64,000 nt of DNA, taken from Cyanobacteria bacterium P01_D01_bin.156 (lineage in GTDB: Bacteria; Cyanobacteriota; Cyanobacteriia; Phormidesmidales; Phormidesmidaceae). The notes below the pieces were generated by a model. The model did no database searches. It saw nothing but the letters and a program-made list of their open reading frames with translations, and was not told the origin of the DNA. The position numbers were made by a program, and so were the translations under genes. Below, piece by piece: positions 1-64,000 of the stretch (positions within the stretch are counted from its first letter, which is position 1; every line of letters begins with the position of its first letter). Location of the stretch: assembly GCA_039024555.1 (NCBI GenBank), contig JBCCQQ010000002.1, positions 96,001 to 160,000 of the forward strand, given 5' to 3'.

Positions 1-12
1 CATCCCAGTTAT

Positions 13-1389
13 ATGGTGACGGCGTTGGTTGTAAGCGATACCGTATGCCTCAGTCTTGCGGGCATTGCCAGCGTTTATATTCGACTCTGGTTCAATGGCC
101 AGTACTCACCTTCGCTTTATTGGGAACTCTGGCCACTCATTGGTTTATTTGTACTTGGCTATGGTCTCTCAGGATTGTATCCAGGTCATTGCCTTGGTCC
201 TGTCGAAGAACTACGGCGGCTCACCCTAACGACGACACTGCTCTACTTAACCCTAGGTTCGGCAATCTTTCTGTTTCGAGATTTAGAACTCTATTCCCGA
301 GCAGCCTTTCTCATGGCCTGGGGTCTGTCCATTATTTTGCCCCTGCTAGGGCGCTACATATTACGCGCATTGGTGGCGAAACGTTCTTGGTGGGGCTACC
401 CAGTCCTAGTACTAGGAGCAGGAGAAACAGGAGCACTGGTCATTCGTACCCTGCAGCGCCAACCGGCTCTAGGATTAAAGCCTGTAGCCGTGCTCGATGA
501 TGATGTCAGCAAGCATGGCGTCCTAGAAGGAGTCCCCGTCATTGGGAATTTGGCCCAGGCACCTCTACTCGCCGATCGGGACCAAATTCCCTATGCCATT
601 GTGGCCATGCCAGGTGTGCATCGCGATCGCTTACTGTACATTGCCCAACGCTACGGTCGGGCATTTCCCCATCTGCTCATTATTCCCGATCTGTTTGGCA
701 TGGCTAGTCTTTGGGTTGCTGCCCGGGACCTGGGGGGTGTTTTGGGACTAGAGTCTCGACAACAGCTTTTGCTACCTGGCCCCAAATTCACGAAGAATTT
801 ACTGGACCAGTGCTTGACCGTCATTGTTGGCCTGGTTTGCCTACCGTTGATTGTGCTCATTGCTCTGGCCATTCGCCTCGATTCAACGGGACCCATTTTT
901 TATGCCCAAGTTCGGGTTGGCCGCCGGGGTCGCCCCTTTAGGGCTTGGAAATTTCGCACAATGGTGCCAAATGCGGATCAGGTTCTCAAAGACTATTTAC
1001 AAGATCGACCTGAATTACGTACACATTGGGATAAGGATCGAAAACTCAAATACGATCCTCGTATTACCCGTTTAGGGCGATGGCTACGACGCACGAGCCT
1101 AGACGAGCTCCCTCAACTCTGGAATGTTTTACGGGGAGAAATGAGTTTAGTAGGTCCTCGCCCCATCGTGCATGAAGAGGTTTACCTATATGCCGATAAG
1201 TTTGAACTCTATACCCAGGTCTTACCCGGTTTAACTGGCCTCTGGCAGGTGTCAGGACGCAATAACATCACCTATGAAGAACGGGTCAATTTGGATGCAT
1301 ACTACGTGCGTAACTGGTCGGTATGGTTAGACCTGTATATTCTTATTCGTACGGTTTGGGTGGTGATCCTTGGGGACGGCGCATATTAG
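13..1389 (+). CDS. Undecaprenyl-phosphate sugar-1-phosphate transferase (WbaP/WcaJ family, initiating glycosyltransferase); frame is open to the window edge, so the start may lie upstream
   Basis: N-terminal TM helices, VLVLGAG CoA-binding-like segment, C-terminal Bac_transf motifs KFRTM, DPRIT, SLDELPQLWNVLRGEMSLVGPRP, PGLTGLWQV. Confidence 0.9.
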   Translation: MVTALVVSDTVCLSLAGIASVYIRLWFNGQYSPSLYWELWPLIGLFVLGYGLSGLYPGHCLGPVEELRRLTLTTTLLYLTLGSAIFLFRDLELYSRAAFLMAWGLSIILPLLGRYILRALVAKRSWWGYPVLVLGAGETGALVIRTLQRQPALGLKPVAVLDDDVSKHGVLEGVPVIGNLAQAPLLADRDQIPYAIVAMPGVHRDRLLYIAQRYGRAFPHLLIIPDLFGMASLWVAARDLGGVLGLESRQQLLLPGPKFTKNLLDQCLTVIVGLVCLPLIVLIALAIRLDSTGPIFYAQVRVGRRGRPFRAWKFRTMVPNADQVLKDYLQDRPELRTHWDKDRKLKYDPRITRLGRWLRRTSLDELPQLWNVLRGEMSLVGPRPIVHEEVYLYADKFELYTQVLPGLTGLWQVSGRNNITYEERVNLDAYYVRNWSVWLDLYILIRTVWVVILGDGAY

Positions 1390-1486
1390 ATTCCCAAGGG
1401 CAGATCTCATACAATCAGCACCCAGCGCACAAACAATACTTTGATCAGACGAACAGTGCGTCGATCAAGCTCCTCAACATGAACTT

Positions 1487-2761
1487 ATGAGCCACCCTCA
1501 TCCAATCCAGCCTAGAAATAAGCTACTCGCTACATTGCATTTTGCCGCTGGGAAACCTGAATGGATTTGGATTACGGCATTGATTATCTTGCCATTTGCC
1601 AGCTATCTCAGCCTGGCTATTTTGATCGCTTTGATACTCGGAGCTCTGGGAAAACGCTACGGTCAAGTGTTGCGTTTGTTAGGCCACCAGGGTTATGGTT
1701 TGCTCACCCTAGGCCTGGTTTTCAGTGCCGGGTTTTCAGTAAGTCCTGGTGATAGTTGGTTACAGCTCGCTAATTTTCTACCCTACTTTTTGCTCGTGGG
1801 TGTGTTAGCTACGGCTCCCCGCTGGCAATACCAAACAGTCTTCACCAATGCCGCCAAAGCTTTAGTGTTGGGCTCTCTCCCCTTTAGTATTGCGGCCCTG
1901 ATTGAATACATTGTTCGATTTCCCTCCGTCACTGCCAAGGTGAGAGATTGGCCAATTTTCCACTGGATCTTTGACGTCAGTTTTAATGGCCATCGGGCCC
2001 ATGCAGGTCTGAGTCATCCCAATATCTTGGGTAATTACCTAGTGATTATTTTGGGATTAGGGCTAGGTTTGTTGCTACTGAACCGCCATGCTCGCACCCA
2101 ATTATCTCAGTCGATGACGGCTCTAGTCGCAGTTGCTGTCACCTTGGCTGGGATGGGAATTTTCTTTACCAGCTCTCGAAATAGTCTGATCGCCGCCGTT
2201 GCTTTATTACTGATTGCGGGCTATGGGGCACGGCGATATCGATGGATGTGGCTAGTTGGGTTTGGGATTGTGGGAGCGATCGCAACCGGGTTAGCCATCA
2301 TGGGGTTTGGCGGTCGTGCTCTTACTCTGGCCCTCTTTACCAATGACCCTCGGGTCACCGCTTGGCAAATTGCCCTAGAGCTGATTCAGCAGCGGCCCCT
2401 CGTCGGCTGGGGATTAGGCGGTTTTAGCCATGAATATGTGCCCTTTAGCGTCACCGATCATGAACGGCTATTTCATCCTCATAATCTTTGGCTTTATCTA
2501 GCCTGTGATACCGGCATACCCACTATGCTGCTGGCCTGCTGGGTGATCGGACGTACCTATGTATCGGGCATCCGTCGTGCTCTATCCAGCTCCACACCGA
2601 CCATTCTCCTCAGCTACTTACTGGCCTTTACCGGATGCATCTTATTTGCTCTATTTGATGTCACCTTATTTGATGCTCGCATTAACGTTTTGAGCTGGTT
2701 CTTAGTAGCCGGTATGGGCATTTTGGCTGGCCAAAATGCTCAACAGCCAACGGCTAAATAA
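1487..2761 (+). CDS. O-antigen ligase/polymerase (Wzy_C) family membrane protein
   Basis: Many TM helices; HPN, TSSRN, RPLVGWGLGGF and HPHNLWL motifs. Confidence 0.8.
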   Translation: MSHPHPIQPRNKLLATLHFAAGKPEWIWITALIILPFASYLSLAILIALILGALGKRYGQVLRLLGHQGYGLLTLGLVFSAGFSVSPGDSWLQLANFLPYFLLVGVLATAPRWQYQTVFTNAAKALVLGSLPFSIAALIEYIVRFPSVTAKVRDWPIFHWIFDVSFNGHRAHAGLSHPNILGNYLVIILGLGLGLLLLNRHARTQLSQSMTALVAVAVTLAGMGIFFTSSRNSLIAAVALLLIAGYGARRYRWMWLVGFGIVGAIATGLAIMGFGGRALTLALFTNDPRVTAWQIALELIQQRPLVGWGLGGFSHEYVPFSVTDHERLFHPHNLWLYLACDTGIPTMLLACWVIGRTYVSGIRRALSSSTPTILLSYLLAFTGCILFALFDVTLFDARINVLSWFLVAGMGILAGQNAQQPTAK

Positions 2762-2860
2762 GCCGTCATGGTTGACCCATGACGGCTTATTTAGCCACCC
2801 TAAATTCTGACTAAAGCGAGGGGTCGACCCAGGTTGCAATCTAGGTCGGCCCCTCGCTTT
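2752..2860. terminator. Two adjacent long hairpins (2752-2796 and 2813-2860) between the convergent ligase gene and petL
   Basis: Perfect 20-bp arms ggctaaataagccgtcatgg/ccatgacggcttatttagcc; second hairpin aaagcgaggggtcgacc/ggtcggcccctcgcttt. Confidence 0.65.
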
Positions 2861-2918
2861 GTAAGTAATAAAACTCTACCTTAACTAGCCTAGGAGTATG
2901 GCAGATCTAAACGGTGTT

Positions 2919-3014
2919 CTAGATTAACTTCACAGCCTTTAAACCATAGTAAAGACCAATGCCAGCACCTGCCGCACCAAACAAAATGACCAAATAAACC
3001 GCTGCTCCAGCCAT
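2919..3014 (-). CDS. petL: Cytochrome b6f subunit VI (PetL), 31 aa, not in the ORF track
   Basis: Manual translation MAGAAVYLVILFGAAGAGIGLYYGLKAVKLI: single TM helix ending in the PetL-typical KxxKLI; AAGGAG RBS upstream. Confidence 0.8.
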   Translation of the reverse strand: MAGAAVYLVILFGAAGAGIGLYYGLKAVKLI

Positions 3015-3189
3015 CACCAAACTCCTTATTAAAAAGAAAAAAAGCTGTATAGCTTCTTATTGAATCATGTTCATCGACGGTTTGTCCTCCAGAGAACATT
3101 GGTTATGTCAGCTATGCACCACGCTCAATGTGAACCTCTGGGGCTAGAATGGAAAACCTAGCAATTTTTCGGTCATACAGGAACAGCTC

Positions 3190-4593
3190 ATGAGCAAGGG
3201 CACGCTATTCGATAAAGTTTGGGATTTGCACACAGTCACCACCTTACCGTCTGGGCAGACTCAGCTTTTTATCGGTCTGCACCTGATCCACGAGGTCACG
3301 AGTCCCCAAGCCTTTGCCATGCTGCGCGATCGCAACCTAAAGGTGATGTTTCCTGAGCGCACTGTCGCGACCGTTGACCACATTGTCCCAACAGAGAATC
3401 AGGCTAGACCCTTTGCTGATAGCCTCGCGGAGGACATGATCGTTGCGCTGGAAAATAATACCAAGACAAACGATATTCCCTTTTTTAATGTGGGGTCTGG
3501 CAACCAGGGCATCGTCCATGTAATTGCCCCGGAACAAGGGCTGACACAGCCCGGTATGACCATCGCCTGTGGTGATAGTCACACGTCTACCCATGGTGCT
3601 TTTGGGGCGATCGCCTTCGGCATTGGTACCAGTCAGGTACGTGATGTGCTAGCCTCCCAAACCCTTTCCCTAGATAAGCTCAAAGTTCGCCGCATTGAGG
3701 TCAATGGCTCTTTAGCCCCCGGTGTTTATGCCAAAGACGTTATTCTGCACATCATTCGTGCCCTAGGAGCAAAAGGTGGAGCGGGCTATGCCTACGAGTA
3801 TGCTGGCAGCGCCATTGAAGCCATGTCCATGGAAGAGCGCATGACCCTCTGCAATATGTCTATTGAAGGGGGTGCCCGCTGCGGTTACGTCAATCCAGAC
3901 CAAACTACCTACAGCTACCTAAAGAAACGTAAATTTGCCCCCCAAGGCAATACTTTTGAGCAGGCTGTCACCTGGTGGGAAAGTTTGCGTAGCGATGCAG
4001 ACGCCACCTACGACGATGTTGTTGTATTCAACGCCCAAGACATTGCCCCCACAGTGACCTGGGGCATCAGCCCCGACCAGGCTATTGGCGTTGACGAAAC
4101 CATTCCCCAACTGGCCTCATTTACCCCAGATGAGCAACCACTGATTCAAGAAGCCTACGCTTACATGGATCTTGCCCCTGGACAGCCTCTACTAGATACC
4201 CCCATCGATGTCTGTTTTATCGGCAGCTGCACCAATGGTCGGATTAGCGACCTGAGGGAAGCCGCCAAAGTCGCCCAAGGGCGTCATGTGGCTAAGGGTA
4301 TCAAAGCTTTTGTCGTATCTGGTTCAGAGCAGGTCAAGCAGCAAGCTGAATCCGAAGGGTTAGACAAGATTTTTCTCGAAGCCGGATTTGAATGGAGGGA
4401 GCCTGGGTGCTCCATGTGTCTGGCAATGAACCCCGATAAACTTCAGGGGCGTCAGATCAGCGCCTCATCCTCAAATCGCAACTTCAAGGGACGACAAGGG
4501 TCTGCTTCGGGCCGCACCCTACTCATGAGTCCAGCCATGGTGACCCTGGCAGCCATTAATGGCAAAGTTAGCGATGTTCGCAGTTTGCTGTAA
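3190..4593 (+). CDS. leuC: 3-isopropylmalate dehydratase large subunit
   Basis: [37 protein letters not shown] motifs. Confidence 0.97.
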
Positions 4594-4957
4594 GACATTC
4601 TGAACTGACACAACAATGTAAGCTGTAGGCCAGTCTGATTTTTTCATCTGGTCACATGTGAATCCTTAGGTCAAAAGGTTTTCCTTTTCTTAACCTTTTG
4701 ATTATCTGGCGTTAATTTTTGCCCTTAATCATGCCAGTAATATCGACTAAGCGAGCATTGATTAACAGAAACTGCTGAGTCGAAGCATAGCTCTAGTTTT
4801 TTTTTGAAGTCGATGGCTATGCGTTGGGCTTGAAGGAGTGTGCTGGCAAGCAGCATTACTACTTTTTTAATTGGCAGCGTTATTAAACACTGTAATTAGT
4901 GAAAATACGTGTCTGCTATCGATTGCTCCATAGCATCATAAGGGCCTAGGTTTTTCT

Positions 4958-5617
4958 ATGTCAGTATCTCAGCTAACCCACAGAACTCGGTCATCCGACC
5001 AATATATCGCCCTACTCGAACAGCTGTATCACGAGCGTAACTTAACGCCGTTTACAGCAGGGCATAGTATCCCTCTTAGGCATGGTGAGATTTATATTAT
5101 TTGCCGAGGTATTGTTCAACTTCACACCATCCATCCTGACGGTAGTGAAACTCTTTTAGGATTAGCAGGCCCTTCCATGCCATTTGGCCTAAGTTTGACA
5201 AATGTTAGTCCATATTGGGCAACTGCACTGACTCAAGTAGATGTTCTTCCACTTTCCATTGCGGAGTTAGAGAATTCTCCCACATTAATGGCAGGGTTAT
5301 TTGCCCATCTCTCAAGACGGTTACAGCAGTCCGAAGCTTGGCTGGCTCTGTCAGGTAAGCGTCTGGTAGCGGATCGCCTGAGGCAGCTTTTAATCATGCT
5401 TGCCCAGGAATTTGGTCAGGTTGAAACCCAAGGTGTAAAACTCACGATTCGGCTGACTCATCATCAGTTAGCAACCGCCATTGGCACAACCCGAGTGACC
5501 GTAACGCGTTTATTGAGAGACTTTCGTAGGGAAGGATGGCTCAAGGTTAATCAGCGGTACTTAATTCTGCCCTTGAGTATGCTTAACGACACTGTAGGTA
5601 ACCGCGATAGATTATGA
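4958..5617 (+). CDS. Crp/Fnr family transcriptional regulator (CysR-like, short cNMP domain)
   Basis: C-terminal HTH LTHHQLATAIGTTRVTVTRLL; cNMP-like beta-barrel segment. Confidence 0.85.
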   Translation: MSVSQLTHRTRSSDQYIALLEQLYHERNLTPFTAGHSIPLRHGEIYIICRGIVQLHTIHPDGSETLLGLAGPSMPFGLSLTNVSPYWATALTQVDVLPLSIAELENSPTLMAGLFAHLSRRLQQSEAWLALSGKRLVADRLRQLLIMLAQEFGQVETQGVKLTIRLTHHQLATAIGTTRVTVTRLLRDFRREGWLKVNQRYLILPLSMLNDTVGNRDRL

Positions 5618-5648
5618 AACTGCCCATAGTGAGGGGGTTGTTGACTAT

Positions 5649-5692
5649 TTAGTTGCAAGAATACAAGGCATTAGTTGCAAGAATACAAGGCA
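5649..5692. repeat. Exact 22-bp tandem duplication ttagttgcaagaatacaaggca x2
   Basis: Read directly: 5649-5670 and 5671-5692. Confidence 0.9.
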
Positions 5693-6179
5693 CACGAGGT
5701 ATTTAGCGGTCTGCTAGGTACCTTTTTTATTATTTCGATGCAAGATGTCGCTATCAAAATTGATTAACGACATCCTGCCATGTTCAACAAAATGAACAAT
5801 TCACCTAGGCTTAAGAGTTAACGCAGAGATATAAAGCCTAGTCAATTATTTGTCCTTAAAACCAGACTTCCCTTGAGGACCGGTGATACTCTGTGTAGCC
5901 ATAGCCACACCTTAAAGCTCAATTATTTATATTGCGATCTTCTAATCAAACAACTCAATTTGGGTAGTGAATTATTTAGCTGCTTAAGTTAAGCTGTCCC
6001 AAATAGGTCAAAATTGAGCTAATTTTTCCAAAAACTCGCTAGACATTTCACCATCAGGAATAGCTGAAAACGTTGGAAGCAAGTCATTGACTTGAGTCGT
6101 GGATTTTTAGTATCTATGGCTGCTTCTCTGCATCTATAGATACCGCCACCGAAACTATCACATCAAGCATTTATTTTTT

Positions 6180-7994
6180 ATGTTAACTACATCGCAACCT
6201 ACCATTGCCTTGGAGAAATTCGCTGCAAAGATTCACCCTCTCTTAAACCGTGTTTATAGTTCAGAACAAATTGATGCCCTATTGCCACGGCTGTTTGATC
6301 TGACTAAGGAGCACCTTAAAGCTCATTCTCGCGAGGATTTGGGCAAATGGGATCAAGATAAGGTCTTACTGATCACCTATGGGGATAGCATCTGTGGTGA
6401 GGACACATCTCCCTTACAAACGCTGCATCAGTTCCTCAATGCCTATCTGGCTGACACAGTAACGGGAGTACACATTCTGCCATTCTTCCCTTACAGCTCT
6501 GATGATGGCTTTGCAGTTATTGATTTTTTAGAGGTCAATCCCGAGTTGGGTAACTGGGCTGATGTGGAAGCCATCGGACGTAATTTCAATCTTATGTTTG
6601 ATCTGGTAGCCAACCATGTTTCTAGCCAGAGTGATTGGTTTGAACAATTCAAACGGAACCAACGCCCGGGCCGAGATTACTTTATTAACTTGCCAGAAGA
6701 CACATCTACAGCAGATGTTGTCAGGCCCCGCAGCAGCCCGTTACTGACACCTGTAGACACAAGTGAAGGGGTAAAACATGTTTGGACCACCTTTAGTGCG
6801 GACCAGGTGGATTTAGACTATGGCAATCCAGATGTTTTCTTGGAATTTGTCAAAATTATTCTGGAATATGTTCGCCACGGTGCCAGATATATTCGGCTCG
6901 ATGCTGTGGGCTTCTTATGGAAGTCGCTGGGCACCTGCTGTATTCATTTGCCCGAAACCCATGCCATTATCCAAGCTTTTCGGGAAATTCTACAGATGGT
7001 GGATCCCGGCGTTGCCCTAATTACTGAGACCAATGTGCCTAATCGCGAAAATCTCAGCTATTTTGGAGATCGCAACGAAGCCCATATGATCTACAACTTC
7101 AGCCTGCCACCTCTGCTGCTAAACGCACTGATGCAAGGCCGGGCTGATCACCTCAAAACGTGGATGATGAGCATGCCACCGGCTCCCATCGGCTGCGCCT
7201 ACTTTAACTTCACCGCATCCCACGATGGCATTGGTCTGCGCCCTACCGAAGGATTGCTAGAGGCTGAAGAATTTGACACTCTGATCAACACCATGCGGAG
7301 CTTTGGTGCCAAAATCAGCATGCGGAGCAAAGCCGACGGTAGCGAATCTCCCTACGAAATCAATATTTCCCTATTTGACGCTTGCAAAGGTACCGCTAAA
7401 GGCCTTGACCAATGGCAGATCGAACGCTTTCTATGTTCTCAAACGGTCATGATGTCTTTGGAGGGCATCCCTGCCTTTTACATTCATAGCCTTTTAGCTA
7501 CACCCAATGATGTAGAAGGGATGAAAGCCACGGGACGCAATCGCTCCATCAATCGCCACGGTTGGGACAAAAAACGTCTGGATACCCTGTTACAGGATCC
7601 CAAATCCCCTCAGGCGATCGTGTTAAAAGAATTATCACGACTCATAAAAATTCGTCGTCAGCAAAAAGCCTTTCATCCAAACGCCACCCATTACACTCTG
7701 CATCCTCAAAACCCTGCGATCCTGGCTTTTTGGCGTCAAAGTATCGCCCGCGATCAGAGTATTTTTTCCATTCATAACCTCAGCGATCAGCCTCACAAGC
7801 TCGATTTCAACGAACTCAATCTGGTGAACACTGACAGTTGGATGGACCTGATTAGTGGTGAACAGTTTGAGAATCTACACACTATTTACAACCTACAGCC
7901 CTATCAATCCATTTGGCTAACGAACCATCCTTACTACGACCGCAGCAAAACTCCTGATCATCGAGATCTTGAATTTCTCTACGAGCCCGAATAG
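6180..7994 (+). CDS. GH13_18 sugar phosphorylase, probably glucosylglycerate phosphorylase
   Basis: LITYGD, GVHILPFFP, RLDAVGF, ITETNVP, ASHDGIG, YEIN motifs. Confidence 0.8.
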   Translation: MLTTSQPTIALEKFAAKIHPLLNRVYSSEQIDALLPRLFDLTKEHLKAHSREDLGKWDQDKVLLITYGDSICGEDTSPLQTLHQFLNAYLADTVTGVHILPFFPYSSDDGFAVIDFLEVNPELGNWADVEAIGRNFNLMFDLVANHVSSQSDWFEQFKRNQRPGRDYFINLPEDTSTADVVRPRSSPLLTPVDTSEGVKHVWTTFSADQVDLDYGNPDVFLEFVKIILEYVRHGARYIRLDAVGFLWKSLGTCCIHLPETHAIIQAFREILQMVDPGVALITETNVPNRENLSYFGDRNEAHMIYNFSLPPLLLNALMQGRADHLKTWMMSMPPAPIGCAYFNFTASHDGIGLRPTEGLLEAEEFDTLINTMRSFGAKISMRSKADGSESPYEINISLFDACKGTAKGLDQWQIERFLCSQTVMMSLEGIPAFYIHSLLATPNDVEGMKATGRNRSINRHGWDKKRLDTLLQDPKSPQAIVLKELSRLIKIRRQQKAFHPNATHYTLHPQNPAILAFWRQSIARDQSIFSIHNLSDQPHKLDFNELNLVNTDSWMDLISGEQFENLHTIYNLQPYQSIWLTNHPYYDRSKTPDHRDLEFLYEPE

Positions 7995-8251
7995 TCCGTC
8001 AATTCGAGCGTAGGTCAAGCTCCACATTTAATCCTCCTTGGTGACAGATTGGTGACCAAGGGGGGTTGCTAATCCATCCATACTTTTACTGCCCTTAACT
8101 ACCTGATAATCACCTGTTAATACATCTGGGAGCAAGTTAGCATGGTCAACTTGTAAAAGGGTGTATCAACTCAATTATATTTTCGAACAAAGAGACTGCT
8201 ACATGTCTCACAAATCGGTTTATCCTCTAAATCAGCAATTACATTTTCCCT

Positions 8252-8851
8252 ATGGCTCAGACAATCTCCAAAATCACATCTGTTAGCGGTCGTGGCATTC
8301 CCTTATTGGGCAACGATATTGATACTGACCGCATCATTCCAGCTCGATTTCTACGATGTGTCACATTTGATGGATTAGGGGAGAATGTCTTTGCTGATGA
8401 TCGAACTGGAGGAAATCACCCATTCGATACTCCCCAGTATCAGGGGGCCAAAATTCTCGTGGTCAACAGTAATTTTGGCTGTGGTTCATCTCGTGAGCAC
8501 GCTCCTCAAGCGATTATGCGCTGGGGTATTGGAGCCATTATTGGAGAAAGTTTTGCAGAAATCTTTTTGGGTAACTGTGTAGCGATTGGGATGCCCTGCG
8601 CCACAGCAACATCTGAACTTGTTGCCCAACTACAGACATTGATCACCCACTCACCTGAGACTGATCTCACTCTGGACCTAGAAACTTCAACGGTTTCCGA
8701 TGGTACACAGACACACCCGGTCACCTTTAAAGCAGGCAACCGGCAGATGTTGATTAATGGCACTTGGGATGCCTGCGGTCAGCTTCTACAACATTCTGAG
8801 CAAGTTAAGGCAACCGCAAACAAGCTACCCTATGTAGCCTGGAGTCGTTAG
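8252..8851 (+). CDS. leuD: 3-isopropylmalate dehydratase small subunit
   Basis: [13 protein letters not shown] and [11 protein letters not shown] motifs. Confidence 0.97.
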
Positions 8852-8876
8852 AACACAGCCTGGATCTCACCTGGTA

Positions 8877-10661
8877 TTAAGACCCCGTAGTAATTTCTCG
8901 ATGGATATTGTTTGCTCCCGAGCAAACAATGCCGCGCTTCGCATCTACGGTGACAATAGTGCCATCACGAATAATATCGGTAGCATCAGTGACACCGACC
9001 AAAACAGGAATCCCTAAACGTAGGCCTAGCACAGCCGCATGGCCCGTAGGACTAGAATCTTCAGTAACAATACCGCCAGCGTGGCGAATCAAATCGACAT
9101 AGTCGGCGCTGGTACTAGAAACCACTAAAATTTCACCAGGATTAAAGTTGCTAGCCATTAAGGCTTTATCCAAAACACGGGCTCGACCACTGACTACACC
9201 TTCACCAATCCCCTTACCATGACCTAAAACAGCGGTCACTAGCTCTACTTTAATTAAGTCGGTTGAACCCGACACACCTTGCAATGTACCAGCGGTCATG
9301 ACCACTAGGTCACCGTCATGTAGGAGTTCTTTTTCCTGAGCAACATTAACAGCGGATTGAAAGGTTTGATTGCTGGAGGGTAAGTCAACCACTAATAAAG
9401 GCTTTACTCCCCAAACTAGCTGCAGGCGACGCGCTACCTCCACATGGGGAGTCACAGCCAGAATCGGAGTACGAGGACGAAACTTCGATACATTTCGGGC
9501 CGTGGCGCCAGTTTTAGTCAAAGACATAATGGCGGCTGCATCCAACTGGGATGCAATTTGTCCCACCGCACGACTAATGGCATTGGGAATCGTACGACTA
9601 TTGGTAGTCTCCAAAGAGTTTCGGGTGATTTTTTCCCGCTCCGTCCGTTTAGCAATGGTGGCCATGGTAGCAACGGCCTCCACAGGGTATTCACCTACAG
9701 CGGTTTCGTTGGAGAGCATGACAGCATCTGTACCATCCAGAATGGCATTGGCTACGTCAGAGACCTCGGCTCGAGTAGGGCGAGGGTTACTGACCATGCT
9801 GTCTAACATCTGAGTTGCCGTAATCACTGGAATACCTAAACGATTAGCCGTCGCAATCAGCCGCTTTTGCAAAATTGGCACATCTTCAGCAGGTAGCTCC
9901 ACACCTAAATCGCCTCGAGCGACCATCACACCGTCAGACAGAGACAGAATCGCCTCCATTTGTTCGATGGCTTCGTGTTTTTCAATTTTGACAATGACCG
10001 GCACCCGCTTACCAGCATTGGCAATAATTTCTTTAATCTCAAGGACATCTTGGGGATTACGCACAAAGCTGAGGGCCACCCAATCTACGCCTTGATCCAA
10101 ACCAAATGCTAGGTCAACTTTATCCTTGTCGGTCAACGCTTTAATAGACAGGTATACACCTGGGAAGTTAACGCCTTTGCTGTTAGAGAGCTTGCCACCA
10201 ACCACCACATCACAGTGGAGCTCGCGCTTTTCCATGTCCTTACCCACCACGCGCATCTCTACCTTACCGTCGTCCAGCAGGATAGTTGCATCAAGGGGTA
10301 CTTCTTCTACAAGCGGGTCATAGGTTACAGAGCTAATCGTTTGGGTGCCAGGCAGTTTGCGACTGGTCAACGTAAAGCTATCACCCGTTTTAAGCCGAAT
10401 AGAGCCATCCTCAAACTTACCTAGACGAATTTTTGGCCCCTGCAAATCTTGAAGAATACCAACAGGCTGATTGAGCTCAAAGGAGATTTGACGAATTAAC
10501 CGAATACTGCGCTGATGATCATCATGGGTCCCATGGGAAAAGTTCAAACGCAGGGTGGTGGCACCGGCTTCAATCAGCGATCGCAACGTAGTAGGATCCT
10601 GGGTAGCCGGACCAATAGTGGATACGATTTTAGTCCGCCGCAGGGCGTGGCGCAGTGGCAT
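8877..10661 (-). CDS. pyk: Pyruvate kinase with C-terminal PEP-utilising mobile domain
   Basis: RTKIVSTIGP, RLNFSHG, DLQGPKIR, MVARGDLG, ATQMLDSM; C-terminal extension with TGHAA. Confidence 0.97.
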   Translation of the reverse strand: MPLRHALRRTKIVSTIGPATQDPTTLRSLIEAGATTLRLNFSHGTHDDHQRSIRLIRQISFELNQPVGILQDLQGPKIRLGKFEDGSIRLKTGDSFTLTSRKLPGTQTISSVTYDPLVEEVPLDATILLDDGKVEMRVVGKDMEKRELHCDVVVGGKLSNSKGVNFPGVYLSIKALTDKDKVDLAFGLDQGVDWVALSFVRNPQDVLEIKEIIANAGKRVPVIVKIEKHEAIEQMEAILSLSDGVMVARGDLGVELPAEDVPILQKRLIATANRLGIPVITATQMLDSMVSNPRPTRAEVSDVANAILDGTDAVMLSNETAVGEYPVEAVATMATIAKRTEREKITRNSLETTNSRTIPNAISRAVGQIASQLDAAAIMSLTKTGATARNVSKFRPRTPILAVTPHVEVARRLQLVWGVKPLLVVDLPSSNQTFQSAVNVAQEKELLHDGDLVVMTAGTLQGVSGSTDLIKVELVTAVLGHGKGIGEGVVSGRARVLDKALMASNFNPGEILVVSSTSADYVDLIRHAGGIVTEDSSPTGHAAVLGLRLGIPVLVGVTDATDIIRDGTIVTVDAKRGIVCSGANNIHREITTGS

Positions 10662-11059
10662 AGTGCTTTGTCCGTGGGATAGCCGTTAGTGGGTTAATGA
10701 TATCCAGTAGAAATCAATATTGTTTCTGCAATGAAAAACAACAGTTCTGGATACGAATATGTGTTAGGCAAACCACCGGATACTATCATGCCAGGGCTCG
10801 CTTCCGCTTCACCCCCTTGTACTGCCTAGTCTTTACACGATTGAAATCTGAGAGTCACAAAAATCTTGGATACCTATGGAAATTTTCACATCCTTACTTT
10901 CCTGCAAGAAATTTCCCTACAACCATTGAATTCCAAGGAAGTTCAGACCCCATTCGATTCCGCAATAGATGTAACGCGTAAATGAGATAACGTCACAAAA
11001 CTTTATTGTTCCCTCTAGGTAGCGTATACTTCGAAACATAGGTGTGAAGGAGTATTACT

Positions 11060-11962
11060 GTGGTTTCGGTGGCAACACGCCCTTCAACGGTACTCAGACG
11101 AGTGCCTAAGGAGCTTTTGGATCCAGACGGCGGATTTAGTTTGGATTTACTAATCTTTATAGGAGCAATATTCCTGGTTGTCGTCTCAACATTTGGGTAT
11201 TTTGCCGAGTTTCTTCCCCACTGGGTTTGCTTTGTCTTAAACACGGTGGCATTGCATTTAGTAGGCACTGTTATTCATGACGCTTCCCATAATTCAGCCC
11301 ACAGCAATCGCATTGTTAATGCTGTACTGGGACACGGCAGTGCCCTAATGCTGGGGTTTACGTTTCCCGTATTTACCCGCGTTCATCTACAACACCATGC
11401 CAACGTAAACGATCCAGAAAACGACCCCGACCATTTTGTGTCCACTTGCGGTCCTCTATGGCTCATTGCTCCGCGTTTTTTTTACCACGAGATTTACTTC
11501 TTCCAGCGACGGCTGTGGAAAAAATATGAGCTTCTAGAATGGTTTCTTAGTCGCTTAACGGTTGGATTGCTTATTTATTCCGCCTGTCATTTTGGCTTTC
11601 TTAATTACTTTACTAACTACTGGTTTTCGCCAGCATTAGTGGTGGGTGTAGCCCTCGGACTATTTTTTGACTATCTACCCCACCGCCCTTTTGAGGAGCG
11701 TAACCGCTGGAAAAATGCTCGCGTTTATCCGGGGCAATTGCTCAATCTGTTAATTATGGGGCAGAACTACCACCTAGTACATCACCTCTGGCCTTCGATT
11801 CCTTGGTACAAGTACAAGCCAGCCTATGAGGTGATGAAGCCCTTACTAGATGAAAAGGGGTCTCCTCAGTCTCTAGGATTAATGCGACGTAAGGACTTCT
11901 GGGGGTTTGTCTATGACATTTTTCTGGGCATTCGCTTTCATCACCACAAGAAGGATTCCTAG
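11060..11962 (+). CDS. crtR: Beta-carotene hydroxylase
   Basis: His boxes HDASH, HLQHH, HLVHH; DPENDPDH and FFDYLPHRPF typical of CrtR. Confidence 0.93.
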   Translation: MVSVATRPSTVLRRVPKELLDPDGGFSLDLLIFIGAIFLVVVSTFGYFAEFLPHWVCFVLNTVALHLVGTVIHDASHNSAHSNRIVNAVLGHGSALMLGFTFPVFTRVHLQHHANVNDPENDPDHFVSTCGPLWLIAPRFFYHEIYFFQRRLWKKYELLEWFLSRLTVGLLIYSACHFGFLNYFTNYWFSPALVVGVALGLFFDYLPHRPFEERNRWKNARVYPGQLLNLLIMGQNYHLVHHLWPSIPWYKYKPAYEVMKPLLDEKGSPQSLGLMRRKDFWGFVYDIFLGIRFHHHKKDS

Positions 11963-11981
11963 GATCAAATAATAAGGTTCA

Positions 11982-12023
11982 AAAACAAGCGGATGGAAGC
12001 TCACACTCCCATCCGCTTGTTTT
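11982..12023. terminator. Bidirectional intrinsic terminator between convergent crtR and aroH
   Basis: aaaacaagcggatgg ... ccatccgcttgtttt. Confidence 0.75.
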
Positions 12024-12063
12024 ATGCAATTCAGCTGTCCTCTAACAAGCTCAGTCAATTTCA

Positions 12064-12465
12064 CTAGATCAGGGCTAAATCAGGTCTCAGGTCACTAGCT
12101 CCCCGGAGATAGGGGTGATAAATCTGAGTTTGGGGAAGCGCCGTGTAAACATGGATTAGAAACCGAATACACATGGGCAAACTACCGGCTACTTTCATGT
12201 GCTGTACATCAAGTAGGGGCACTGTGTCCCAATTAGGGCGTTGACGCGCGATCGCAGCAGGGAAGATGGCATCTAAATCCGATGTTACCGAAAATGTCAC
12301 GCTGACTATGTCATCAGTATTCAGAGAATTATGGGCTTCTAGGGCATCCAATAGCTCAGTAACCGCCTCCGTCATCGCAGCTATTGAATTCTCCGGCACG
12401 GTTGTCGCCCCTCGAATTGCTCGCACTCGCCAGTTACCCAAATCCGCTTGCTGCATTTTGCCCAT
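12064..12465 (-). CDS. aroH: Chorismate mutase, AroH class
   Basis: VRAIRGATT, DLDAIFPAAIAR, CIR, YLRGAxxLRPD. Confidence 0.95.
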   Translation of the reverse strand: MGKMQQADLGNWRVRAIRGATTVPENSIAAMTEAVTELLDALEAHNSLNTDDIVSVTFSVTSDLDAIFPAAIARQRPNWDTVPLLDVQHMKVAGSLPMCIRFLIHVYTALPQTQIYHPYLRGASDLRPDLALI

Positions 12466-12545
12466 TCCTGATACTTTTCCCGATTGCCTCTGCCATTAAC
12501 TTTAGGCTTAAACCATAAGTATTCTAAGTGTTTCCCATACCTAAA

Positions 12546-13403
12546 CTATCGTCCCAAAGGTCCTGGGAATGTGGCACCAGGCACTTGGTAAAGCCATAGA
12601 GGAAGACCTTGGTACGCTAACTCAAATTCCAACCAGTTCAGCACTTGAGGGCTCATCCAAACAGCCGCCTGCTGATTACCCGGCAAAAGTTTGTTCCAGA
12701 ACGGTTTTCGCTCTTCAATCGTATAAATCTCAGTTTTCTCCGGATCCAGCCCCGCTAACTCTGCAGCCCAACGACGAGCATCTGCTTCGGTACCAAGACG
12801 ATCCACTACCCCTAGCTCTAAAGCCTGGGCACCCGTAAAAATTCGACCGTCCGCAAACCCGCGTACCGTCTCCTCCTCTAAATTACGGGCCGTAGCAATC
12901 GTGGATACAAACTGCCCGTAGCTAACATCAATTAGCTCCTGCAAAATAGTCTGTTCCGGCTGAGTCAGTTCCCGGTCAAAGGACAAAATATCCTTGTAAG
13001 GGCCTGACTTAATCACCTTGAAAGACACTCCCACCTTATCCAACAAGCGCTCTAGGTTATTGCCCCGCAAAATCACCCCGATACTGCCTGTAATGGTGCC
13101 TGGATTAGTCACAATGTGCTGTGCGCCCATGCCAATATACACACCGCCAGACGCCGAAATATTGCCAAAGCTGGCAACAATTTTGACTGTCTCCTGTAGT
13201 TGCTTGAGGGCACTGTAAATTTCTTGGGAATCCCCGACCGTGCCACCTGGGCTATCAATCCGTAGAAGTAAGGCTGGAAACTTCTTTTCCTTAACCTCTT
13301 CAAGGGCCTCCAGCACTCGCTTTCGGGTTCCACCGGCAATTGCTCCCGAAATTTCAATGCGGGCAATCTGCTTACGAAATCGTGGCTTGAATGGCCAAAT
13401 CAT
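12546..13403 (-). CDS. sppA: Signal peptide peptidase SppA (short S49 form); start placed at MIWPFK
   Basis: RIDSPGG, ASGGVY, ITGSIGV, KSGPYKD, DGRIFTG. Confidence 0.92.
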   Translation of the reverse strand: MIWPFKPRFRKQIARIEISGAIAGGTRKRVLEALEEVKEKKFPALLLRIDSPGGTVGDSQEIYSALKQLQETVKIVASFGNISASGGVYIGMGAQHIVTNPGTITGSIGVILRGNNLERLLDKVGVSFKVIKSGPYKDILSFDRELTQPEQTILQELIDVSYGQFVSTIATARNLEEETVRGFADGRIFTGAQALELGVVDRLGTEADARRWAAELAGLDPEKTEIYTIEERKPFWNKLLPGNQQAAVWMSPQVLNWLEFELAYQGLPLWLYQVPGATFPGPLGR

Positions 13404-13562
13404 AGACGGCAATACAATAAACAACTAGCAGTTCCGATCATTACCACACATGCACAGCGAACTGAGCAAAGCAATAGGGAAATGACTTGGCCAGACTGGC
13501 CATCACAACTTAACATTCCTTTATGATAAGGCTAACGGTAGCCTATCCAACTTCCCCATAGC

Positions 13563-14672
13563 ATGGCGTTGAATCTAGAGAAAACCCCGCTCCCCCTACT
13601 AATTGCTCCTTTCTTTCTGTGGGGGACGGCTATGGTAGCCATGAAGGGAGTCATCGATACAACCACGCCCTTGTTTCTGGCAACCATGAGGTTAATTCCT
13701 GCTGGGGTCATGGTTTTAATTGCAGCTGCTTATCTAGGCCGAAAACAGCCACGAACTTGGCAAGGATGGGCTTGGATTGGTGGATTTTCCCTAGTTGATG
13801 GCATGCTGTTTCAGGGGTTTTTAGCGGAAGGGCTACAGCGTACAGGTGCAGGCCTGGGTTCGGTGATGATTGATTCACAGCCTATCGCCGTTGCCGTAAT
13901 GGCCCGATTTTTATTTCAAGAAGTGGTTGGGCCTTTAGGCTGGCTGGGACTCGCCATTGGGGTGGTGGGTATTAGTTTCTTGGGGCTTCCCGATGCCTGG
14001 ATTTTGCACGTACTTTCAAGTATCAAAACGGGAATGGCTACTGGCCAATGGCCAACTCTATCGAACAGTTTTATCACAACCACACCGACAGACAATCTTT
14101 GGGAGCTGCTGCTCAGTCGCGGAGAATGGCTCATGCTACTGGCGGCTTTGTCCATGGCCGTTGGCACTATTATGATTGCCTATGTGTCTAAGCACGTTGA
14201 TCCGGTAGTAGCAACGGGCTGGCACATGATTTTTGGGGGTCTACCGCTGTTGGGTTTATCGGTCTACACAGAGGTTCAGCAGTGGCAAAGTATCCCCATC
14301 TCTGGTTGGCTAGCCATTGCCTACTCCACTATTTTTGGTAGTGCGATCGCCTATGGCATATTTTTCTATTTAGCTTCCCAAGGGAACTTAACTAGCCTAA
14401 GTGCTCTGACATTTCTGACCCCAGTCTTTGCCTTAACCTTCAGCACATTGCTGCTGTCAGAGAGTCTCACAGAGATTCAGTGGTGCGGTGTTGTTTTAAC
14501 CCTCATCAGTATCTACTTGGTCAATCAACGCACTATCATTAGCCAAACATGGTTTCGAGTTCTGACTGAACCCTCCACCACAAATATGCTTAGTACCCTG
14601 AATCCTGAACTCGCTAAATCAGTTGTAGTTTGGGCAAAATCCCATCTTCACTTGGAACCACCCGCTGAATAA
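13563..14672 (+). CDS. DMT/EamA family transporter
   Basis: About 10 TM helices, two EamA repeats (FFLWGTAMVAMK; LTFLTPVFA). Confidence 0.88.
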   Translation: MALNLEKTPLPLLIAPFFLWGTAMVAMKGVIDTTTPLFLATMRLIPAGVMVLIAAAYLGRKQPRTWQGWAWIGGFSLVDGMLFQGFLAEGLQRTGAGLGSVMIDSQPIAVAVMARFLFQEVVGPLGWLGLAIGVVGISFLGLPDAWILHVLSSIKTGMATGQWPTLSNSFITTTPTDNLWELLLSRGEWLMLLAALSMAVGTIMIAYVSKHVDPVVATGWHMIFGGLPLLGLSVYTEVQQWQSIPISGWLAIAYSTIFGSAIAYGIFFYLASQGNLTSLSALTFLTPVFALTFSTLLLSESLTEIQWCGVVLTLISIYLVNQRTIISQTWFRVLTEPSTTNMLSTLNPELAKSVVVWAKSHLHLEPPAE

Positions 14673-15082
14673 TTCATCCCCTCAACACAAGTTTCTAACG
14701 ACAGAAAAACACATCGGGTCTTTATATTCAAAGCCTATATACAAAAAGTTCTTGATAAATTAAGGGCAAGTGTCATCGGTTGCCATGTGATTTTTAGATA
14801 CTGTAGTTACAAACCATAGGCTGTACATTGCGGGGGTGAATTTGGGTACAGTTATGGTGTCATGCGGTGCTATTTTCGGTGAACTAGAGCGGTATTTTTA
14901 TTTCTTGGGTTGTCTGCTGGCCAACTCTTGCAGACCTCTAAAGCATGTCCCGACCAGGCCTCTCTAACAGATATCCGAAACAGCCTGGTTATTTATGGAT
15001 TTAACAGAAATCTGCTGTTAGCCCACTGAATAGACAATCTAAACGGTGAACGTAGGAAGCAGATACTGAATACTGAACTAAT

Positions 15083-16522
15083 ATGATTTGGCGCTCTACT
15101 CTAGTATTCTTGACAAGCCTTGCAGCCTTCACGGTTTCAGTCGAAAATTTGCAGGCCAAGGCTGAAGATATTCGGTTCTTGTTAGCGCAATCTTCATTAG
15201 TTGATCCAAACGCTGCCGTAGATACAGGTCAAGCCGTACCTAACTTTAACCAAGCAACGACCTCCCAGAACAGTCCTCTAGTTCAAGAACAGCGCGAAGA
15301 GATTAAAACACTTCAACAAGAGTTAAGCAACCGTGGTTACTATCACGGCCCAATCGATGGTATCTACGGTCCTGGCACTGAAGCTGCTGTTCAAAAGCTG
15401 CGGGGCCAAACGGGAAATATAGCAGCGCCAACATCTATTCCGTCCACGTTGGGTTCACCTGAGCCGCTCAGTGAGCCAACGGCTCCAGCCTCAGCAGATG
15501 CTTCCCCCAATATTGACAGTGGCTCGATAAATTCTGAAATTGACAGTGGCTCGATAAATTCTGAAGACGGCAATCCTGTTAGCGATGACGCTCAGTCTGA
15601 AAATGATGCCGAACCCGCTGAAAATTTGGACAATGACGCTGAAACCACTGAAAATTTTGACGCTGAGCCTGTTCCACCGCCCACCAGACCGAGTCCCATG
15701 CTATGGGCAGGGTTGGCCGTACTCGCTGCCCTTGGCAGTTTTGGCATTGGGTTTATTTTGGTCAATCGTTCCCATGGCCATGACGAGGAAGAGGAAGCAT
15801 CATGGGGTATTCCAACAGACATTTCTTCACTCAATAACAACAGTCGTGAAATGGCCGCGTCTAATGGGCATGGGCTTCCCCAAGAGGCACACCATCGGAA
15901 TGGACCCCATGGTTTAGCAGTAGCCTCCTCTACCGCTAAACCAACGACCCTACCTCCAGACAACGTATCGGTGATGCCGATTAGCAATGGAAATGGGGGC
16001 CTGTCCACCACCACTCGATTAGCTCAGGTGGATGTTATTGACGAGCTAGTGGCTAATTTGCAGGTGGCTGATCCTGCTAAACGAAGAAAAGCCATTTGGG
16101 AGCTAGGGCAACGGGGAAATTCTTCAGCCGTTCACCACTTGGTGAACAACATGGTAGACACTGACTCTAAGGAAAAAAGTCTTATTCTGGCGGCCCTGTC
16201 AGAAATTGGCATTCGTTCTTTAAAGCCCATGAGCCGAGCCCTGGCAATCGCACTGCAGGATGAAAATCCAGATGTCCGAAAAAATGCGATTCGTGATCTT
16301 ACTCGGGTATATGATCTGGTGACCCAAATCAGCCAGATGTTGGGCCACGCCACCGAAGATGAAGACCCTGAGGTCCGCCGCACAGCAGAATGGGCCATGG
16401 GGCAGCTAAATCGAATTCGGGAAGCACCTAAATTAAGCTCCGCAGTCAACAAAAATGGCTTAGACGCTTCTCATGCGTCTTCAGAACTCCTGCCTGGAGA
16501 TATGGAAAATCTTAAAAACTAG
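15083..16522 (+). CDS. Membrane protein: signal peptide, peptidoglycan-binding domain, acidic/Pro linker, TM helix, C-terminal HEAT repeats
   Basis: LQQELSNRGYYHGPIDGIYGPGTEAAV (PG_binding_1-like); RRKAIWELG, DENPDVRKNAI, DEDPEVRRTAEWAM (HEAT). Confidence 0.8.
   Translation: MIWRSTLVFLTSLAAFTVSVENLQAKAEDIRFLLAQSSLVDPNAAVDTGQAVPNFNQATTSQNSPLVQEQREEIKTLQQELSNRGYYHGPIDGIYGPGTEAAVQKLRGQTGNIAAPTSIPSTLGSPEPLSEPTAPASADASPNIDSGSINSEIDSGSINSEDGNPVSDDAQSENDAEPAENLDNDAETTENFDAEPVPPPTRPSPMLWAGLAVLAALGSFGIGFILVNRSHGHDEEEEASWGIPTDISSLNNNSREMAASNGHGLPQEAHHRNGPHGLAVASSTAKPTTLPPDNVSVMPISNGNGGLSTTTRLAQVDVIDELVANLQVADPAKRRKAIWELGQRGNSSAVHHLVNNMVDTDSKEKSLILAALSEIGIRSLKPMSRALAIALQDENPDVRKNAIRDLTRVYDLVTQISQMLGHATEDEDPEVRRTAEWAMGQLNRIREAPKLSSAVNKNGLDASHASSELLPGDMENLKN
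15512..15565 (+). repeat. Exact in-frame 27-bp tandem duplication (IDSGSINSE x2)
   Basis: attgacagtggctcgataaattctgaa twice. Confidence 0.9.
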
Positions 16523-16651
16523 GTCATGGCGACCTCAATTATCTGGGCGGGCTAACTTCTGTCAGTACAGCTTTTGATAGACAATCTGCGCTTGTTATGG
16601 GTTGGTGAACTGCCCCATGATCGTATAGGGTCATAGAGCTCAGCTGATGAC

Positions 16652-17737
16652 ATGGTAATGGAGCAAGGCTTAAACATACTATTTGTTTCTACCCCTGTGG
16701 GCCCTTTGGGGTCTGGCTTGGGAGGGGGTGTGGAACTTACTATTGTGAACTTAGTAACCGCCCTACAACAGCGGGGACATCAGATTGCGATCGCAGCCCC
16801 CGAAAACTCTCATCTCAATGATGTCCAACTGATCCAAATTCCGGGACTACTTCAGCCTAGAGCCCACACCCAGGGACGCGATACACCCGCAACTATGATA
16901 GAAAATGCGGTCCTTGCCAATCAGTGGCACTACGCCCGCAGCGTTCAGTCGGACTACGACCTGATTGTCAATTTTGCCTACGACTGGTTGCCCCTATATC
17001 TCACATCTTTTTTCCAAACACCCATTGCCCACTTCATCAGCATGGGTTCCCTCAGTCGGGTCATGGATCACGCTATCAATCGTATCCACGATAAGTACCC
17101 TGGCACCCTCGGAGCCTATACTCAATCTCAAATCGAAACCTTTCCACTAGAGATTCACTGGGAACTACTCAGCAGCGCTATCGATCTACAGCAGTATAAC
17201 TACTGCGCCACCCCTAGCACCGAACTCGTATGGCTAGGTCGTATTTCTCCAGAAAAAGGACTAGAAGACGCCGTCGCCGCTGTTCAACAGACAGGCCATA
17301 CCCTCAAAATCTTAGGCAAGCTCGAAAATCAAGAATACTGGAACAGTATTCAGCAAACCTATCCCAATGCCCCCATCGACTATCTAGGATTTGTAAATAC
17401 CCAGCAATTACAGACAGTTGTCCGGTCTTGTCGAGGTTTGCTCATGACCCCTCGCTGGGTCGAAGCCTTTGGTAATGTGGCCATTGAAGCTTTAGCCTGT
17501 GGAGTCCCAGTGATTGCCTATCGGCGCGGTGGCCCAGCTGAGATCATCGATCAGGGTATAACCGGTTGGCTCGTGGAGCCCGACAGTGTGGATGGATTGG
17601 TGGATAGCATCCAAAAATTAGACCAAATCGACCGTCAGCAGTGCCGCCAGCAGGCCGAAACCCTATACTCATTAGCAGCTCTGGGAGAAAGATTTGAACA
17701 TTGGTTTGAGAAAATATTAGCTTTGCATTCTTCATAA
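16652..17737 (+). CDS. Glycosyltransferase family 4
   Basis: GGGVE, LGRISPEKG, EAFGNVAIEALACGVPVI. Confidence 0.9.
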   Translation: MVMEQGLNILFVSTPVGPLGSGLGGGVELTIVNLVTALQQRGHQIAIAAPENSHLNDVQLIQIPGLLQPRAHTQGRDTPATMIENAVLANQWHYARSVQSDYDLIVNFAYDWLPLYLTSFFQTPIAHFISMGSLSRVMDHAINRIHDKYPGTLGAYTQSQIETFPLEIHWELLSSAIDLQQYNYCATPSTELVWLGRISPEKGLEDAVAAVQQTGHTLKILGKLENQEYWNSIQQTYPNAPIDYLGFVNTQQLQTVVRSCRGLLMTPRWVEAFGNVAIEALACGVPVIAYRRGGPAEIIDQGITGWLVEPDSVDGLVDSIQKLDQIDRQQCRQQAETLYSLAALGERFEHWFEKILALHSS

Positions 17738-17740
17738 CCC

Positions 17741-18127
17741 ATGATTTCCATTCCCTTATCTGAAATTACGCAGCTAATCGAGCAGCTTAGCGACTATCCT
17801 GAAGCCTTGCGATCGCTCCAAGAAATTGAAGACTGTGATGGCGATCTCAACGATGCAGCCCTTTCCCTAGCCCTAAAAGCGGGCCTAGAACCCACTGAAA
17901 ACGACGGTTGGCTTCAAGGGTTTGCCAAACGCTACCGTCATATTGCCTGTCTAAATGAGTTTCGTACTGACTTAGCAGAGCAACGAATCATCAGCTTAGT
18001 CAACAGTCTCACCCAAACTAGTCACTGCCCCAATCTCTTAGCTGTCCCCGTCGCCTTATATGTCAGCAAAGTCGGAATCAACACATTTTGTCAAAGTTTT
18101 GACAACAGCCGGGTCGCCATAGATTAA
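17741..18127 (+). CDS. Hypothetical protein
   Basis: 128-aa ORF starting 3 nt after the GT4 stop, protein-like composition. Confidence 0.65.
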   Translation: MISIPLSEITQLIEQLSDYPEALRSLQEIEDCDGDLNDAALSLALKAGLEPTENDGWLQGFAKRYRHIACLNEFRTDLAEQRIISLVNSLTQTSHCPNLLAVPVALYVSKVGINTFCQSFDNSRVAID

Positions 18128-18397
18128 AAAAATTAATATAACTTCGCGCTCAGTGTCATCCATCAGGAAAATACCCAAAAGCATTGTGGGGAGAGGCTTT
18201 AAGGCAAAGTAGTTAACTTAAAGCATGCTGCAGATTGCGATCCAAAAAGGGCATGTTAGAGCTGTGCATCATCAAACTTCGTTGTTTGTTCCTTGCGAAA
18301 ACGGAATTTGATTGGTGTGACCTGTATTGATTTCAATAGCGGCTACTTTTTAGAGTCGTTTGTAACAGACACCCGAACCACTGATAGGAGTTTGGCA

Positions 18398-18742
18398 ATG
18401 ACACGCGCAATTGACCGTCACAGCAGCATTACCCTCACCACTTTAGAAGGCGTACCCGGCAAAGACATCGTTGAACACTATGGCCTAGTCCAAGGCAGTA
18501 CTATTCGCGCTAAGCACGTGGGCAAAGATATTTTGGCGGGCTTTAAGAATATCGTCGGCGGCGAGCTCAAAGCCTATACCGAACTCCTTAAAGAATCCCG
18601 TCAAGAAGCTGTGAATCGTATGACCCAACAAGCCGAACAGCTAGGGGCTAACGCCGTCATCAACATCCGTTTTGCCACATCATCTGTTGCCCCCGGAGCA
18701 GCCGAACTATTCGCCTACGGCACCGCTGTTAAGGTGCAGTAG
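18398..18742 (+). CDS. YbjQ/UPF0145 (heavy-metal-binding domain) family protein; start placed at ATG after AGGAG
   Basis: GLVQGSTIRAKHVGKDILAGFKNIVGGE, LGANAVINIRF, AYGTAV. Confidence 0.9.
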   Translation: MTRAIDRHSSITLTTLEGVPGKDIVEHYGLVQGSTIRAKHVGKDILAGFKNIVGGELKAYTELLKESRQEAVNRMTQQAEQLGANAVINIRFATSSVAPGAAELFAYGTAVKVQ

Positions 18743-18776
18743 CCAGCGCTAATCGGTAGTAACCCAAGAACAGATT

Positions 18777-19214
18777 ATGGATATTCTCGTTTTTCTAACT
18801 CTGATTAGCATCGGCTACTTCATCGGTAACCGCCGTGAACGGAAGCACTACGAAGACATTAAACGCCGAGAAAAACAAACTCTCCATGTCCCCGTGATGA
18901 ACTGGGGGGCAAAACAAAACTTACCCTATGCCCACGAAGCCGAAATGTTTGTGGGCAGTGTCGTCGTGGCCAATGATTATTTCAAAACCATTGCTGCCAG
19001 TTTACGGAATCTCGTGGGCGGGCGCGTTACCGTATACGAAACCCTGATTGACCGTGGACGCAGAGAAGCCACACTGAGGATGAAAGAATCTGCCATCGAG
19101 TGGGGAGCCTCTCAAATTCTCAATATTCGCTTTGAAACTGCCAACATTGCTGGCCAAACTAAAGGCGGTATGGGTGCGGTAGAAGTCATGGTTTACGGCA
19201 CCGGGATCCGTTAA
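18777..19214 (+). CDS. YbjQ/UPF0145 family protein with N-terminal TM anchor
   Basis: DYFKxxxASLRNLVGG, RGRREA, IRFET, VYGTG. Confidence 0.85.
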   Translation: MDILVFLTLISIGYFIGNRRERKHYEDIKRREKQTLHVPVMNWGAKQNLPYAHEAEMFVGSVVVANDYFKTIAASLRNLVGGRVTVYETLIDRGRREATLRMKESAIEWGASQILNIRFETANIAGQTKGGMGAVEVMVYGTGIR

Positions 19215-19229
19215 ATAGGGTGTCAATTT

Positions 19230-19308
19230 AAGTCGGAAAATCTTGGCTAGAACTGACTTAGGAAGTCTGAAAGGATAGGAATTCCGACTTCCTAAGTCCG
19301 ACTTCCTA
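19230..19308. repeat. Cluster of short direct and inverted copies of tccgacttcctaa / ttaggaagtc
   Basis: aagtcgga (19230), ttaggaagtc (19258), tccgacttcctaa twice in tandem (19283-19309). Confidence 0.6.
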
Positions 19309-19357
19309 ATTTTAGTTTCCTGGGAAACTCATCCCGTTCTATGTTGGTAGCCGCTAA

Positions 19358-20191
19358 ATGAAGTACGTGCCCCGCGAAATTGTCGATGAAGTCAACATTA
19401 CTCCAGTTCATCCACTGGTGAATTTTGGCTATTTAATTGGCACTGTCGTAGCCGCCGCCATCGCTGTTTATGTTGGCTTGGGGGTAGCTGGCGCTCAGCT
19501 AGCCACACGGCTCGGGCCAAAAGCCGAAAGTAAAGTAGGCGAGGTAATTTTTGACAACGTATTTTCTGCGATGCCTTTGGTCACCGAAGGCGAAGACTTT
19601 GAATACCTGGAAACCCTAGCCAATGCTCTACGCAGCGATGCACTAAAACAGCGTCCCGAGCTAAAGCTGCATATTCTAAAAGACCCAATGCCCAATGCCA
19701 TGGTGTCTGCAGGGGGCTACATATATGTCACTGAGGGATTGCTGAATGATGCCGAGACAGAAAATGAACTCGCTTTTGTGCTGGCTCATGAGTTAGGACA
19801 CTACGAACATCGCGACAACCTGCGTAGTCTGGGACGTTCTCTAGTGTTGCTGAGCCTGAGCAGCGCTCTGGCCGCTAGCGGCGTACAGTTACCACAAGTT
19901 TTAACAGGTTCTATGGGGCTGGCGAACTTACACTACAGCCGTGACCAGGAACAAAAAGCAGATGTTTACGCATTGGAGATTATTCAGGAACGCTATGGAC
20001 ACGTAGACTATGCCCTAGACTTTTTTAAGCGTCTAGATGAAGAAGAGTTCGATCTTGGCGTAGCCGAGCGACTCTTGGAATGGCAATCCACCCATCCCCT
20101 CACAGAATCTCGCATTGAACAGTTAGAGGAATTGGCGAACAGACAAGGCTGGCCCCTGGAAGGTACCCCCACTGAGTTACCCAATAAGTAA
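19358..20191 (+). CDS. M48 family Zn metallopeptidase
   Basis: PNA, ELAFVLAHELGH (HExxH), YSRDQEQKAD, STHP. Confidence 0.92.
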   Translation: MKYVPREIVDEVNITPVHPLVNFGYLIGTVVAAAIAVYVGLGVAGAQLATRLGPKAESKVGEVIFDNVFSAMPLVTEGEDFEYLETLANALRSDALKQRPELKLHILKDPMPNAMVSAGGYIYVTEGLLNDAETENELAFVLAHELGHYEHRDNLRSLGRSLVLLSLSSALAASGVQLPQVLTGSMGLANLHYSRDQEQKADVYALEIIQERYGHVDYALDFFKRLDEEEFDLGVAERLLEWQSTHPLTESRIEQLEELANRQGWPLEGTPTELPNK

Positions 20192-20238
20192 GGATTTGGT
20201 GGAGATAGCTATGATGAGGACAGTTTTGGGGGTAGATC

Positions 20239-20997
20239 ATGCCGTCTCCACTGCCTGGAATGAATCCCTTTATAGAGCAGCCAGAGCTATGGCCTGAGTT
20301 CCATAGTCGAATGATCGTTGCGATCGCTGACTCATTAGACGAATTACTCAGTCGTAATTATCGAGTTGCTGTAGAAAAGCGAGTTTACCTGAGCCAAAAC
20401 GACGAACAAATTTTAGTCGGCATCCCAGATGTAGCGGTTACCTCCCCTAAAAAAACACCTGACAGCCTGAGGGGCGGAAATATTGCTTTCGCTGAACCTC
20501 AAATAGTCGAGATACCACAACTTGAAGAAGTTCAGGAACGCTATTTAGAAATCCGTGAAGGGGGTAAGGGAACAGTAATCACTACCATTGAACTGCTGTC
20601 CCCTAAAAACAAACGCTCTGGAGAAAGGCGAGATGCTTATTTAAGCAAACGCCAGCAGGTATTGAGTAGTCGAACAAATTTAGTAGAAATCGATTTACTG
20701 CGGGGCGGACGACCTTTACCCATCAAGGGAAACGTATCTTCCGACTATCGAGTTCTGATTAGTCGTAGTCATGAACGCCCCCAGGCACAGCTTTATGGTT
20801 TCAATCTAGACCAAACAATTCCAGCATTTGAGGTGCCATTACAAAGAAACGACGCATCACCAACGCTGGCACTACAGCCGTTGCTCCACCGCATCTATGA
20901 TAGAGCCCGATTTGAATTGGCCATCGACTACAACCACACACTTTCGCCACAGTTGAGGCCGGTAGAACAACAATGGATACTAGACTTCATTGGGTAA
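20239..20997 (+). CDS. DUF4058 family protein
   Basis: MPSPLPGMNPFIE, PDVAV, ERYLEIR, IELLSPKNK, LVEIDLLRGG. Confidence 0.85.
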   Translation: MPSPLPGMNPFIEQPELWPEFHSRMIVAIADSLDELLSRNYRVAVEKRVYLSQNDEQILVGIPDVAVTSPKKTPDSLRGGNIAFAEPQIVEIPQLEEVQERYLEIREGGKGTVITTIELLSPKNKRSGERRDAYLSKRQQVLSSRTNLVEIDLLRGGRPLPIKGNVSSDYRVLISRSHERPQAQLYGFNLDQTIPAFEVPLQRNDASPTLALQPLLHRIYDRARFELAIDYNHTLSPQLRPVEQQWILDFIG

Positions 20998-21127
20998 ACA
21001 CGGCACCCCATTTCAACGAATAAGACTAGAATCGACTTTTCTCAAATAGTTTCGAAACATATGATCAGCAGTCTTGTGTTTACCTTTACCACCTGTAATC
21101 TATCTCGTGCCGATAGGTAGATTGCGT

Positions 21128-21922
21128 CTAGATACGCAAATCAGAATCTTCCTCATACGTGAAACCCACCCATTTCTTGGAATCTAAAAACTGAAGCAGT
21201 TGCTCCAAATGTACTAAAGAAGTCTGCTGCTTGTAGCGACGCAGGTACTTAATGAGTTCTGATTTATTCACCTGAAACCAGGGACACAAAAGCCTGGCGA
21301 TATGGGTACTGATAAATAATCCCTGAACTAAAGTGGTCACATTGGCGGGACGTCGATGTAAGCTGGCTCCACTAAAATCAATCAGAACTGGGCATTGAGA
21401 CGTTACTAAGGCATGGGCTGTGATGCAACGCAGATCTCCGTGATCGAGCCCCGCTTGATCTAATCGATAGGCTTGGTGGATCAGCTGAAAGACCACCCTA
21501 TGAACCGCCTCAACAGACTGTGGTGATTGCAACCACTCCACTAACGTAGGCCCATCAATATGGTCCATCAGCAAAAAATTATCGCTGTGGGCAATATATT
21601 GCGGCCCTACATCCACAGAATTAGCACGTAGCAGCAGCTGCGCCTCGGTTTGCAGACTTGTCTGAGGTGCAGGTTCTCGACGAATCTTGAGAACTCGTTC
21701 TTGCCCTTGATAGCGCACTCGCAACACGACGCCACAGTAGCCAGCCCCAAGTATCTTCACACCTGACAGCATCTCTGGACCATCAACGTAGACAGTCTCA
21801 ATGCCAAAAGTCTGAAGCTCTGCCCAGCGGTGAGTCAATGTAACCCCATCACCGCTAGGGTAGGCCAATAGCTGCCTGGCTGGACTGTTCCAGAACTGCT
21901 CTAGATCAAGGGCAGTTGCCAC
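21128..21922 (-). CDS. Atypical (RIO/Bud32-like) Ser/Thr protein kinase
   Basis: LGAGYCGVV loop, VLKIRR, HGDL catalytic loop, LIDF. Confidence 0.75.
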   Translation of the reverse strand: MATALDLEQFWNSPARQLLAYPSGDGVTLTHRWAELQTFGIETVYVDGPEMLSGVKILGAGYCGVVLRVRYQGQERVLKIRREPAPQTSLQTEAQLLLRANSVDVGPQYIAHSDNFLLMDHIDGPTLVEWLQSPQSVEAVHRVVFQLIHQAYRLDQAGLDHGDLRCITAHALVTSQCPVLIDFSGASLHRRPANVTTLVQGLFISTHIARLLCPWFQVNKSELIKYLRRYKQQTSLVHLEQLLQFLDSKKWVGFTYEEDSDLRI

Positions 21923-21928
21923 AATTTG

Positions 21929-22696
21929 CTAAGCGCACAGCTGACGAGCTAGTTCCACCGTGAAGTAAGTGGCATCGCTGGCATCACCCGCTAGTACGGT
22001 AAAAGCGGTCTCTGGAGTCCCTAGGTCACTGAGCACAAGCTTTGCGCCAGTAAAATCTTGTGCTTTAGTGTACTCATTCACCGTGACAACAGTTTTTAAC
22101 CCGGTGGGGGTAGCCGATAACAAACCATTGTTAGTGTCTTCAAATGCAAGACAGTTATCTGCTGGCAAGTCTAAATGCTCCAGGGCATATTCATAGATAT
22201 CGGGAGCAGGCTTTTTCTTAGGAACCATGTCGCCTGCCGCAATAACTGCAAACCAGTTGAGGCTTTCTGCACCGAGGGTATTTTCTAGCAGAGCTTGAAC
22301 ATTGGCTGGAGTAGTGGTGGTTGCGATCGCAAGTGTCACCCCTTGACTACGAGCTTCATTCAACAACCGCTCCACACCAGGGCGTAGAGGAATTTTACCT
22401 GCCGCTGCATATTGCTTGTAGTAAGTTGTCTTTGTCGCGTGCAGATGCTTAATCATGGCATCCAGATCGCTAAAGTCTGACGGTACTTGAAAATCACTGA
22501 GGTAGTCCTGCACATAGGCACGAATCCGTTCCTTTCCGCCTGAGACCTTAAGTAACTTACCGTAGAGTTCTGGTGTCCAGTCCCAATTTAGACCAGTATC
22601 TGCAAATGCCTGATTAAAGGCAGGTCGATGGCCATCTCGCTCTGTCTCTGCCAGGGTGCCATCCACATCAAAAATCAACGCCTTTAGCTCTGCCAC
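21929..22696 (-). CDS. cbbY: HAD-IA hydrolase, CbbY-like (xylulose-1,5-bisphosphate phosphatase)
   Basis: FDVDGTLAETERDGHRPAFN, GGKER, KKPAPDIY, AFED. Confidence 0.85.
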   Translation of the reverse strand: MAELKALIFDVDGTLAETERDGHRPAFNQAFADTGLNWDWTPELYGKLLKVSGGKERIRAYVQDYLSDFQVPSDFSDLDAMIKHLHATKTTYYKQYAAAGKIPLRPGVERLLNEARSQGVTLAIATTTTPANVQALLENTLGAESLNWFAVIAAGDMVPKKKPAPDIYEYALEHLDLPADNCLAFEDTNNGLLSATPTGLKTVVTVNEYTKAQDFTGAKLVLSDLGTPETAFTVLAGDASDATYFTVELARQLCA

Positions 22697-22960
22697 AAAT
22701 TACTCCAAAACTCTCCAACGCTGATCTTACCGTTATTGGGAATATGCCCCATCGTTAGTCGGCAACATCCAGACGATAAATAGTCATCTCGTAAGGCTTG
22801 TTACAAACTTCCACTGGATTCTATTGATATGTTTACCTCGAATGGCTAAGACAGCTAAGACTACACAAACAGCTTTAACAGCCAAGTTTGCGGAGTTGCG
22901 CTGAAGCATAATGCCGTTCATATACTCATGTGCCTAGTCAGGCATTTCTCGAAGCGTTTC

Positions 22961-22995
22961 AAAAAAGCCCAGCCCTGTGGTTGAGCTTTTTTTTT
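22961..22995. terminator. Probable bidirectional intrinsic terminator
   Basis: aaaaaagcccagcc-ctgt-ggttgagcttttttttt. Confidence 0.65.
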
Positions 22996-23186
22996 GCAGG
23001 AAAGAACTGTTTCAACTAAGGCGCTGTTAAGAAACGACTGCACGGGGTAAGCCTGAAAAGCTTGTTAAGCCATGATGTCAATGCACAAGGCGATAATTCT
23101 AATGTTTAACAATCCCTAAGTTTATATATAAGCGGGGCGTGATTAGACAACCCTAGCAAATACTTGTTATTGACTAGAGATCGACT

Positions 23187-24149
23187 TTAGGCAAGCAAGC
23201 AAGCGGTTGGGAAAAGCAAATACTCAAGGAAAAACAGTTTCCAAACAAACTGATAAAACTCTCGATAGCTAAATCCATCGGTTTCATCTGGAGAAAGCTG
23301 ACAACTTAAATACCAAAAATAAATGAGGGCTAAACCATGGGTTACCATCAAAAACCCACTATTAATACCCGGAATAAGCACCGCAAAAATAATAAGACCG
23401 CTGTAACAAACCGTTAACACCCACCAGACGAGCCGAGCGATTTGAATATCTGACAAGCTATCAATGCTCTGGGTGTTATCCCATAAAGTTTTTAATAGCG
23501 CGATCGCACCACTAAAAGCCATCACTACCAGCGCTAGCACCCACACTCGCAAAGGCACTGCAGGCAGTAATCCCAACTGGTTCGCCGCATGGAGAAAAAT
23601 TCCAATATTCACCACTACCCCACGCACCAGCAACTTACACAGCGAGCCGACTATGGGCAACTGTTTTAGCTGAATCGGTGGTAGCGAATACACAGTCCCA
23701 ATTACCAGACTTAATACTATCGTCGCTACCAAATACAAACTTTGTGATGCAGCTGCCAGTAATACGGCTCCACTGCCAGCAATCCCCACTAGCATCTTTG
23801 CTTGAGCAGCAGAAAATTCTCCAGATGCTAATGGCAAATAGGGTTTAGCCAACCGATCAACAGCTACATCCTCAATTTGATTGAGTCCAACAATGTAGAT
23901 ATTGGTGCAAACACAAGCCAGCCAGGTAATCCATAATGAACTAATGCCCACCCACACCTGAAACGTGCCTGGCAACATCCCTAAGGGGTGACGTGCTGAC
24001 CAGGCTATGGCAAACAAACCTAAAATGCTTAGGCTTGTCCCCATCAACATATGGGGTCGTGAAAACTTCCAAAATGCTCTCAACCAAGGAATGGGGCTCT
24101 GGATCAGGTTGAGCGAAGGAGGACTCAGTGCTGACTTAGTCATCGGCAT
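23187..24149 (-). CDS. UbiA-family homogentisate prenyltransferase homologue (Hpt/Vte2-like) with degenerate second Asp-rich motif
   Basis: FWKFSRPH, YIVGLNQIEDVAVDRLAKPYLPLASGEF, FYQFVWKLFFLEY. Confidence 0.8.
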   Translation of the reverse strand: MPMTKSALSPPSLNLIQSPIPWLRAFWKFSRPHMLMGTSLSILGLFAIAWSARHPLGMLPGTFQVWVGISSLWITWLACVCTNIYIVGLNQIEDVAVDRLAKPYLPLASGEFSAAQAKMLVGIAGSGAVLLAAASQSLYLVATIVLSLVIGTVYSLPPIQLKQLPIVGSLCKLLVRGVVVNIGIFLHAANQLGLLPAVPLRVWVLALVVMAFSGAIALLKTLWDNTQSIDSLSDIQIARLVWWVLTVCYSGLIIFAVLIPGINSGFLMVTHGLALIYFWYLSCQLSPDETDGFSYREFYQFVWKLFFLEYLLFPTACLLA

Positions 24150-24354
24150 TGTTCAAAACCTCTAAAATCACCATGCCGAGTTTTCCCAACCCCGTCAACC
24201 AATTCCGAGCATTGTTGAAATGCTTAATAGAACTGCTAAACATTTGTATCAACTCAGGGGGGAGTTCTCAGTTTTATCGAATTCACCAATTAACCCATCA
24301 AAGTATCCATCAAAACCTTTTACCAGAAGATTTTCTACCGATGCAAGGCAAACG

Positions 24355-25425
24355 CTATACAGCGCGTCCTTTCATTTCATCCACATCCAGTAAACTGACC
24401 ACGACTCCAGCCACAGGAATCGCTAAAAATAAGCCCAGGAGACCACCAATGCGCACACCTATAATCAGTGCAAAAAACATCACGACTGGATTGATATTTA
24501 GAGAATCTCGCATGATGTGAGGCAACAGCAGATTCTCTTCTACTTGTTGAAGAAGAATACAGACCACCACCGATTGAACAGCTACTCCCACCCCCTGAGA
24601 CAACAGCAACAGACTGATTAAACTGACTCCTAAAGTAGCGCCAATACCAGGAATCAAATCAAATAACCCAGCAATTACGGCTAACACTAAGGCGTAGGGA
24701 ATCTTGAGCAGCAAAAAAACAACAAATGTGGAGGTAGCAAAAAAAATAGAGAGGAGCAGCCGTCCCCAAAAGAAACCTAGGAGATTTTGTTGAATGGTTA
24801 GGGTTAACCGCTGACGCTGATGCTCAGGCACCGCTTTCAGCATAAACCGCCATAGTCGAGCTCCATCCAACATCATAAAAAAGGTGACAACTGCAATCAG
24901 AATGGCATTGATAAAATTTTCCAGCAGGGTTTGTAACAGTCCCAACCCCGCCCCCAGAAACGTCGTAGCCTGTTGCTGAATTTGTCCTCCTAAAGTCTTT
25001 AAATCGACTTGAATATTCCACTGACGGAGGATAGTTTCAATATGATCTATTAGCGGTAAGAGAGAATTGAGAACGTCCGTACTGTTCTCTAATAGTCCCT
25101 GCCCCTGGGAAATAAAGGCAAGCGCTAGGGTAATGGCTACGCCACCCACTAAAACCAAGGCCACTAAAAAAACAGCCAATACTGAAACGCCGTGGGGCAA
25201 TATACGACAACACCACCGTACTGGATAACTGAGTAAAAACGCTAAAATCGCAGAGAGCCCAAAAATGACCACTACGATTTCAAAATAATTGAGTACTTGC
25301 ACCAGCGCCCAACCACTGGCCAGTAGTAGTAAAAAGCGCACTAGCCTAGAGTTATCTAGCTGGCTCAAAAGTTTCTGAAGCTTGTCCAGCGAGCTAGACG
25401 ACTGAGAATTATGTGGAGGAGCCAC
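24355..25425 (-). CDS. AI-2E (PerM) family transporter
   Basis: ILAFLLSYPV, FDLIPGIG, QQVEENLLLP, GLFLAIPVA. Confidence 0.9.
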   Translation of the reverse strand: MAPPHNSQSSSSLDKLQKLLSQLDNSRLVRFLLLLASGWALVQVLNYFEIVVVIFGLSAILAFLLSYPVRWCCRILPHGVSVLAVFLVALVLVGGVAITLALAFISQGQGLLENSTDVLNSLLPLIDHIETILRQWNIQVDLKTLGGQIQQQATTFLGAGLGLLQTLLENFINAILIAVVTFFMMLDGARLWRFMLKAVPEHQRQRLTLTIQQNLLGFFWGRLLLSIFFATSTFVVFLLLKIPYALVLAVIAGLFDLIPGIGATLGVSLISLLLLSQGVGVAVQSVVVCILLQQVEENLLLPHIMRDSLNINPVVMFFALIIGVRIGGLLGLFLAIPVAGVVVSLLDVDEMKGRAV

Positions 25426-25738
25426 TGCTGCTATCTACTGATTTTAAAATTTCTTGCACCAGAACATAAGGCTGAACAATCAGAGAGCGAAGCTGATTGC
25501 CAGGACCAGAAACACCCCAAGTATCTAGCTGTTCTTTACTCGGTTTAGTAATTAACTGTTCGCCAATCCAGCGTTGCACAGACTGCACATTGTCATTAGT
25601 CAAGGCCACACCCACATCAACTAAATCTAGCTGAGGATCAACAAAAACAACCGCATCACGAGCAATATGGGGCTTCAGCCAATTCCATTGAGTGGGTCCC
25701 ACCATCTCGGCTAGCTCTTGTCTCAGGTCTCCGGCCAT
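25409..25738 (-). CDS. DUF2288 family protein (start placed at MAGDLR)
   Basis: WNWLKPHIARDAV, LDLVDVG, IVQPYVLVQ. Confidence 0.8.
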   Translation of the reverse strand: MAGDLRQELAEMVGPTQWNWLKPHIARDAVVFVDPQLDLVDVGVALTNDNVQSVQRWIGEQLITKPSKEQLDTWGVSGPGNQLRSLIVQPYVLVQEILKSVDSSSGSST

Positions 25739-25823
25739 GTTGTTGCTCCGCTGAATGTAGTCCGTTGAAAATGCCATAGAGTGAACCTATCACTCTGGAT
25801 AGAGGATTATTGTAACCATTGCA

Positions 25824-26471
25824 TCAGCGCCCCAGATCCAACATTGTGTGGATGCGATCGCAACAATAGTTCGTTACCACCATGAGTTGCTCTTTGTCCT
25901 TACTAGAGCTAGGAGGAGCGATGGGCTTACCCACGCGAACCGTTACAGGCATAGGCTTCGGTAGTTTTGCACCGCGAGGCAATATGCGATGAGTTCCCCA
26001 CAAACTAATAGGCACCAAGGGCACTTGGGCCTTAGCCGCAATCATGGCAGCCCCTAGTTTAGGGTCTGGAATACGACCATCCTGAGTCCGGGTCCCCTGT
26101 AAAAAAACACCCACCGCCCAGCCCTGATCTAGTTGCTCTAGAGCCGCACGAATTGCACCACGAGCTACCCCGCCCCGCTGCACAGGGTAGGCACCATATA
26201 AACGAATGGCCGGGGCTAACACTGGCACCTTAAACAACTCTTGTTTAGCCATATAAGATACTGGTCGTCGCACACAGGACGACACAAAAGGGGGGTCAAA
26301 GTCACTGGCATGGTTGGCTACCACTAGTACCGGACCAGACTTTGGCATATTCTCTGCACCGTAGATACGGCCTCGAAAATACCCCCGTAACATTGGATTC
26401 ACTATCGACCACTTAAACAAGTAGTAGAGCGCCAGACTAATCTTGGGCTCACGCTGTCGTTGATTCACCAC
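25824..26471 (-). CDS. plsC: 1-acyl-sn-glycerol-3-phosphate acyltransferase
   Basis: NHASDFD, AKQELF, FLQGTR; downstream of plsX-fabH-fabD. Confidence 0.9.
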   Translation of the reverse strand: MVNQRQREPKISLALYYLFKWSIVNPMLRGYFRGRIYGAENMPKSGPVLVVANHASDFDPPFVSSCVRRPVSYMAKQELFKVPVLAPAIRLYGAYPVQRGGVARGAIRAALEQLDQGWAVGVFLQGTRTQDGRIPDPKLGAAMIAAKAQVPLVPISLWGTHRILPRGAKLPKPMPVTVRVGKPIAPPSSSKDKEQLMVVTNYCCDRIHTMLDLGR

Positions 26472-26474
26472 CGT

Positions 26475-27395
26475 CTACGCTGTGACCTGCGCGGCGTCTA
26501 ATGCACTGCTTACAGCGTCAATTTGTTCTAGATTCGATACATTATTCAACGCCAAGCTACGGCAAGTGCGTTTAATCAACCCTGTGAGCACTTTACCAGG
26601 CCCTACTTCCACCACGGAGTTTACCCCTTGCTCTGGCAAACTTAGAGAAATTTCTCGCCAGCGCACGGTGCCTGTCATTTGTTTCATCAGTCGTTGCTTG
26701 AGAATCTCTCCATCAACACTGGGAACAGGATCGACATTAGAGAGGACAGGTATAGAGGCCGACTTAAAGGGCACACCTGATAAAATCTGATCAAATTCAT
26801 TGGCCGCTGGAGACATGAGAGGTGAGTGAAAGGCACCACTGACATTAAGTTTGACGGCTCGCTTTGTTTTGACTGCAGCCATCACAGCCTCCACAGCGTC
26901 TGGCGAGCCAGAAATAACAACCTGTCCAGGGTTATTGTCATTGGCCAAAACCACTCCTTCGGTAGCAGCCAATGTGGCATCCAACTGATCGCGATCAAAC
27001 CCCATTAGGGCTGCCATAGCACCATCTTCTGACTGAGACATGAGCTCGGCACGGCGTTTGACAAGTCTCAATCCCGCAGCAAAATCAAAAACATCTGCCA
27101 CATAAAGAGCGGAATACTCTCCTAAGCTGTGTCCTGCCAACATATCTGGCTGCAGTCCCTTAGCTTTTAGTAGATCCGCCAAGGCACATTCAATGACATA
27201 AAGACAAGGCTGGGTGTAAAGAGTATTGCCTAACTGAGCGTCATCACTTTGGCACAGATCTACCACCGACCACCCCAGGATGTCGCCAGCCTGAGCAAAT
27301 TTATCTTTGGCTGCATCTGCTAAATCAGCCCCCATCCCTACAGCTTGGGATCCTTGCCCAGGAAACACCCACACAGTCTTTATTGTCATGGTCAT
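26475..27395 (-). CDS. fabD: Malonyl-CoA:ACP transacylase (start at 27395 or 27389)
   Basis: FPGQGSQ, GHSLGEY, VSGAFHS, EVGPGKVL. Confidence 0.96.
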   Translation of the reverse strand: MTMTIKTVWVFPGQGSQAVGMGADLADAAKDKFAQAGDILGWSVVDLCQSDDAQLGNTLYTQPCLYVIECALADLLKAKGLQPDMLAGHSLGEYSALYVADVFDFAAGLRLVKRRAELMSQSEDGAMAALMGFDRDQLDATLAATEGVVLANDNNPGQVVISGSPDAVEAVMAAVKTKRAVKLNVSGAFHSPLMSPAANEFDQILSGVPFKSASIPVLSNVDPVPSVDGEILKQRLMKQMTGTVRWREISLSLPEQGVNSVVEVGPGKVLTGLIKRTCRSLALNNVSNLEQIDAVSSALDAAQVTA

Positions 27396-27512
27396 TCGTA
27401 ATTCGTCTATCCTTTTTACTGTCTCAGTAAATGCCCCATTCGCAAAGGGCACCCAGGGAACAACAATTCATCCATAGGCTAAAACAGGTTAGTAGTATTG
27501 AAGGCTTTCTGC

Positions 27513-28511
27513 CTACAGGCCCCATTCCAGCAAGGCCGCTCCCCAAGTTAATCCAGCCCCAAAACCAGACATGGCAATTTTATGCCCCGGCTGTACCTTA
27601 CCGGCGCGCACCCATTCGTCTAGAGCAATGGGAATAGAGGCCGCTGAGGTATTGCCATGTTTAGCCATATTACTGACTACTCGGTCGCTGGGCAGCTTAA
27701 GTCGTTTAGCGACAGCATCCAGAATACGCTGATTCGCTTGGTGCAAAATCAGCCAATCGATGTCACTTGCAGCTAATCCAGCATGGAAAAGAGTTTTTTC
27801 AAGCACCTCTGGCACTCGCCCCACCGCAAATCGATACACGTCACGACCATTCATGGTGATAGCTGTAAACTGGCCCTTTTGGGTGGTAATCCCATCTACC
27901 AAATCAGCTGGATTTGCTGTGTAGGCGAGGTTTAGACAGCTATTCATGGTGCCATCGCTGTGCATTTCAAACCCCAACAGCCGATCGCGATCGCATGCCT
28001 GCATAACCACGGCCCCAGCACCATCACCAAACAGAACACAAGTAGTACGATCTTGCCAATCCACCCAACGACTCAGCAGATCGGCTCCAATCACCACAAC
28101 ATTTTTATACGTACCAGTCCGGATAAACTGAGCCGCTGTCACAACACCAAAAACAAATCCAGAGCAGGCAGCGGTTAAATCAAATGCAACTGCACGAGTT
28201 GCACCAATAGCCGCTTGCACCTGACAGGCAGTCCCAAATAAATCATCCGGAGTGGATGTGGCCAGCAGAATTAAATCAATCACATCCGGCGTCAGATTTG
28301 CGGCCTTGATTGCCGCTTGCGCGGCCTGTGCAGCCAGCGAAGCCAGAGACTCTGAATCATTTGCAATATGACGTTGCCGAATCCCCGTACGAGTAACAAT
28401 CCACTCATCAGAAGTCTCGACTACGCGACTAAGCATCTCATTGGCCAATGCTGCCTCAACCTGAGCGCTACCGCTACCAACAAAGGCCACACCGGGCCCA
28501 CCATTTGCCAT
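27513..28511 (-). CDS. fabH: Beta-ketoacyl-ACP synthase III
   Basis: AACSGF, LFGDGAGA, HQANQR, GNTSAAS, FGAGLTWG. Confidence 0.97.
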   Translation of the reverse strand: MANGGPGVAFVGSGSAQVEAALANEMLSRVVETSDEWIVTRTGIRQRHIANDSESLASLAAQAAQAAIKAANLTPDVIDLILLATSTPDDLFGTACQVQAAIGATRAVAFDLTAACSGFVFGVVTAAQFIRTGTYKNVVVIGADLLSRWVDWQDRTTCVLFGDGAGAVVMQACDRDRLLGFEMHSDGTMNSCLNLAYTANPADLVDGITTQKGQFTAITMNGRDVYRFAVGRVPEVLEKTLFHAGLAASDIDWLILHQANQRILDAVAKRLKLPSDRVVSNMAKHGNTSAASIPIALDEWVRAGKVQPGHKIAMSGFGAGLTWGAALLEWGL

Positions 28512-28517
28512 TACCGT

Positions 28518-29552
28518 TTAATCTCCGTTGGTCACCGACGCAGTCACTTTTTGATACTGCCCCTGGATATGCCCAATTACACCGTTATCAACGGCTTCTT
28601 TAGACAGGCGAATTGCATTAAAAATAGAAGGTGCATTAGAGCTACCGTGACTGATAACAGCCACACCATTTACCCCCAACAACAAAGCACCGCCATGCTC
28701 AGCATGATCGAGACGCTGCTTAATTCGCTTGAGATTTCCCTTAAGCAAGAGCACACCCAGCTTTCCTAAAATACCGCGTGGCAGCTCCTCTTTGAGAATA
28801 TTGACCGCAACCTCGCCAACAGCCTCTGCAAACTTGAGGAGGACATTACCCACAAAGCCATCGCAAACTACCACGTCAAATTGGCCAGAGAGGACGTCGC
28901 GCCCTTCTGCATTGCCAACAAAATTGATCGCTGTGGATGCACTCAATGATTGATGCACCTGAACAGTCAGCTCATTTCCCTTACTAGACTCCTCCCCTAT
29001 GCTGAGCAACCCAACGCGAGGATTTTTTGCTCCAAAGGCATATTCGGAATAGACACTGCCCATGTGGGCAAACTGCTCTAGAAACTTAGGACGGCAGTCT
29101 ACATTCGCCCCGACATCCAAAACCAAGACGGGCTTACCCGCTACTACCGTAGGAAACACAGCGCCGATAGCAGGACGATCAATCCCCTTAATGCGTCCCA
29201 TCCGCAGTAGCGCCGCTGCCATGGCTGCCCCAGAATGTCCTGCCGATACGACGGCATCGGCTCGCCCCTTTTTCACCATGCTCATGGCTACATTAATAGA
29301 CGCCTTGGGTTTTCGCCGTAGAGCGCTCAAGGGTTCTTCGTGCATCTCAACCGTGCCTTCAGCAGGCACAATCTCGATTCGCTTTAAGCTTTCAACATCA
29401 GCTACAGAAGCCCTGATCTGCCCAGGATCACCCACAAGCAAAATCTCAACATCCAGCTCTTCCTTCGCCCTAATGGCTCCAGCAACGATTTCGGCAGGTG
29501 CATAATCGCCCCCCATTGCATCAACTGCGATCCGCGCTTGAGTTAAGCCCAT
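28518..29552 (-). CDS. plsX: Phosphate acyltransferase
   Basis: AVDAMGGDYAP, LDVGAN, IGEESSKG, CDGFVGN, SHGSS. Confidence 0.97.
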   Translation of the reverse strand: MGLTQARIAVDAMGGDYAPAEIVAGAIRAKEELDVEILLVGDPGQIRASVADVESLKRIEIVPAEGTVEMHEEPLSALRRKPKASINVAMSMVKKGRADAVVSAGHSGAAMAAALLRMGRIKGIDRPAIGAVFPTVVAGKPVLVLDVGANVDCRPKFLEQFAHMGSVYSEYAFGAKNPRVGLLSIGEESSKGNELTVQVHQSLSASTAINFVGNAEGRDVLSGQFDVVVCDGFVGNVLLKFAEAVGEVAVNILKEELPRGILGKLGVLLLKGNLKRIKQRLDHAEHGGALLLGVNGVAVISHGSSNAPSIFNAIRLSKEAVDNGVIGHIQGQYQKVTASVTNGD

Positions 29553-29789
29553 CGAATTGAATCTATAGAAACTTTAAGAAATTCTATCAGACTGAAACCG
29601 AGTGAAAATTTACAACTTCGATTTTCTGACAAAAGCTCATTGTCAGCTTCCAAATAGTCCAGCAATTACGCGCTTCTTCAATGTGTGGCTCTATACAAAA
29701 CTAACTGGCTAGAACTAAAGCTCTTTCAAGCAGCTAGCCCCAGAATGCAAATCGCTAAGCGTCAAGTATAAACAAGGGTCGAAACAACT

Positions 29790-30518
29790 TTACTCTTCAC
29801 CTGGTTCAACAATACGCTGAAACAAATAGCCAGTACCCCGCGCGGTCAAAATAAGCTCAGGGTTACTTGGATCATCTTCCAACTTTGCCCGCAGCCTAGA
29901 AATATGCACATCCACAACCCGAGTATCAACATGACGCTCGGGGGTATAGCCCCAAACTTCTTGCAGTATTTCAGAACGAGAAAACGGCTCACCAGAACGA
30001 CTTACCAAAAGCTCTAACAAACTGAACTCCATACCTGTCAAACGAATTCGCTCATCACCTTTGTACACCTGGCGCTTGTTGGTATCTATGCGAATATTAT
30101 TGATGGTAATGACACCAGAGCTAGGAATTCCAGACGTTCCGGTCTTCTCTACACGACGTAATACAGAACGAATACGGGCTTCGAGCTCCTTGGGAGAAAA
30201 TGGCTTAACCACATAGTCATCTGCCCCCAACTCCAAACCCGTAATACGGTCAGCAACATCACCCAAAGCAGTCAGCATGATGATAGGAATATCAGACTCT
30301 TTGCGCAGCTCCTGGCAAACACCATAGCCATCGAGCTTGGGCATCATCACATCTAAGACAACCAAGTCAGGAATTTCGTGACGAAAAGTATCTAAAGCTT
30401 CTTCACCATCCGCCGCAGTAACGACATCATAGCCAATCATCGAAAGGCGAGTTTCTAGAATGCGACGAATACTAGCTTCGTCATCGACGACTAGGATTTT
30501 CTCTTTTACGCTTTCCAA
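29790..30518 (-). CDS. rpaB: OmpR-family response regulator RpaB (Ycf27)
   Basis: ASIRRILETRLSMIGY, WGYTPERHVDTRVVDVHISRLR, ELILTARGTGY; divergent from radA. Confidence 0.96.
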   Translation of the reverse strand: MESVKEKILVVDDEASIRRILETRLSMIGYDVVTAADGEEALDTFRHEIPDLVVLDVMMPKLDGYGVCQELRKESDIPIIMLTALGDVADRITGLELGADDYVVKPFSPKELEARIRSVLRRVEKTGTSGIPSSGVITINNIRIDTNKRQVYKGDERIRLTGMEFSLLELLVSRSGEPFSRSEILQEVWGYTPERHVDTRVVDVHISRLRAKLEDDPSNPELILTARGTGYLFQRIVEPGEE

Positions 30519-30862
30519 AGTTTCTTGAACTCCTACATAACGATGACGGCAGAAGATTTCGACCGTTTTGGGGAGAGTACTAAACCCTATTCCCTTAAAA
30601 ACCTAACGATTTCAATACTCTTGAACGTATTAAAACAAACCTTGAACCTGATTAATTCCAGGGCTCGCGCTCAACGTTTTATTAGAAATCTCTTTAAGAT
30701 AGCTAACATTGTATTGCTTTTTCGAAGCTATGATCTTGAATATCCAAGGTTTTCAACGTTTCTTAAGGTTGTTCTCCTGCATTCAAAATTTTTAGAGCAT
30801 CTTATCCGTATTTCGTCTAAGTACAAGATCTGTACAATTTTCTTTAGATTTGTGGCATTAAT

Positions 30863-30876
30863 AGTACTTGTGTACG
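30863..30876. promoter_or_regulatory. Putative cyanobacterial LexA box
   Basis: AGTACTTGTGTACG fits RGTACNNNDGTWCB, in the rpaB/radA divergent region. Confidence 0.55.
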
Positions 30877-31174
30877 AACCTAGAGAAATGAATAAACCTG
30901 CTATTACTGGCTTAGGGTTGGTTAAAAATTAGAACCATGGCCTTGTGCATTGAAATCATGGCCTAACAAGCTTTTCAGGCTCAACCCATGCAGGCGTTTC
31001 TGAACAGCTCCTTGAGTCATCCTGCTCCCATTCTTTAAACCACTCGGTAGGCTTAAAAGCGGCAACCATGTCAAGACTGGGTGATGTCCAAAGGATTTAA
31101 CATGGATGCAATCGTTTACCGTTTGGCCTTGCCCATAGTCAGTAACGTCTAGTCCAGACATTGAATTATTAGGT

Positions 31175-32617
31175 ATGGCTAAGTCTCGCTCGATCTATGT
31201 ATGTAATGAATGCGGGGCAGAATCGCGACAATATTTTGGCAAATGCTCTGTTTGCGGTAGCTGGAATTCCTTAGTTGAGCAGGCAGTCGAACCAATAGCT
31301 ACAACCAATCGTCCAGGACGTCGTCCGAGTAAAAATCAACGAGGAGACTCTAAACCCCGTGTAGCAAAAACCTTTAGTCAGATTGCGGATCATCCTCAAG
31401 CTCGCATTGACTCTGGCTATGGTGAACTGGATCGAGTACTGGGTGGGGGTATTGTGCCGGGCTCTCTGGTTTTGGTAGGAGGTGATCCAGGCATTGGCAA
31501 GTCTACTCTTTTGCTACAAACAGCTAACCAGTTGGCCATCCACGCTTCGGTCCTTTATGTCTGTGCAGAAGAATCGGGCCAGCAAGTGAAGCTGAGATCG
31601 CAACGGTTAGGCATCCCTGTCGGCCCAAAAAACACCGAGACGGTGAGCAATACACCTCCTACGGAGAATCTCTACCTCTTACCCGAAACCGACCTTGAAA
31701 CAATTTTGGCCGAACTAGAATCCCTACATCCCCAGGTAGCAGTTATTGACAGTATCCAGGCATTGTTTTATGGCCAGCTAACGTCGGCACCGGGCTCTGT
31801 ATCACAGGTGAGGGAATGTACATCAGCTCTCATGCAGTTAGCCAAACGGGACAATATCACCTTGTTTATTGTGGGCCATGTGACGAAGGAAGGGTCCATT
31901 GCCGGGCCTAAGGTCTTGGAACATTTAGTGGATACGGTTTTGTACTTCGAAGGCGATCGGTTTGCTAGCCATCGACTCCTACGCTCGGTAAAAAACCGGT
32001 TTGGGGCTACCCACGAATTAGGAGTTTTTGAAATGGTTTCCCAGGGTCTAGAAGAAGTTCCTAATCCATCAGCCCTGTTTATGGGTAACCGTGATGAACA
32101 GGTGCCTGGCATTTCAACCATTGTGGCCTGTGAAGGGTCCCGTCCCCTGGTGGTTGAACTACAGTCGTTAGTAAGTCCCACCAGCTATAGTTCACCCCGA
32201 CGATCAGCCACCGGTATTGAATACAACCGACTCTTACAGATTCTGGCGGTGTTGGAAAAACGAGTGGGGATTCCGCTGTCAAAGCTGGATGCCTATGTGG
32301 CGTCATCAGGCGGACTGAGTGTGGGGGAACCGGCAGCAGATTTAGGAATTGCTTTGGCAGTGGCGGCTAGTTTTCGCGATCGCATTGTTGATCCAGAGCT
32401 TGTCCTCATCGGTGAAGTAGGATTAGGCGGTCAGGTGCGTCCCGTTTCCCAAATAGAACTCCGGCTAAAAGAAGCTGCTAAACTCGGCTTCAAACGGGCC
32501 TTGGTTCCGAAAGGTCAAAAAATGCCAGGCTTGCCCATGGAAATTACTGAAGTGGGTCGGGTCGTAGATGCCATTGCAACCGCCCTCGCATTTCAATTTG
32601 ATACAGAAGACGAGTAA
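31175..32617 (+). CDS. radA: DNA repair protein RadA/Sms
   Basis: C4 Zn finger, GGDPGIGKSTL, KNRFG, Lon-like C-terminal domain. Confidence 0.97.
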   Translation: MAKSRSIYVCNECGAESRQYFGKCSVCGSWNSLVEQAVEPIATTNRPGRRPSKNQRGDSKPRVAKTFSQIADHPQARIDSGYGELDRVLGGGIVPGSLVLVGGDPGIGKSTLLLQTANQLAIHASVLYVCAEESGQQVKLRSQRLGIPVGPKNTETVSNTPPTENLYLLPETDLETILAELESLHPQVAVIDSIQALFYGQLTSAPGSVSQVRECTSALMQLAKRDNITLFIVGHVTKEGSIAGPKVLEHLVDTVLYFEGDRFASHRLLRSVKNRFGATHELGVFEMVSQGLEEVPNPSALFMGNRDEQVPGISTIVACEGSRPLVVELQSLVSPTSYSSPRRSATGIEYNRLLQILAVLEKRVGIPLSKLDAYVASSGGLSVGEPAADLGIALAVAASFRDRIVDPELVLIGEVGLGGQVRPVSQIELRLKEAAKLGFKRALVPKGQKMPGLPMEITEVGRVVDAIATALAFQFDTEDE

Positions 32618-32638
32618 GGAATTTGCCCTTCTGACCCC

Positions 32639-34093
32639 ATGACAGCCGTTCTTATAGATTTTTGGCAGCAGCTTAGCCAACTCTTTGACGCCAAACTATT
32701 CGAGTTAGGCAACACCACCATCACCTTAAAACTGCTGGTTAGCCTATCCATTTGGTTCACACTCATTTTTTTCACCATCGGCCTAGTCAAGCGTTTTCTA
32801 AAACGTCATCTTCTAGCCAGTATCGACCCCAACAACCGCGAAGCGATTGCCACACTTGTCAGCTATGCCGTAGGTGTCATCGCCCTTTTGGTAGCGATTC
32901 AATACACCGGCATCAACTTGAGGTCCCTGGGCATTATCTTGGGCGGCTTAGGTGTCGGTATTGGTTTTGGTTTACAGCACATTGCCGATGACTTTATTAG
33001 CGGCCTCATTCTATTGTTCGAGCGCACTCTTAAAGTCAACGATCTGATTGAGCTCGATGACTATCGCTTCCAGGGACTCGTAGGACGCATCGTCGAAGTG
33101 AATCTACGTTCCACCATTATTCGCACCCTTGATGATGGAGATGTCGTTATTCCCAATAGTCAAATCATCAACAATCGTGTCCTCAACTGGAGCCATCGCA
33201 CCTCCGTTGCCCGCCTCAAAATTCCAGTAGGCGTATCCTACGATAGCGATCCTATTTTAGTCACCGAACTCCTACTCAAATCTGCCTACATGGAGCCTAC
33301 CGTCTGCAGCAAACCCATGCCCAAAGCGATGTTTATGGCCTTCGGAGAAGATGCCCTTGAGTTTGAGCTATGGATATGGGTCGATGTGAACAGGCGGTTT
33401 GAAGTCCAAAGCTCCTTGCACTTCAATGTTGAGTACAATTTTCGCCAGCACAACATCGAAATTGCATTTCCCCAGCGGGACGTATGGATTCGTAATTTGC
33501 CACCCCAGGATAACAACAATGAAAATGCACCATTCTTTAATCGACAGCTAGCCTTAAAACATCAACCCACTAACCCGCCACCACCATCCCTCAAGAACAT
33601 GCTCCGTCGAGTTAGCTATTTTGCCAATTTTAGTGATTTAGAAATTCGACAACTGATCGAAATCGGCAGCCGTCAGCACAAGGCAGCAGGCATCATCCTT
33701 TTTCATGAAGGAGAACCTGGAGATTCGTTCTATATCTTGTTGGAAGGCAAAGTTGAAATTCTAGCGGAAAAATTAAATCGTCATTTGGCTATGCTTGAAC
33801 CCGGTCAGTTTTTTGGAGAAGTAGCCTTGCTTTTAGGCGTACCTCGTACTGCAATGGCACGCGTTTCAGAAGATGCCTTGCTGTTTGTTATTAACCAACC
33901 GAGCTTTTCAGACTTACTAAGACGCTACCCTGACCTATCAAATCAAGTTTTGCAGGCTATGGCTCAACATCGAGATGAACTCGCTAAACGCCAGCATGAG
34001 ATGCGGGCCTTAAACCTGGTCGATGCCCTCGAAGATGATGCCAATCCGGTCTTATGGGCAAGAAATCGCCTGAGGCGTATGTTTGATTTATAG
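32639..34093 (+). CDS. MscS-family mechanosensitive channel with C-terminal cyclic-nucleotide-binding domain
   Basis: GVGIGFGLQ, IPNS, EIAFPQRDV; FHEGEPGD, FFGEVALL-PRTA. Confidence 0.9.
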   Translation: MTAVLIDFWQQLSQLFDAKLFELGNTTITLKLLVSLSIWFTLIFFTIGLVKRFLKRHLLASIDPNNREAIATLVSYAVGVIALLVAIQYTGINLRSLGIILGGLGVGIGFGLQHIADDFISGLILLFERTLKVNDLIELDDYRFQGLVGRIVEVNLRSTIIRTLDDGDVVIPNSQIINNRVLNWSHRTSVARLKIPVGVSYDSDPILVTELLLKSAYMEPTVCSKPMPKAMFMAFGEDALEFELWIWVDVNRRFEVQSSLHFNVEYNFRQHNIEIAFPQRDVWIRNLPPQDNNNENAPFFNRQLALKHQPTNPPPPSLKNMLRRVSYFANFSDLEIRQLIEIGSRQHKAAGIILFHEGEPGDSFYILLEGKVEILAEKLNRHLAMLEPGQFFGEVALLLGVPRTAMARVSEDALLFVINQPSFSDLLRRYPDLSNQVLQAMAQHRDELAKRQHEMRALNLVDALEDDANPVLWARNRLRRMFDL

Positions 34094-34094
34094 G

Positions 34095-34595
34095 TTAGCG
34101 ACTGAGTTTCATCTTAGCCCTAACATACCAAGGCCATTGGTGATGTTCTGCAATCAACCACATAACGATACTTGCATGGGCTAGCAGCGTTGCGAATGTC
34201 CAGATCACAGAGAACTGATTCAGACCGCCACTGTCAATGGGGGGGAACATATAGTTAGACAACATCACCAAACCCGCAGGGACACAGGCAATGGCCAGTG
34301 CAAAGCTCCACACAATAGCCGTTAACTTTTCTTCTGCACTGCGATGATGTTTCCAACGAGTCCCAGTCCAAAACCAAACCATTGGCCGAGCCCCATCAAT
34401 CATCTGAATTGACTGGGCATCCAAATTGACGGTAAAAATATGACGACAAAAATTACAAGCAAACGCTTCAGTCAGCGTCAATAACGATAATTCACCATGA
34501 CCACATACTGGACACGCATAAGTGTCGTGGTATTCAAGGGTACGCAGCGTTCTATCACCCGAAATATCGGCAATTATAGGATGCTGGTGACTCAT
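34095..34595 (-). CDS. Hypothetical membrane protein with N-terminal Zn ribbon
   Basis: CPVCGHG...CNFCRH followed by two TM helices. Confidence 0.75.
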   Translation of the reverse strand: MSHQHPIIADISGDRTLRTLEYHDTYACPVCGHGELSLLTLTEAFACNFCRHIFTVNLDAQSIQMIDGARPMVWFWTGTRWKHHRSAEEKLTAIVWSFALAIACVPAGLVMLSNYMFPPIDSGGLNQFSVIWTFATLLAHASIVMWLIAEHHQWPWYVRAKMKLSR

Positions 34596-34816
34596 AGAAA
34601 CAAAGCATTAGGGGATAACTGTTCCCTAACGTAAAAGGTTTCCCAAGAGCCGGAATCGATTACGCTGCTTTTCTTAATATGACAGCGTCAACACGTAATA
34701 CCCCGTAACACAGGAGTAGCAATTAACGAAGTGCATCTACATAAAACAACCCTTAAAGGCACCCGGATTCGTAGAGATTTCTGTAGTTAAACAAAAGCTC
34801 CAGAAAACCAGAAGCG

Positions 34817-35032
34817 TTACTTACATCCCATGGCTTTAAGCTGCAATAGCAAAGCGTCCGCCTCAGCCTGCAAATGCAAAACTTCAACTTGGATATCAGG
34901 CTGATAAGGATACCGTTTTAGCTCAGCCATATAAATAGTTTTATCCCCCGATGCTGGCTGAGTTTCGCGTTTTACAACGCGGCCACCCGGCTCAGATTCA
35001 ACAATAGCTTTGGTCTCAGAAAAAGTTGTCAT
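34817..35032 (-). CDS. Small hypothetical protein
   Basis: 71-aa ORF, helical C-terminus HLQAEADALLLQL, co-oriented with neighbours. Confidence 0.6.
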   Translation of the reverse strand: MTTFSETKAIVESEPGGRVVKRETQPASGDKTIYMAELKRYPYQPDIQVEVLHLQAEADALLLQLKAMGCK

Positions 35033-35340
35033 AACTATGTCGCTAGTAATATTTACTCAGCGCAGCAGCATGGAAATTTTAACCCAAAAGTTCCATGCAT
35101 TACTTCATCAAAATATACCAATATTTAATCTGTCCCTTCATATTTCCTACCCAAAAAGTATGAATCAACCTAAACGGCCATACGTTCAGGCGCTGAAAAT
35201 TCTTCAAAGCGGACATTTTGCAGCAATCAAACACAATCTAAGCGAGGCATTAGACGCAAATACGCGAGTGCACTCAAAGCAGTCAAGAATGGCCGCAGTT
35301 GCCATTAGAGGGACCGCTCAAACCTCGCTACAACCTACAG

Positions 35341-35829
35341 CTAATCAACGGAAAGGTTATCAGTGTCTGTTTTTTTGGTTATGAGGTCAATGGTATCGCC
35401 GAGTGCCGTTGTCAGATTTTGGCGTGTTTCTTCGTGGGCAGCCTGTTCGACCTTGAGCGCGCTAGCAAGTTGGTCGCATTGAATTAAGGATTCTGATAGC
35501 TGCGATCGCAGCTCCTCCAATGAATCCACTTGACTCACTTGAGCCAACACATCTTGTAAATTCTGAGGTGTATTCCCTTTACCGATCGAGGGAGACTGTT
35601 TCAAGAGCTCTAGCTCATTGGCCAAGGCCCGAATCCGTAGCTGACTTTTATCTGAATCATTCCGACGCTGTTCAGCTTCAGCCTCATATAAGCGACGCCA
35701 GTTAGCCGCACTCGCATAGGCCTGATCTCGTTCTTGACCAAGGGTTTGTAACTGCTGCCGTAATGATTGAATCTCTACTAGCCACTGAGATACGTCGTTG
35801 ACCATGGGCACTGTCTGCAACAAGGGCAT
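35341..35829 (-). CDS. Hypothetical coiled-coil protein
   Basis: AYASAANWRRLYEAEAEQRR, HEETRQNLTTALGDTID. Confidence 0.75.
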   Translation of the reverse strand: MPLLQTVPMVNDVSQWLVEIQSLRQQLQTLGQERDQAYASAANWRRLYEAEAEQRRNDSDKSQLRIRALANELELLKQSPSIGKGNTPQNLQDVLAQVSQVDSLEELRSQLSESLIQCDQLASALKVEQAAHEETRQNLTTALGDTIDLITKKTDTDNLSVD

Positions 35830-35974
35830 TTACTTTAGAGTTCAGGATATAGCCTTTTTTCAAAAAGTAAAAATTTGGATATCCCGCACCAGACCAAACA
35901 ATCCGATAAAAAAAGACAGTGCTATGGCACTGCCTTAAAGTATGGGGTTAGAACTGAGAGCAACTCAATTTCAA

Positions 35975-36919
35975 TTAGCCGAGGGCAGCTGCACCACCTA
36001 CAACCTCAAGAATCTCCTGAGTAATTGCCGCCTGACGGGCCTTGTTGTAGTCAAGCGTTAGAGTCTTCACTAGCTCACTGGCGTTATCACTCGCATTATT
36101 CATAGCCGTCATCCGCGCAGCAAGTTCACTAGCAGCTGACTCCTGAAGAGCACGCAAGATTTGGTTGTTAAGATACAGAGGCAATAGAGCATCCAAAATT
36201 TGAACAGGATCCTGCTCAAAAATCATGTCTTGGGGTAACTGCTTCTGCTCAGTCTCAACAGCATTTCTCTCCACTTGGAAATGGCCACCACGGCTAGTTA
36301 AACGGAAAACTTCATCTTCCTTATCTAAACCTTCAGGGTCCAAAGGTAGGAGAGTCTGAGTCACTGGACGAGAACTCACCAAAGAAAGGAACTTAGTAAA
36401 GATTAGCTCTACCCGATCCACCTCTTCCGACAAGAACAGGGATAGGGCTTGATCCGCAATCTTAGATGCCTCTTCTGCAGTAGGAATTTGCTCCAAGCTA
36501 TCAAACGTAGAGTCGATAGGATAATCACGATTCTGAAAATACTGAATCGCTTTACGACCAATTAACACCATTTGATAACCGATGCCCGCAGCCTTTAGCT
36601 CCTTAGCACGGTTCTCAGCACGGCGAATAATGTTGGCATTGTAGCCACCACATAAGCCGCGATCAGCAGAAATAACCACTAAACCCACATTCTTTACTTC
36701 ACGCTGCTGAAGCAAAGGCAGGTTTGCATCTTCAAACTTAAGACGAGTCTGAAGACCGTAAAATACCTGAGCTAATCGATCTGCAAACGGGCGAGTAGCT
36801 TCTACCTGCTCCTGGGCGCGACGGACCTTAGCCGCTGCCACCAGACGCATTGCTTCGGTAATCTTACGAGTATTTTTGACCGACTTAATGCGGTCACGAA
36901 TTAATTTGAGATTAGGCAT
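35975..36919 (-). CDS. atpG: ATP synthase F1 gamma subunit (cyanobacterial atpC)
   Basis: [31 protein letters not shown]. Confidence 0.98.
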
Positions 36920-36932
36920 ATGCGTTTTTCAA

Positions 36933-36975
36933 GCCCAATCGTTCAGGAAACAATATTGTTCCTGAACGATTGGGC
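36933..36975. other. Near-perfect palindrome between atpA and the gamma gene (mRNA processing/stability hairpin)
   Basis: gcccaatcgttcaggaa-acaatattg-ttcctgaacgattgggc. Confidence 0.6.
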
Positions 36976-36986
36976 CAGTCTCCCTC

Positions 36987-38501
36987 CTATGCGGCCATGA
37001 AGGACTGCTTGCATTCAGCAATCGCTTCGCCAGCCAGTTCCTTAACCTTGTCAGTGAGCTTCTTACCTTCGTTGATTTCCTTAACCAACTCGGGCTTGCT
37101 GGTGTTGATGTAGTTACAAAGCTCTACCACCAGAGGAGCGACCTTATTAACGGGTACGTCATCAAACAAGCCGTTGATACCGCCGTATACGATAGTTACC
37201 TGCTCATGCAAAGCACGAGGAGAATATTGAGACTGCTTAAGCAGTTCTCGCAATCTGACACCACGCGCTAGCTGTGCTTGAGTGGCAGCATCCAGGTCAG
37301 AGGCAAACTGAGCAAATGCCTGCAGTTCGTCAAACTGAGCCAGTTCCAGCTTCAGCTTACCGGCAACCTTCTTCATTACTTTGGTTTGAGCTGCACCACC
37401 TACACGGGATACAGAAATACCAGCGTTGATGGCAGGACGCAGACCCGAGTTAAACAAGTCAGAAGACAAGAAAATCTGACCGTCGGTAATGGAAATTACG
37501 TTAGTAGGAATATACGCGGAAACGTCACCTGCCTGAGTTTCAATGATTGGCAATGCAGTCATACTACCTTCACCCAACTCAGGGCTTAGCTTAGCTGCAC
37601 GCTCTAGCAGACGAGAGTGAATGAAGAATACGTCTCCAGGATATGCTTCACGACCGGGTGGACGACGCAGCAGCAAGGACATTTGCCGATAAGCCTGAGC
37701 TTGCTTGGACAGGTCATCATAGATTACTAATGTCGCCTTGCCCTGGTACATAAAGTACTCAGCAATGGATGCACCAGTGTAGGGAGCCAAGAACTGTAGG
37801 GGGGCAGGCTCGTTAGCGTTAGCGGCTACCACTACAGTGTAATCAAGGGCACCACGCTCTTCAAGAACGCTGACCACCTGAGCTACAGAAGCTGCTTTCT
37901 GACCAACGGCAACATAAACGCAAATAACGTCTTGATCAGCCTGGTTCAAAATGGTGTCAATTGCGATCGCAGTTTTACCAGTTTGACGGTCACCAATAAT
38001 CAGCTCGCGCTGACCACGACCAACGGGAATCATCGCATCAATTGCAGTAATACCAGTCTGCATAGGCTCATACACAGACTTACGCTCAATGATGCCAGGT
38101 GCAGGTGCTTCCAGAAGACGACTAGTAGTAGTCGCAATGTCACCCTTGCCATCTATAGGCCGAGCAAGCGCATCAACCACGCGGCCAAGCATAGCGTCAC
38201 CCACGGGCACTTCAGCAATCTTGCCAGTAGACTTCACAGAACTACCTTCTTTCAGCTTGCGACCATCACCCATAAGTACCGCACCCACATTATCCTCTTC
38301 AAGGTTGAGGGCGATGCCGATGGTGCCATCTTCAAATTCAAGCAGCTCACTAGCCATTGCTTGTTCCAAACCGTAGATGCGAGCAATCCCGTCACCTACT
38401 TGCAGCACAGTACCCACGTTGGATACCTTGACATCCTGGTCATACTGCTCAATCTGCTGCTTAATAATGCTACTGATTTCGTCAGGTCTGATGCTTACCA
38501 T
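36987..38501 (-). CDS. atpA: ATP synthase F1 alpha subunit
   Basis: [22 protein letters not shown]. Confidence 0.99.
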
Positions 38502-38629
38502 TGGAGTTGCTCTATTAACTCAGATATCAACAAAAAATCAATTAATCAAAATAGCCAAATTAAAGACGTAGCTTCAAACTTGACTGCGACGGAGACACTC
38601 CCCATACAAGGACACCCCATAGCGATTCA

Positions 38630-39184
38630 CTAGGCGAGGCCCAGCTGCATACCAATCCGCCGTAACTGTCCACGCAAACTGGCATCAACCACCTGTGAAC
38701 CAACTTTGATGATGACACCGCCCAAGAGGCTATCATCCAGACTGGTACTCAGCTCAACAGCCTTGGCACCGGTCATGGCAATCACCCTCTGACATACCGA
38801 ATCTCTTTGAGAATCAGACAGTTGTACAGCGGATACAACCTCAGCTAAAACAGTCTGATTGACATCTCTAACCAAAGACCGATATTGCTCCAAAATTGGC
38901 GACATCAAAGAAGCACGACCGCGATCTACAAGCAGTTGGAGGAAATTGAGGAAGTTGGCGTTAGCAGACTCGCCCAAAACTCGCTTGATAGTGCCCTTCT
39001 TGGCATCAGGAGAAACAATCGGACTAGCTAAAAAATCAACTAGCTCTTGAGACTCCTCTAACAAACCCATCAGTCCCTGAGCAAGGGAATTCACCTCATC
39101 GGTTGTGCCACTATCCTGGGTCAGAGACAAAAGCGCACGAGCATAGGGCTCAGCAATTTCGCTAGTAACAATTTTAGAATTCAT
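38630..39184 (-). CDS. atpH: ATP synthase F1 delta subunit (cyanobacterial atpD)
   Basis: AEPYARAL, LLGGVIIKVGSQVVDASLRGQL; operon position. Confidence 0.95.
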   Translation of the reverse strand: MNSKIVTSEIAEPYARALLSLTQDSGTTDEVNSLAQGLMGLLEESQELVDFLASPIVSPDAKKGTIKRVLGESANANFLNFLQLLVDRGRASLMSPILEQYRSLVRDVNQTVLAEVVSAVQLSDSQRDSVCQRVIAMTGAKAVELSTSLDDSLLGGVIIKVGSQVVDASLRGQLRRIGMQLGLA

Positions 39185-39714
39185 GACTTACCTCCAAGCA
39201 GGGCAATACTTTGGTCGACCAACTTAGATTGCACATCCCCAGTCAATGCACCAGGTAAATTCGCTTCCACGCGGTCCAAAGCCATGGATGCAACACGCTG
39301 TTTGAGCTCGCGCAAAACTCGCTCCTGCTGGGTAGACAAGTCCTGCTGTGCAGATGCCTTCATCCGCTCAACATCTTTGTCGGCTTGGGCCAAAACAGCA
39401 ACACGTACTCTTTCGGCATTGTCACGGGCTTCCGCTTTAATACGCTCGCCCTCAGCCTGAGCTTCCTGCAACTGCTTTTGCTGCTCTGCCAAACCCAAGG
39501 CAGCCTTCTTCTGACGAGACTCAGCGTCCTTTATAGCAGTCTCAATTGAATTACGTCGCTCTGACAAGATTTTGCCAAAAAAGCTACCGCCAAAGTAAAC
39601 GAGTACGCCAATAATAATGACGAGATTAATTATGTTTGTCTCCAGAATGTCAAGGTTGAGACCAAAACCACCTTCTTCTGAAGCAAGCAACCAAATTGTC
39701 TCCATATGCTCCAT
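39181..39714 (-). CDS. atpF: ATP synthase Fo subunit b (start at 39714 or 39705)
   Basis: FGLNLDILETNIINL, TM plus coiled coil. Confidence 0.95.
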   Translation of the reverse strand: MEHMETIWLLASEEGGFGLNLDILETNIINLVIIIGVLVYFGGSFFGKILSERRNSIETAIKDAESRQKKAALGLAEQQKQLQEAQAEGERIKAEARDNAERVRVAVLAQADKDVERMKASAQQDLSTQQERVLRELKQRVASMALDRVEANLPGALTGDVQSKLVDQSIALLGGKS

Positions 39715-39800
39715 CCCACACTGCGCTTGGCAACCGGTCAACCACCAGCAGCACTTATAACTCATGAACCAGAGCGTACATAGGCACGCTCATTCACCCC

Positions 39801-40286
39801 CTATGCAGCGGCCCCTAAAAGCTTGCTCATAATCTGCTGACTCAAGGTGTCAACCTGCTGCTCTAAAGCAGTTAAGGCTGACTGCTTCTGAGCATCAAGC
39901 TCTTTCTGAACAGCCTCACGCTTCGCCTGAGCCTCTTGCTGAGCAGATGCCACTGTCTGAGCACCTATTTTTTGAGCCTCAGTCTGAGCCTCTTCAACAA
40001 TTTGCTTTGCCTCTAACCTTGCACTTGCAAGGGCTTGCTCGTACTCGTCCGCTAGCTTCTTAGCTTTAACAAGACGCTCTTCAGCATCAGCAATAGTAGA
40101 ACGGACATAGCCATCACGCTCATCAATCGCCTTACCAAGAGGCTTGTAAAAAACAGCATTTAAAACAATAGCCAGCAATACAAACTGTATGGCCATCAGA
40201 GGCAACGTTGCATCCAGGTCAAATAGACCGCCAGCTTCTTCAGCTGCAGCTTCGACAGCAAACAGCACTACACCAGTTATCATCAC
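39801..40286 (-). CDS. atpF2: ATP synthase Fo subunit b' (cyanobacterial atpG)
   Basis: [22 protein letters not shown]. Confidence 0.95.
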
Positions 40287-40473
40287 GTTCTATGCTCAAA
40301 TGTTCCGGGACTGCTACACGAAAAAAGATGCCACCCTGAAAATCAGACTTCAAAGAAGATTTTTCAAACATCCAAACAGAAAAATGTGAAAAACCTTGGA
40401 GAAGCCGATAAACGAAAGTGACAAGATGCAAGGGAGACGCTTGCAAAAAGTATCTCCCTCACCTCAAAGTCCC

Positions 40474-40791
<318 letters not shown>

Positions 40792-40883
40792 TCAGAACCG
40801 TCAGAAGCTAGTTCAGTCTCCTAGCCCTAACCAAGCAGGAGATGACCCAACGTCAAATCCCAACTGAATAGCCTCCTAGAAGA

Positions 40884-41630
40884 CTATCCATGCTCTTCTC
40901 CACCATGCCCCTCGATGGCCTCACCAATGTAGGCAGCCGCCAAGGTAGCAAAAATCAATGCTTGAATCGCACTCGTAAACAACCCCAACAGCATGACTGG
41001 GAGGGGAACGAACAAAGGCACTAACAAAACAAGCACCGCCACAACAAGTTCATCCGCCAAGATATTTCCAAATAGACGAAAACTTAGCGAAAGGGGCTTG
41101 GTGAAATCTTCAAGAACGTTGATCGGCAGCAGAATCGGAGTAGGCTCAATATACTTCGCGAAATAGCCCAATCCTCTCTCCTTAAAGCCTGCATAAAAAT
41201 AGGCTAAAGAAGTCAGCAACGCCAATGCAACGGTCGTATTAATATCGTTTGTTGGAGCAGCTAATTCACTGGCTGGAATGTGCAACAACTTCCAGGGCAT
41301 CAATGCCCCTGACCAGTTAGAAACGAAGATGAATAAAAACAGCGTTCCCACAAAAGGAACCCAGGGCCGATATTCCTTCTCTCCAATTTGGTCCTTTGCG
41401 AGGTCTCGAATAAATTCAAGGGCATACTCCATAAGGTTTTGTAACCCAGAAGGAATACGTTGAACCTTGCTAGAGGCTAATGCTGAAACCAAAATCAATA
41501 TAGCCGCAACAAACCAAGTAGTAAGAAATACTTGACCGTGGACCTTAATACCACCAAAGTGCCAGTACCAATGCTGACCAACTTCCAGCTCGGCCAGTAG
41601 TGAAAATGGAAAATTAAATGCGTTTAACAT
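40884..41630 (-). CDS. atpB: ATP synthase Fo subunit a (cyanobacterial atpI)
   Basis: [28 protein letters not shown]. Confidence 0.98.
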
Positions 41631-41687
41631 CTCCGTCCAGAATCTTAATTTTTTTCGCAGATGCTCACAGAAATACTGAAATTGCCC

Positions 41688-42140
41688 TTATCCTTTGATC
41701 ATCGATTCAGGTAGAACTGATGTCCAAAGGGTGTAAGCAATTAGTGCAGCCTTATAGGTTAGGAAGCCTAGAAAAACCGGCATAATCTCTAACTGTTGGT
41801 ACTGAGTTGCAAATACAATCAGCCCCATAAATACAGCCAGTCGACCACTACCCAGCTTGGTACGCTCGCGCCCTATTTTGGCAACGCTTTTCGCCAGCAT
41901 TCTTAAGTAAACCACACCGACGCACGCTCCTAGCAAATAATTCAGAGCAATGTGTCTGGAGTAAGCAAGCCAAACAGAGATGAAGATGAAAGCAGTAAAC
42001 CCTAACGTTGTCATCAACAAATTTTGTTGAAGTCTAAAATACTCACCCATTGCCTGATCGGAGGCTGGGGGTAGCTCTATAGGTTCATCTACCAGCTCAT
42101 CATTAGGTTGGGCCTCAGAGGCTTCCTCAGACGAAGTCAC
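41688..42140 (-). CDS. atpI: ATP synthase protein I (Atp1); GTG start at 42140 assumed
   Basis: NYLLGACVGVVYLRMLA, FLGFLTYKAA; first gene of the atp operon. Confidence 0.88.
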   Translation of the reverse strand: MTSSEEASEAQPNDELVDEPIELPPASDQAMGEYFRLQQNLLMTTLGFTAFIFISVWLAYSRHIALNYLLGACVGVVYLRMLAKSVAKIGRERTKLGSGRLAVFMGLIVFATQYQQLEIMPVFLGFLTYKAALIAYTLWTSVLPESMIKG

Positions 42141-42267
42141 AAGAATCTTAAAATGTAGAAGCCATATCTTGGGCCGTGACCTAACTACATGTAGCGTCAA
42201 GGCTCAAGACATGGCCAATCATATCACGGCATTAATACCTATTGGTGAGCTTTAGCGCGAACAGTCA

Positions 42268-43485
42268 CTATGTGTCGTCAGGGTTTCTAGGCGACAGCAC
42301 TATTAGCTGTCGCTTCTGGAGCGAGCGCACATCATCAAGGGTAAGCTCCGTATCCTTGACAAGTTCCGCCACGGTTGGGCCTTCTACAGTGTCGGGTTCT
42401 GCACAATCAGCCAGAAATTTATACTCTGCATCAGTCACAGTAGCTAACTGATAGTCATAGTCAAAAAAGCTCCTAGCAGGCCAGCCCGACATACAAGCAT
42501 GACGGCTAGGAACAGCTGCCATCAGTTCCGCTGGATCGGCCCAATCACTATCGGGTAATGGGGGACGTGAAAGGAAAAATTCATAGTGAGTTAATTCGGG
42601 ATCTAGTAATTCAATTAGTCGGTACTGCTCACGGACATTCAAGGTTTTAGCACGAGCCATTACATCCTCTGACTGGCCTACCAAGCGTTCGAGACTCCAG
42701 TAGCGAGGATTCGAAAAACCGACAAAATCTAACCCAGACGCATCAATTAACTCAAACAGGGTGTCAACGGTATAGTCCACTTCTTGGGGATGAACATACA
42801 TGTCAGCAAAACATTCATCCTGATGATTTTCTAATGCCCAACGCTGCTTGTCCCGTTGCACAATTCGGTTATTCTCCGGCAGCGCTGCAAACAGCTGTCG
42901 TCCCACATGAACCCCGTCGCGATAATCTCCTCGACGATCTCCTTGCAACATAGCAATTGCCTGCTGCATGAGAGAGATCTCCCAACGCCCCAACGCAGCG
43001 TAGACAAATATGTGCAGTAAGCCGCCGGGCGCTAACTTAGTCGCCAGAGCCTGAATTCCTCTAATTGGATCTGGCATGTGGTGCAAGACACCCACACAGT
43101 TGATCAGGTCATATTGCCCCTCTAGCTGAGCCACATCATAAATGCTCAGCTGCTGAAACTGCACCCGCTCAGCTCCCGAACGCTGACACCGCTCCTTGGC
43201 AACGGCTAGGGTACCGGCACTTAAATCAATTCCGGTCACCTGAGCCTCAGGATTAAGATGGGCCAGGTATTCAGTCCCCACCCCTGAACCACAGCCTGCA
43301 TCTAAGATGGTGATATCTCTGCGTTCGGGAGCACGCCCCGTGCAAAAACTGTAGGCTGATGGCCAATGCCAACGCCAGTTATAGCCTGGCGGCGGCTCAT
43401 CAATTAAGGGTTCTGGTGGAAATGGGTAGGTGTCATACAGTTTGGCTACCGCTGCGCTAACGGCAGCCTCATTCTCAGAAGTCAT
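42268..43485 (-). CDS. Class I SAM-dependent methyltransferase
   Basis: LYDTYPFPP, ILDAGCGSG, GIDLS, CVGVLHH, DMYVHPQE. Confidence 0.88.
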   Translation of the reverse strand: MTSENEAAVSAAVAKLYDTYPFPPEPLIDEPPPGYNWRWHWPSAYSFCTGRAPERRDITILDAGCGSGVGTEYLAHLNPEAQVTGIDLSAGTLAVAKERCQRSGAERVQFQQLSIYDVAQLEGQYDLINCVGVLHHMPDPIRGIQALATKLAPGGLLHIFVYAALGRWEISLMQQAIAMLQGDRRGDYRDGVHVGRQLFAALPENNRIVQRDKQRWALENHQDECFADMYVHPQEVDYTVDTLFELIDASGLDFVGFSNPRYWSLERLVGQSEDVMARAKTLNVREQYRLIELLDPELTHYEFFLSRPPLPDSDWADPAELMAAVPSRHACMSGWPARSFFDYDYQLATVTDAEYKFLADCAEPDTVEGPTVAELVKDTELTLDDVRSLQKRQLIVLSPRNPDDT

Positions 43486-43834
43486 GGGAAATATGAGGAA
43501 ACTCAATGCTTGCCTTTCTCAAGACTGCCATCTTTTGAGAAAGGCTTCGTAAACTCAAGTAACAAAACTTATTTTTCTTCTCATTAGCTTGTCGTCGTCT
43601 TTTATGATGATTTAATCGGCTAATGACAAGATGTTACACAGTCTTTAGACAGCTATCTTGGGGTTCCGTAATCGTTTTAATCTGGAACTATCTCAAGAGT
43701 CGATAGGCCCATCGCGCTGCTTGCTGGTGTTCATGATTTGCTCTAAGCAAGTTTAGGGCTGAGCTGCCCGGCGCTGAGGGAGGGGTCTGATGCAATCGCC
43801 TAATTGCAATCAACTATTAGAAGGGAGCCTTTGA

Positions 43835-46540
<2,706 letters not shown>

Positions 46541-46582
46541 TAAATAGAGCTGGCTTAACTGAATACTTGTAAGCAAATGGTT

Positions 46583-46622
46583 AAAACGACTGGGCTATTT
46601 AATTAAATAGCCCAGTCGTTTT
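46583..46622. terminator. Perfect 40-bp palindrome after apcE (terminator/stability hairpin)
   Basis: aaaacgactgggctatttaa-ttaaatagcccagtcgtttt followed by further T. Confidence 0.75.
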
Positions 46623-47033
46623 TGTTACGTACCAATTTGCTTGCCGCAAATCATTAGCACCTTTGCCATCAGGCATGATAAAACCAAGTGCTAGAGATAT
46701 TTGGTGTATTTAGATGACTGGCTGTAATAGCAATTCTGAGGATGGTTGTTACGAAATGTTTCGCATCCCCATAGAAGGTTAACTGAATGCCGGAAAATAC
46801 TATCGGAAGGCGGTTGAGCTGACACAGGATTCATAGAATCTGAGGCACCTTTTAGGTGTACTTCAATTTTCGAGTCAGGCATTGCATGAGTAGATAGAAT
46901 GCGTGTCTGATTCAGGGTTAAAGTAAGTAGGGGCTAGTTTACATATCTCTTATAGAGATCAAGTAGACCTTAGCCCTTTGAAGGTTAAAACCAGGTGATT
47001 TATCTGGTTATATTCTTTCGGAGGAATCCATAA

Positions 47034-47522
47034 ATGAGTATTGTCACGAAATCTATCGTGAACGCTGATGCTGAGGCTCGTTACCTGAGCCCTGGCGAAT
47101 TAGATCGCATTAAAGGTTTTGTTACTTCTGGTGAGCGTCGTCTACGCATCGCCCAGGTATTAACAGAGTCCCGTGAGCGCATCATTAAGCAAGCTGGCGA
47201 CCAGCTTTTCCAAAAGCGTCCTGATGTTGTCTCCCCGGGTGGTAACGCCTACGGTGAGGAAATGACCGCAACTTGCTTGCGTGACATGGACTACTACCTA
47301 CGTCTTGTCACCTATGGCATTGTTGCTGGTGATGTGACTCCTATTGAGGAAATTGGTTTGGTGGGTGCCAAGGAGATGTACAACTCTCTGGGTACTTCCA
47401 TCCCCGCTGTTGCTGACTCAATTCGTTTCATGAAGAGCGTAGCATCTTCCCTACTGTCTGGTGATGATGCAGCTGAGGCCGCTTCTTACTTCGATTACGT
47501 TGTTGGTGCAATGTTGGGCTAA
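47034..47522 (+). CDS. apcA: Allophycocyanin alpha subunit
   Basis: [34 protein letters not shown]. Confidence 0.99.
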
Positions 47523-47585
47523 GGCATTGAGCTACCCATCAGATTGTTAAACCACATCGTCAAATCTTACTAAGGGATAAAAATC

Positions 47586-48071
47586 ATGCAAGACGCGATT
47601 ACTGCTGTCATTAATTCTTCAGACGTTCAGGGTAAGTACCTTGATCAGTCTTCTATGGATAAGCTAGCTGCTTATTTCCAAACTGGTGAACTGCGCGTTC
47701 GTGCAGCTACTGCTATTGGCGCTAATGCGTCTGAGATTGTTAAGGATGCTGTTGCTAAGGCGCTACTGTATTCTGACATCACTCGTCCTGGTGGCAATAT
47801 GTACACCACTCGTCGCTATGCCGCTTGCATTCGCGACCTTGACTATTACCTACGCTACTCCACCTACGCTATGTTGGCTGGTGATCCTTCCATCTTGGAT
47901 GAGCGTGTACTTAACGGCCTAAAAGAGACTTACAACTCCTTAGGGGTACCCGTTGGTGCGACTGTTCAAGCTATCCAAGCTATGAAAGAAGTTACTGCTA
48001 GCCTTGTTGGTGCTGACGCTGGTAAGGAAATGGGCGTTTACTTTGATTACATCTGCTCGGGCCTAAGCTAG
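47586..48071 (+). CDS. apcB: Allophycocyanin beta subunit
   Basis: [29 protein letters not shown]. Confidence 0.99.
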
Positions 48072-48111
48072 GTCATGTCGATGTAGTTGCTTAGCCGATA
48101 AGGTTAAGCTG

Positions 48112-48268
48112 TTTCGGAAGTCTGGAACGAGTGTTAGCGAGTTGTAATCTACTTGTCTGAAGGTTACTGCTGTTGGTCATTGGTTATTGGACTTCCGAAA
48201 TTTTGGGTCTAAGTCTGGAACAGCCATTTAGCCATTTCAGGTTCTGTCAAGCCTAAAGATTATTGGAC
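48112..48268 (+). other. Two tandem structured RNA units in the apcB-apcC spacer
   Basis: aagtctggaac...ttattggac occurs twice; first unit closed by tttcggaagtc/gacttccgaaa. Confidence 0.55.
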
Positions 48269-48447
48269 CAACGCTATCAATGGGCAGTTTGAGAATTAGT
48301 ACTGGTTGAGCATTGCTTGTACACTTACTTAACTGACATTGAGCCGTATTTAACTAGGGTTAAAGCACTTAACGGTTTCGTTAGTGGGCTTTTAGCAATT
48401 AACTTGCAAAACAAAATTTTTGTTTGAGATTAGGAGACACCTCTGCT

Positions 48448-48651
48448 ATGCGTATGTTCCGGGTTACTGCCTGTGTGCCGAGTCAATCTCGCATTCGTAC
48501 CCAGCGTGAGCTACAAAACACTTTTTTTACTAAGCTCGTTCCCTACGACAGCTGGTTTCGCGAGCAGCAGCGAATTCAAAAAATGGGTGGAAAAATTGTC
48601 AAAGTAGAGTTGGCGACCGGCAAGCCCGGGGCAAATACTGGACTAGCTTAA
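48448..48651 (+). CDS. apcC: Phycobilisome small core linker Lc7.8
   Basis: MRMFRVTACVPSQSRIRTQRELQNTFFTKLVPY; AGGAG RBS upstream. Confidence 0.98.
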   Translation: MRMFRVTACVPSQSRIRTQRELQNTFFTKLVPYDSWFREQQRIQKMGGKIVKVELATGKPGANTGLA

Positions 48652-48667
48652 AAGACTCAAAAATTAG

Positions 48668-48728
48668 TTCAGACCATAAAAAACATCGCTGGCAACTTAC
48701 TTACCAGCGATGTTTTTTATGGTCTGAA
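48668..48728. terminator. Long hairpin at the apcABC 3' end (perfect 25-bp arms)
   Basis: ttcagaccataaaaaacatcgctgg ... ccagcgatgttttttatggtctgaa. Confidence 0.75.
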
Positions 48729-49028
48729 TACGAGAATATCGAACTTCTCACAGATTATTCAAACTCTATGCCAAAAGCTAGTAGCCAAGATTTGGATCTA
48801 CAACCTTAAGTCAATACTAGTGATACAGACTGGGATGATATGCATCACTTTTACAGAGTTTTTATTCTATTCACCACATTAGGAATTATGACTATTTTTG
48901 GCTAACACGACTAGCTGGCCTAAGTTAGGCAACTACTCAACAATTTTAACGAATACATTTCGCATACCTATAGAACCAATGGCAGCTAGTTCAGGATTTA
49001 TAGAACACATGCTGAACTAGAAACGAGC

Positions 49029-49241
49029 TTAGATAGGTAACCCTAACCAGGTAAAAAAGTCCTGACGGGTAAAAAGTTCGAGTATTAGGAGCGCCAGAAA
49101 ACCCACCATAGCAAAACGACCGTTAATACGTTCGGCATAGACGTTCCACCCAAAGCTTGGTTGTTCAACATCTTTTAACTCAGCTGATTGAGGACGTGAT
49201 GTATTGGTCTCGGGCGAATCAGATTTTGACATTTTTATCAT
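49029..49241 (-). CDS. hli: High-light-inducible protein (Hlip/Scp, CAB/ELIP family)
   Basis: FGWNVYAERINGRFAMVGF plus one TM helix. Confidence 0.93.
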   Translation of the reverse strand: MIKMSKSDSPETNTSRPQSAELKDVEQPSFGWNVYAERINGRFAMVGFLALLILELFTRQDFFTWLGLPI

Positions 49242-49630
49242 TCAGGAGAGTAACAGCTAGTAACTAGCTATCCTTAAGCTTCACTATTCTATCGAACCCT
49301 CTTACGTATTATGGATTTTTCTCCGCTTGAGTATGCTGAGATGGCGTTATAGCTAATAGCTAAAGTAAGTTTTCTTTTAATATACTCATGTGTTTATATC
49401 AAGCCCTAAATATTTCTAAAACTAGATATTTAAAGCTCAATTGAAAGGTTAGCTTGAATAGGATTTTAAGTTTACACACTTTGGTAAAAACAGGTTTTTG
49501 GTCTGTTATAATCAGTTCCTGCCTCAAAAATTATTCCTAACCTATGCTAATGAACAAAGAGTTTTGGTCCTAGCTTTAGCAGTGTGATTCAATCTGTTTT
49601 TCTAGCTCTAATCTTTAATCTTCAAATCCG

Positions 49631-50014
49631 ATGGCTGATAGCAAAACAACGCCGCTGACAGGAAAAGCTCTACTTCAAAAGATGAAGGAAATCACCCATT
49701 TACCTAAGCGAGAGAAGGCTAAGGAATGTGGGTATTTCAGTATTACTAAAGATAAACAGGTCAGGGTCAATCTAACTGACTTTTATGATGCGTTGCTGGC
49801 TGCTCGAGGGATTCCATTAGGGCCTGAAAGTACAAAAGATGGTCGTGGACGAGAGCCTACTTACCGCGTAAGTGTTCATAAAAATGGCCAAATTGTTATT
49901 GGCTCTACCTATACTCAGGAAATGGGGCTTAAGCCAGGTGATGAGTTTGAGATTAAGCTTGGATATAAGCATATTCATCTAATTCAGTTGGATGATAGCA
50001 AGGATGAAGATTGA
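49631..50014 (+). CDS. Cyanobacterial AbrB-like transcriptional regulator (cyAbrB, probably CalA type)
   Basis: PLTGKALL, CGY, GREPTYRVSVHKNGQIVIG, LKPGDEFEIKLG. Confidence 0.9.
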   Translation: MADSKTTPLTGKALLQKMKEITHLPKREKAKECGYFSITKDKQVRVNLTDFYDALLAARGIPLGPESTKDGRGREPTYRVSVHKNGQIVIGSTYTQEMGLKPGDEFEIKLGYKHIHLIQLDDSKDED

Positions 50015-50127
50015 TGCTCCAGCTACCCTTAGAGCTCACCATTCAACCGAGCTAAGTACTAGATAATCGAGTTTTATCTAGGCTTTGCTAAGGCTCTGTT
50101 TTTTGTTGTTCAACTACTTTCAAGAAT

Positions 50128-50174
50128 GAATAGTATGAGGCGACTGAAGTTATTTCAGTCGCCTCATACTATTC
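50128..50174. terminator. Perfect 21-bp-arm hairpin between convergent genes
   Basis: gaatagtatgaggcgactgaa-gttat-ttcagtcgcctcatactattc. Confidence 0.65.
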
Positions 50175-50233
50175 TGCGCAATCGTGGCCGCTTAATAGGA
50201 GATTGCAAAACCCATCAATAGATTACCTGGCAG

Positions 50234-53200
50234 TCATCCATAAACCGGGGTTTCAATATGAGCAATCAGAGGTTCTTCTAAAGTTTGGGCTTTGTGCAGA
50301 AGTAAACGATTGCAGTAGGCGCGTAGTTGTTCGGCCTGGGGCTCATTGGGGATATAAATTTGGCCGCCTGACTCGGTCACAGATTTATTAAATAGGGGTG
50401 TTTGTAGCAATGCACGGTACGTGGGCAAATCAGTAGTGCGATCGCAAATTAACCCTCGATCCGCTGATGTGGGTACTAAGCCAGGGGGCAAATGGCCTTC
50501 CAACAATGCCAAAATATGCAAATGACACGCCTGGGTATTAATTCCCCGCTGTTCTAAGAGGTGCATGATCGCCCCCACCGGCAAGGGTTGCTGAGGAAAT
50601 ACCCGCAGTAGTTCCATCAGCAAAAAGTAATCACTGTATTGTTGTCGAGTAATATTAAACACCTGGGGATAGCGGGCAACATTGACTAAACCATAGGCCA
50701 CACGGCTACAGCTCTGGGGTAGATCCGCCGCATAGGTATCTTGAATGATGGTCGCATTGGGAAATTTTTGCCGGAGCCATCGAGCAATCGCTGGCAGTGA
50801 CGCTGAGCCCCCCGTACAGACAACTTGCTTAATCGATTGAGCATCGACCGTTTGTTTGCTCAGCAGCTTATCCAAAGCGCCGTTAATACGCTGAATGTAC
50901 GGCAAAAAGATCAGATTTTCGAGATGGCGTCGCTTGATCACCCAGCATTGCCCCCCTAAGCTCAGACGCACCTGATTTTTCTGTTGCAGTGCCCACTTGA
51001 GATGACGTGCTGCTGCCAATAAGCTTTGACCCAAATTTGAAGAGAGCAACCGTTGCTGTAGTCGATAGCGTTGCGCCCAATCCACATGGCCCACTGCCGG
51101 TAATGCCAGATCGCTTAAGTTTAACAGGCTCCAATCGGCATCCTGTGCCAATAGATGCCCCTGCCAATCCCAAGTGTTACTCGGATCTGTATTCTCAATC
51201 GATTGACGACGCTCATCGGGAATTAATAACTGACAAACGATATCTTGATCTAGGGCATCCCCAGCATAGGCAAAGCTGCGTAAGGCAAAGTCACTGTAGT
51301 CAAGATTATTAAGAGTCTGAGGCAAATCGACCAGAGCTAGTTCTGTCATCGTAGCGCCCGCACTGACAACGATTGTGCCTTCTTGCCATTGACAGTTGTA
51401 TAGGCTGGGCTGACGAGAAAGAGGAACAGTCTCAGCTACCGATATTTCGTGGGGGTCAGGCAATCCAGATAGAACTGTTGCGATCGCGTCCTCCACAAAA
51501 ATCACCTGTTCAGGATGCTCAATAATCCCTGCTGCCAGGACTGCTTCCCGCAAATTAAAACTGTAGGTATCAGGCCAATTTGTCGGATAGCCGACAATCA
51601 CACCCTGCAGTTCTCTCCAAACTTGATTTAAGGTTTGCTCATCTAACCCCACAGCCTGCCCATGGTTCATCACATATCTAAGCAACTGAACCATGGCTTG
51701 CAAAACCTGCAGCATCGGTAGCTCTACCCGATCGGACCAGCGGATCCAGGGGTCAGACATGGGTAACGTTTGACCATGCCCCACAGCCACCTTAAATAAG
51801 GGCTTTAAACGATTTACTCCCACCAACTCCGGCACCTCAGAACCGGCAACATTCAGCAATAAATCCTCAAAATCACCCAAAGCATCGTAGCCCACTGCCA
51901 CAGTCTCTTGGGCAGCCGTCATCACCGCCAAGGCTGGTAAACGAAAATGCTTAGCCTCGTCGGACGCATCAGTTTGCCAATACAGGGGATAAACCTGTCC
52001 AGTACGACGATTCATGAACACCACTGATATCCCAGTGGTGCCTACATCTAACCCCAAAAACCAAGCCCCTTCACTATCGACCGCTGGCAATGGTGTCTCC
52101 AAAGGTGGCCCTGAAGCAGCTAATGTAACTAAGGGAGTCGGTTCTTCTACATCCACCTCTGTCGCAATTCCAGCCAAATCTAGCAATGCATCCGTAGCTA
52201 CAACCTCTTCAGGAATATCCAGCGGCACAAAAGCATTAACCGCTTCAGCAGATTCTTCAACCAGAGATGCTGTATCCAGATCTAGCTGAGTCAATGACTC
52301 ATCCTCACTGAGTATCAAAGGATTATCTTCCAGAAATACCACCGCATCTTCGTCTTGAATTGACTCATCTTGTGAGGTTTCTAGATCCGGCAAGGAAGAT
52401 TCTGCCAAAGACGAACCATTGAAGAAATCGTCTAGATCATCCAACTCCTGAGACTCTTCATTGAAAGATAATTCACTCGGTGTAGTCGACTCTTCAACAG
52501 TCAACAAATCATCAAAATCCGACGCTATATCCCCATCAGCGCCAGATGCTATTCCACCATCAGAAGCCTTTGAAAGCGAAGCATCCTCATCAGTCGCCGT
52601 TTGTGTTTGCCAAAATGCCTGCTGCTCAGCCTGTAAAAACTCCTCAGAATCTGCCGACAAATCTAACTCTAAATCATCTCCTTCAAGCTCGAAAGACATG
52701 TCTGGCATAGAAGCTGAATTCAAGGCAGGAGGCTCTGCATCTATGACTGCTGGGGGAGCCTCAATCAGGTTATCCAGTAGCGGCGCTTCTAAATCAGAGA
52801 ACAGCTGCTCATCGTCATCATTAGCCTGCTGCGATAAGGCATTAGAACGCTGACTCAAGTCTGCCAGTTCATTGGCTAGCGAATCAGGGATACCATCATC
52901 CTCATCCAAAGGATCGCCGATGTCGGACCAATCTAACTCATCCGAGAGAGGAGCAGTAAAAGCGGCTATTACACTGTCTTGGCCATCTAACGGAGGATCC
53001 ATATCCACAGAATCTACAGAAAATTCTCTGAAGAGATCATCAGCGTCCGAAACTGAGCTACCTTCCGTAGGGTCCGTCACCAACAGTTCATCAGCATCCT
53101 TAATAGATGCGTCGTCATCAATAGAGGCGTCGCCATCCAAATCGCTACTTAAACTATCTTCAGAACTACTCTCCTCAGGACCTTCATCCATCTCTAAATC

Positions 53201-55270
53201 CCCGAAGTCAAGATCCTGGACGACGGTTTCTAACGTGTCTTGCTCGATGGATTCTAAAGCATTCTCATCTTGAACGGCATAATCTGTCGAAAAATCAACA
53301 TTTGCGAGCTTTTGCAAGTCCTCACCCAGTTGCTCCACCAGCGGGTCATCATCCAACTCAAGCAATAAATGCTGCTCACTGTCTGACTCCACTAAGTTGA
53401 TCAGATCTTCATCTGCAGATGCTGGAATATAGACATCATCAGGCAAATTCTCTGGAATATCTAGCACCGCATCCGCCGTCTGGGACTCTGGCAAAAGATC
53501 TGATAGAGATACTATGCTCTCAGGAGCTTCTACCTGAGGGCTAGTCTCAACAACTTCGGGAACACTATCGCCAAACAGAGTTTCAACCGTCGGTTCAGAC
53601 TCTTCAGCAATCACCTCTTCAGGGGTATGTGAAGATAGATGCTCTGATGCATCCTCTTCTATATTATTTTTACCAACATCCGAGCTCACGACTGACGACT
53701 GGTTAAACAATAGTGCCTCAGCCACCTGTTCAGCCTCAAGCAGCTCAGCTTCAGTCAGTGTTTCAGGCGCATCATCTGCAAAACTAAAGGCCAACAAATC
53801 TTCTGAAAGCGGCCTCAGCTCAGAATCAGGGGCCGATGGCACAGACTTAGTAAACTGTTGTTCCGCTTCATGGGACACAGAGCCTGGGGCGTCAAAATCG
53901 AGATCGAAGTTAAACAGCTCACCGTCAGAAGCTTCAGGTGACAGAGCACTCGATTCCATCGTCGCATCGGCATCAGCACTAACAGCTAAGAGCTCTAAAC
54001 TTTCCTCCACCCCCTCTAAAGAATCACTCAAATCAAGAGGTACAGCATCAAGATTGTCATCACTTGCCAAAAATGCTTCTTCTAAAGGATCGGAAACACT
54101 ATCTACATCAGCATCTTCCTGGATAGCTGCAACGTCATCACGCTCCACATCCGGCGCACCAAACTGAATAACCGTGATATCTCCATCTAAATCGATGTTG
54201 CCACCTTTTAGGTCAATATCCTCTTCTAAAAGAGCCAGATCATTCACATCCAGAGGGTTGGATTGCAGCAACGTAACCTCTTCGTCAGCTTCCGACAGCT
54301 GCAAATCAAGGTCGAGGGTCAGTTCCGACGACGCTGTAACATCACCAATCTCTTCTTCTAAAGCTAAATTTTCTAGGGCCTGTTCCAGCTCATTTAGCTG
54401 TACCGGCTCTACAACCTCAGTGACTCTAGGCTCCTCTAATGGAGCTGGCCCATTCAAGCTACTGGCCAGATAAGAGGAAGCATCTTGCCCAAGTTGTTGG
54501 GCGAGATGATTAATAAATGCATGGAAAATGACTTCCCCCTGACGCCCCAACCCATGCATTTGGGATAACCCTTCTTCCAAAGAATCCCGATAGCTGTCAA
54601 CACTTTTTTGCAACGAATCAAATACAGCGGTCAGAGTGGTATCTAGTTTGACTAATAGCTGATCTGACTGAGCCTGCAATAAACGTACTTGATCTAGACG
54701 TTGACCTGACAACATGGGTACGGGTGAAGTTTCCGCCGCCGACAGCTGCTCTACAGTAGCTGTCTCCATAGCAGCAAAATTCTGTACCATTTGCGCCGAC
54801 AGCTGCTCCTGGAGGCGTTGCATCAGCGTCTCCAAAAACGCATTCAGCTGCTCTTCAGACAGCACGGGTTCCGTACGCCGAGCTTCCAATACATTAATTT
54901 CTGCTTGTAGGCTTTCACGTTTTTGCCGTAGCGCCTCCAGCTCTTGACGCATCGGTCGCAGGGAATTTTCGCGCAGATAACGCATTTCCAACACCAGGCC
55001 CTGCAATACCTGGGAAGCAGCATCTTCTGTCTGGGCAGTCGAAACCTGTGGCGACACCAACTGCCCTGTGTCGGGATCCAGTGGCCCCCATCCCCCTGGA
55101 GATTCGAACATCTGCTCCAACGACTGAAGATAGTCGGATAATTCGCCCAGTAGTTGGCGTTGTCGATCGACTTCTTCCGCAAAGCCTAAGGATAGGCGAG
55201 ATGGTGGTTTAGCCAGAGCAGCTTCAATTTCAGCAATGAGGCGTTGGATTTGATCCTTTTGAGAAGTCAC
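50234..55270 (-). CDS. Very large protein: N-terminal coiled coils, long Asp/Glu-rich low-complexity linker, C-terminal Hsp70/actin-like ATPase fold (GTG start at 55270 assumed)
   Basis: WFLGLDVGTTG, VGYP, AGDALDQDI, VVCTGGSASLP motifs in the last ~600 aa. Confidence 0.75.
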   Translation of the reverse strand: MTSQKDQIQRLIAEIEAALAKPPSRLSLGFAEEVDRQRQLLGELSDYLQSLEQMFESPGGWGPLDPDTGQLVSPQVSTAQTEDAASQVLQGLVLEMRYLRENSLRPMRQELEALRQKRESLQAEINVLEARRTEPVLSEEQLNAFLETLMQRLQEQLSAQMVQNFAAMETATVEQLSAAETSPVPMLSGQRLDQVRLLQAQSDQLLVKLDTTLTAVFDSLQKSVDSYRDSLEEGLSQMHGLGRQGEVIFHAFINHLAQQLGQDASSYLASSLNGPAPLEEPRVTEVVEPVQLNELEQALENLALEEEIGDVTASSELTLDLDLQLSEADEEVTLLQSNPLDVNDLALLEEDIDLKGGNIDLDGDITVIQFGAPDVERDDVAAIQEDADVDSVSDPLEEAFLASDDNLDAVPLDLSDSLEGVEESLELLAVSADADATMESSALSPEASDGELFNFDLDFDAPGSVSHEAEQQFTKSVPSAPDSELRPLSEDLLAFSFADDAPETLTEAELLEAEQVAEALLFNQSSVVSSDVGKNNIEEDASEHLSSHTPEEVIAEESEPTVETLFGDSVPEVVETSPQVEAPESIVSLSDLLPESQTADAVLDIPENLPDDVYIPASADEDLINLVESDSEQHLLLELDDDPLVEQLGEDLQKLANVDFSTDYAVQDENALESIEQDTLETVVQDLDFGDLEMDEGPEESSSEDSLSSDLDGDASIDDDASIKDADELLVTDPTEGSSVSDADDLFREFSVDSVDMDPPLDGQDSVIAAFTAPLSDELDWSDIGDPLDEDDGIPDSLANELADLSQRSNALSQQANDDDEQLFSDLEAPLLDNLIEAPPAVIDAEPPALNSASMPDMSFELEGDDLELDLSADSEEFLQAEQQAFWQTQTATDEDASLSKASDGGIASGADGDIASDFDDLLTVEESTTPSELSFNEESQELDDLDDFFNGSSLAESSLPDLETSQDESIQDEDAVVFLEDNPLILSEDESLTQLDLDTASLVEESAEAVNAFVPLDIPEEVVATDALLDLAGIATEVDVEEPTPLVTLAASGPPLETPLPAVDSEGAWFLGLDVGTTGISVVFMNRRTGQVYPLYWQTDASDEAKHFRLPALAVMTAAQETVAVGYDALGDFEDLLLNVAGSEVPELVGVNRLKPLFKVAVGHGQTLPMSDPWIRWSDRVELPMLQVLQAMVQLLRYVMNHGQAVGLDEQTLNQVWRELQGVIVGYPTNWPDTYSFNLREAVLAAGIIEHPEQVIFVEDAIATVLSGLPDPHEISVAETVPLSRQPSLYNCQWQEGTIVVSAGATMTELALVDLPQTLNNLDYSDFALRSFAYAGDALDQDIVCQLLIPDERRQSIENTDPSNTWDWQGHLLAQDADWSLLNLSDLALPAVGHVDWAQRYRLQQRLLSSNLGQSLLAAARHLKWALQQKNQVRLSLGGQCWVIKRRHLENLIFLPYIQRINGALDKLLSKQTVDAQSIKQVVCTGGSASLPAIARWLRQKFPNATIIQDTYAADLPQSCSRVAYGLVNVARYPQVFNITRQQYSDYFLLMELLRVFPQQPLPVGAIMHLLEQRGINTQACHLHILALLEGHLPPGLVPTSADRGLICDRTTDLPTYRALLQTPLFNKSVTESGGQIYIPNEPQAEQLRAYCNRLLLHKAQTLEEPLIAHIETPVYG

Positions 55271-55781
55271 AATGCGGCCTTTCAACAACGAACTCTGCAA
55301 ATCGGAGGATACCCTACCAAACCCTAGGGATGACAGGACCGACCAATGGAATGCCCAAAGTGTAAAGCAGGCTGGCTAAAAAAGCACAAGCTCCTTCTCT
55401 TTATGGGAATTCAGGAGGAAATCCTGACAGCCAACACAATGGATATCACAACCTAGCAACCGTCATCCTAGTCGATGGGTTGAACCCTAACATTTAGATA
55501 TGAAGTTAAGTTAAGGATCAAACTATAGGGGAAGCGAGCAATCGTGCTGTAACCTGTTTTAGGCAAATAAAACAATTAAAGACAAACTAATTCTTCATGT
55601 TTGATGCAGCCGTTGTCCTAACCATTAAGCGATGGGTTATCTAACCTTCGATGTCTAACTAAAGAGGTCAACAGGGTGGTGGCGTGCTAAGTGACTTGCC
55701 ATATATCTATCTCGAAAAAAGACCTCCATTCTTCGATTTTCCTGTTTTAATGAGTCCACATAACCATGGCCTCCACCTCCT

Positions 55782-56486
55782 ATGGACAGCAGATTCGGTG
55801 CCCGAGACACTTCAGCAAGTGACAATCTGATTGCCACTGCTCCTTTTTTCCAAGAGCTGCCTGAAGCTACGGTTCAGCAAGCAACAGCTCAGATTGTGAC
55901 GCGTCGCCATCCAGCTGGTCAGGTACTTCTATTGGAAAACGACTGGGGGAATTCGGTCTACTTTATCCTGGATGGCTGGGTCAAAATTCGCACCTATAAT
56001 TTGGACGGTAAAGAAGTCACCCTAAATATCTTGGGAAAAGGTGAACTGTTTGGCGAGATGGCACCTCTAGAAGCGGTACCTCGCTCCACAGACGTGATTA
56101 CTTTGGCTACAACAATGATTGGCAGTATGCCAGCCCAAGACTTTGTCAGCTTGCTTAACACTGAACCTCAGGCAGGTATTCGTTTGGCTAAGTTGATGGC
56201 GCGACGGCTACGCCAGGTTAACCGACGACTGCGATTGCGCGAATCAGATAGCCAATCTCGCGTAGCCGATGTTTTACTGTTTCTTGCCGATGGTCAAGGT
56301 ACTCAGGGAGCTGCTGGCGTAGAGATTCCCAATCTACCCCACCGAGAACTCAGCAGCTTGAGCGGACTAGCACGGGAGACAGTTACTCGCGTTCTCAGTA
56401 AACTTGAAAAAAAGGGATTAATCAGTCGCGAACGAGATATTGTTCGTATTCCCTCCATTGATAATTTAGAACGGTTGCTAGTCTAG
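55782..56486 (+). CDS. Crp/Fnr family regulator (cAMP-receptor-protein-like)
   Basis: LFGEM..PRST phosphate-binding cassette; HTH LSSLSGLARETVTRVL. Confidence 0.9.
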   Translation: MDSRFGARDTSASDNLIATAPFFQELPEATVQQATAQIVTRRHPAGQVLLLENDWGNSVYFILDGWVKIRTYNLDGKEVTLNILGKGELFGEMAPLEAVPRSTDVITLATTMIGSMPAQDFVSLLNTEPQAGIRLAKLMARRLRQVNRRLRLRESDSQSRVADVLLFLADGQGTQGAAGVEIPNLPHRELSSLSGLARETVTRVLSKLEKKGLISRERDIVRIPSIDNLERLLV

Positions 56487-56538
56487 CCATATCGATAGCA
56501 TCAAGATTAAGATTTTGGTTAGGTAACATTCCAACACC

Positions 56539-57339
56539 ATGGGGCAGCCAGACGAGGAACAGCAGTCAAAAATACAGGCACCAGGTGGAGCAAACGGTAG
56601 CAATTCAAGCGACTTCGACGACTTAGACTTGGATATTCCCTGGATAGAGGACGATGTAGCTGATCAGAGCCTGCCTGCACAGCGGATAACAGCATCTGGC
56701 AATAAGGGTCCCGTTGCACTGGTGGAAACCGCATTTTTAGCAAGTGCCGCTAGTTTAATGTGGCTGATTAATCTGTACTTTCCACCGGGTCCGTTATTAC
56801 GAATCTTATTCCCAGTTCCCATTGCACTGGTATATCTTCGCTGGAATCATCGGTCTGCATGGATGGCGACAGCTGTATCCGGTCTGTTGCTCGCCATCTT
56901 AATTGGACCACCCCGCAGCTTACTCTACGTGATTCCCTATGGAGCACTTGGCGTTCAGCTGGGCTACCACTGGCGACGCCAGACTTCATGGCTGATTTCT
57001 CTGCCTATCGGTGCTCTGATTGTTACCCTAGGTATTTTTTTTCGCATTTGGCTCCTGTCGTGGATGGCTGGTGAAGACCTGTGGGGATATCTGGTAGCTC
57101 AAGTGGTGCAACTATCAGATTGGCTCACCAACCGTTTGCTGGACTTTGGGTTGCTCGGCTTGGGAGCGATTGGCCAGCCTAGCCCCGGCATTATCCAGAT
57201 AACTGCTGTGTCTATGGTATTTCTGAGCAGCGTCGTATATCTATTTACGGTCCATTTGACGGCCTGGATTCTGTTGGAACGAATGGGTATCGAAATACCC
57301 AAACCGCCTCAATGGGTACAGCAAATTCTGGATGAATAG
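56539..57339 (+). CDS. DUF2232 family membrane protein
   Basis: LVETAFLASAASL, FPVPIALVYLRW, GPPRS; adjacent to cobT. Confidence 0.8.
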   Translation: MGQPDEEQQSKIQAPGGANGSNSSDFDDLDLDIPWIEDDVADQSLPAQRITASGNKGPVALVETAFLASAASLMWLINLYFPPGPLLRILFPVPIALVYLRWNHRSAWMATAVSGLLLAILIGPPRSLLYVIPYGALGVQLGYHWRRQTSWLISLPIGALIVTLGIFFRIWLLSWMAGEDLWGYLVAQVVQLSDWLTNRLLDFGLLGLGAIGQPSPGIIQITAVSMVFLSSVVYLFTVHLTAWILLERMGIEIPKPPQWVQQILDE

Positions 57340-58486
57340 CTTATCGACTGAACAGCATCAAGTTCCTGAGTATCCTTTGATTGCTCATCATACTGATATC
57401 GCACTGACCCAGCGTTGGCAAAGGCATTATCAAGGTCAGCGCCCTTGCTATGTATGTGTTCTAGGCTTTACAGAAACTGCTCTCATTGCAAAGATTTCGG
57501 CCGCAGGCAATAGCCCTACTGCTCGGATGACGACAGCCGTGGCGGATGCAGAGTTTATTTATCATGGTCCCAGCTTAAACCCACACTACACCCTACCTCC
57601 TCTACAGGCAGGGGTTTCACCAGCATTACTTGCCTACGCCATAATTGCAGGCCAAACTTTACCCACATATCTCTTCAATACAGGGCTTCCCAACACTCCT
57701 AGCGTTCCTCATATTGATGTGAACGGGAGCGTTGCCCAATGCGTTAGCTCTGGCAACGCCTTATCTCTACGAACAGTTCAACATCTCTTTCAAGCAGGCT
57801 TACACTGGGGCAGCATCCTGGGACGCCGGTTCTCTGGCAGTTACTTGATTGTGGGTGAATGTGTGGTGGCCGGTACAACCACCGCCCAAGCCGTACTCAC
57901 AGCCTTGGGACTTGATGTAGCGGGATTCATGGGAAGCAGTCACCCTAAATGTAACCATTCCCAGAAAATGGACCTGATTGAAACAGGATTAAGTAACAGC
58001 CAGCCTGAGATAGATTCGGTATGGGCTGCGATCGCAGCCGTCGGCGATCCAATGCAACCATTTACCCTAGGTATGACCATCGCTGCAAGTCACAACAGTG
58101 GAGTCCTGTTAGCAGGTGGTAGCCAAATGGTTGCAATATACACAATGCTGATGCAGCTTTATGAACATCACCCATGGAACAGAGAAAATGTGATCATTGG
58201 GACGACTCAGTGGATCGTTAACGATGCTACCAGTCAGTTTCTGGCATTAGCTGACATCGTCCCCACGCCCCCAATAATCAGCAGCAAGTTTTCATTCCAA
58301 GAATCTAACTATCCTCAGCTCAGCATTTTTGAAAAGGGGTATATCAAAGAAGGTGTTGGGGCAGGGGGATGTTTAATTGCAGGGCATTTACATCAAAACT
58401 GGTCGCAGCCAAAACTCCTACAAACAATGGAAACACTCTTAGAAAGCTGCCTACATATTTCCGCATCCCAACCCAATCACAATTAG
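57332..58486 (+). CDS. cobT: Nicotinate-mononucleotide-dependent phosphoribosyltransferase CobT (cobamide lower-ligand activation)
   Basis: ISAAG, GECVVAGTTTA, VGDPMQ, LAGGSQM, KEGVGAGG. Confidence 0.88.
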   Translation: MNSLSTEQHQVPEYPLIAHHTDIALTQRWQRHYQGQRPCYVCVLGFTETALIAKISAAGNSPTARMTTAVADAEFIYHGPSLNPHYTLPPLQAGVSPALLAYAIIAGQTLPTYLFNTGLPNTPSVPHIDVNGSVAQCVSSGNALSLRTVQHLFQAGLHWGSILGRRFSGSYLIVGECVVAGTTTAQAVLTALGLDVAGFMGSSHPKCNHSQKMDLIETGLSNSQPEIDSVWAAIAAVGDPMQPFTLGMTIAASHNSGVLLAGGSQMVAIYTMLMQLYEHHPWNRENVIIGTTQWIVNDATSQFLALADIVPTPPIISSKFSFQESNYPQLSIFEKGYIKEGVGAGGCLIAGHLHQNWSQPKLLQTMETLLESCLHISASQPNHN

Positions 58487-58502
58487 CAACGACTACACGC
58501 TT

Positions 58503-58865
58503 TTAGTGACCACGATAGGCCAACAGTTGCTCCTCCAATGCAGCAATCCGGTTATAAGCCGCCGTTAACTGAGCGGTTAAACGCTGCACTTGAATTTCAG
58601 GAGATAAAACCTGGCTACCCGACATTTGATCTATACCAAAATGAGGCTCATCATTCAGAATATCCTTATGATCAATCGCTTCTTCCAAGCCATTGATGGC
58701 CACCCTTTCAGGAGGACTAACACCAAACTTTGGTCGTCTCAAATCGCTACTGGAATCTTGACGTACCAGCAGGTCAGACACTTTACAATCAATCTGTTCT
58801 AACAGTTGATGCAAGGTATCGACACGATTTGACAAATGCACTACTTTTTCTGGAGCAATATCCAT
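58503..58865 (-). CDS. Hypothetical coiled-coil protein
   Basis: HKDIL, LSPEIQVQRLTAQLTAAYNRIAALEEQLL. Confidence 0.75.
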   Translation of the reverse strand: MDIAPEKVVHLSNRVDTLHQLLEQIDCKVSDLLVRQDSSSDLRRPKFGVSPPERVAINGLEEAIDHKDILNDEPHFGIDQMSGSQVLSPEIQVQRLTAQLTAAYNRIAALEEQLLAYRGH

Positions 58866-59500
58866 GGGCTGGCAAATTCTCAAATAACCCCTTCATCCTA
58901 AGAACGCCGGACCCAGTTGGAAAGCTTATTACTTATTGATTTAACCTTTGGTTGTCAAGCTTGGAATCATAGATAAATAGAATAGAAATCTTAGATTTTT
59001 GCCTATTTATCTACAGAAGATTTACAGATTTCGGTGAATTTGGCCGTCAGTAATAGAAGTCTGACAGCCGTTAGTCATGCTGTGGAGAAATTAATCAGCT
59101 TTTATTGAACATTACCGAATTTGAGAAGAATTTGAGAATGAAAAGGAGCTATCAACCTTGTCAAGGTGCAAGCTTTAAAGAGTAAACCATTCCAAAAACG
59201 AGAAAAGCCTAACTTTTTATTCATAGCTTTGAGAAACATTAGGGTATACTTCACGCAGTTATGACGTACATCCGAACACCTACCTAAAGAATAAAGCCTC
59301 ATAAAGCTGTTCCCTTTAATTGCGTGCGGTAGTATGAATAAGGCTTGACACCATAGTCAAACTCATATTCATATATGTAGTGATTTTGAAGAGATAGCTG
59401 GAATAAGGAGTCAAATAAGGCACTATTAGCCCATACAAATGCTAAAGGTTGTGACCACACTAATCATTATTTTGAGCTGTTGGGGGCAGTGAATTAATCA

Positions 59501-60184
59501 ATGTCACCCAGATCTTCAATGACTGATACAACTGCATTCGTGGCAGGATGTGCCACGACAGGTGTTGCTGTCTTAGTGTTGTTGCTAGCAAGAGTTGGGT
59601 TTCAAACCTCTACACCAACAGTAGAGTCAAGTGCTCCACCGCCAGAAACAGTCGTTCCGGTTCCTCAATCTCCCGTACAGTCCCTGGATGATGGCCTTAG
59701 TGAAGACATTAAGCAAGAATTAGACCGCCAGCGAGATCTAACAGCTAAGCTAGAAAATCAGCTAGTACAGCAGGAAATGCTGGCTCGAAACCTGGAAAAT
59801 CAGCTTAAACAGCAACAGGAAGAGACTCGGGCTGTACTTTCACAGCTGAGGGAATATCAGCGTTCAGTAGACACATTATCGTTGCAAAATGGTCAACTGG
59901 CGGCGGCTCAATCGAATCAGACGCAGCAATCTTCTAATATCCAAACCATCCTGCTTTGGATGGGTGGAGGTTTGCTATTGGTAATGGTTGTAGGAGGAGG
60001 GATTATCCTTCTCTGTTTGGTATTTGTTTCTGGGCGACGGCGTGAAGAGCGTTCTGTTCCAGTGGTATATCCATTTCAGATGCCCGTTCCCCCTAGTGGG
60101 TATCGATACTATGAGCAAGAATTTTTACCGCCACCCAATATGCGACCTAAACGAGCCAACGCCACTTATTACGATGTGGAATAG
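59501..60184 (+). CDS. Membrane protein with N-terminal hydrophobic segment, Gln-rich coiled coil and C-terminal TM helix (PatN-like architecture)
   Basis: AFVAGCATTGVAVLVLLL, Q-rich heptads, ILLWMGGGLLLVMVVGGGII. Confidence 0.7.
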   Translation: MSPRSSMTDTTAFVAGCATTGVAVLVLLLARVGFQTSTPTVESSAPPPETVVPVPQSPVQSLDDGLSEDIKQELDRQRDLTAKLENQLVQQEMLARNLENQLKQQQEETRAVLSQLREYQRSVDTLSLQNGQLAAAQSNQTQQSSNIQTILLWMGGGLLLVMVVGGGIILLCLVFVSGRRREERSVPVVYPFQMPVPPSGYRYYEQEFLPPPNMRPKRANATYYDVE

Positions 60185-60426
60185 GGTGTACACAATCCGA
60201 TCTTGATGACGGACAGTTCAGAGAGTATGAATGCTTATGAGAGGTAAGCGTTCAGCATTAGTGCTCAGAGAATTCTCTTTACGTCAAACCCATAGAATAG
60301 AAGCCACAAAATCAGCAATCACCCTGTTGGCTGCCAAATAAGTAAATGTAAGGATGATCACCATAAGGAAGCAGCTAAAACACTCGCTTCTGCCATTGTT
60401 GTTTCTAGTTAAAAGGACTTATGGTT

Positions 60427-60585
60427 ATGTCCAAGCGCAATCAGACATCTCAAAAAGTTTTATGGCAACCTATTTCTGGTAAGCAATCAGAAGTTGTAAG
60501 GGGTGGCTTCGGATTTAGTTCTGGAACTTCACCTTCAGGCAACTCTTGGTGTGCACAGACGAAGAACATCATATTTTTACGTTAG
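60427..60585 (+). CDS. Double-glycine-leader peptide precursor 1 (52 aa; alternative ATG at 60421)
   Basis: MSKRNQTSQKVLWQPISGKQSEVVRGG|FGFSSGTSPSGNSWCAQTKNIIFLR; AAAAGGA RBS; paralogous to two downstream ORFs. Confidence 0.8.
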   Translation: MSKRNQTSQKVLWQPISGKQSEVVRGGFGFSSGTSPSGNSWCAQTKNIIFLR

Positions 60586-60670
60586 GCACAAACATCTTTT
60601 CAGTAGAGGTACGCCACATCCAGTGCAGTAGCCTTTTAATTTCCAAGATAAGGTAAAAAAGTTTTGGAAA

Positions 60671-60711
60671 GTCAAGCTAGGATTCCAGCGATACAGGGAT
60701 CCTAGTTTGAC
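60671..60711. terminator. Hairpin downstream of peptide gene 1
   Basis: gtcaagctaggattcc ... gggatcctagtttgac. Confidence 0.55.
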
Positions 60712-61031
60712 TATTAGTGAATAACAGTTAACCCTATCTCACCTATGTAGGCTCAAAGGTAACACCCAAATTCGACCTAGGAATAAAAATGAGACAGTTA
60801 ACGACATGGCTGGATTACGGAAAATACAGAGACTGATTAGGAGAAATTATCAAGCGTTTATGGTCGCTCAGGTCTCTTTACCTTAGACACATAAAACACC
60901 AGTCACACGCTCAGCACTGCTACCCTTACTCAACCGAAGTGGAAATGCCAACATAGTTGACATGGAAAAGATACGCTAAAGCGCTTAATCCCGTCACTGT
61001 TCTTTCTACTTGAAAAGGTACAAGTTCTAAC

Positions 61032-61178
61032 ATGTCTAAGCAAAACCAATCTTCTAAAGAAGCTCTCTGGAAGCCCCTTTCCAATCAACAAGCAGAAGTT
61101 GTAAATGGTGGGTTGTTTCGGAGTTATTGTAACCGCACAAAAAAATCGATGTACCGTTGGCACAACTACGGGCAGTGA
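61032..61178 (+). CDS. Double-glycine-leader peptide precursor 2 (48 aa)
   Basis: MSKQNQSSKEALWKPLSNQQAEVVNGG|LFRSYCNRTKKSMYRWHNYGQ. Confidence 0.8.
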   Translation: MSKQNQSSKEALWKPLSNQQAEVVNGGLFRSYCNRTKKSMYRWHNYGQ

Positions 61179-61222
61179 GCAGAGTGGATTCAATGTGGCA
61201 AGGTTAAAATAATTACTAAACC

Positions 61223-61264
61223 AACGCTTGAATTTCGACAGTCTCGAAACTCAAGCGTTTTTTT
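61223..61264 (+). terminator. Intrinsic terminator after peptide gene 2
   Basis: aacgcttgaatttcga-cagtc-tcgaaactcaagcgtt followed by a T run. Confidence 0.7.
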
Positions 61265-61605
61265 AATGGCTAATTTAGACGATAGTGAACTATTTATGTA
61301 GAAACGGCCTAACAAAAAGGCCAACTGTCACATGGGTAAAACATCCATTCTTTAGTCAATACTCCGCAGCAAAGCCCTTATCAATGTGTGGAATAATTAC
61401 GTTCACCACAGATAGTCAGAATTGAAAGTAGAACTGGTTGCACAACGAAATATATGGAGGTCTGTGAAGCATTCATATTTGAAGAATCCTCTTTACACAA
61501 ATCCCATAAAGCACCCGCCAAAGATTCAGTGAACACACACTGACCTTATGAAGGTATAAATGCGAACATAGTTTTGCAAGTGATGTTCACCAAGATATAC
61601 GCTCT

Positions 61606-61770
61606 ATGTTCAAACATAACCAGTCATCGAAAACAGTTCTTTGGCAGCCTCTATCTAACAAACAAGAAGAAACCTTAAAGGGTGGCGGACGCCGTCGTGG
61701 CAGGAGTTATCAGTACAACGATTGGTGTGGTCGGACAAGGAAGGTCATGATTAAAACCGGTCGTAGCTAG
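61606..61770 (+). CDS. Double-glycine-leader peptide precursor 3 (54 aa)
   Basis: MFKHNQSSKTVLWQPLSNKQEETLKGG|GRRRGRSYQYNDWCGRTRKVMIKTGRS. Confidence 0.8.
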   Translation: MFKHNQSSKTVLWQPLSNKQEETLKGGGRRRGRSYQYNDWCGRTRKVMIKTGRS

Positions 61771-61912
61771 TTGCTACTTTGAGTCCTCTCGACGAGTGAG
61801 GGTTAGGTAAGAAAAATTGCATTGATATAGTTGGGGTCACTACTCTGATAGAACTCCAGCTTTTTCATATGCTACTTAAGAAATTAAGGGACTTTAATCG
61901 CCTAGTTTTCAA

Positions 61913-61983
61913 AGGCGGCACCCAGATTCGAACTGGGGATAAAGGATTTGCAATCCTCTGCCTTACCACTTGGCCATGCCGCC
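61913..61983 (-). tRNA. trnC: tRNA-Cys (GCA), CCA not encoded
   Basis: GGCGGCATGGCCAAGTGGTAAGGCAGAGGATTGCAAATCCTTTATCCCCAGTTCGAATCTGGGTGCCGCCT folds to a cloverleaf with GCA anticodon and GTTCGAA T-loop. Confidence 0.97.
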
Positions 61984-62097
61984 GAATTGCCGAATTTCAA
62001 TATATCAAATTCTCGTCGCGTTCTAACTTAGGATTCAGTCGTAGGTCGCCTTTTTCTTGAAGTAGGGAGAAAATCAGTCTTCAACAACGCCATCTCG

Positions 62098-62973
62098 CTA
62101 TCTAATTTTGGCTAAAAGTTCATCAACCATTCGGTTAGCCTGGGCTTCGTAACCACCGCCAAATAGATTGAAATGGTTAACAATGTGATACAGGTTGTAG
62201 AGCGTTTTCCGTAGGGAATACCCGGATGACAGGGGATAAGATGCTTCATAGGCATCGTAGAAAGCTTTTGGGAAGCGACCAAATAGCTCGGTCATCGCTA
62301 AATCGACTTCACGATCGCCATAGTACATAGCCGGATCAAAAATCACTGGCTCTCCTGCTGTAGTAATGGCCGCATTTCCGGACCAAAGGTCACCATGCAC
62401 AAGAACAGGCACTGGATCATGACCTGCTAACAGGTCCGGTAAGGCATCTAATAACCGTTGTTGCTTTGGAAATGAACCACCCCGGCGTTTAGCTAAACGA
62501 AACTGATACCCTAAACGCTGATCGCGCCAAAAACTTAACCAGCTTTCTTGCCAGTCATTAGGTTGATGAGTTTCACCAATGGTATTCGCTCGATGCCAGC
62601 CAAACCCCAAATCGCTGGATACACGATGCATGGCTGCCAAGTGCTGCCCCATAGTGCTCCAGGCATTGCCACCACCAAGATTCAACCATTCCATAACGAT
62701 GTAGGAACTACCGCCAGCTAACCCTACACATAGCGGCTGGGGTACACGGATAGTTTGGCTGTTATACATATCTTTAAGGCCCGCCAGCTCTGCTTCAAAC
62801 ATTGCGAGCTTACTGGCCTGATTGAGCTTCACAAAGAAATTTCTCTGACCATCACTAACTTGATAAGCCTGGTTGATACAGCCACCACCAATGGAGGTTG
62901 TGTCCGCAACAACAAACGCTTGCCCGGTTATTTGGCGAATGTGCGCGGCAATATCTACCCAAATGACAGCCAT
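62098..62973 (-). CDS. Fructosamine/ketosamine-3-kinase family protein
   Basis: GGGCIN, FFVK, LVHGDLWSGN, FDPA, REVDLAM, YNLYH. Confidence 0.92.
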   Translation of the reverse strand: MAVIWVDIAAHIRQITGQAFVVADTTSIGGGCINQAYQVSDGQRNFFVKLNQASKLAMFEAELAGLKDMYNSQTIRVPQPLCVGLAGGSSYIVMEWLNLGGGNAWSTMGQHLAAMHRVSSDLGFGWHRANTIGETHQPNDWQESWLSFWRDQRLGYQFRLAKRRGGSFPKQQRLLDALPDLLAGHDPVPVLVHGDLWSGNAAITTAGEPVIFDPAMYYGDREVDLAMTELFGRFPKAFYDAYEASYPLSSGYSLRKTLYNLYHIVNHFNLFGGGYEAQANRMVDELLAKIR

Positions 62974-63002
62974 GATCTAGGCTCCTGACTTTTAGATGAG
63001 TG

Positions 63003-64000
63003 TTAGTTACTCTCAGGTTGCAATCTTAGAACACCGTAGGCATTGACCGGTAAATAACGCTTTACTGCAGCCTGAATCGCATCGGCATCGACTGTTTGGA
63101 TCGACCTAGGGTAGTTCAATGCATTCTCAATATCGCCAGTCATGGCGTGATAGTAACCATACATGTTGGCGCGATCGCTAGACGTTTCATTACCAAAGAC
63201 GTATCGATTAGCTACCTGAGTTCTCACCCGTCGTAGCTCAGCCTCGCTGACGGGTAAATTATGGAGTCGCTGAATATGCTCTAACACAGCCTTCTCCGCA
63301 GCTTCTAAACGGTCTACTGGTAGATGAGCAGAAATGTAAAATACTCCTTGCTCACCGTAGGTAATGTTGCTGGTGGAGATGCTGTTGACTAAGCCGCGAG
63401 TCTCCCGCAGATCCCGCACTAATCGGGCTGTACGCCCTTGGCCAAGGATTGAAGCCAAAACATCCAACGCATAGGTTTCTGAAAGCTGTTTCAGCCCTGG
63501 TACTCGCCAACTGAGTACTAAACGGGCCTGCTTTAATGTGGCATCCACATAATCTGCACGGGCAATGGATTGGAAGGGTTTTTCAAGGGAAGTAATAGGC
63601 ACTCCCTCTAGGGGCTCTCGAAGACTGTGTTGATGACGACGGGCCAGGGCCTTTTCAAAACTTTCTTCAACCGTTGCAATCAGCTGATCTACAGGCAAAT
63701 CGCCTACGACAACAGCGGTCATATTCTGAGGCTGATACCAGCGACGATGAAAGTCACGCATTTGCTCAGCCGACAGATTTTCAATTACTGATGTCGGCCC
63801 TAGTACAGGACGCCGATAGGGCAAATGTTCAAAGTTCAGCGCCATGGAGTGCTGAAAAATACGCCGCTTAGGATTGTCTTCGGACCGTCGAATCTCCTCT
63901 AAAATAACGGGCCGTTCTCGTTCAAAATCACTGTCGCTTAAATTGGCATTGAGCAAAAGCTCAACCTGTAGCGGAGCCAATTTTGAAAAGTCCTTAGGAG
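63003..64000 (-). CDS. M16 (insulinase/pitrilysin) family peptidase, 5'-truncated by the window edge
   Basis: ERERPVILEE, PYRRPVLG, FHRRWYQP, VVVGD, ARLVRDLRE; HxxEH would lie beyond the window. Confidence 0.88.
   Translation of the reverse strand, partial: PKDFSKLAPLQVELLLNANLSDSDFERERPVILEEIRRSEDNPKRRIFQHSMALNFEHLPYRRPVLGPTSVIENLSAEQMRDFHRRWYQPQNMTAVVVGDLPVDQLIATVEESFEKALARRHQHSLREPLEGVPITSLEKPFQSIARADYVDATLKQARLVLSWRVPGLKQLSETYALDVLASILGQGRTARLVRDLRETRGLVNSISTSNITYGEQGVFYISAHLPVDRLEAAEKAVLEHIQRLHNLPVSEAELRRVRTQVANRYVFGNETSSDRANMYGYYHAMTGDIENALNYPRSIQTVDADAIQAAVKRYLPVNAYGVLRLQPESN

Follow-up and report, generated by a model that had tools for sequence, protein, structure and literature searches.

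A family of putative double-glycine-leader peptides in a cyanobacterial genome and its C39 exporter and two-partner secretion neighbours

Three short genes stand in tandem beside tRNA-Cys in the 64,000-nucleotide stretch of DNA from Cyanobacteria bacterium P01_D01_bin.156, a marine cyanobacterium, that was analysed here (the window). In our best explanation, to which we assign a probability of about 0.65, they encode lineage-restricted prepeptides with a double-glycine leader, which would be cleaved and exported by a C39 exporter (PCAT) and would likely serve as bacteriocin-like or allelopathic agents or as signals. We infer the transcription, cleavage, export, activity and target of these peptides from the analysis that follows.

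The three open reading frames (ORFs) had been picked out on the + strand from the letters alone, and their coordinates were confirmed, with start-to-start spacings of 605 and 574 bp (Table 1). The array region was also said to contain no long ORF, and indeed 60185-61912 holds none of more than 87 aa. Gene 1 has an alternative start at 60421 (MVMSK...); the family alignment favours 60427. The leaders align without gaps over 27 aa up to the GG, with exactly the 13 invariant positions that the sequence-only reading had listed (M, K, N, Q, S, L, W, P, S, Q, E, G and G). The synonymous codon differences at invariant residues were also found as described (Leu TTA/CTC/CTT, Ser TCT/TCC/TCT, Asn AAT/AAC/AAC and Gly GGC/GGG/GGC). 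The cores had been thought to diverge after the GG. Instead, there is no variation at C42 or T45, and each of the three cores, which are cationic, has aromatic-C-x-x-T with basic residues behind it. We read the three ORFs as separate small genes, each of them monocistronic. Judged from comparison of sequences, they are real genes beyond chance, because a search with the three-peptide profile turns up about 20 more intact copies in the genome with E values of 1e-15 to 1e-4. The exact peptide of gene 1 is the sole one of the three that was called by a gene caller (P0002).

Table 1. Features of the peptide array and its surroundings (positions in the window)
Feature	Position	Strand	Details
227-aa coiled-coil/transmembrane protein gene	59501..60184	+	conserved left flank of the gap; outside the peptide system
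Upstream module of gene 1 (promoter/5' region)	60219..60426	+	nhmmer E 1.4e-29
Peptide gene 1	60427..60585	+	52 aa; leader MSKRNQTSQKVLWQPISGKQSEVVRGG; 25-aa core with SWCAQTKN, net charge about +2
Two hairpins 3' of gene 1	60641..60712	+	60641-60669; 17-bp stem 60670-60712; no U-run
Upstream module of gene 2	60818..61031	+	nhmmer E 2.1e-36
Peptide gene 2	61032..61178	+	48 aa; leader MSKQNQSSKEALWKPLSNQQAEVVNGG; 21-aa core with SYCNRTKK, net charge about +5
Intrinsic-terminator-like hairpin 3' of gene 2	61223..61266	+	hairpin 61223-61259 (inverted repeat I1), then U7
Upstream module of gene 3	61424..61605	+	nhmmer E 3.9e-22
Peptide gene 3	61606..61770	+	54 aa; leader MFKHNQSSKTVLWQPLSNKQEETLKGG; 27-aa core with DWCGRTRK, net charge about +8
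Hairpin 3' of gene 3	61829..61866	+	then U5; terminator-like, weak
tRNA-Cys (GCA)	61913..61983	-	bounds the variable gap that holds the array

The genome that carries the array (G000) was searched with the three-peptide profile, and 22-24 paralogues in open frames were found, the window genes included, dispersed over at least 16 loci. A profile search of the genome had been proposed as a check, and the three-peptide profile returned 22-23 intact copies. Twenty-two of the 23 matches have no internal stop, and the single TAG that was counted sits at the end of a match. An ATG and an open frame of 44-65 codons are kept in all 22-24 copies, as is the position of the GG, although their DNA identity is 40-60%. 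In one alignment column, located 24-36 residues from the start, 21 of 22 paralogues have GG and one has AG. The leader pattern that had been noticed in the window, hydrophobic residues at -15, -12 and -4 with Ser at -11, is seen across the family alignment of 22 paralogues, with Trp at -15, L/I/V at -12 and V/I/L at -4 (consensus ...LWxPLSxxQxExVKGG). Position -7 is occupied by a small or polar residue (A, S, T or E), unlike the canonical Leu/Ile, and the Glu is at -6 rather than at -8. The cores are cationic and 17-34 aa long. The motif [W/Y/F]-C-x-x-T, followed by mostly basic residues, occurs in 16 of the 22, including all three window cores, and the comparison with prochlorosin libraries, in which a conserved leader precedes a hypervariable core, is not supported by them. 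Six paralogues have the same leader without the [WYF]CxxT motif. Far from being an isolated curiosity, the array is one of the sites over which a family of about 22-24 genes is dispersed.

Selection at the protein level had been suspected from the codon differences, and the leader dN/dS of about 0.1-0.25 bears this out. The window pairs have dN 0.21-0.28 against dS 1.1-2.4 in the leader, another pair (C106) has dN 0.14 and dS 0.72 over 49 codons, and pN is 0.29 against a pS of 0.63 over all pairs. For the core motif, pN is skewed towards low values, since the motif had been chosen with a regular expression.

A conserved module of about 215 nt precedes each window gene; it was located with an nhmmer model built from 14 paralogous upstream regions. 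The module of gene 1 consists of the blocks AAGCxTTxAT, TCTCTTTAC..CCATAGAAT, TCAGCA and TAAATG..ATGAT, and then AAGGA immediately before the ATG. That of gene 3 is shorter than the other two because the ATG-proximal block is missing. Elsewhere in the genome, three partial modules (C14, C50 and C7) have no ORF behind them. A 44-nt direct repeat (D1) is present in one copy in each of the three window units. A sigma-70 consensus scan of 60150-62000 gave 0 promoter-like sites against a shuffle mean of 3.5, and neither a -35/-10 pair nor an NtcA-type site could be placed by eye. Among sequencing runs, a search for this DNA gave a single DNA run, possibly the one from which the window itself derives, and no RNA run. 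A structured 5' leader RNA was rejected, because RNAalifold gave 0 consensus pairs on 18 upstream modules and the sole Rfam match at the gathering score in the window region was the tRNA, next to a chance-level match to FuFi-1 (20.3 bits against a gathering score of 59.6).

The two hairpins 3' of gene 1 are likely the transcript end; they fold at -44.1 kcal/mol (z -5.67), and 0 of 200 shuffles fold as well. The terminator-like hairpin of gene 2 is absent from the list of a simple terminator scan. That of gene 3 is assigned by the pattern of a hairpin plus U-run alone, because the 100-nt stretch as a whole has no folding advantage over its shuffles (z -0.52). The gene on the left flank has 73-76% nucleotide identity in same-genus genomes, and in seven of these the gap beside tRNA-Cys is only about 26-136 bp. 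A mobile element was rejected as the source of the array, at which neither terminal inverted repeats nor target-site duplications were found.

The family is present in 6 of 172 other genomes of the same taxonomic family (f1) and in 0 of 400 genomes sampled across the phylum; as far as these sequence searches extend, it is lineage-restricted. In one relative (G013), four copies stand in tandem; their cores are of the WCNRTGK type, and they share the upstream module (E 1e-26 to 1e-29). This genome has at least nine family peptides in total. A library of 1.84 billion proteins gave 32 proteins at E<=0.001, one of them 732 aa long; among 25 of these proteins, 10 are further members, absent from both G000 and G013, with an aromatic-C-x-x-T/S core. 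Only six family proteins were found in 5.8 billion clusters, five of them without an outside source. A locus search with a 7-row alignment returned one locus. A named record, the one for Leptothoe kymatousa TAU-MAC 1615, contains a four-gene array (L065). The family had been described as an unannotated one of the secreted-peptide type with a double-glycine leader, and almost none of its genes are in fact called. The strings LWQP, LWKP, LWQS, LWKS, LWQA and LWTS were all absent from five supplement files of Wang et al. 2011.

The window genes were expected to be orphans with C39-ABC and HlyD genes elsewhere in the genome, and this was confirmed. No PCAT, HlyD or two-partner secretion (TPS) gene lies beside the window array or at 12 of the 16 G000 loci. 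The genome encodes four short-type PCATs. The one on C46, aligned to PCAT1 (4RY2), retains all three catalytic residues of C39 (Cys/His/Asp), and the other three (C49a, C49b and C77) have the catalytic Cys and His. A PCAT gene lies within 6 kb at 2 of the 16 loci against 0.14 expected (P 0.009, with a threshold set post hoc), and there were no GG peptides adjoining the C49 PCATs among ORFs of at least 25 aa. In the relatives, a C39 ABC gene lies within the 1.5-kb flank at 3 of 11 distinct loci (G021 L041, G020 L036 and G145 L063), and the PCATs of G021 and G020 are 75-77% identical to C49b. The sole C39 match in G013 is a long-type exporter, whose C39-like domain carries Ser where the catalytic Cys is expected and lacks the His. 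A PCAT gene is possibly missing from this assembly, because it is 75% complete; if G013 truly has no catalytic PCAT, PCAT cleavage cannot explain everything.

A fold model of a C39 domain with a prepeptide scored 0.70, against 0.05 for the best of three controls. Three runs shared at least 81% of the contacts, with a partner pLDDT of at least 55. The mark used for such models is reached by 116 of 157 solved complexes and by 2 of 215 mismatched pairs, counts that hold only roughly here because our own alignments were used. In the model, the leader is placed in the active-site groove of C39 with its GG at Cys14/His85; leader residues 11-16 and 20-30 touch C39 residues 11-15 (including Cys14) and His85. 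The model expresses likeness and not binding, because similar complexes have already been solved (PCAT1-CtA, ComA and LahT), and its pass may reflect memory of these PCAT-substrate complexes.

In the mechanism that we propose, the 24-36-aa leader would dock in the C39 peptidase domain of a short-type PCAT, by analogy with PCAT1/CtA, ComA/ComC and LahT. The best candidate exporter would be a C49b-type PCAT with its HlyD adaptor, or the C46 paralogue. The PCAT would cut after the GG and export a cationic peptide of 17-34 aa, which in 16 of 22 copies would carry aromatic-Cys-x-x-Thr and, after it, residues that are mostly basic plus a hydrophobic one. Once released, the peptides would most likely act outside the cell, in one of the roles named above.

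The leader of this family resembles that of the CTB family bacteriocins (NCBIfam NF038167, 'cyan_ocin_like'), which are likewise small cyanobacterial prepeptides encoded in tandem arrays with long spacers and with HlyD and C39 genes in the flanks. By hhalign, the CTB leader (...LFxxLSDEQQExVxGG) and the present one (...LWxPLSDKQAEVVKGG) match with 88% probability (E 3e-6, 33 columns), over the leader plus a few columns only. The statement that the peptides belong to no recognised named family therefore holds in that they stay below every cut-off, and is qualified by this resemblance. Against the NF038167 cut-off of 32 bits, the gene 2 peptide scores 15.7 (E 0.012, over the leader), and peptides 1 and 3 give no match; 4 of 22 paralogues match at E<=10 (best E 0.0026), and the best six-frame score in the genome is 20.9 bits. 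However, the cores are unrelated. Those of CTB are about 50 aa long, rich in Gly, Ser and Asn and not cationic (ADFELxGSNFAN...GPxGS...TAAQDFLGLG), whereas the present ones are short and cationic with [WYF]CxxT. Of 151 sampled genomes, 12 have CTB genes, and 10 of these 12 belong to another taxonomic family (f22); the present peptide family was found only in f1. Four tandem CTB genes in Nodularia are induced by phosphate starvation, according to part of PMC9846622.

Precursors of class II bacteriocins and pheromones (PCAT1/CtA, ComA/ComC and LahT) likewise combine a short GG leader, hydrophobic at -4, -12 and -15, with small cationic products and with a cognate C39 domain that has Cys and His, for which the short-type PCATs of G000 are candidates here, and the leader docking predicted by our model resembles theirs. 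Double-glycine leaders of this kind are about 15-35 aa long, end in GG, GA or GS and follow the consensus LSxxELxxIxGG, in which -4, -7, -12 and -15 are hydrophobic. The form M(R/K)ELX3E(I/L)X2(I/V)XG(G/A) is quoted in a passage of PMC3140520. Those leaders differ from ours at -7, where the present residue is small or polar. The class II and pheromone genes are found in operons with an immunity gene, exporter or sensor, whereas the present genes are mostly orphans at 16 or more loci, and no immunity-like small membrane protein recurs beside them. The leader had also been judged too short for the Nif11 or NHLP type, and this stands: at 24-36 aa, it is far from the leaders of about 70-80 aa in prochlorosin, Nif11 and NHLP precursors, and none of the Pfam and NCBIfam models is matched above its cut-off. 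None of the 22 peptides matches an NCBIfam or Pfam Nif11 or NHLP model at E<=10; these families (TIGR03798 and TIGR03793) have long leaders related to Nif11 and to the alpha subunit of nitrile hydratase, respectively. Many scattered paralogous precursors, a GG/GA leader, different cores and, in the mechanism proposed above, PCAT export are features that those libraries share with the present family (partly after PMC3140520). Unlike prochlorosins, most of the present cores share one motif, in a genome where no LanM- or LanC-like enzyme was found.

Three other explanations were weighed. The peptides may be true RiPP precursors, in which an enzyme encoded elsewhere modifies C-x-x-T before PCAT cleavage, for example into a Cys-to-Thr thioether or a (methyl)lanthionine-like ring. 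A parallel exists in the dispersed prochlorosin genes, which are served by one ProcM. In 16 of 22 cores, and in members from metagenomes, the invariant Cys and Thr, which lie three residues apart and beside an aromatic residue, resemble a modification site, and one leader on dispersed genes would fit a single trans-acting enzyme. A radical SAM/SPASM gene does lie 1.3 kb upstream of the two C55 peptides. However, it was rejected as a dedicated maturase, since it belongs to the core genes of the genus, with 86-92% identity among 19 of 21 same-genus genomes that mostly do not have the peptides, and no copy was found in G013; its NCBIfam matches are to generic radical SAM models, far below the cut-offs. 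A LanC-like domain was not found in G000 or G013 (LanM/LanC: none in G000, G013 and G020, and one in G021), no family of modifying enzymes recurs across the 16 G000 contexts or the 11 of the relatives, and the six paralogues without the motif keep the same leader. The RiPP label that had been attached to the genes is therefore unproven, and we regard modification of this kind as unlikely. It is very improbable that the ORFs are not translated at all and that the units of about 600 bp represent a repeat without coding function, a family of small RNAs or decayed mobile DNA, with frames open by chance or by recent common descent. Gene callers miss nearly all of the family, the 215-nt non-coding upstream region is about as conserved as the ORF, the three partial modules stand without an ORF, and gene 3 lacks a Shine-Dalgarno-like block. 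Against these points, synonymous change far exceeds non-synonymous change, the start codon, frame and GG are retained in every copy at the low DNA identity given above, and the core motif is kept across species and in metagenomes; the modules form no consensus RNA structure and have no Rfam match at the gathering score, and the array shows no terminal inverted repeats or target duplications.

It is somewhat unlikely, in our estimate, that the peptides are signals or accessory factors of TPS and TPS-CHAT exoproteins and not bacteriocins. After export by a PCAT they would then act on, or be cut by, the TpsA/CHAT protein that is secreted: a CHAT protease of the caspase-like kind, for example, could cut where the conserved basic pair follows Thr. 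Another possibility is signalling between the cells of a filament. TPS-domain genes flank the arrays at 7 of 11 loci in the relatives, and in G000 a TPS gene lies within 5 kb at 4 of 16 loci against 0.54 expected (P 0.0017, with a post hoc threshold). At five loci (C33, L035, L045, L064 and L036), the peptides are 240-400 bp upstream of a TPS gene on the same strand, and the G000 orthologue of the array-linked PCAT of the relatives is part of an HlyD-PCAT-TPS row. At 20 CTB-family loci, in contrast, TPS proteins account for 0 of 21 scanned flanking ORFs of at least 140 aa, and the TPS link is therefore specific to the present family. Weak look-alikes in the ESM Atlas, none of which reaches 0.9, include ComC pheromone precursors at a score of 0.82, which is a lead only. 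However, a TPS neighbour is absent at the window locus and most G000 loci, and some adjacency arises easily because this genome has 24 TPS genes. The adjacency could also stem from shared 'competition islands' or variable regions and not from joint function. Neither a receptor nor a two-component pair is found repeatedly beside the peptides in the G000 contexts, and cleavage by CHAT is pure conjecture. A more specific version seems quite improbable to us: the dispersed peptides, with all C-x-x-T copies under the common control module of about 215 nt, would serve TPS/CHAT exoproteins as a PCAT-exported substrate, activator or signal, with aromatic-Cys-x-x-Thr-basic-basic as the recognition or cleavage site. 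If true, a type-I-like peptide exporter would be coupled to type-Vb secretion in filamentous marine cyanobacteria, which is previously undescribed; our literature search returned no paper on the CHAT domain with two-partner secretion in cyanobacteria.

Double-glycine peptides are well known in cyanobacteria, and to our knowledge most of them have no known product or role. The present family is probably a variant of the known double-glycine bacteriocin-like peptides, and its members are probably secreted. Whole families of this kind can be overlooked by gene callers and by finders of biosynthetic gene clusters. The common upstream module provides a handle on regulation, and the recurrent TPS/CHAT neighbourhood points to a link between two secretion systems that can be tested. 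Short cationic cores with a single motif are easy to synthesize and to search for by mass spectrometry. For Leptothoe kymatousa TAU-MAC 1615, a published survey of the genus reported no bacteriocin cluster (PMC8225149), although the record of this strain contains the four-gene array. According to the same paper, this strain grows axenically and its extracts are reported to be antibacterial; a direct test of the four-gene array is therefore feasible.

The DNA separating the membrane-protein gene from tRNA-Cys (window 60185-61912) contains no ORF longer than 87 aa, and it holds three short genes on the + strand. The sequence-only reading had proposed a hidden array of double-glycine-leader precursors at this place. 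The encoded leaders align without gaps over the first 27 residues with exactly the 13 invariant positions that it listed, and the synonymous codon differences that it cited are present in the window DNA. The three-gene comparison upholds the leader conservation and adds a feature that this reading had missed: an aromatic residue followed by Cys-x-x-Thr and then basic residues is present in all three cores. The cores of genes 1, 2, and 3 contain 2, 5, and 9 Lys plus Arg residues and 0, 0, and 1 Asp plus Glu residues, respectively. A hairpin lies 3′ of each of the three peptide ORFs; therefore, each gene looks monocistronic.

Features of the peptide array in the window and partial upstream modules elsewhere in the same genome (G000)
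Feature	Position	Strand	Remark
Left flank gene	window 59501-60184		227-aa membrane/coiled-coil protein
Peptide gene 1	window 60427-60585	+	core motif SWCAQTKN
Hairpin after gene 1	window 60670-60712		17-bp stem
Peptide gene 2	window 61032-61178	+	core motif SYCNRTKK
Hairpin after gene 2	window 61223-61259		canonical terminator, then U7
Peptide gene 3	window 61606-61770	+	core motif DWCGRTRK
Hairpin after gene 3	window 61829-61866		weaker hairpin, then U5
tRNA-Cys	window 61913-61983	-	right boundary of the array gap
Partial module without peptide ORF	G000 C14:41591-41693	-	
Partial module without peptide ORF	G000 C50:2121-2213	+	
Partial module without peptide ORF	G000 C7:66689-66765	-	

Searching the six-frame translation of G000 (6.6 Mb, 149 contigs, 99% complete) with a profile of the three peptides revealed about 19-20 further intact copies on 15 other contigs. 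All 22 copies in the resulting alignment (A3) share the leader pattern L-W, an aliphatic residue three positions on, and Q-x-E-x-x-x-G-G (A-G in one copy). The core contains [W/Y/F]-C-x-x-T in 16 of them, and the other six carry different cores on the same leader. Two extra copies, on C46 (- strand) and C33, lie beyond this alignment. Because one leader carries several core types, it is a putative export tag common to several kinds of peptide. The copies with other cores are on contigs C46, C90, C33, C61, C7, and C4 of G000 and at loci of the relatives G021, G020, and G013. Recurrent cores among them are FGFPGFPP..., QLFP(I/V)GNGGGWWRPGAGRGE...C, CCW(Q/L)R(Y/W)..., and YRxR... ending in G.

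Substitution rates (Nei-Gojobori) point to purifying selection on the encoded protein. The leaders of the window pairs have dN of 0.21-0.28 and dS of 1.1-2.4, and two genes on contig C106 have dN of 0.14 and dS of 0.72 over 49 codons; these ratios are rough because dS is near saturation. Over all pairs, the leader has pN of 0.29 and pS of 0.63. The choice of the core motif by pattern biases its pN.

About 215 nt before the ATG can be aligned in conserved blocks over 14 paralogues. An nhmmer model of this module recovers exactly those 14 in G000, together with three partial copies that no ORF follows; these may be remnants of lost family members, or the module may drive something other than a peptide gene there. 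All four genes of the G013 array also match the model (E 1e-26 to 1e-29). A consensus RNA structure was not obtained (0 pairs on 18 sequences), and a consensus scan of the window locus found no sigma-70 consensus upstream. The module is therefore read as a probable shared promoter/operator with an untranslated leader.

In seven genomes of the same genus (G002, G003, G005, G008, G009, G010, and G012), the membrane-protein gene lies only about 26-136 bp from the tRNA-Cys/fructosamine-kinase genes. The corresponding gap is about 430 bp in G006, 1.7 kb with the three peptide genes in G000, and 1.9 kb with two unrelated ORFs in G013 (L079, G013:C14:234340-236235). One of the G013 ORFs encodes 167 aa and begins like a signal peptide; the other encodes 232 aa. 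Since gap size and content differ within the genus, the array occupies a variable site next to a tRNA gene. The 3′ end of the membrane-protein gene (60165-60183) is echoed at 61377-61395 (19 nt, 15/19 matches), upstream of gene 3 and in register with the position of the original upstream of gene 1. The echo may record a tandem duplication at this site or may be due to chance. Otherwise, the three units appear to be old duplicates, with upstream DNA of 47-54% identity. Elsewhere in the window, a 1688-aa ORF (50234-55300, - strand) gave no Pfam match at E<=1e-5; NCBIfam shows only a weak HscA-like stretch at residues ~1418-1517.

The family was matched in 3 of 21 same-genus genomes, 6 of 172 genomes of the same taxonomic family, and none of 400 genomes drawn evenly from the phylum; the larger searches scored part of the candidates per genome, and zero or low counts mean not found among those searched. 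Only six matching proteins, five of them without an outside source, were found among 5.8 billion protein clusters, and 1.84 billion representatives gave 32 matches at E<=0.001. From these 32, 25 proteins were retrieved, and 10 are further members absent from the G000 and G013 matches; cores of such members include EWCNRTGK, DYCNRTGK, WFCTQTQR, and SYCPQTKS. A named record, L065 (titled Leptothoe kymatousa TAU-MAC 1615), holds a four-gene array with peptides identical to those of G013:C12.

No Pfam model matches the window peptides, and the only NCBIfam signal is a below-cut-off leader match to NF038167, "CTB family bacteriocin". True CTB genes occur in 12 of 151 genomes of a phylum sample, mostly in tandem arrays. 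Their leader (...LFxxLSDEQQExVxGG) plainly resembles that of the present family (profile-profile probability 88%, E 3e-6, 33 columns), whereas their cores are about 50 aa long and unrelated. Double-glycine prepeptides and PCAT/HlyD export are already established for cyanobacteria, as are many unclassified precursors with short leaders (PMC3140520). New are the leader/core family itself, the cationic core with its conserved aromatic-C-x-x-T, the scattering of 22-24 mostly orphan, apparently monocistronic genes over the genome (14 with the common upstream module), and the repeated occurrence of TPS/CHAT exoprotein genes near them.

Flanking ORFs of at least 90 aa were scanned in 1.5-kb flanks of 11 distinct loci in relatives. 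A C39 ABC exporter (PCAT) gene was present at three loci and a gene with a TPS (two-partner secretion, TpsA-like) domain at seven (L035, L036, L043, L045, L061, L063, and L064). In G000, two of 16 loci lie <6 kb from a PCAT, one of them also with a HlyD gene, and four lie <5 kb from a TPS or TPS-CHAT gene (C106, C5, C46, and C33; L020, L022, L028, and L032). A placement test on the G000 loci gave P 0.009 for proximity to a PCAT and 0.0017 for proximity to a TPS gene, with thresholds set after seeing the data. The TPS adjacency is far commoner than by chance, and some of the adjoining proteins have a C-terminal CHAT domain. At five loci, the TPS gene lies 240-400 bp downstream of the peptides on the same strand. 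No TPS link was found among 21 flanking ORFs scanned around CTB loci, and our literature search found no paper on this TPS/CHAT neighbourhood.

The PCATs that adjoin arrays in G021 and G020 share 75-77% identity with the C49b PCAT of G000, whose gene belongs to a HlyD-PCAT-TPS row and has no peptide gene alongside. The catalytic Cys and His are kept in all four short-type PCATs of G000. A fold model that pairs window peptide 1 with the C39 domain of the C49b PCAT, each supplied as an alignment, scored 0.70 versus 0.05 for the best of three controls, with at least 81% of contacts in common between runs and a partner pLDDT of at least 55. Among solved complexes, 116 of 157 reach the tool's mark, as do 2 of 215 mismatched pairs; these counts are only roughly valid here because the alignments were our own. 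Leader residues 11-16 and 20-30 contact C39 residues 11-15 (including Cys14) and His85 in the model. PCAT-substrate complexes have already been solved; therefore, the model shows likeness, not binding.

We infer cleavage, export, and activity of the peptides as follows. A short-type PCAT with a HlyD adaptor would recognise the leader and cut after GG, and the released product would be a small cationic peptide acting outside the cell; we give this reading a probability of roughly 0.65. Against it, the exporter gene is absent from the window locus and most other G000 loci, leader position -7 is atypical, and G013 keeps at least nine intact family genes without a catalytic C39 exporter having been found in its assembly (75% complete). 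The only C39-type match in G013 is a long-type ABC exporter (cNMP-binding, C39-like, and ABC domains; G013:C11, L108), also present in G000 (C38, L082:4494-7472). Its C39-like domain is noncatalytic, with Ser replacing the catalytic Cys and the catalytic His missing; in this it is unlike the Nostoc protein HetC described in PMC10986499. For the strain named in L065, PMC8225149 reports a marker completeness of ~70% at x450 coverage, which the paper interprets as genome reduction.

The conserved Cys and Thr of the core invite the idea of a thioether-type modification at these residues, but the one radical SAM/SPASM gene nearby belongs to the core gene set of the genus and was not found in G013, and a search of G000 and G013 for LanC-like domains found none. 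This radical SAM/SPASM protein (G000 C55, L025:7211-8293) has 361 aa and 86-92% identity across the genus, and lacks an NCBIfam equivalog (best match 76 bits versus a cut-off of 380). Its gene is flanked by an AcsF cyclase gene and a gene for a 362-aa protein with a C-terminal cold-shock domain.
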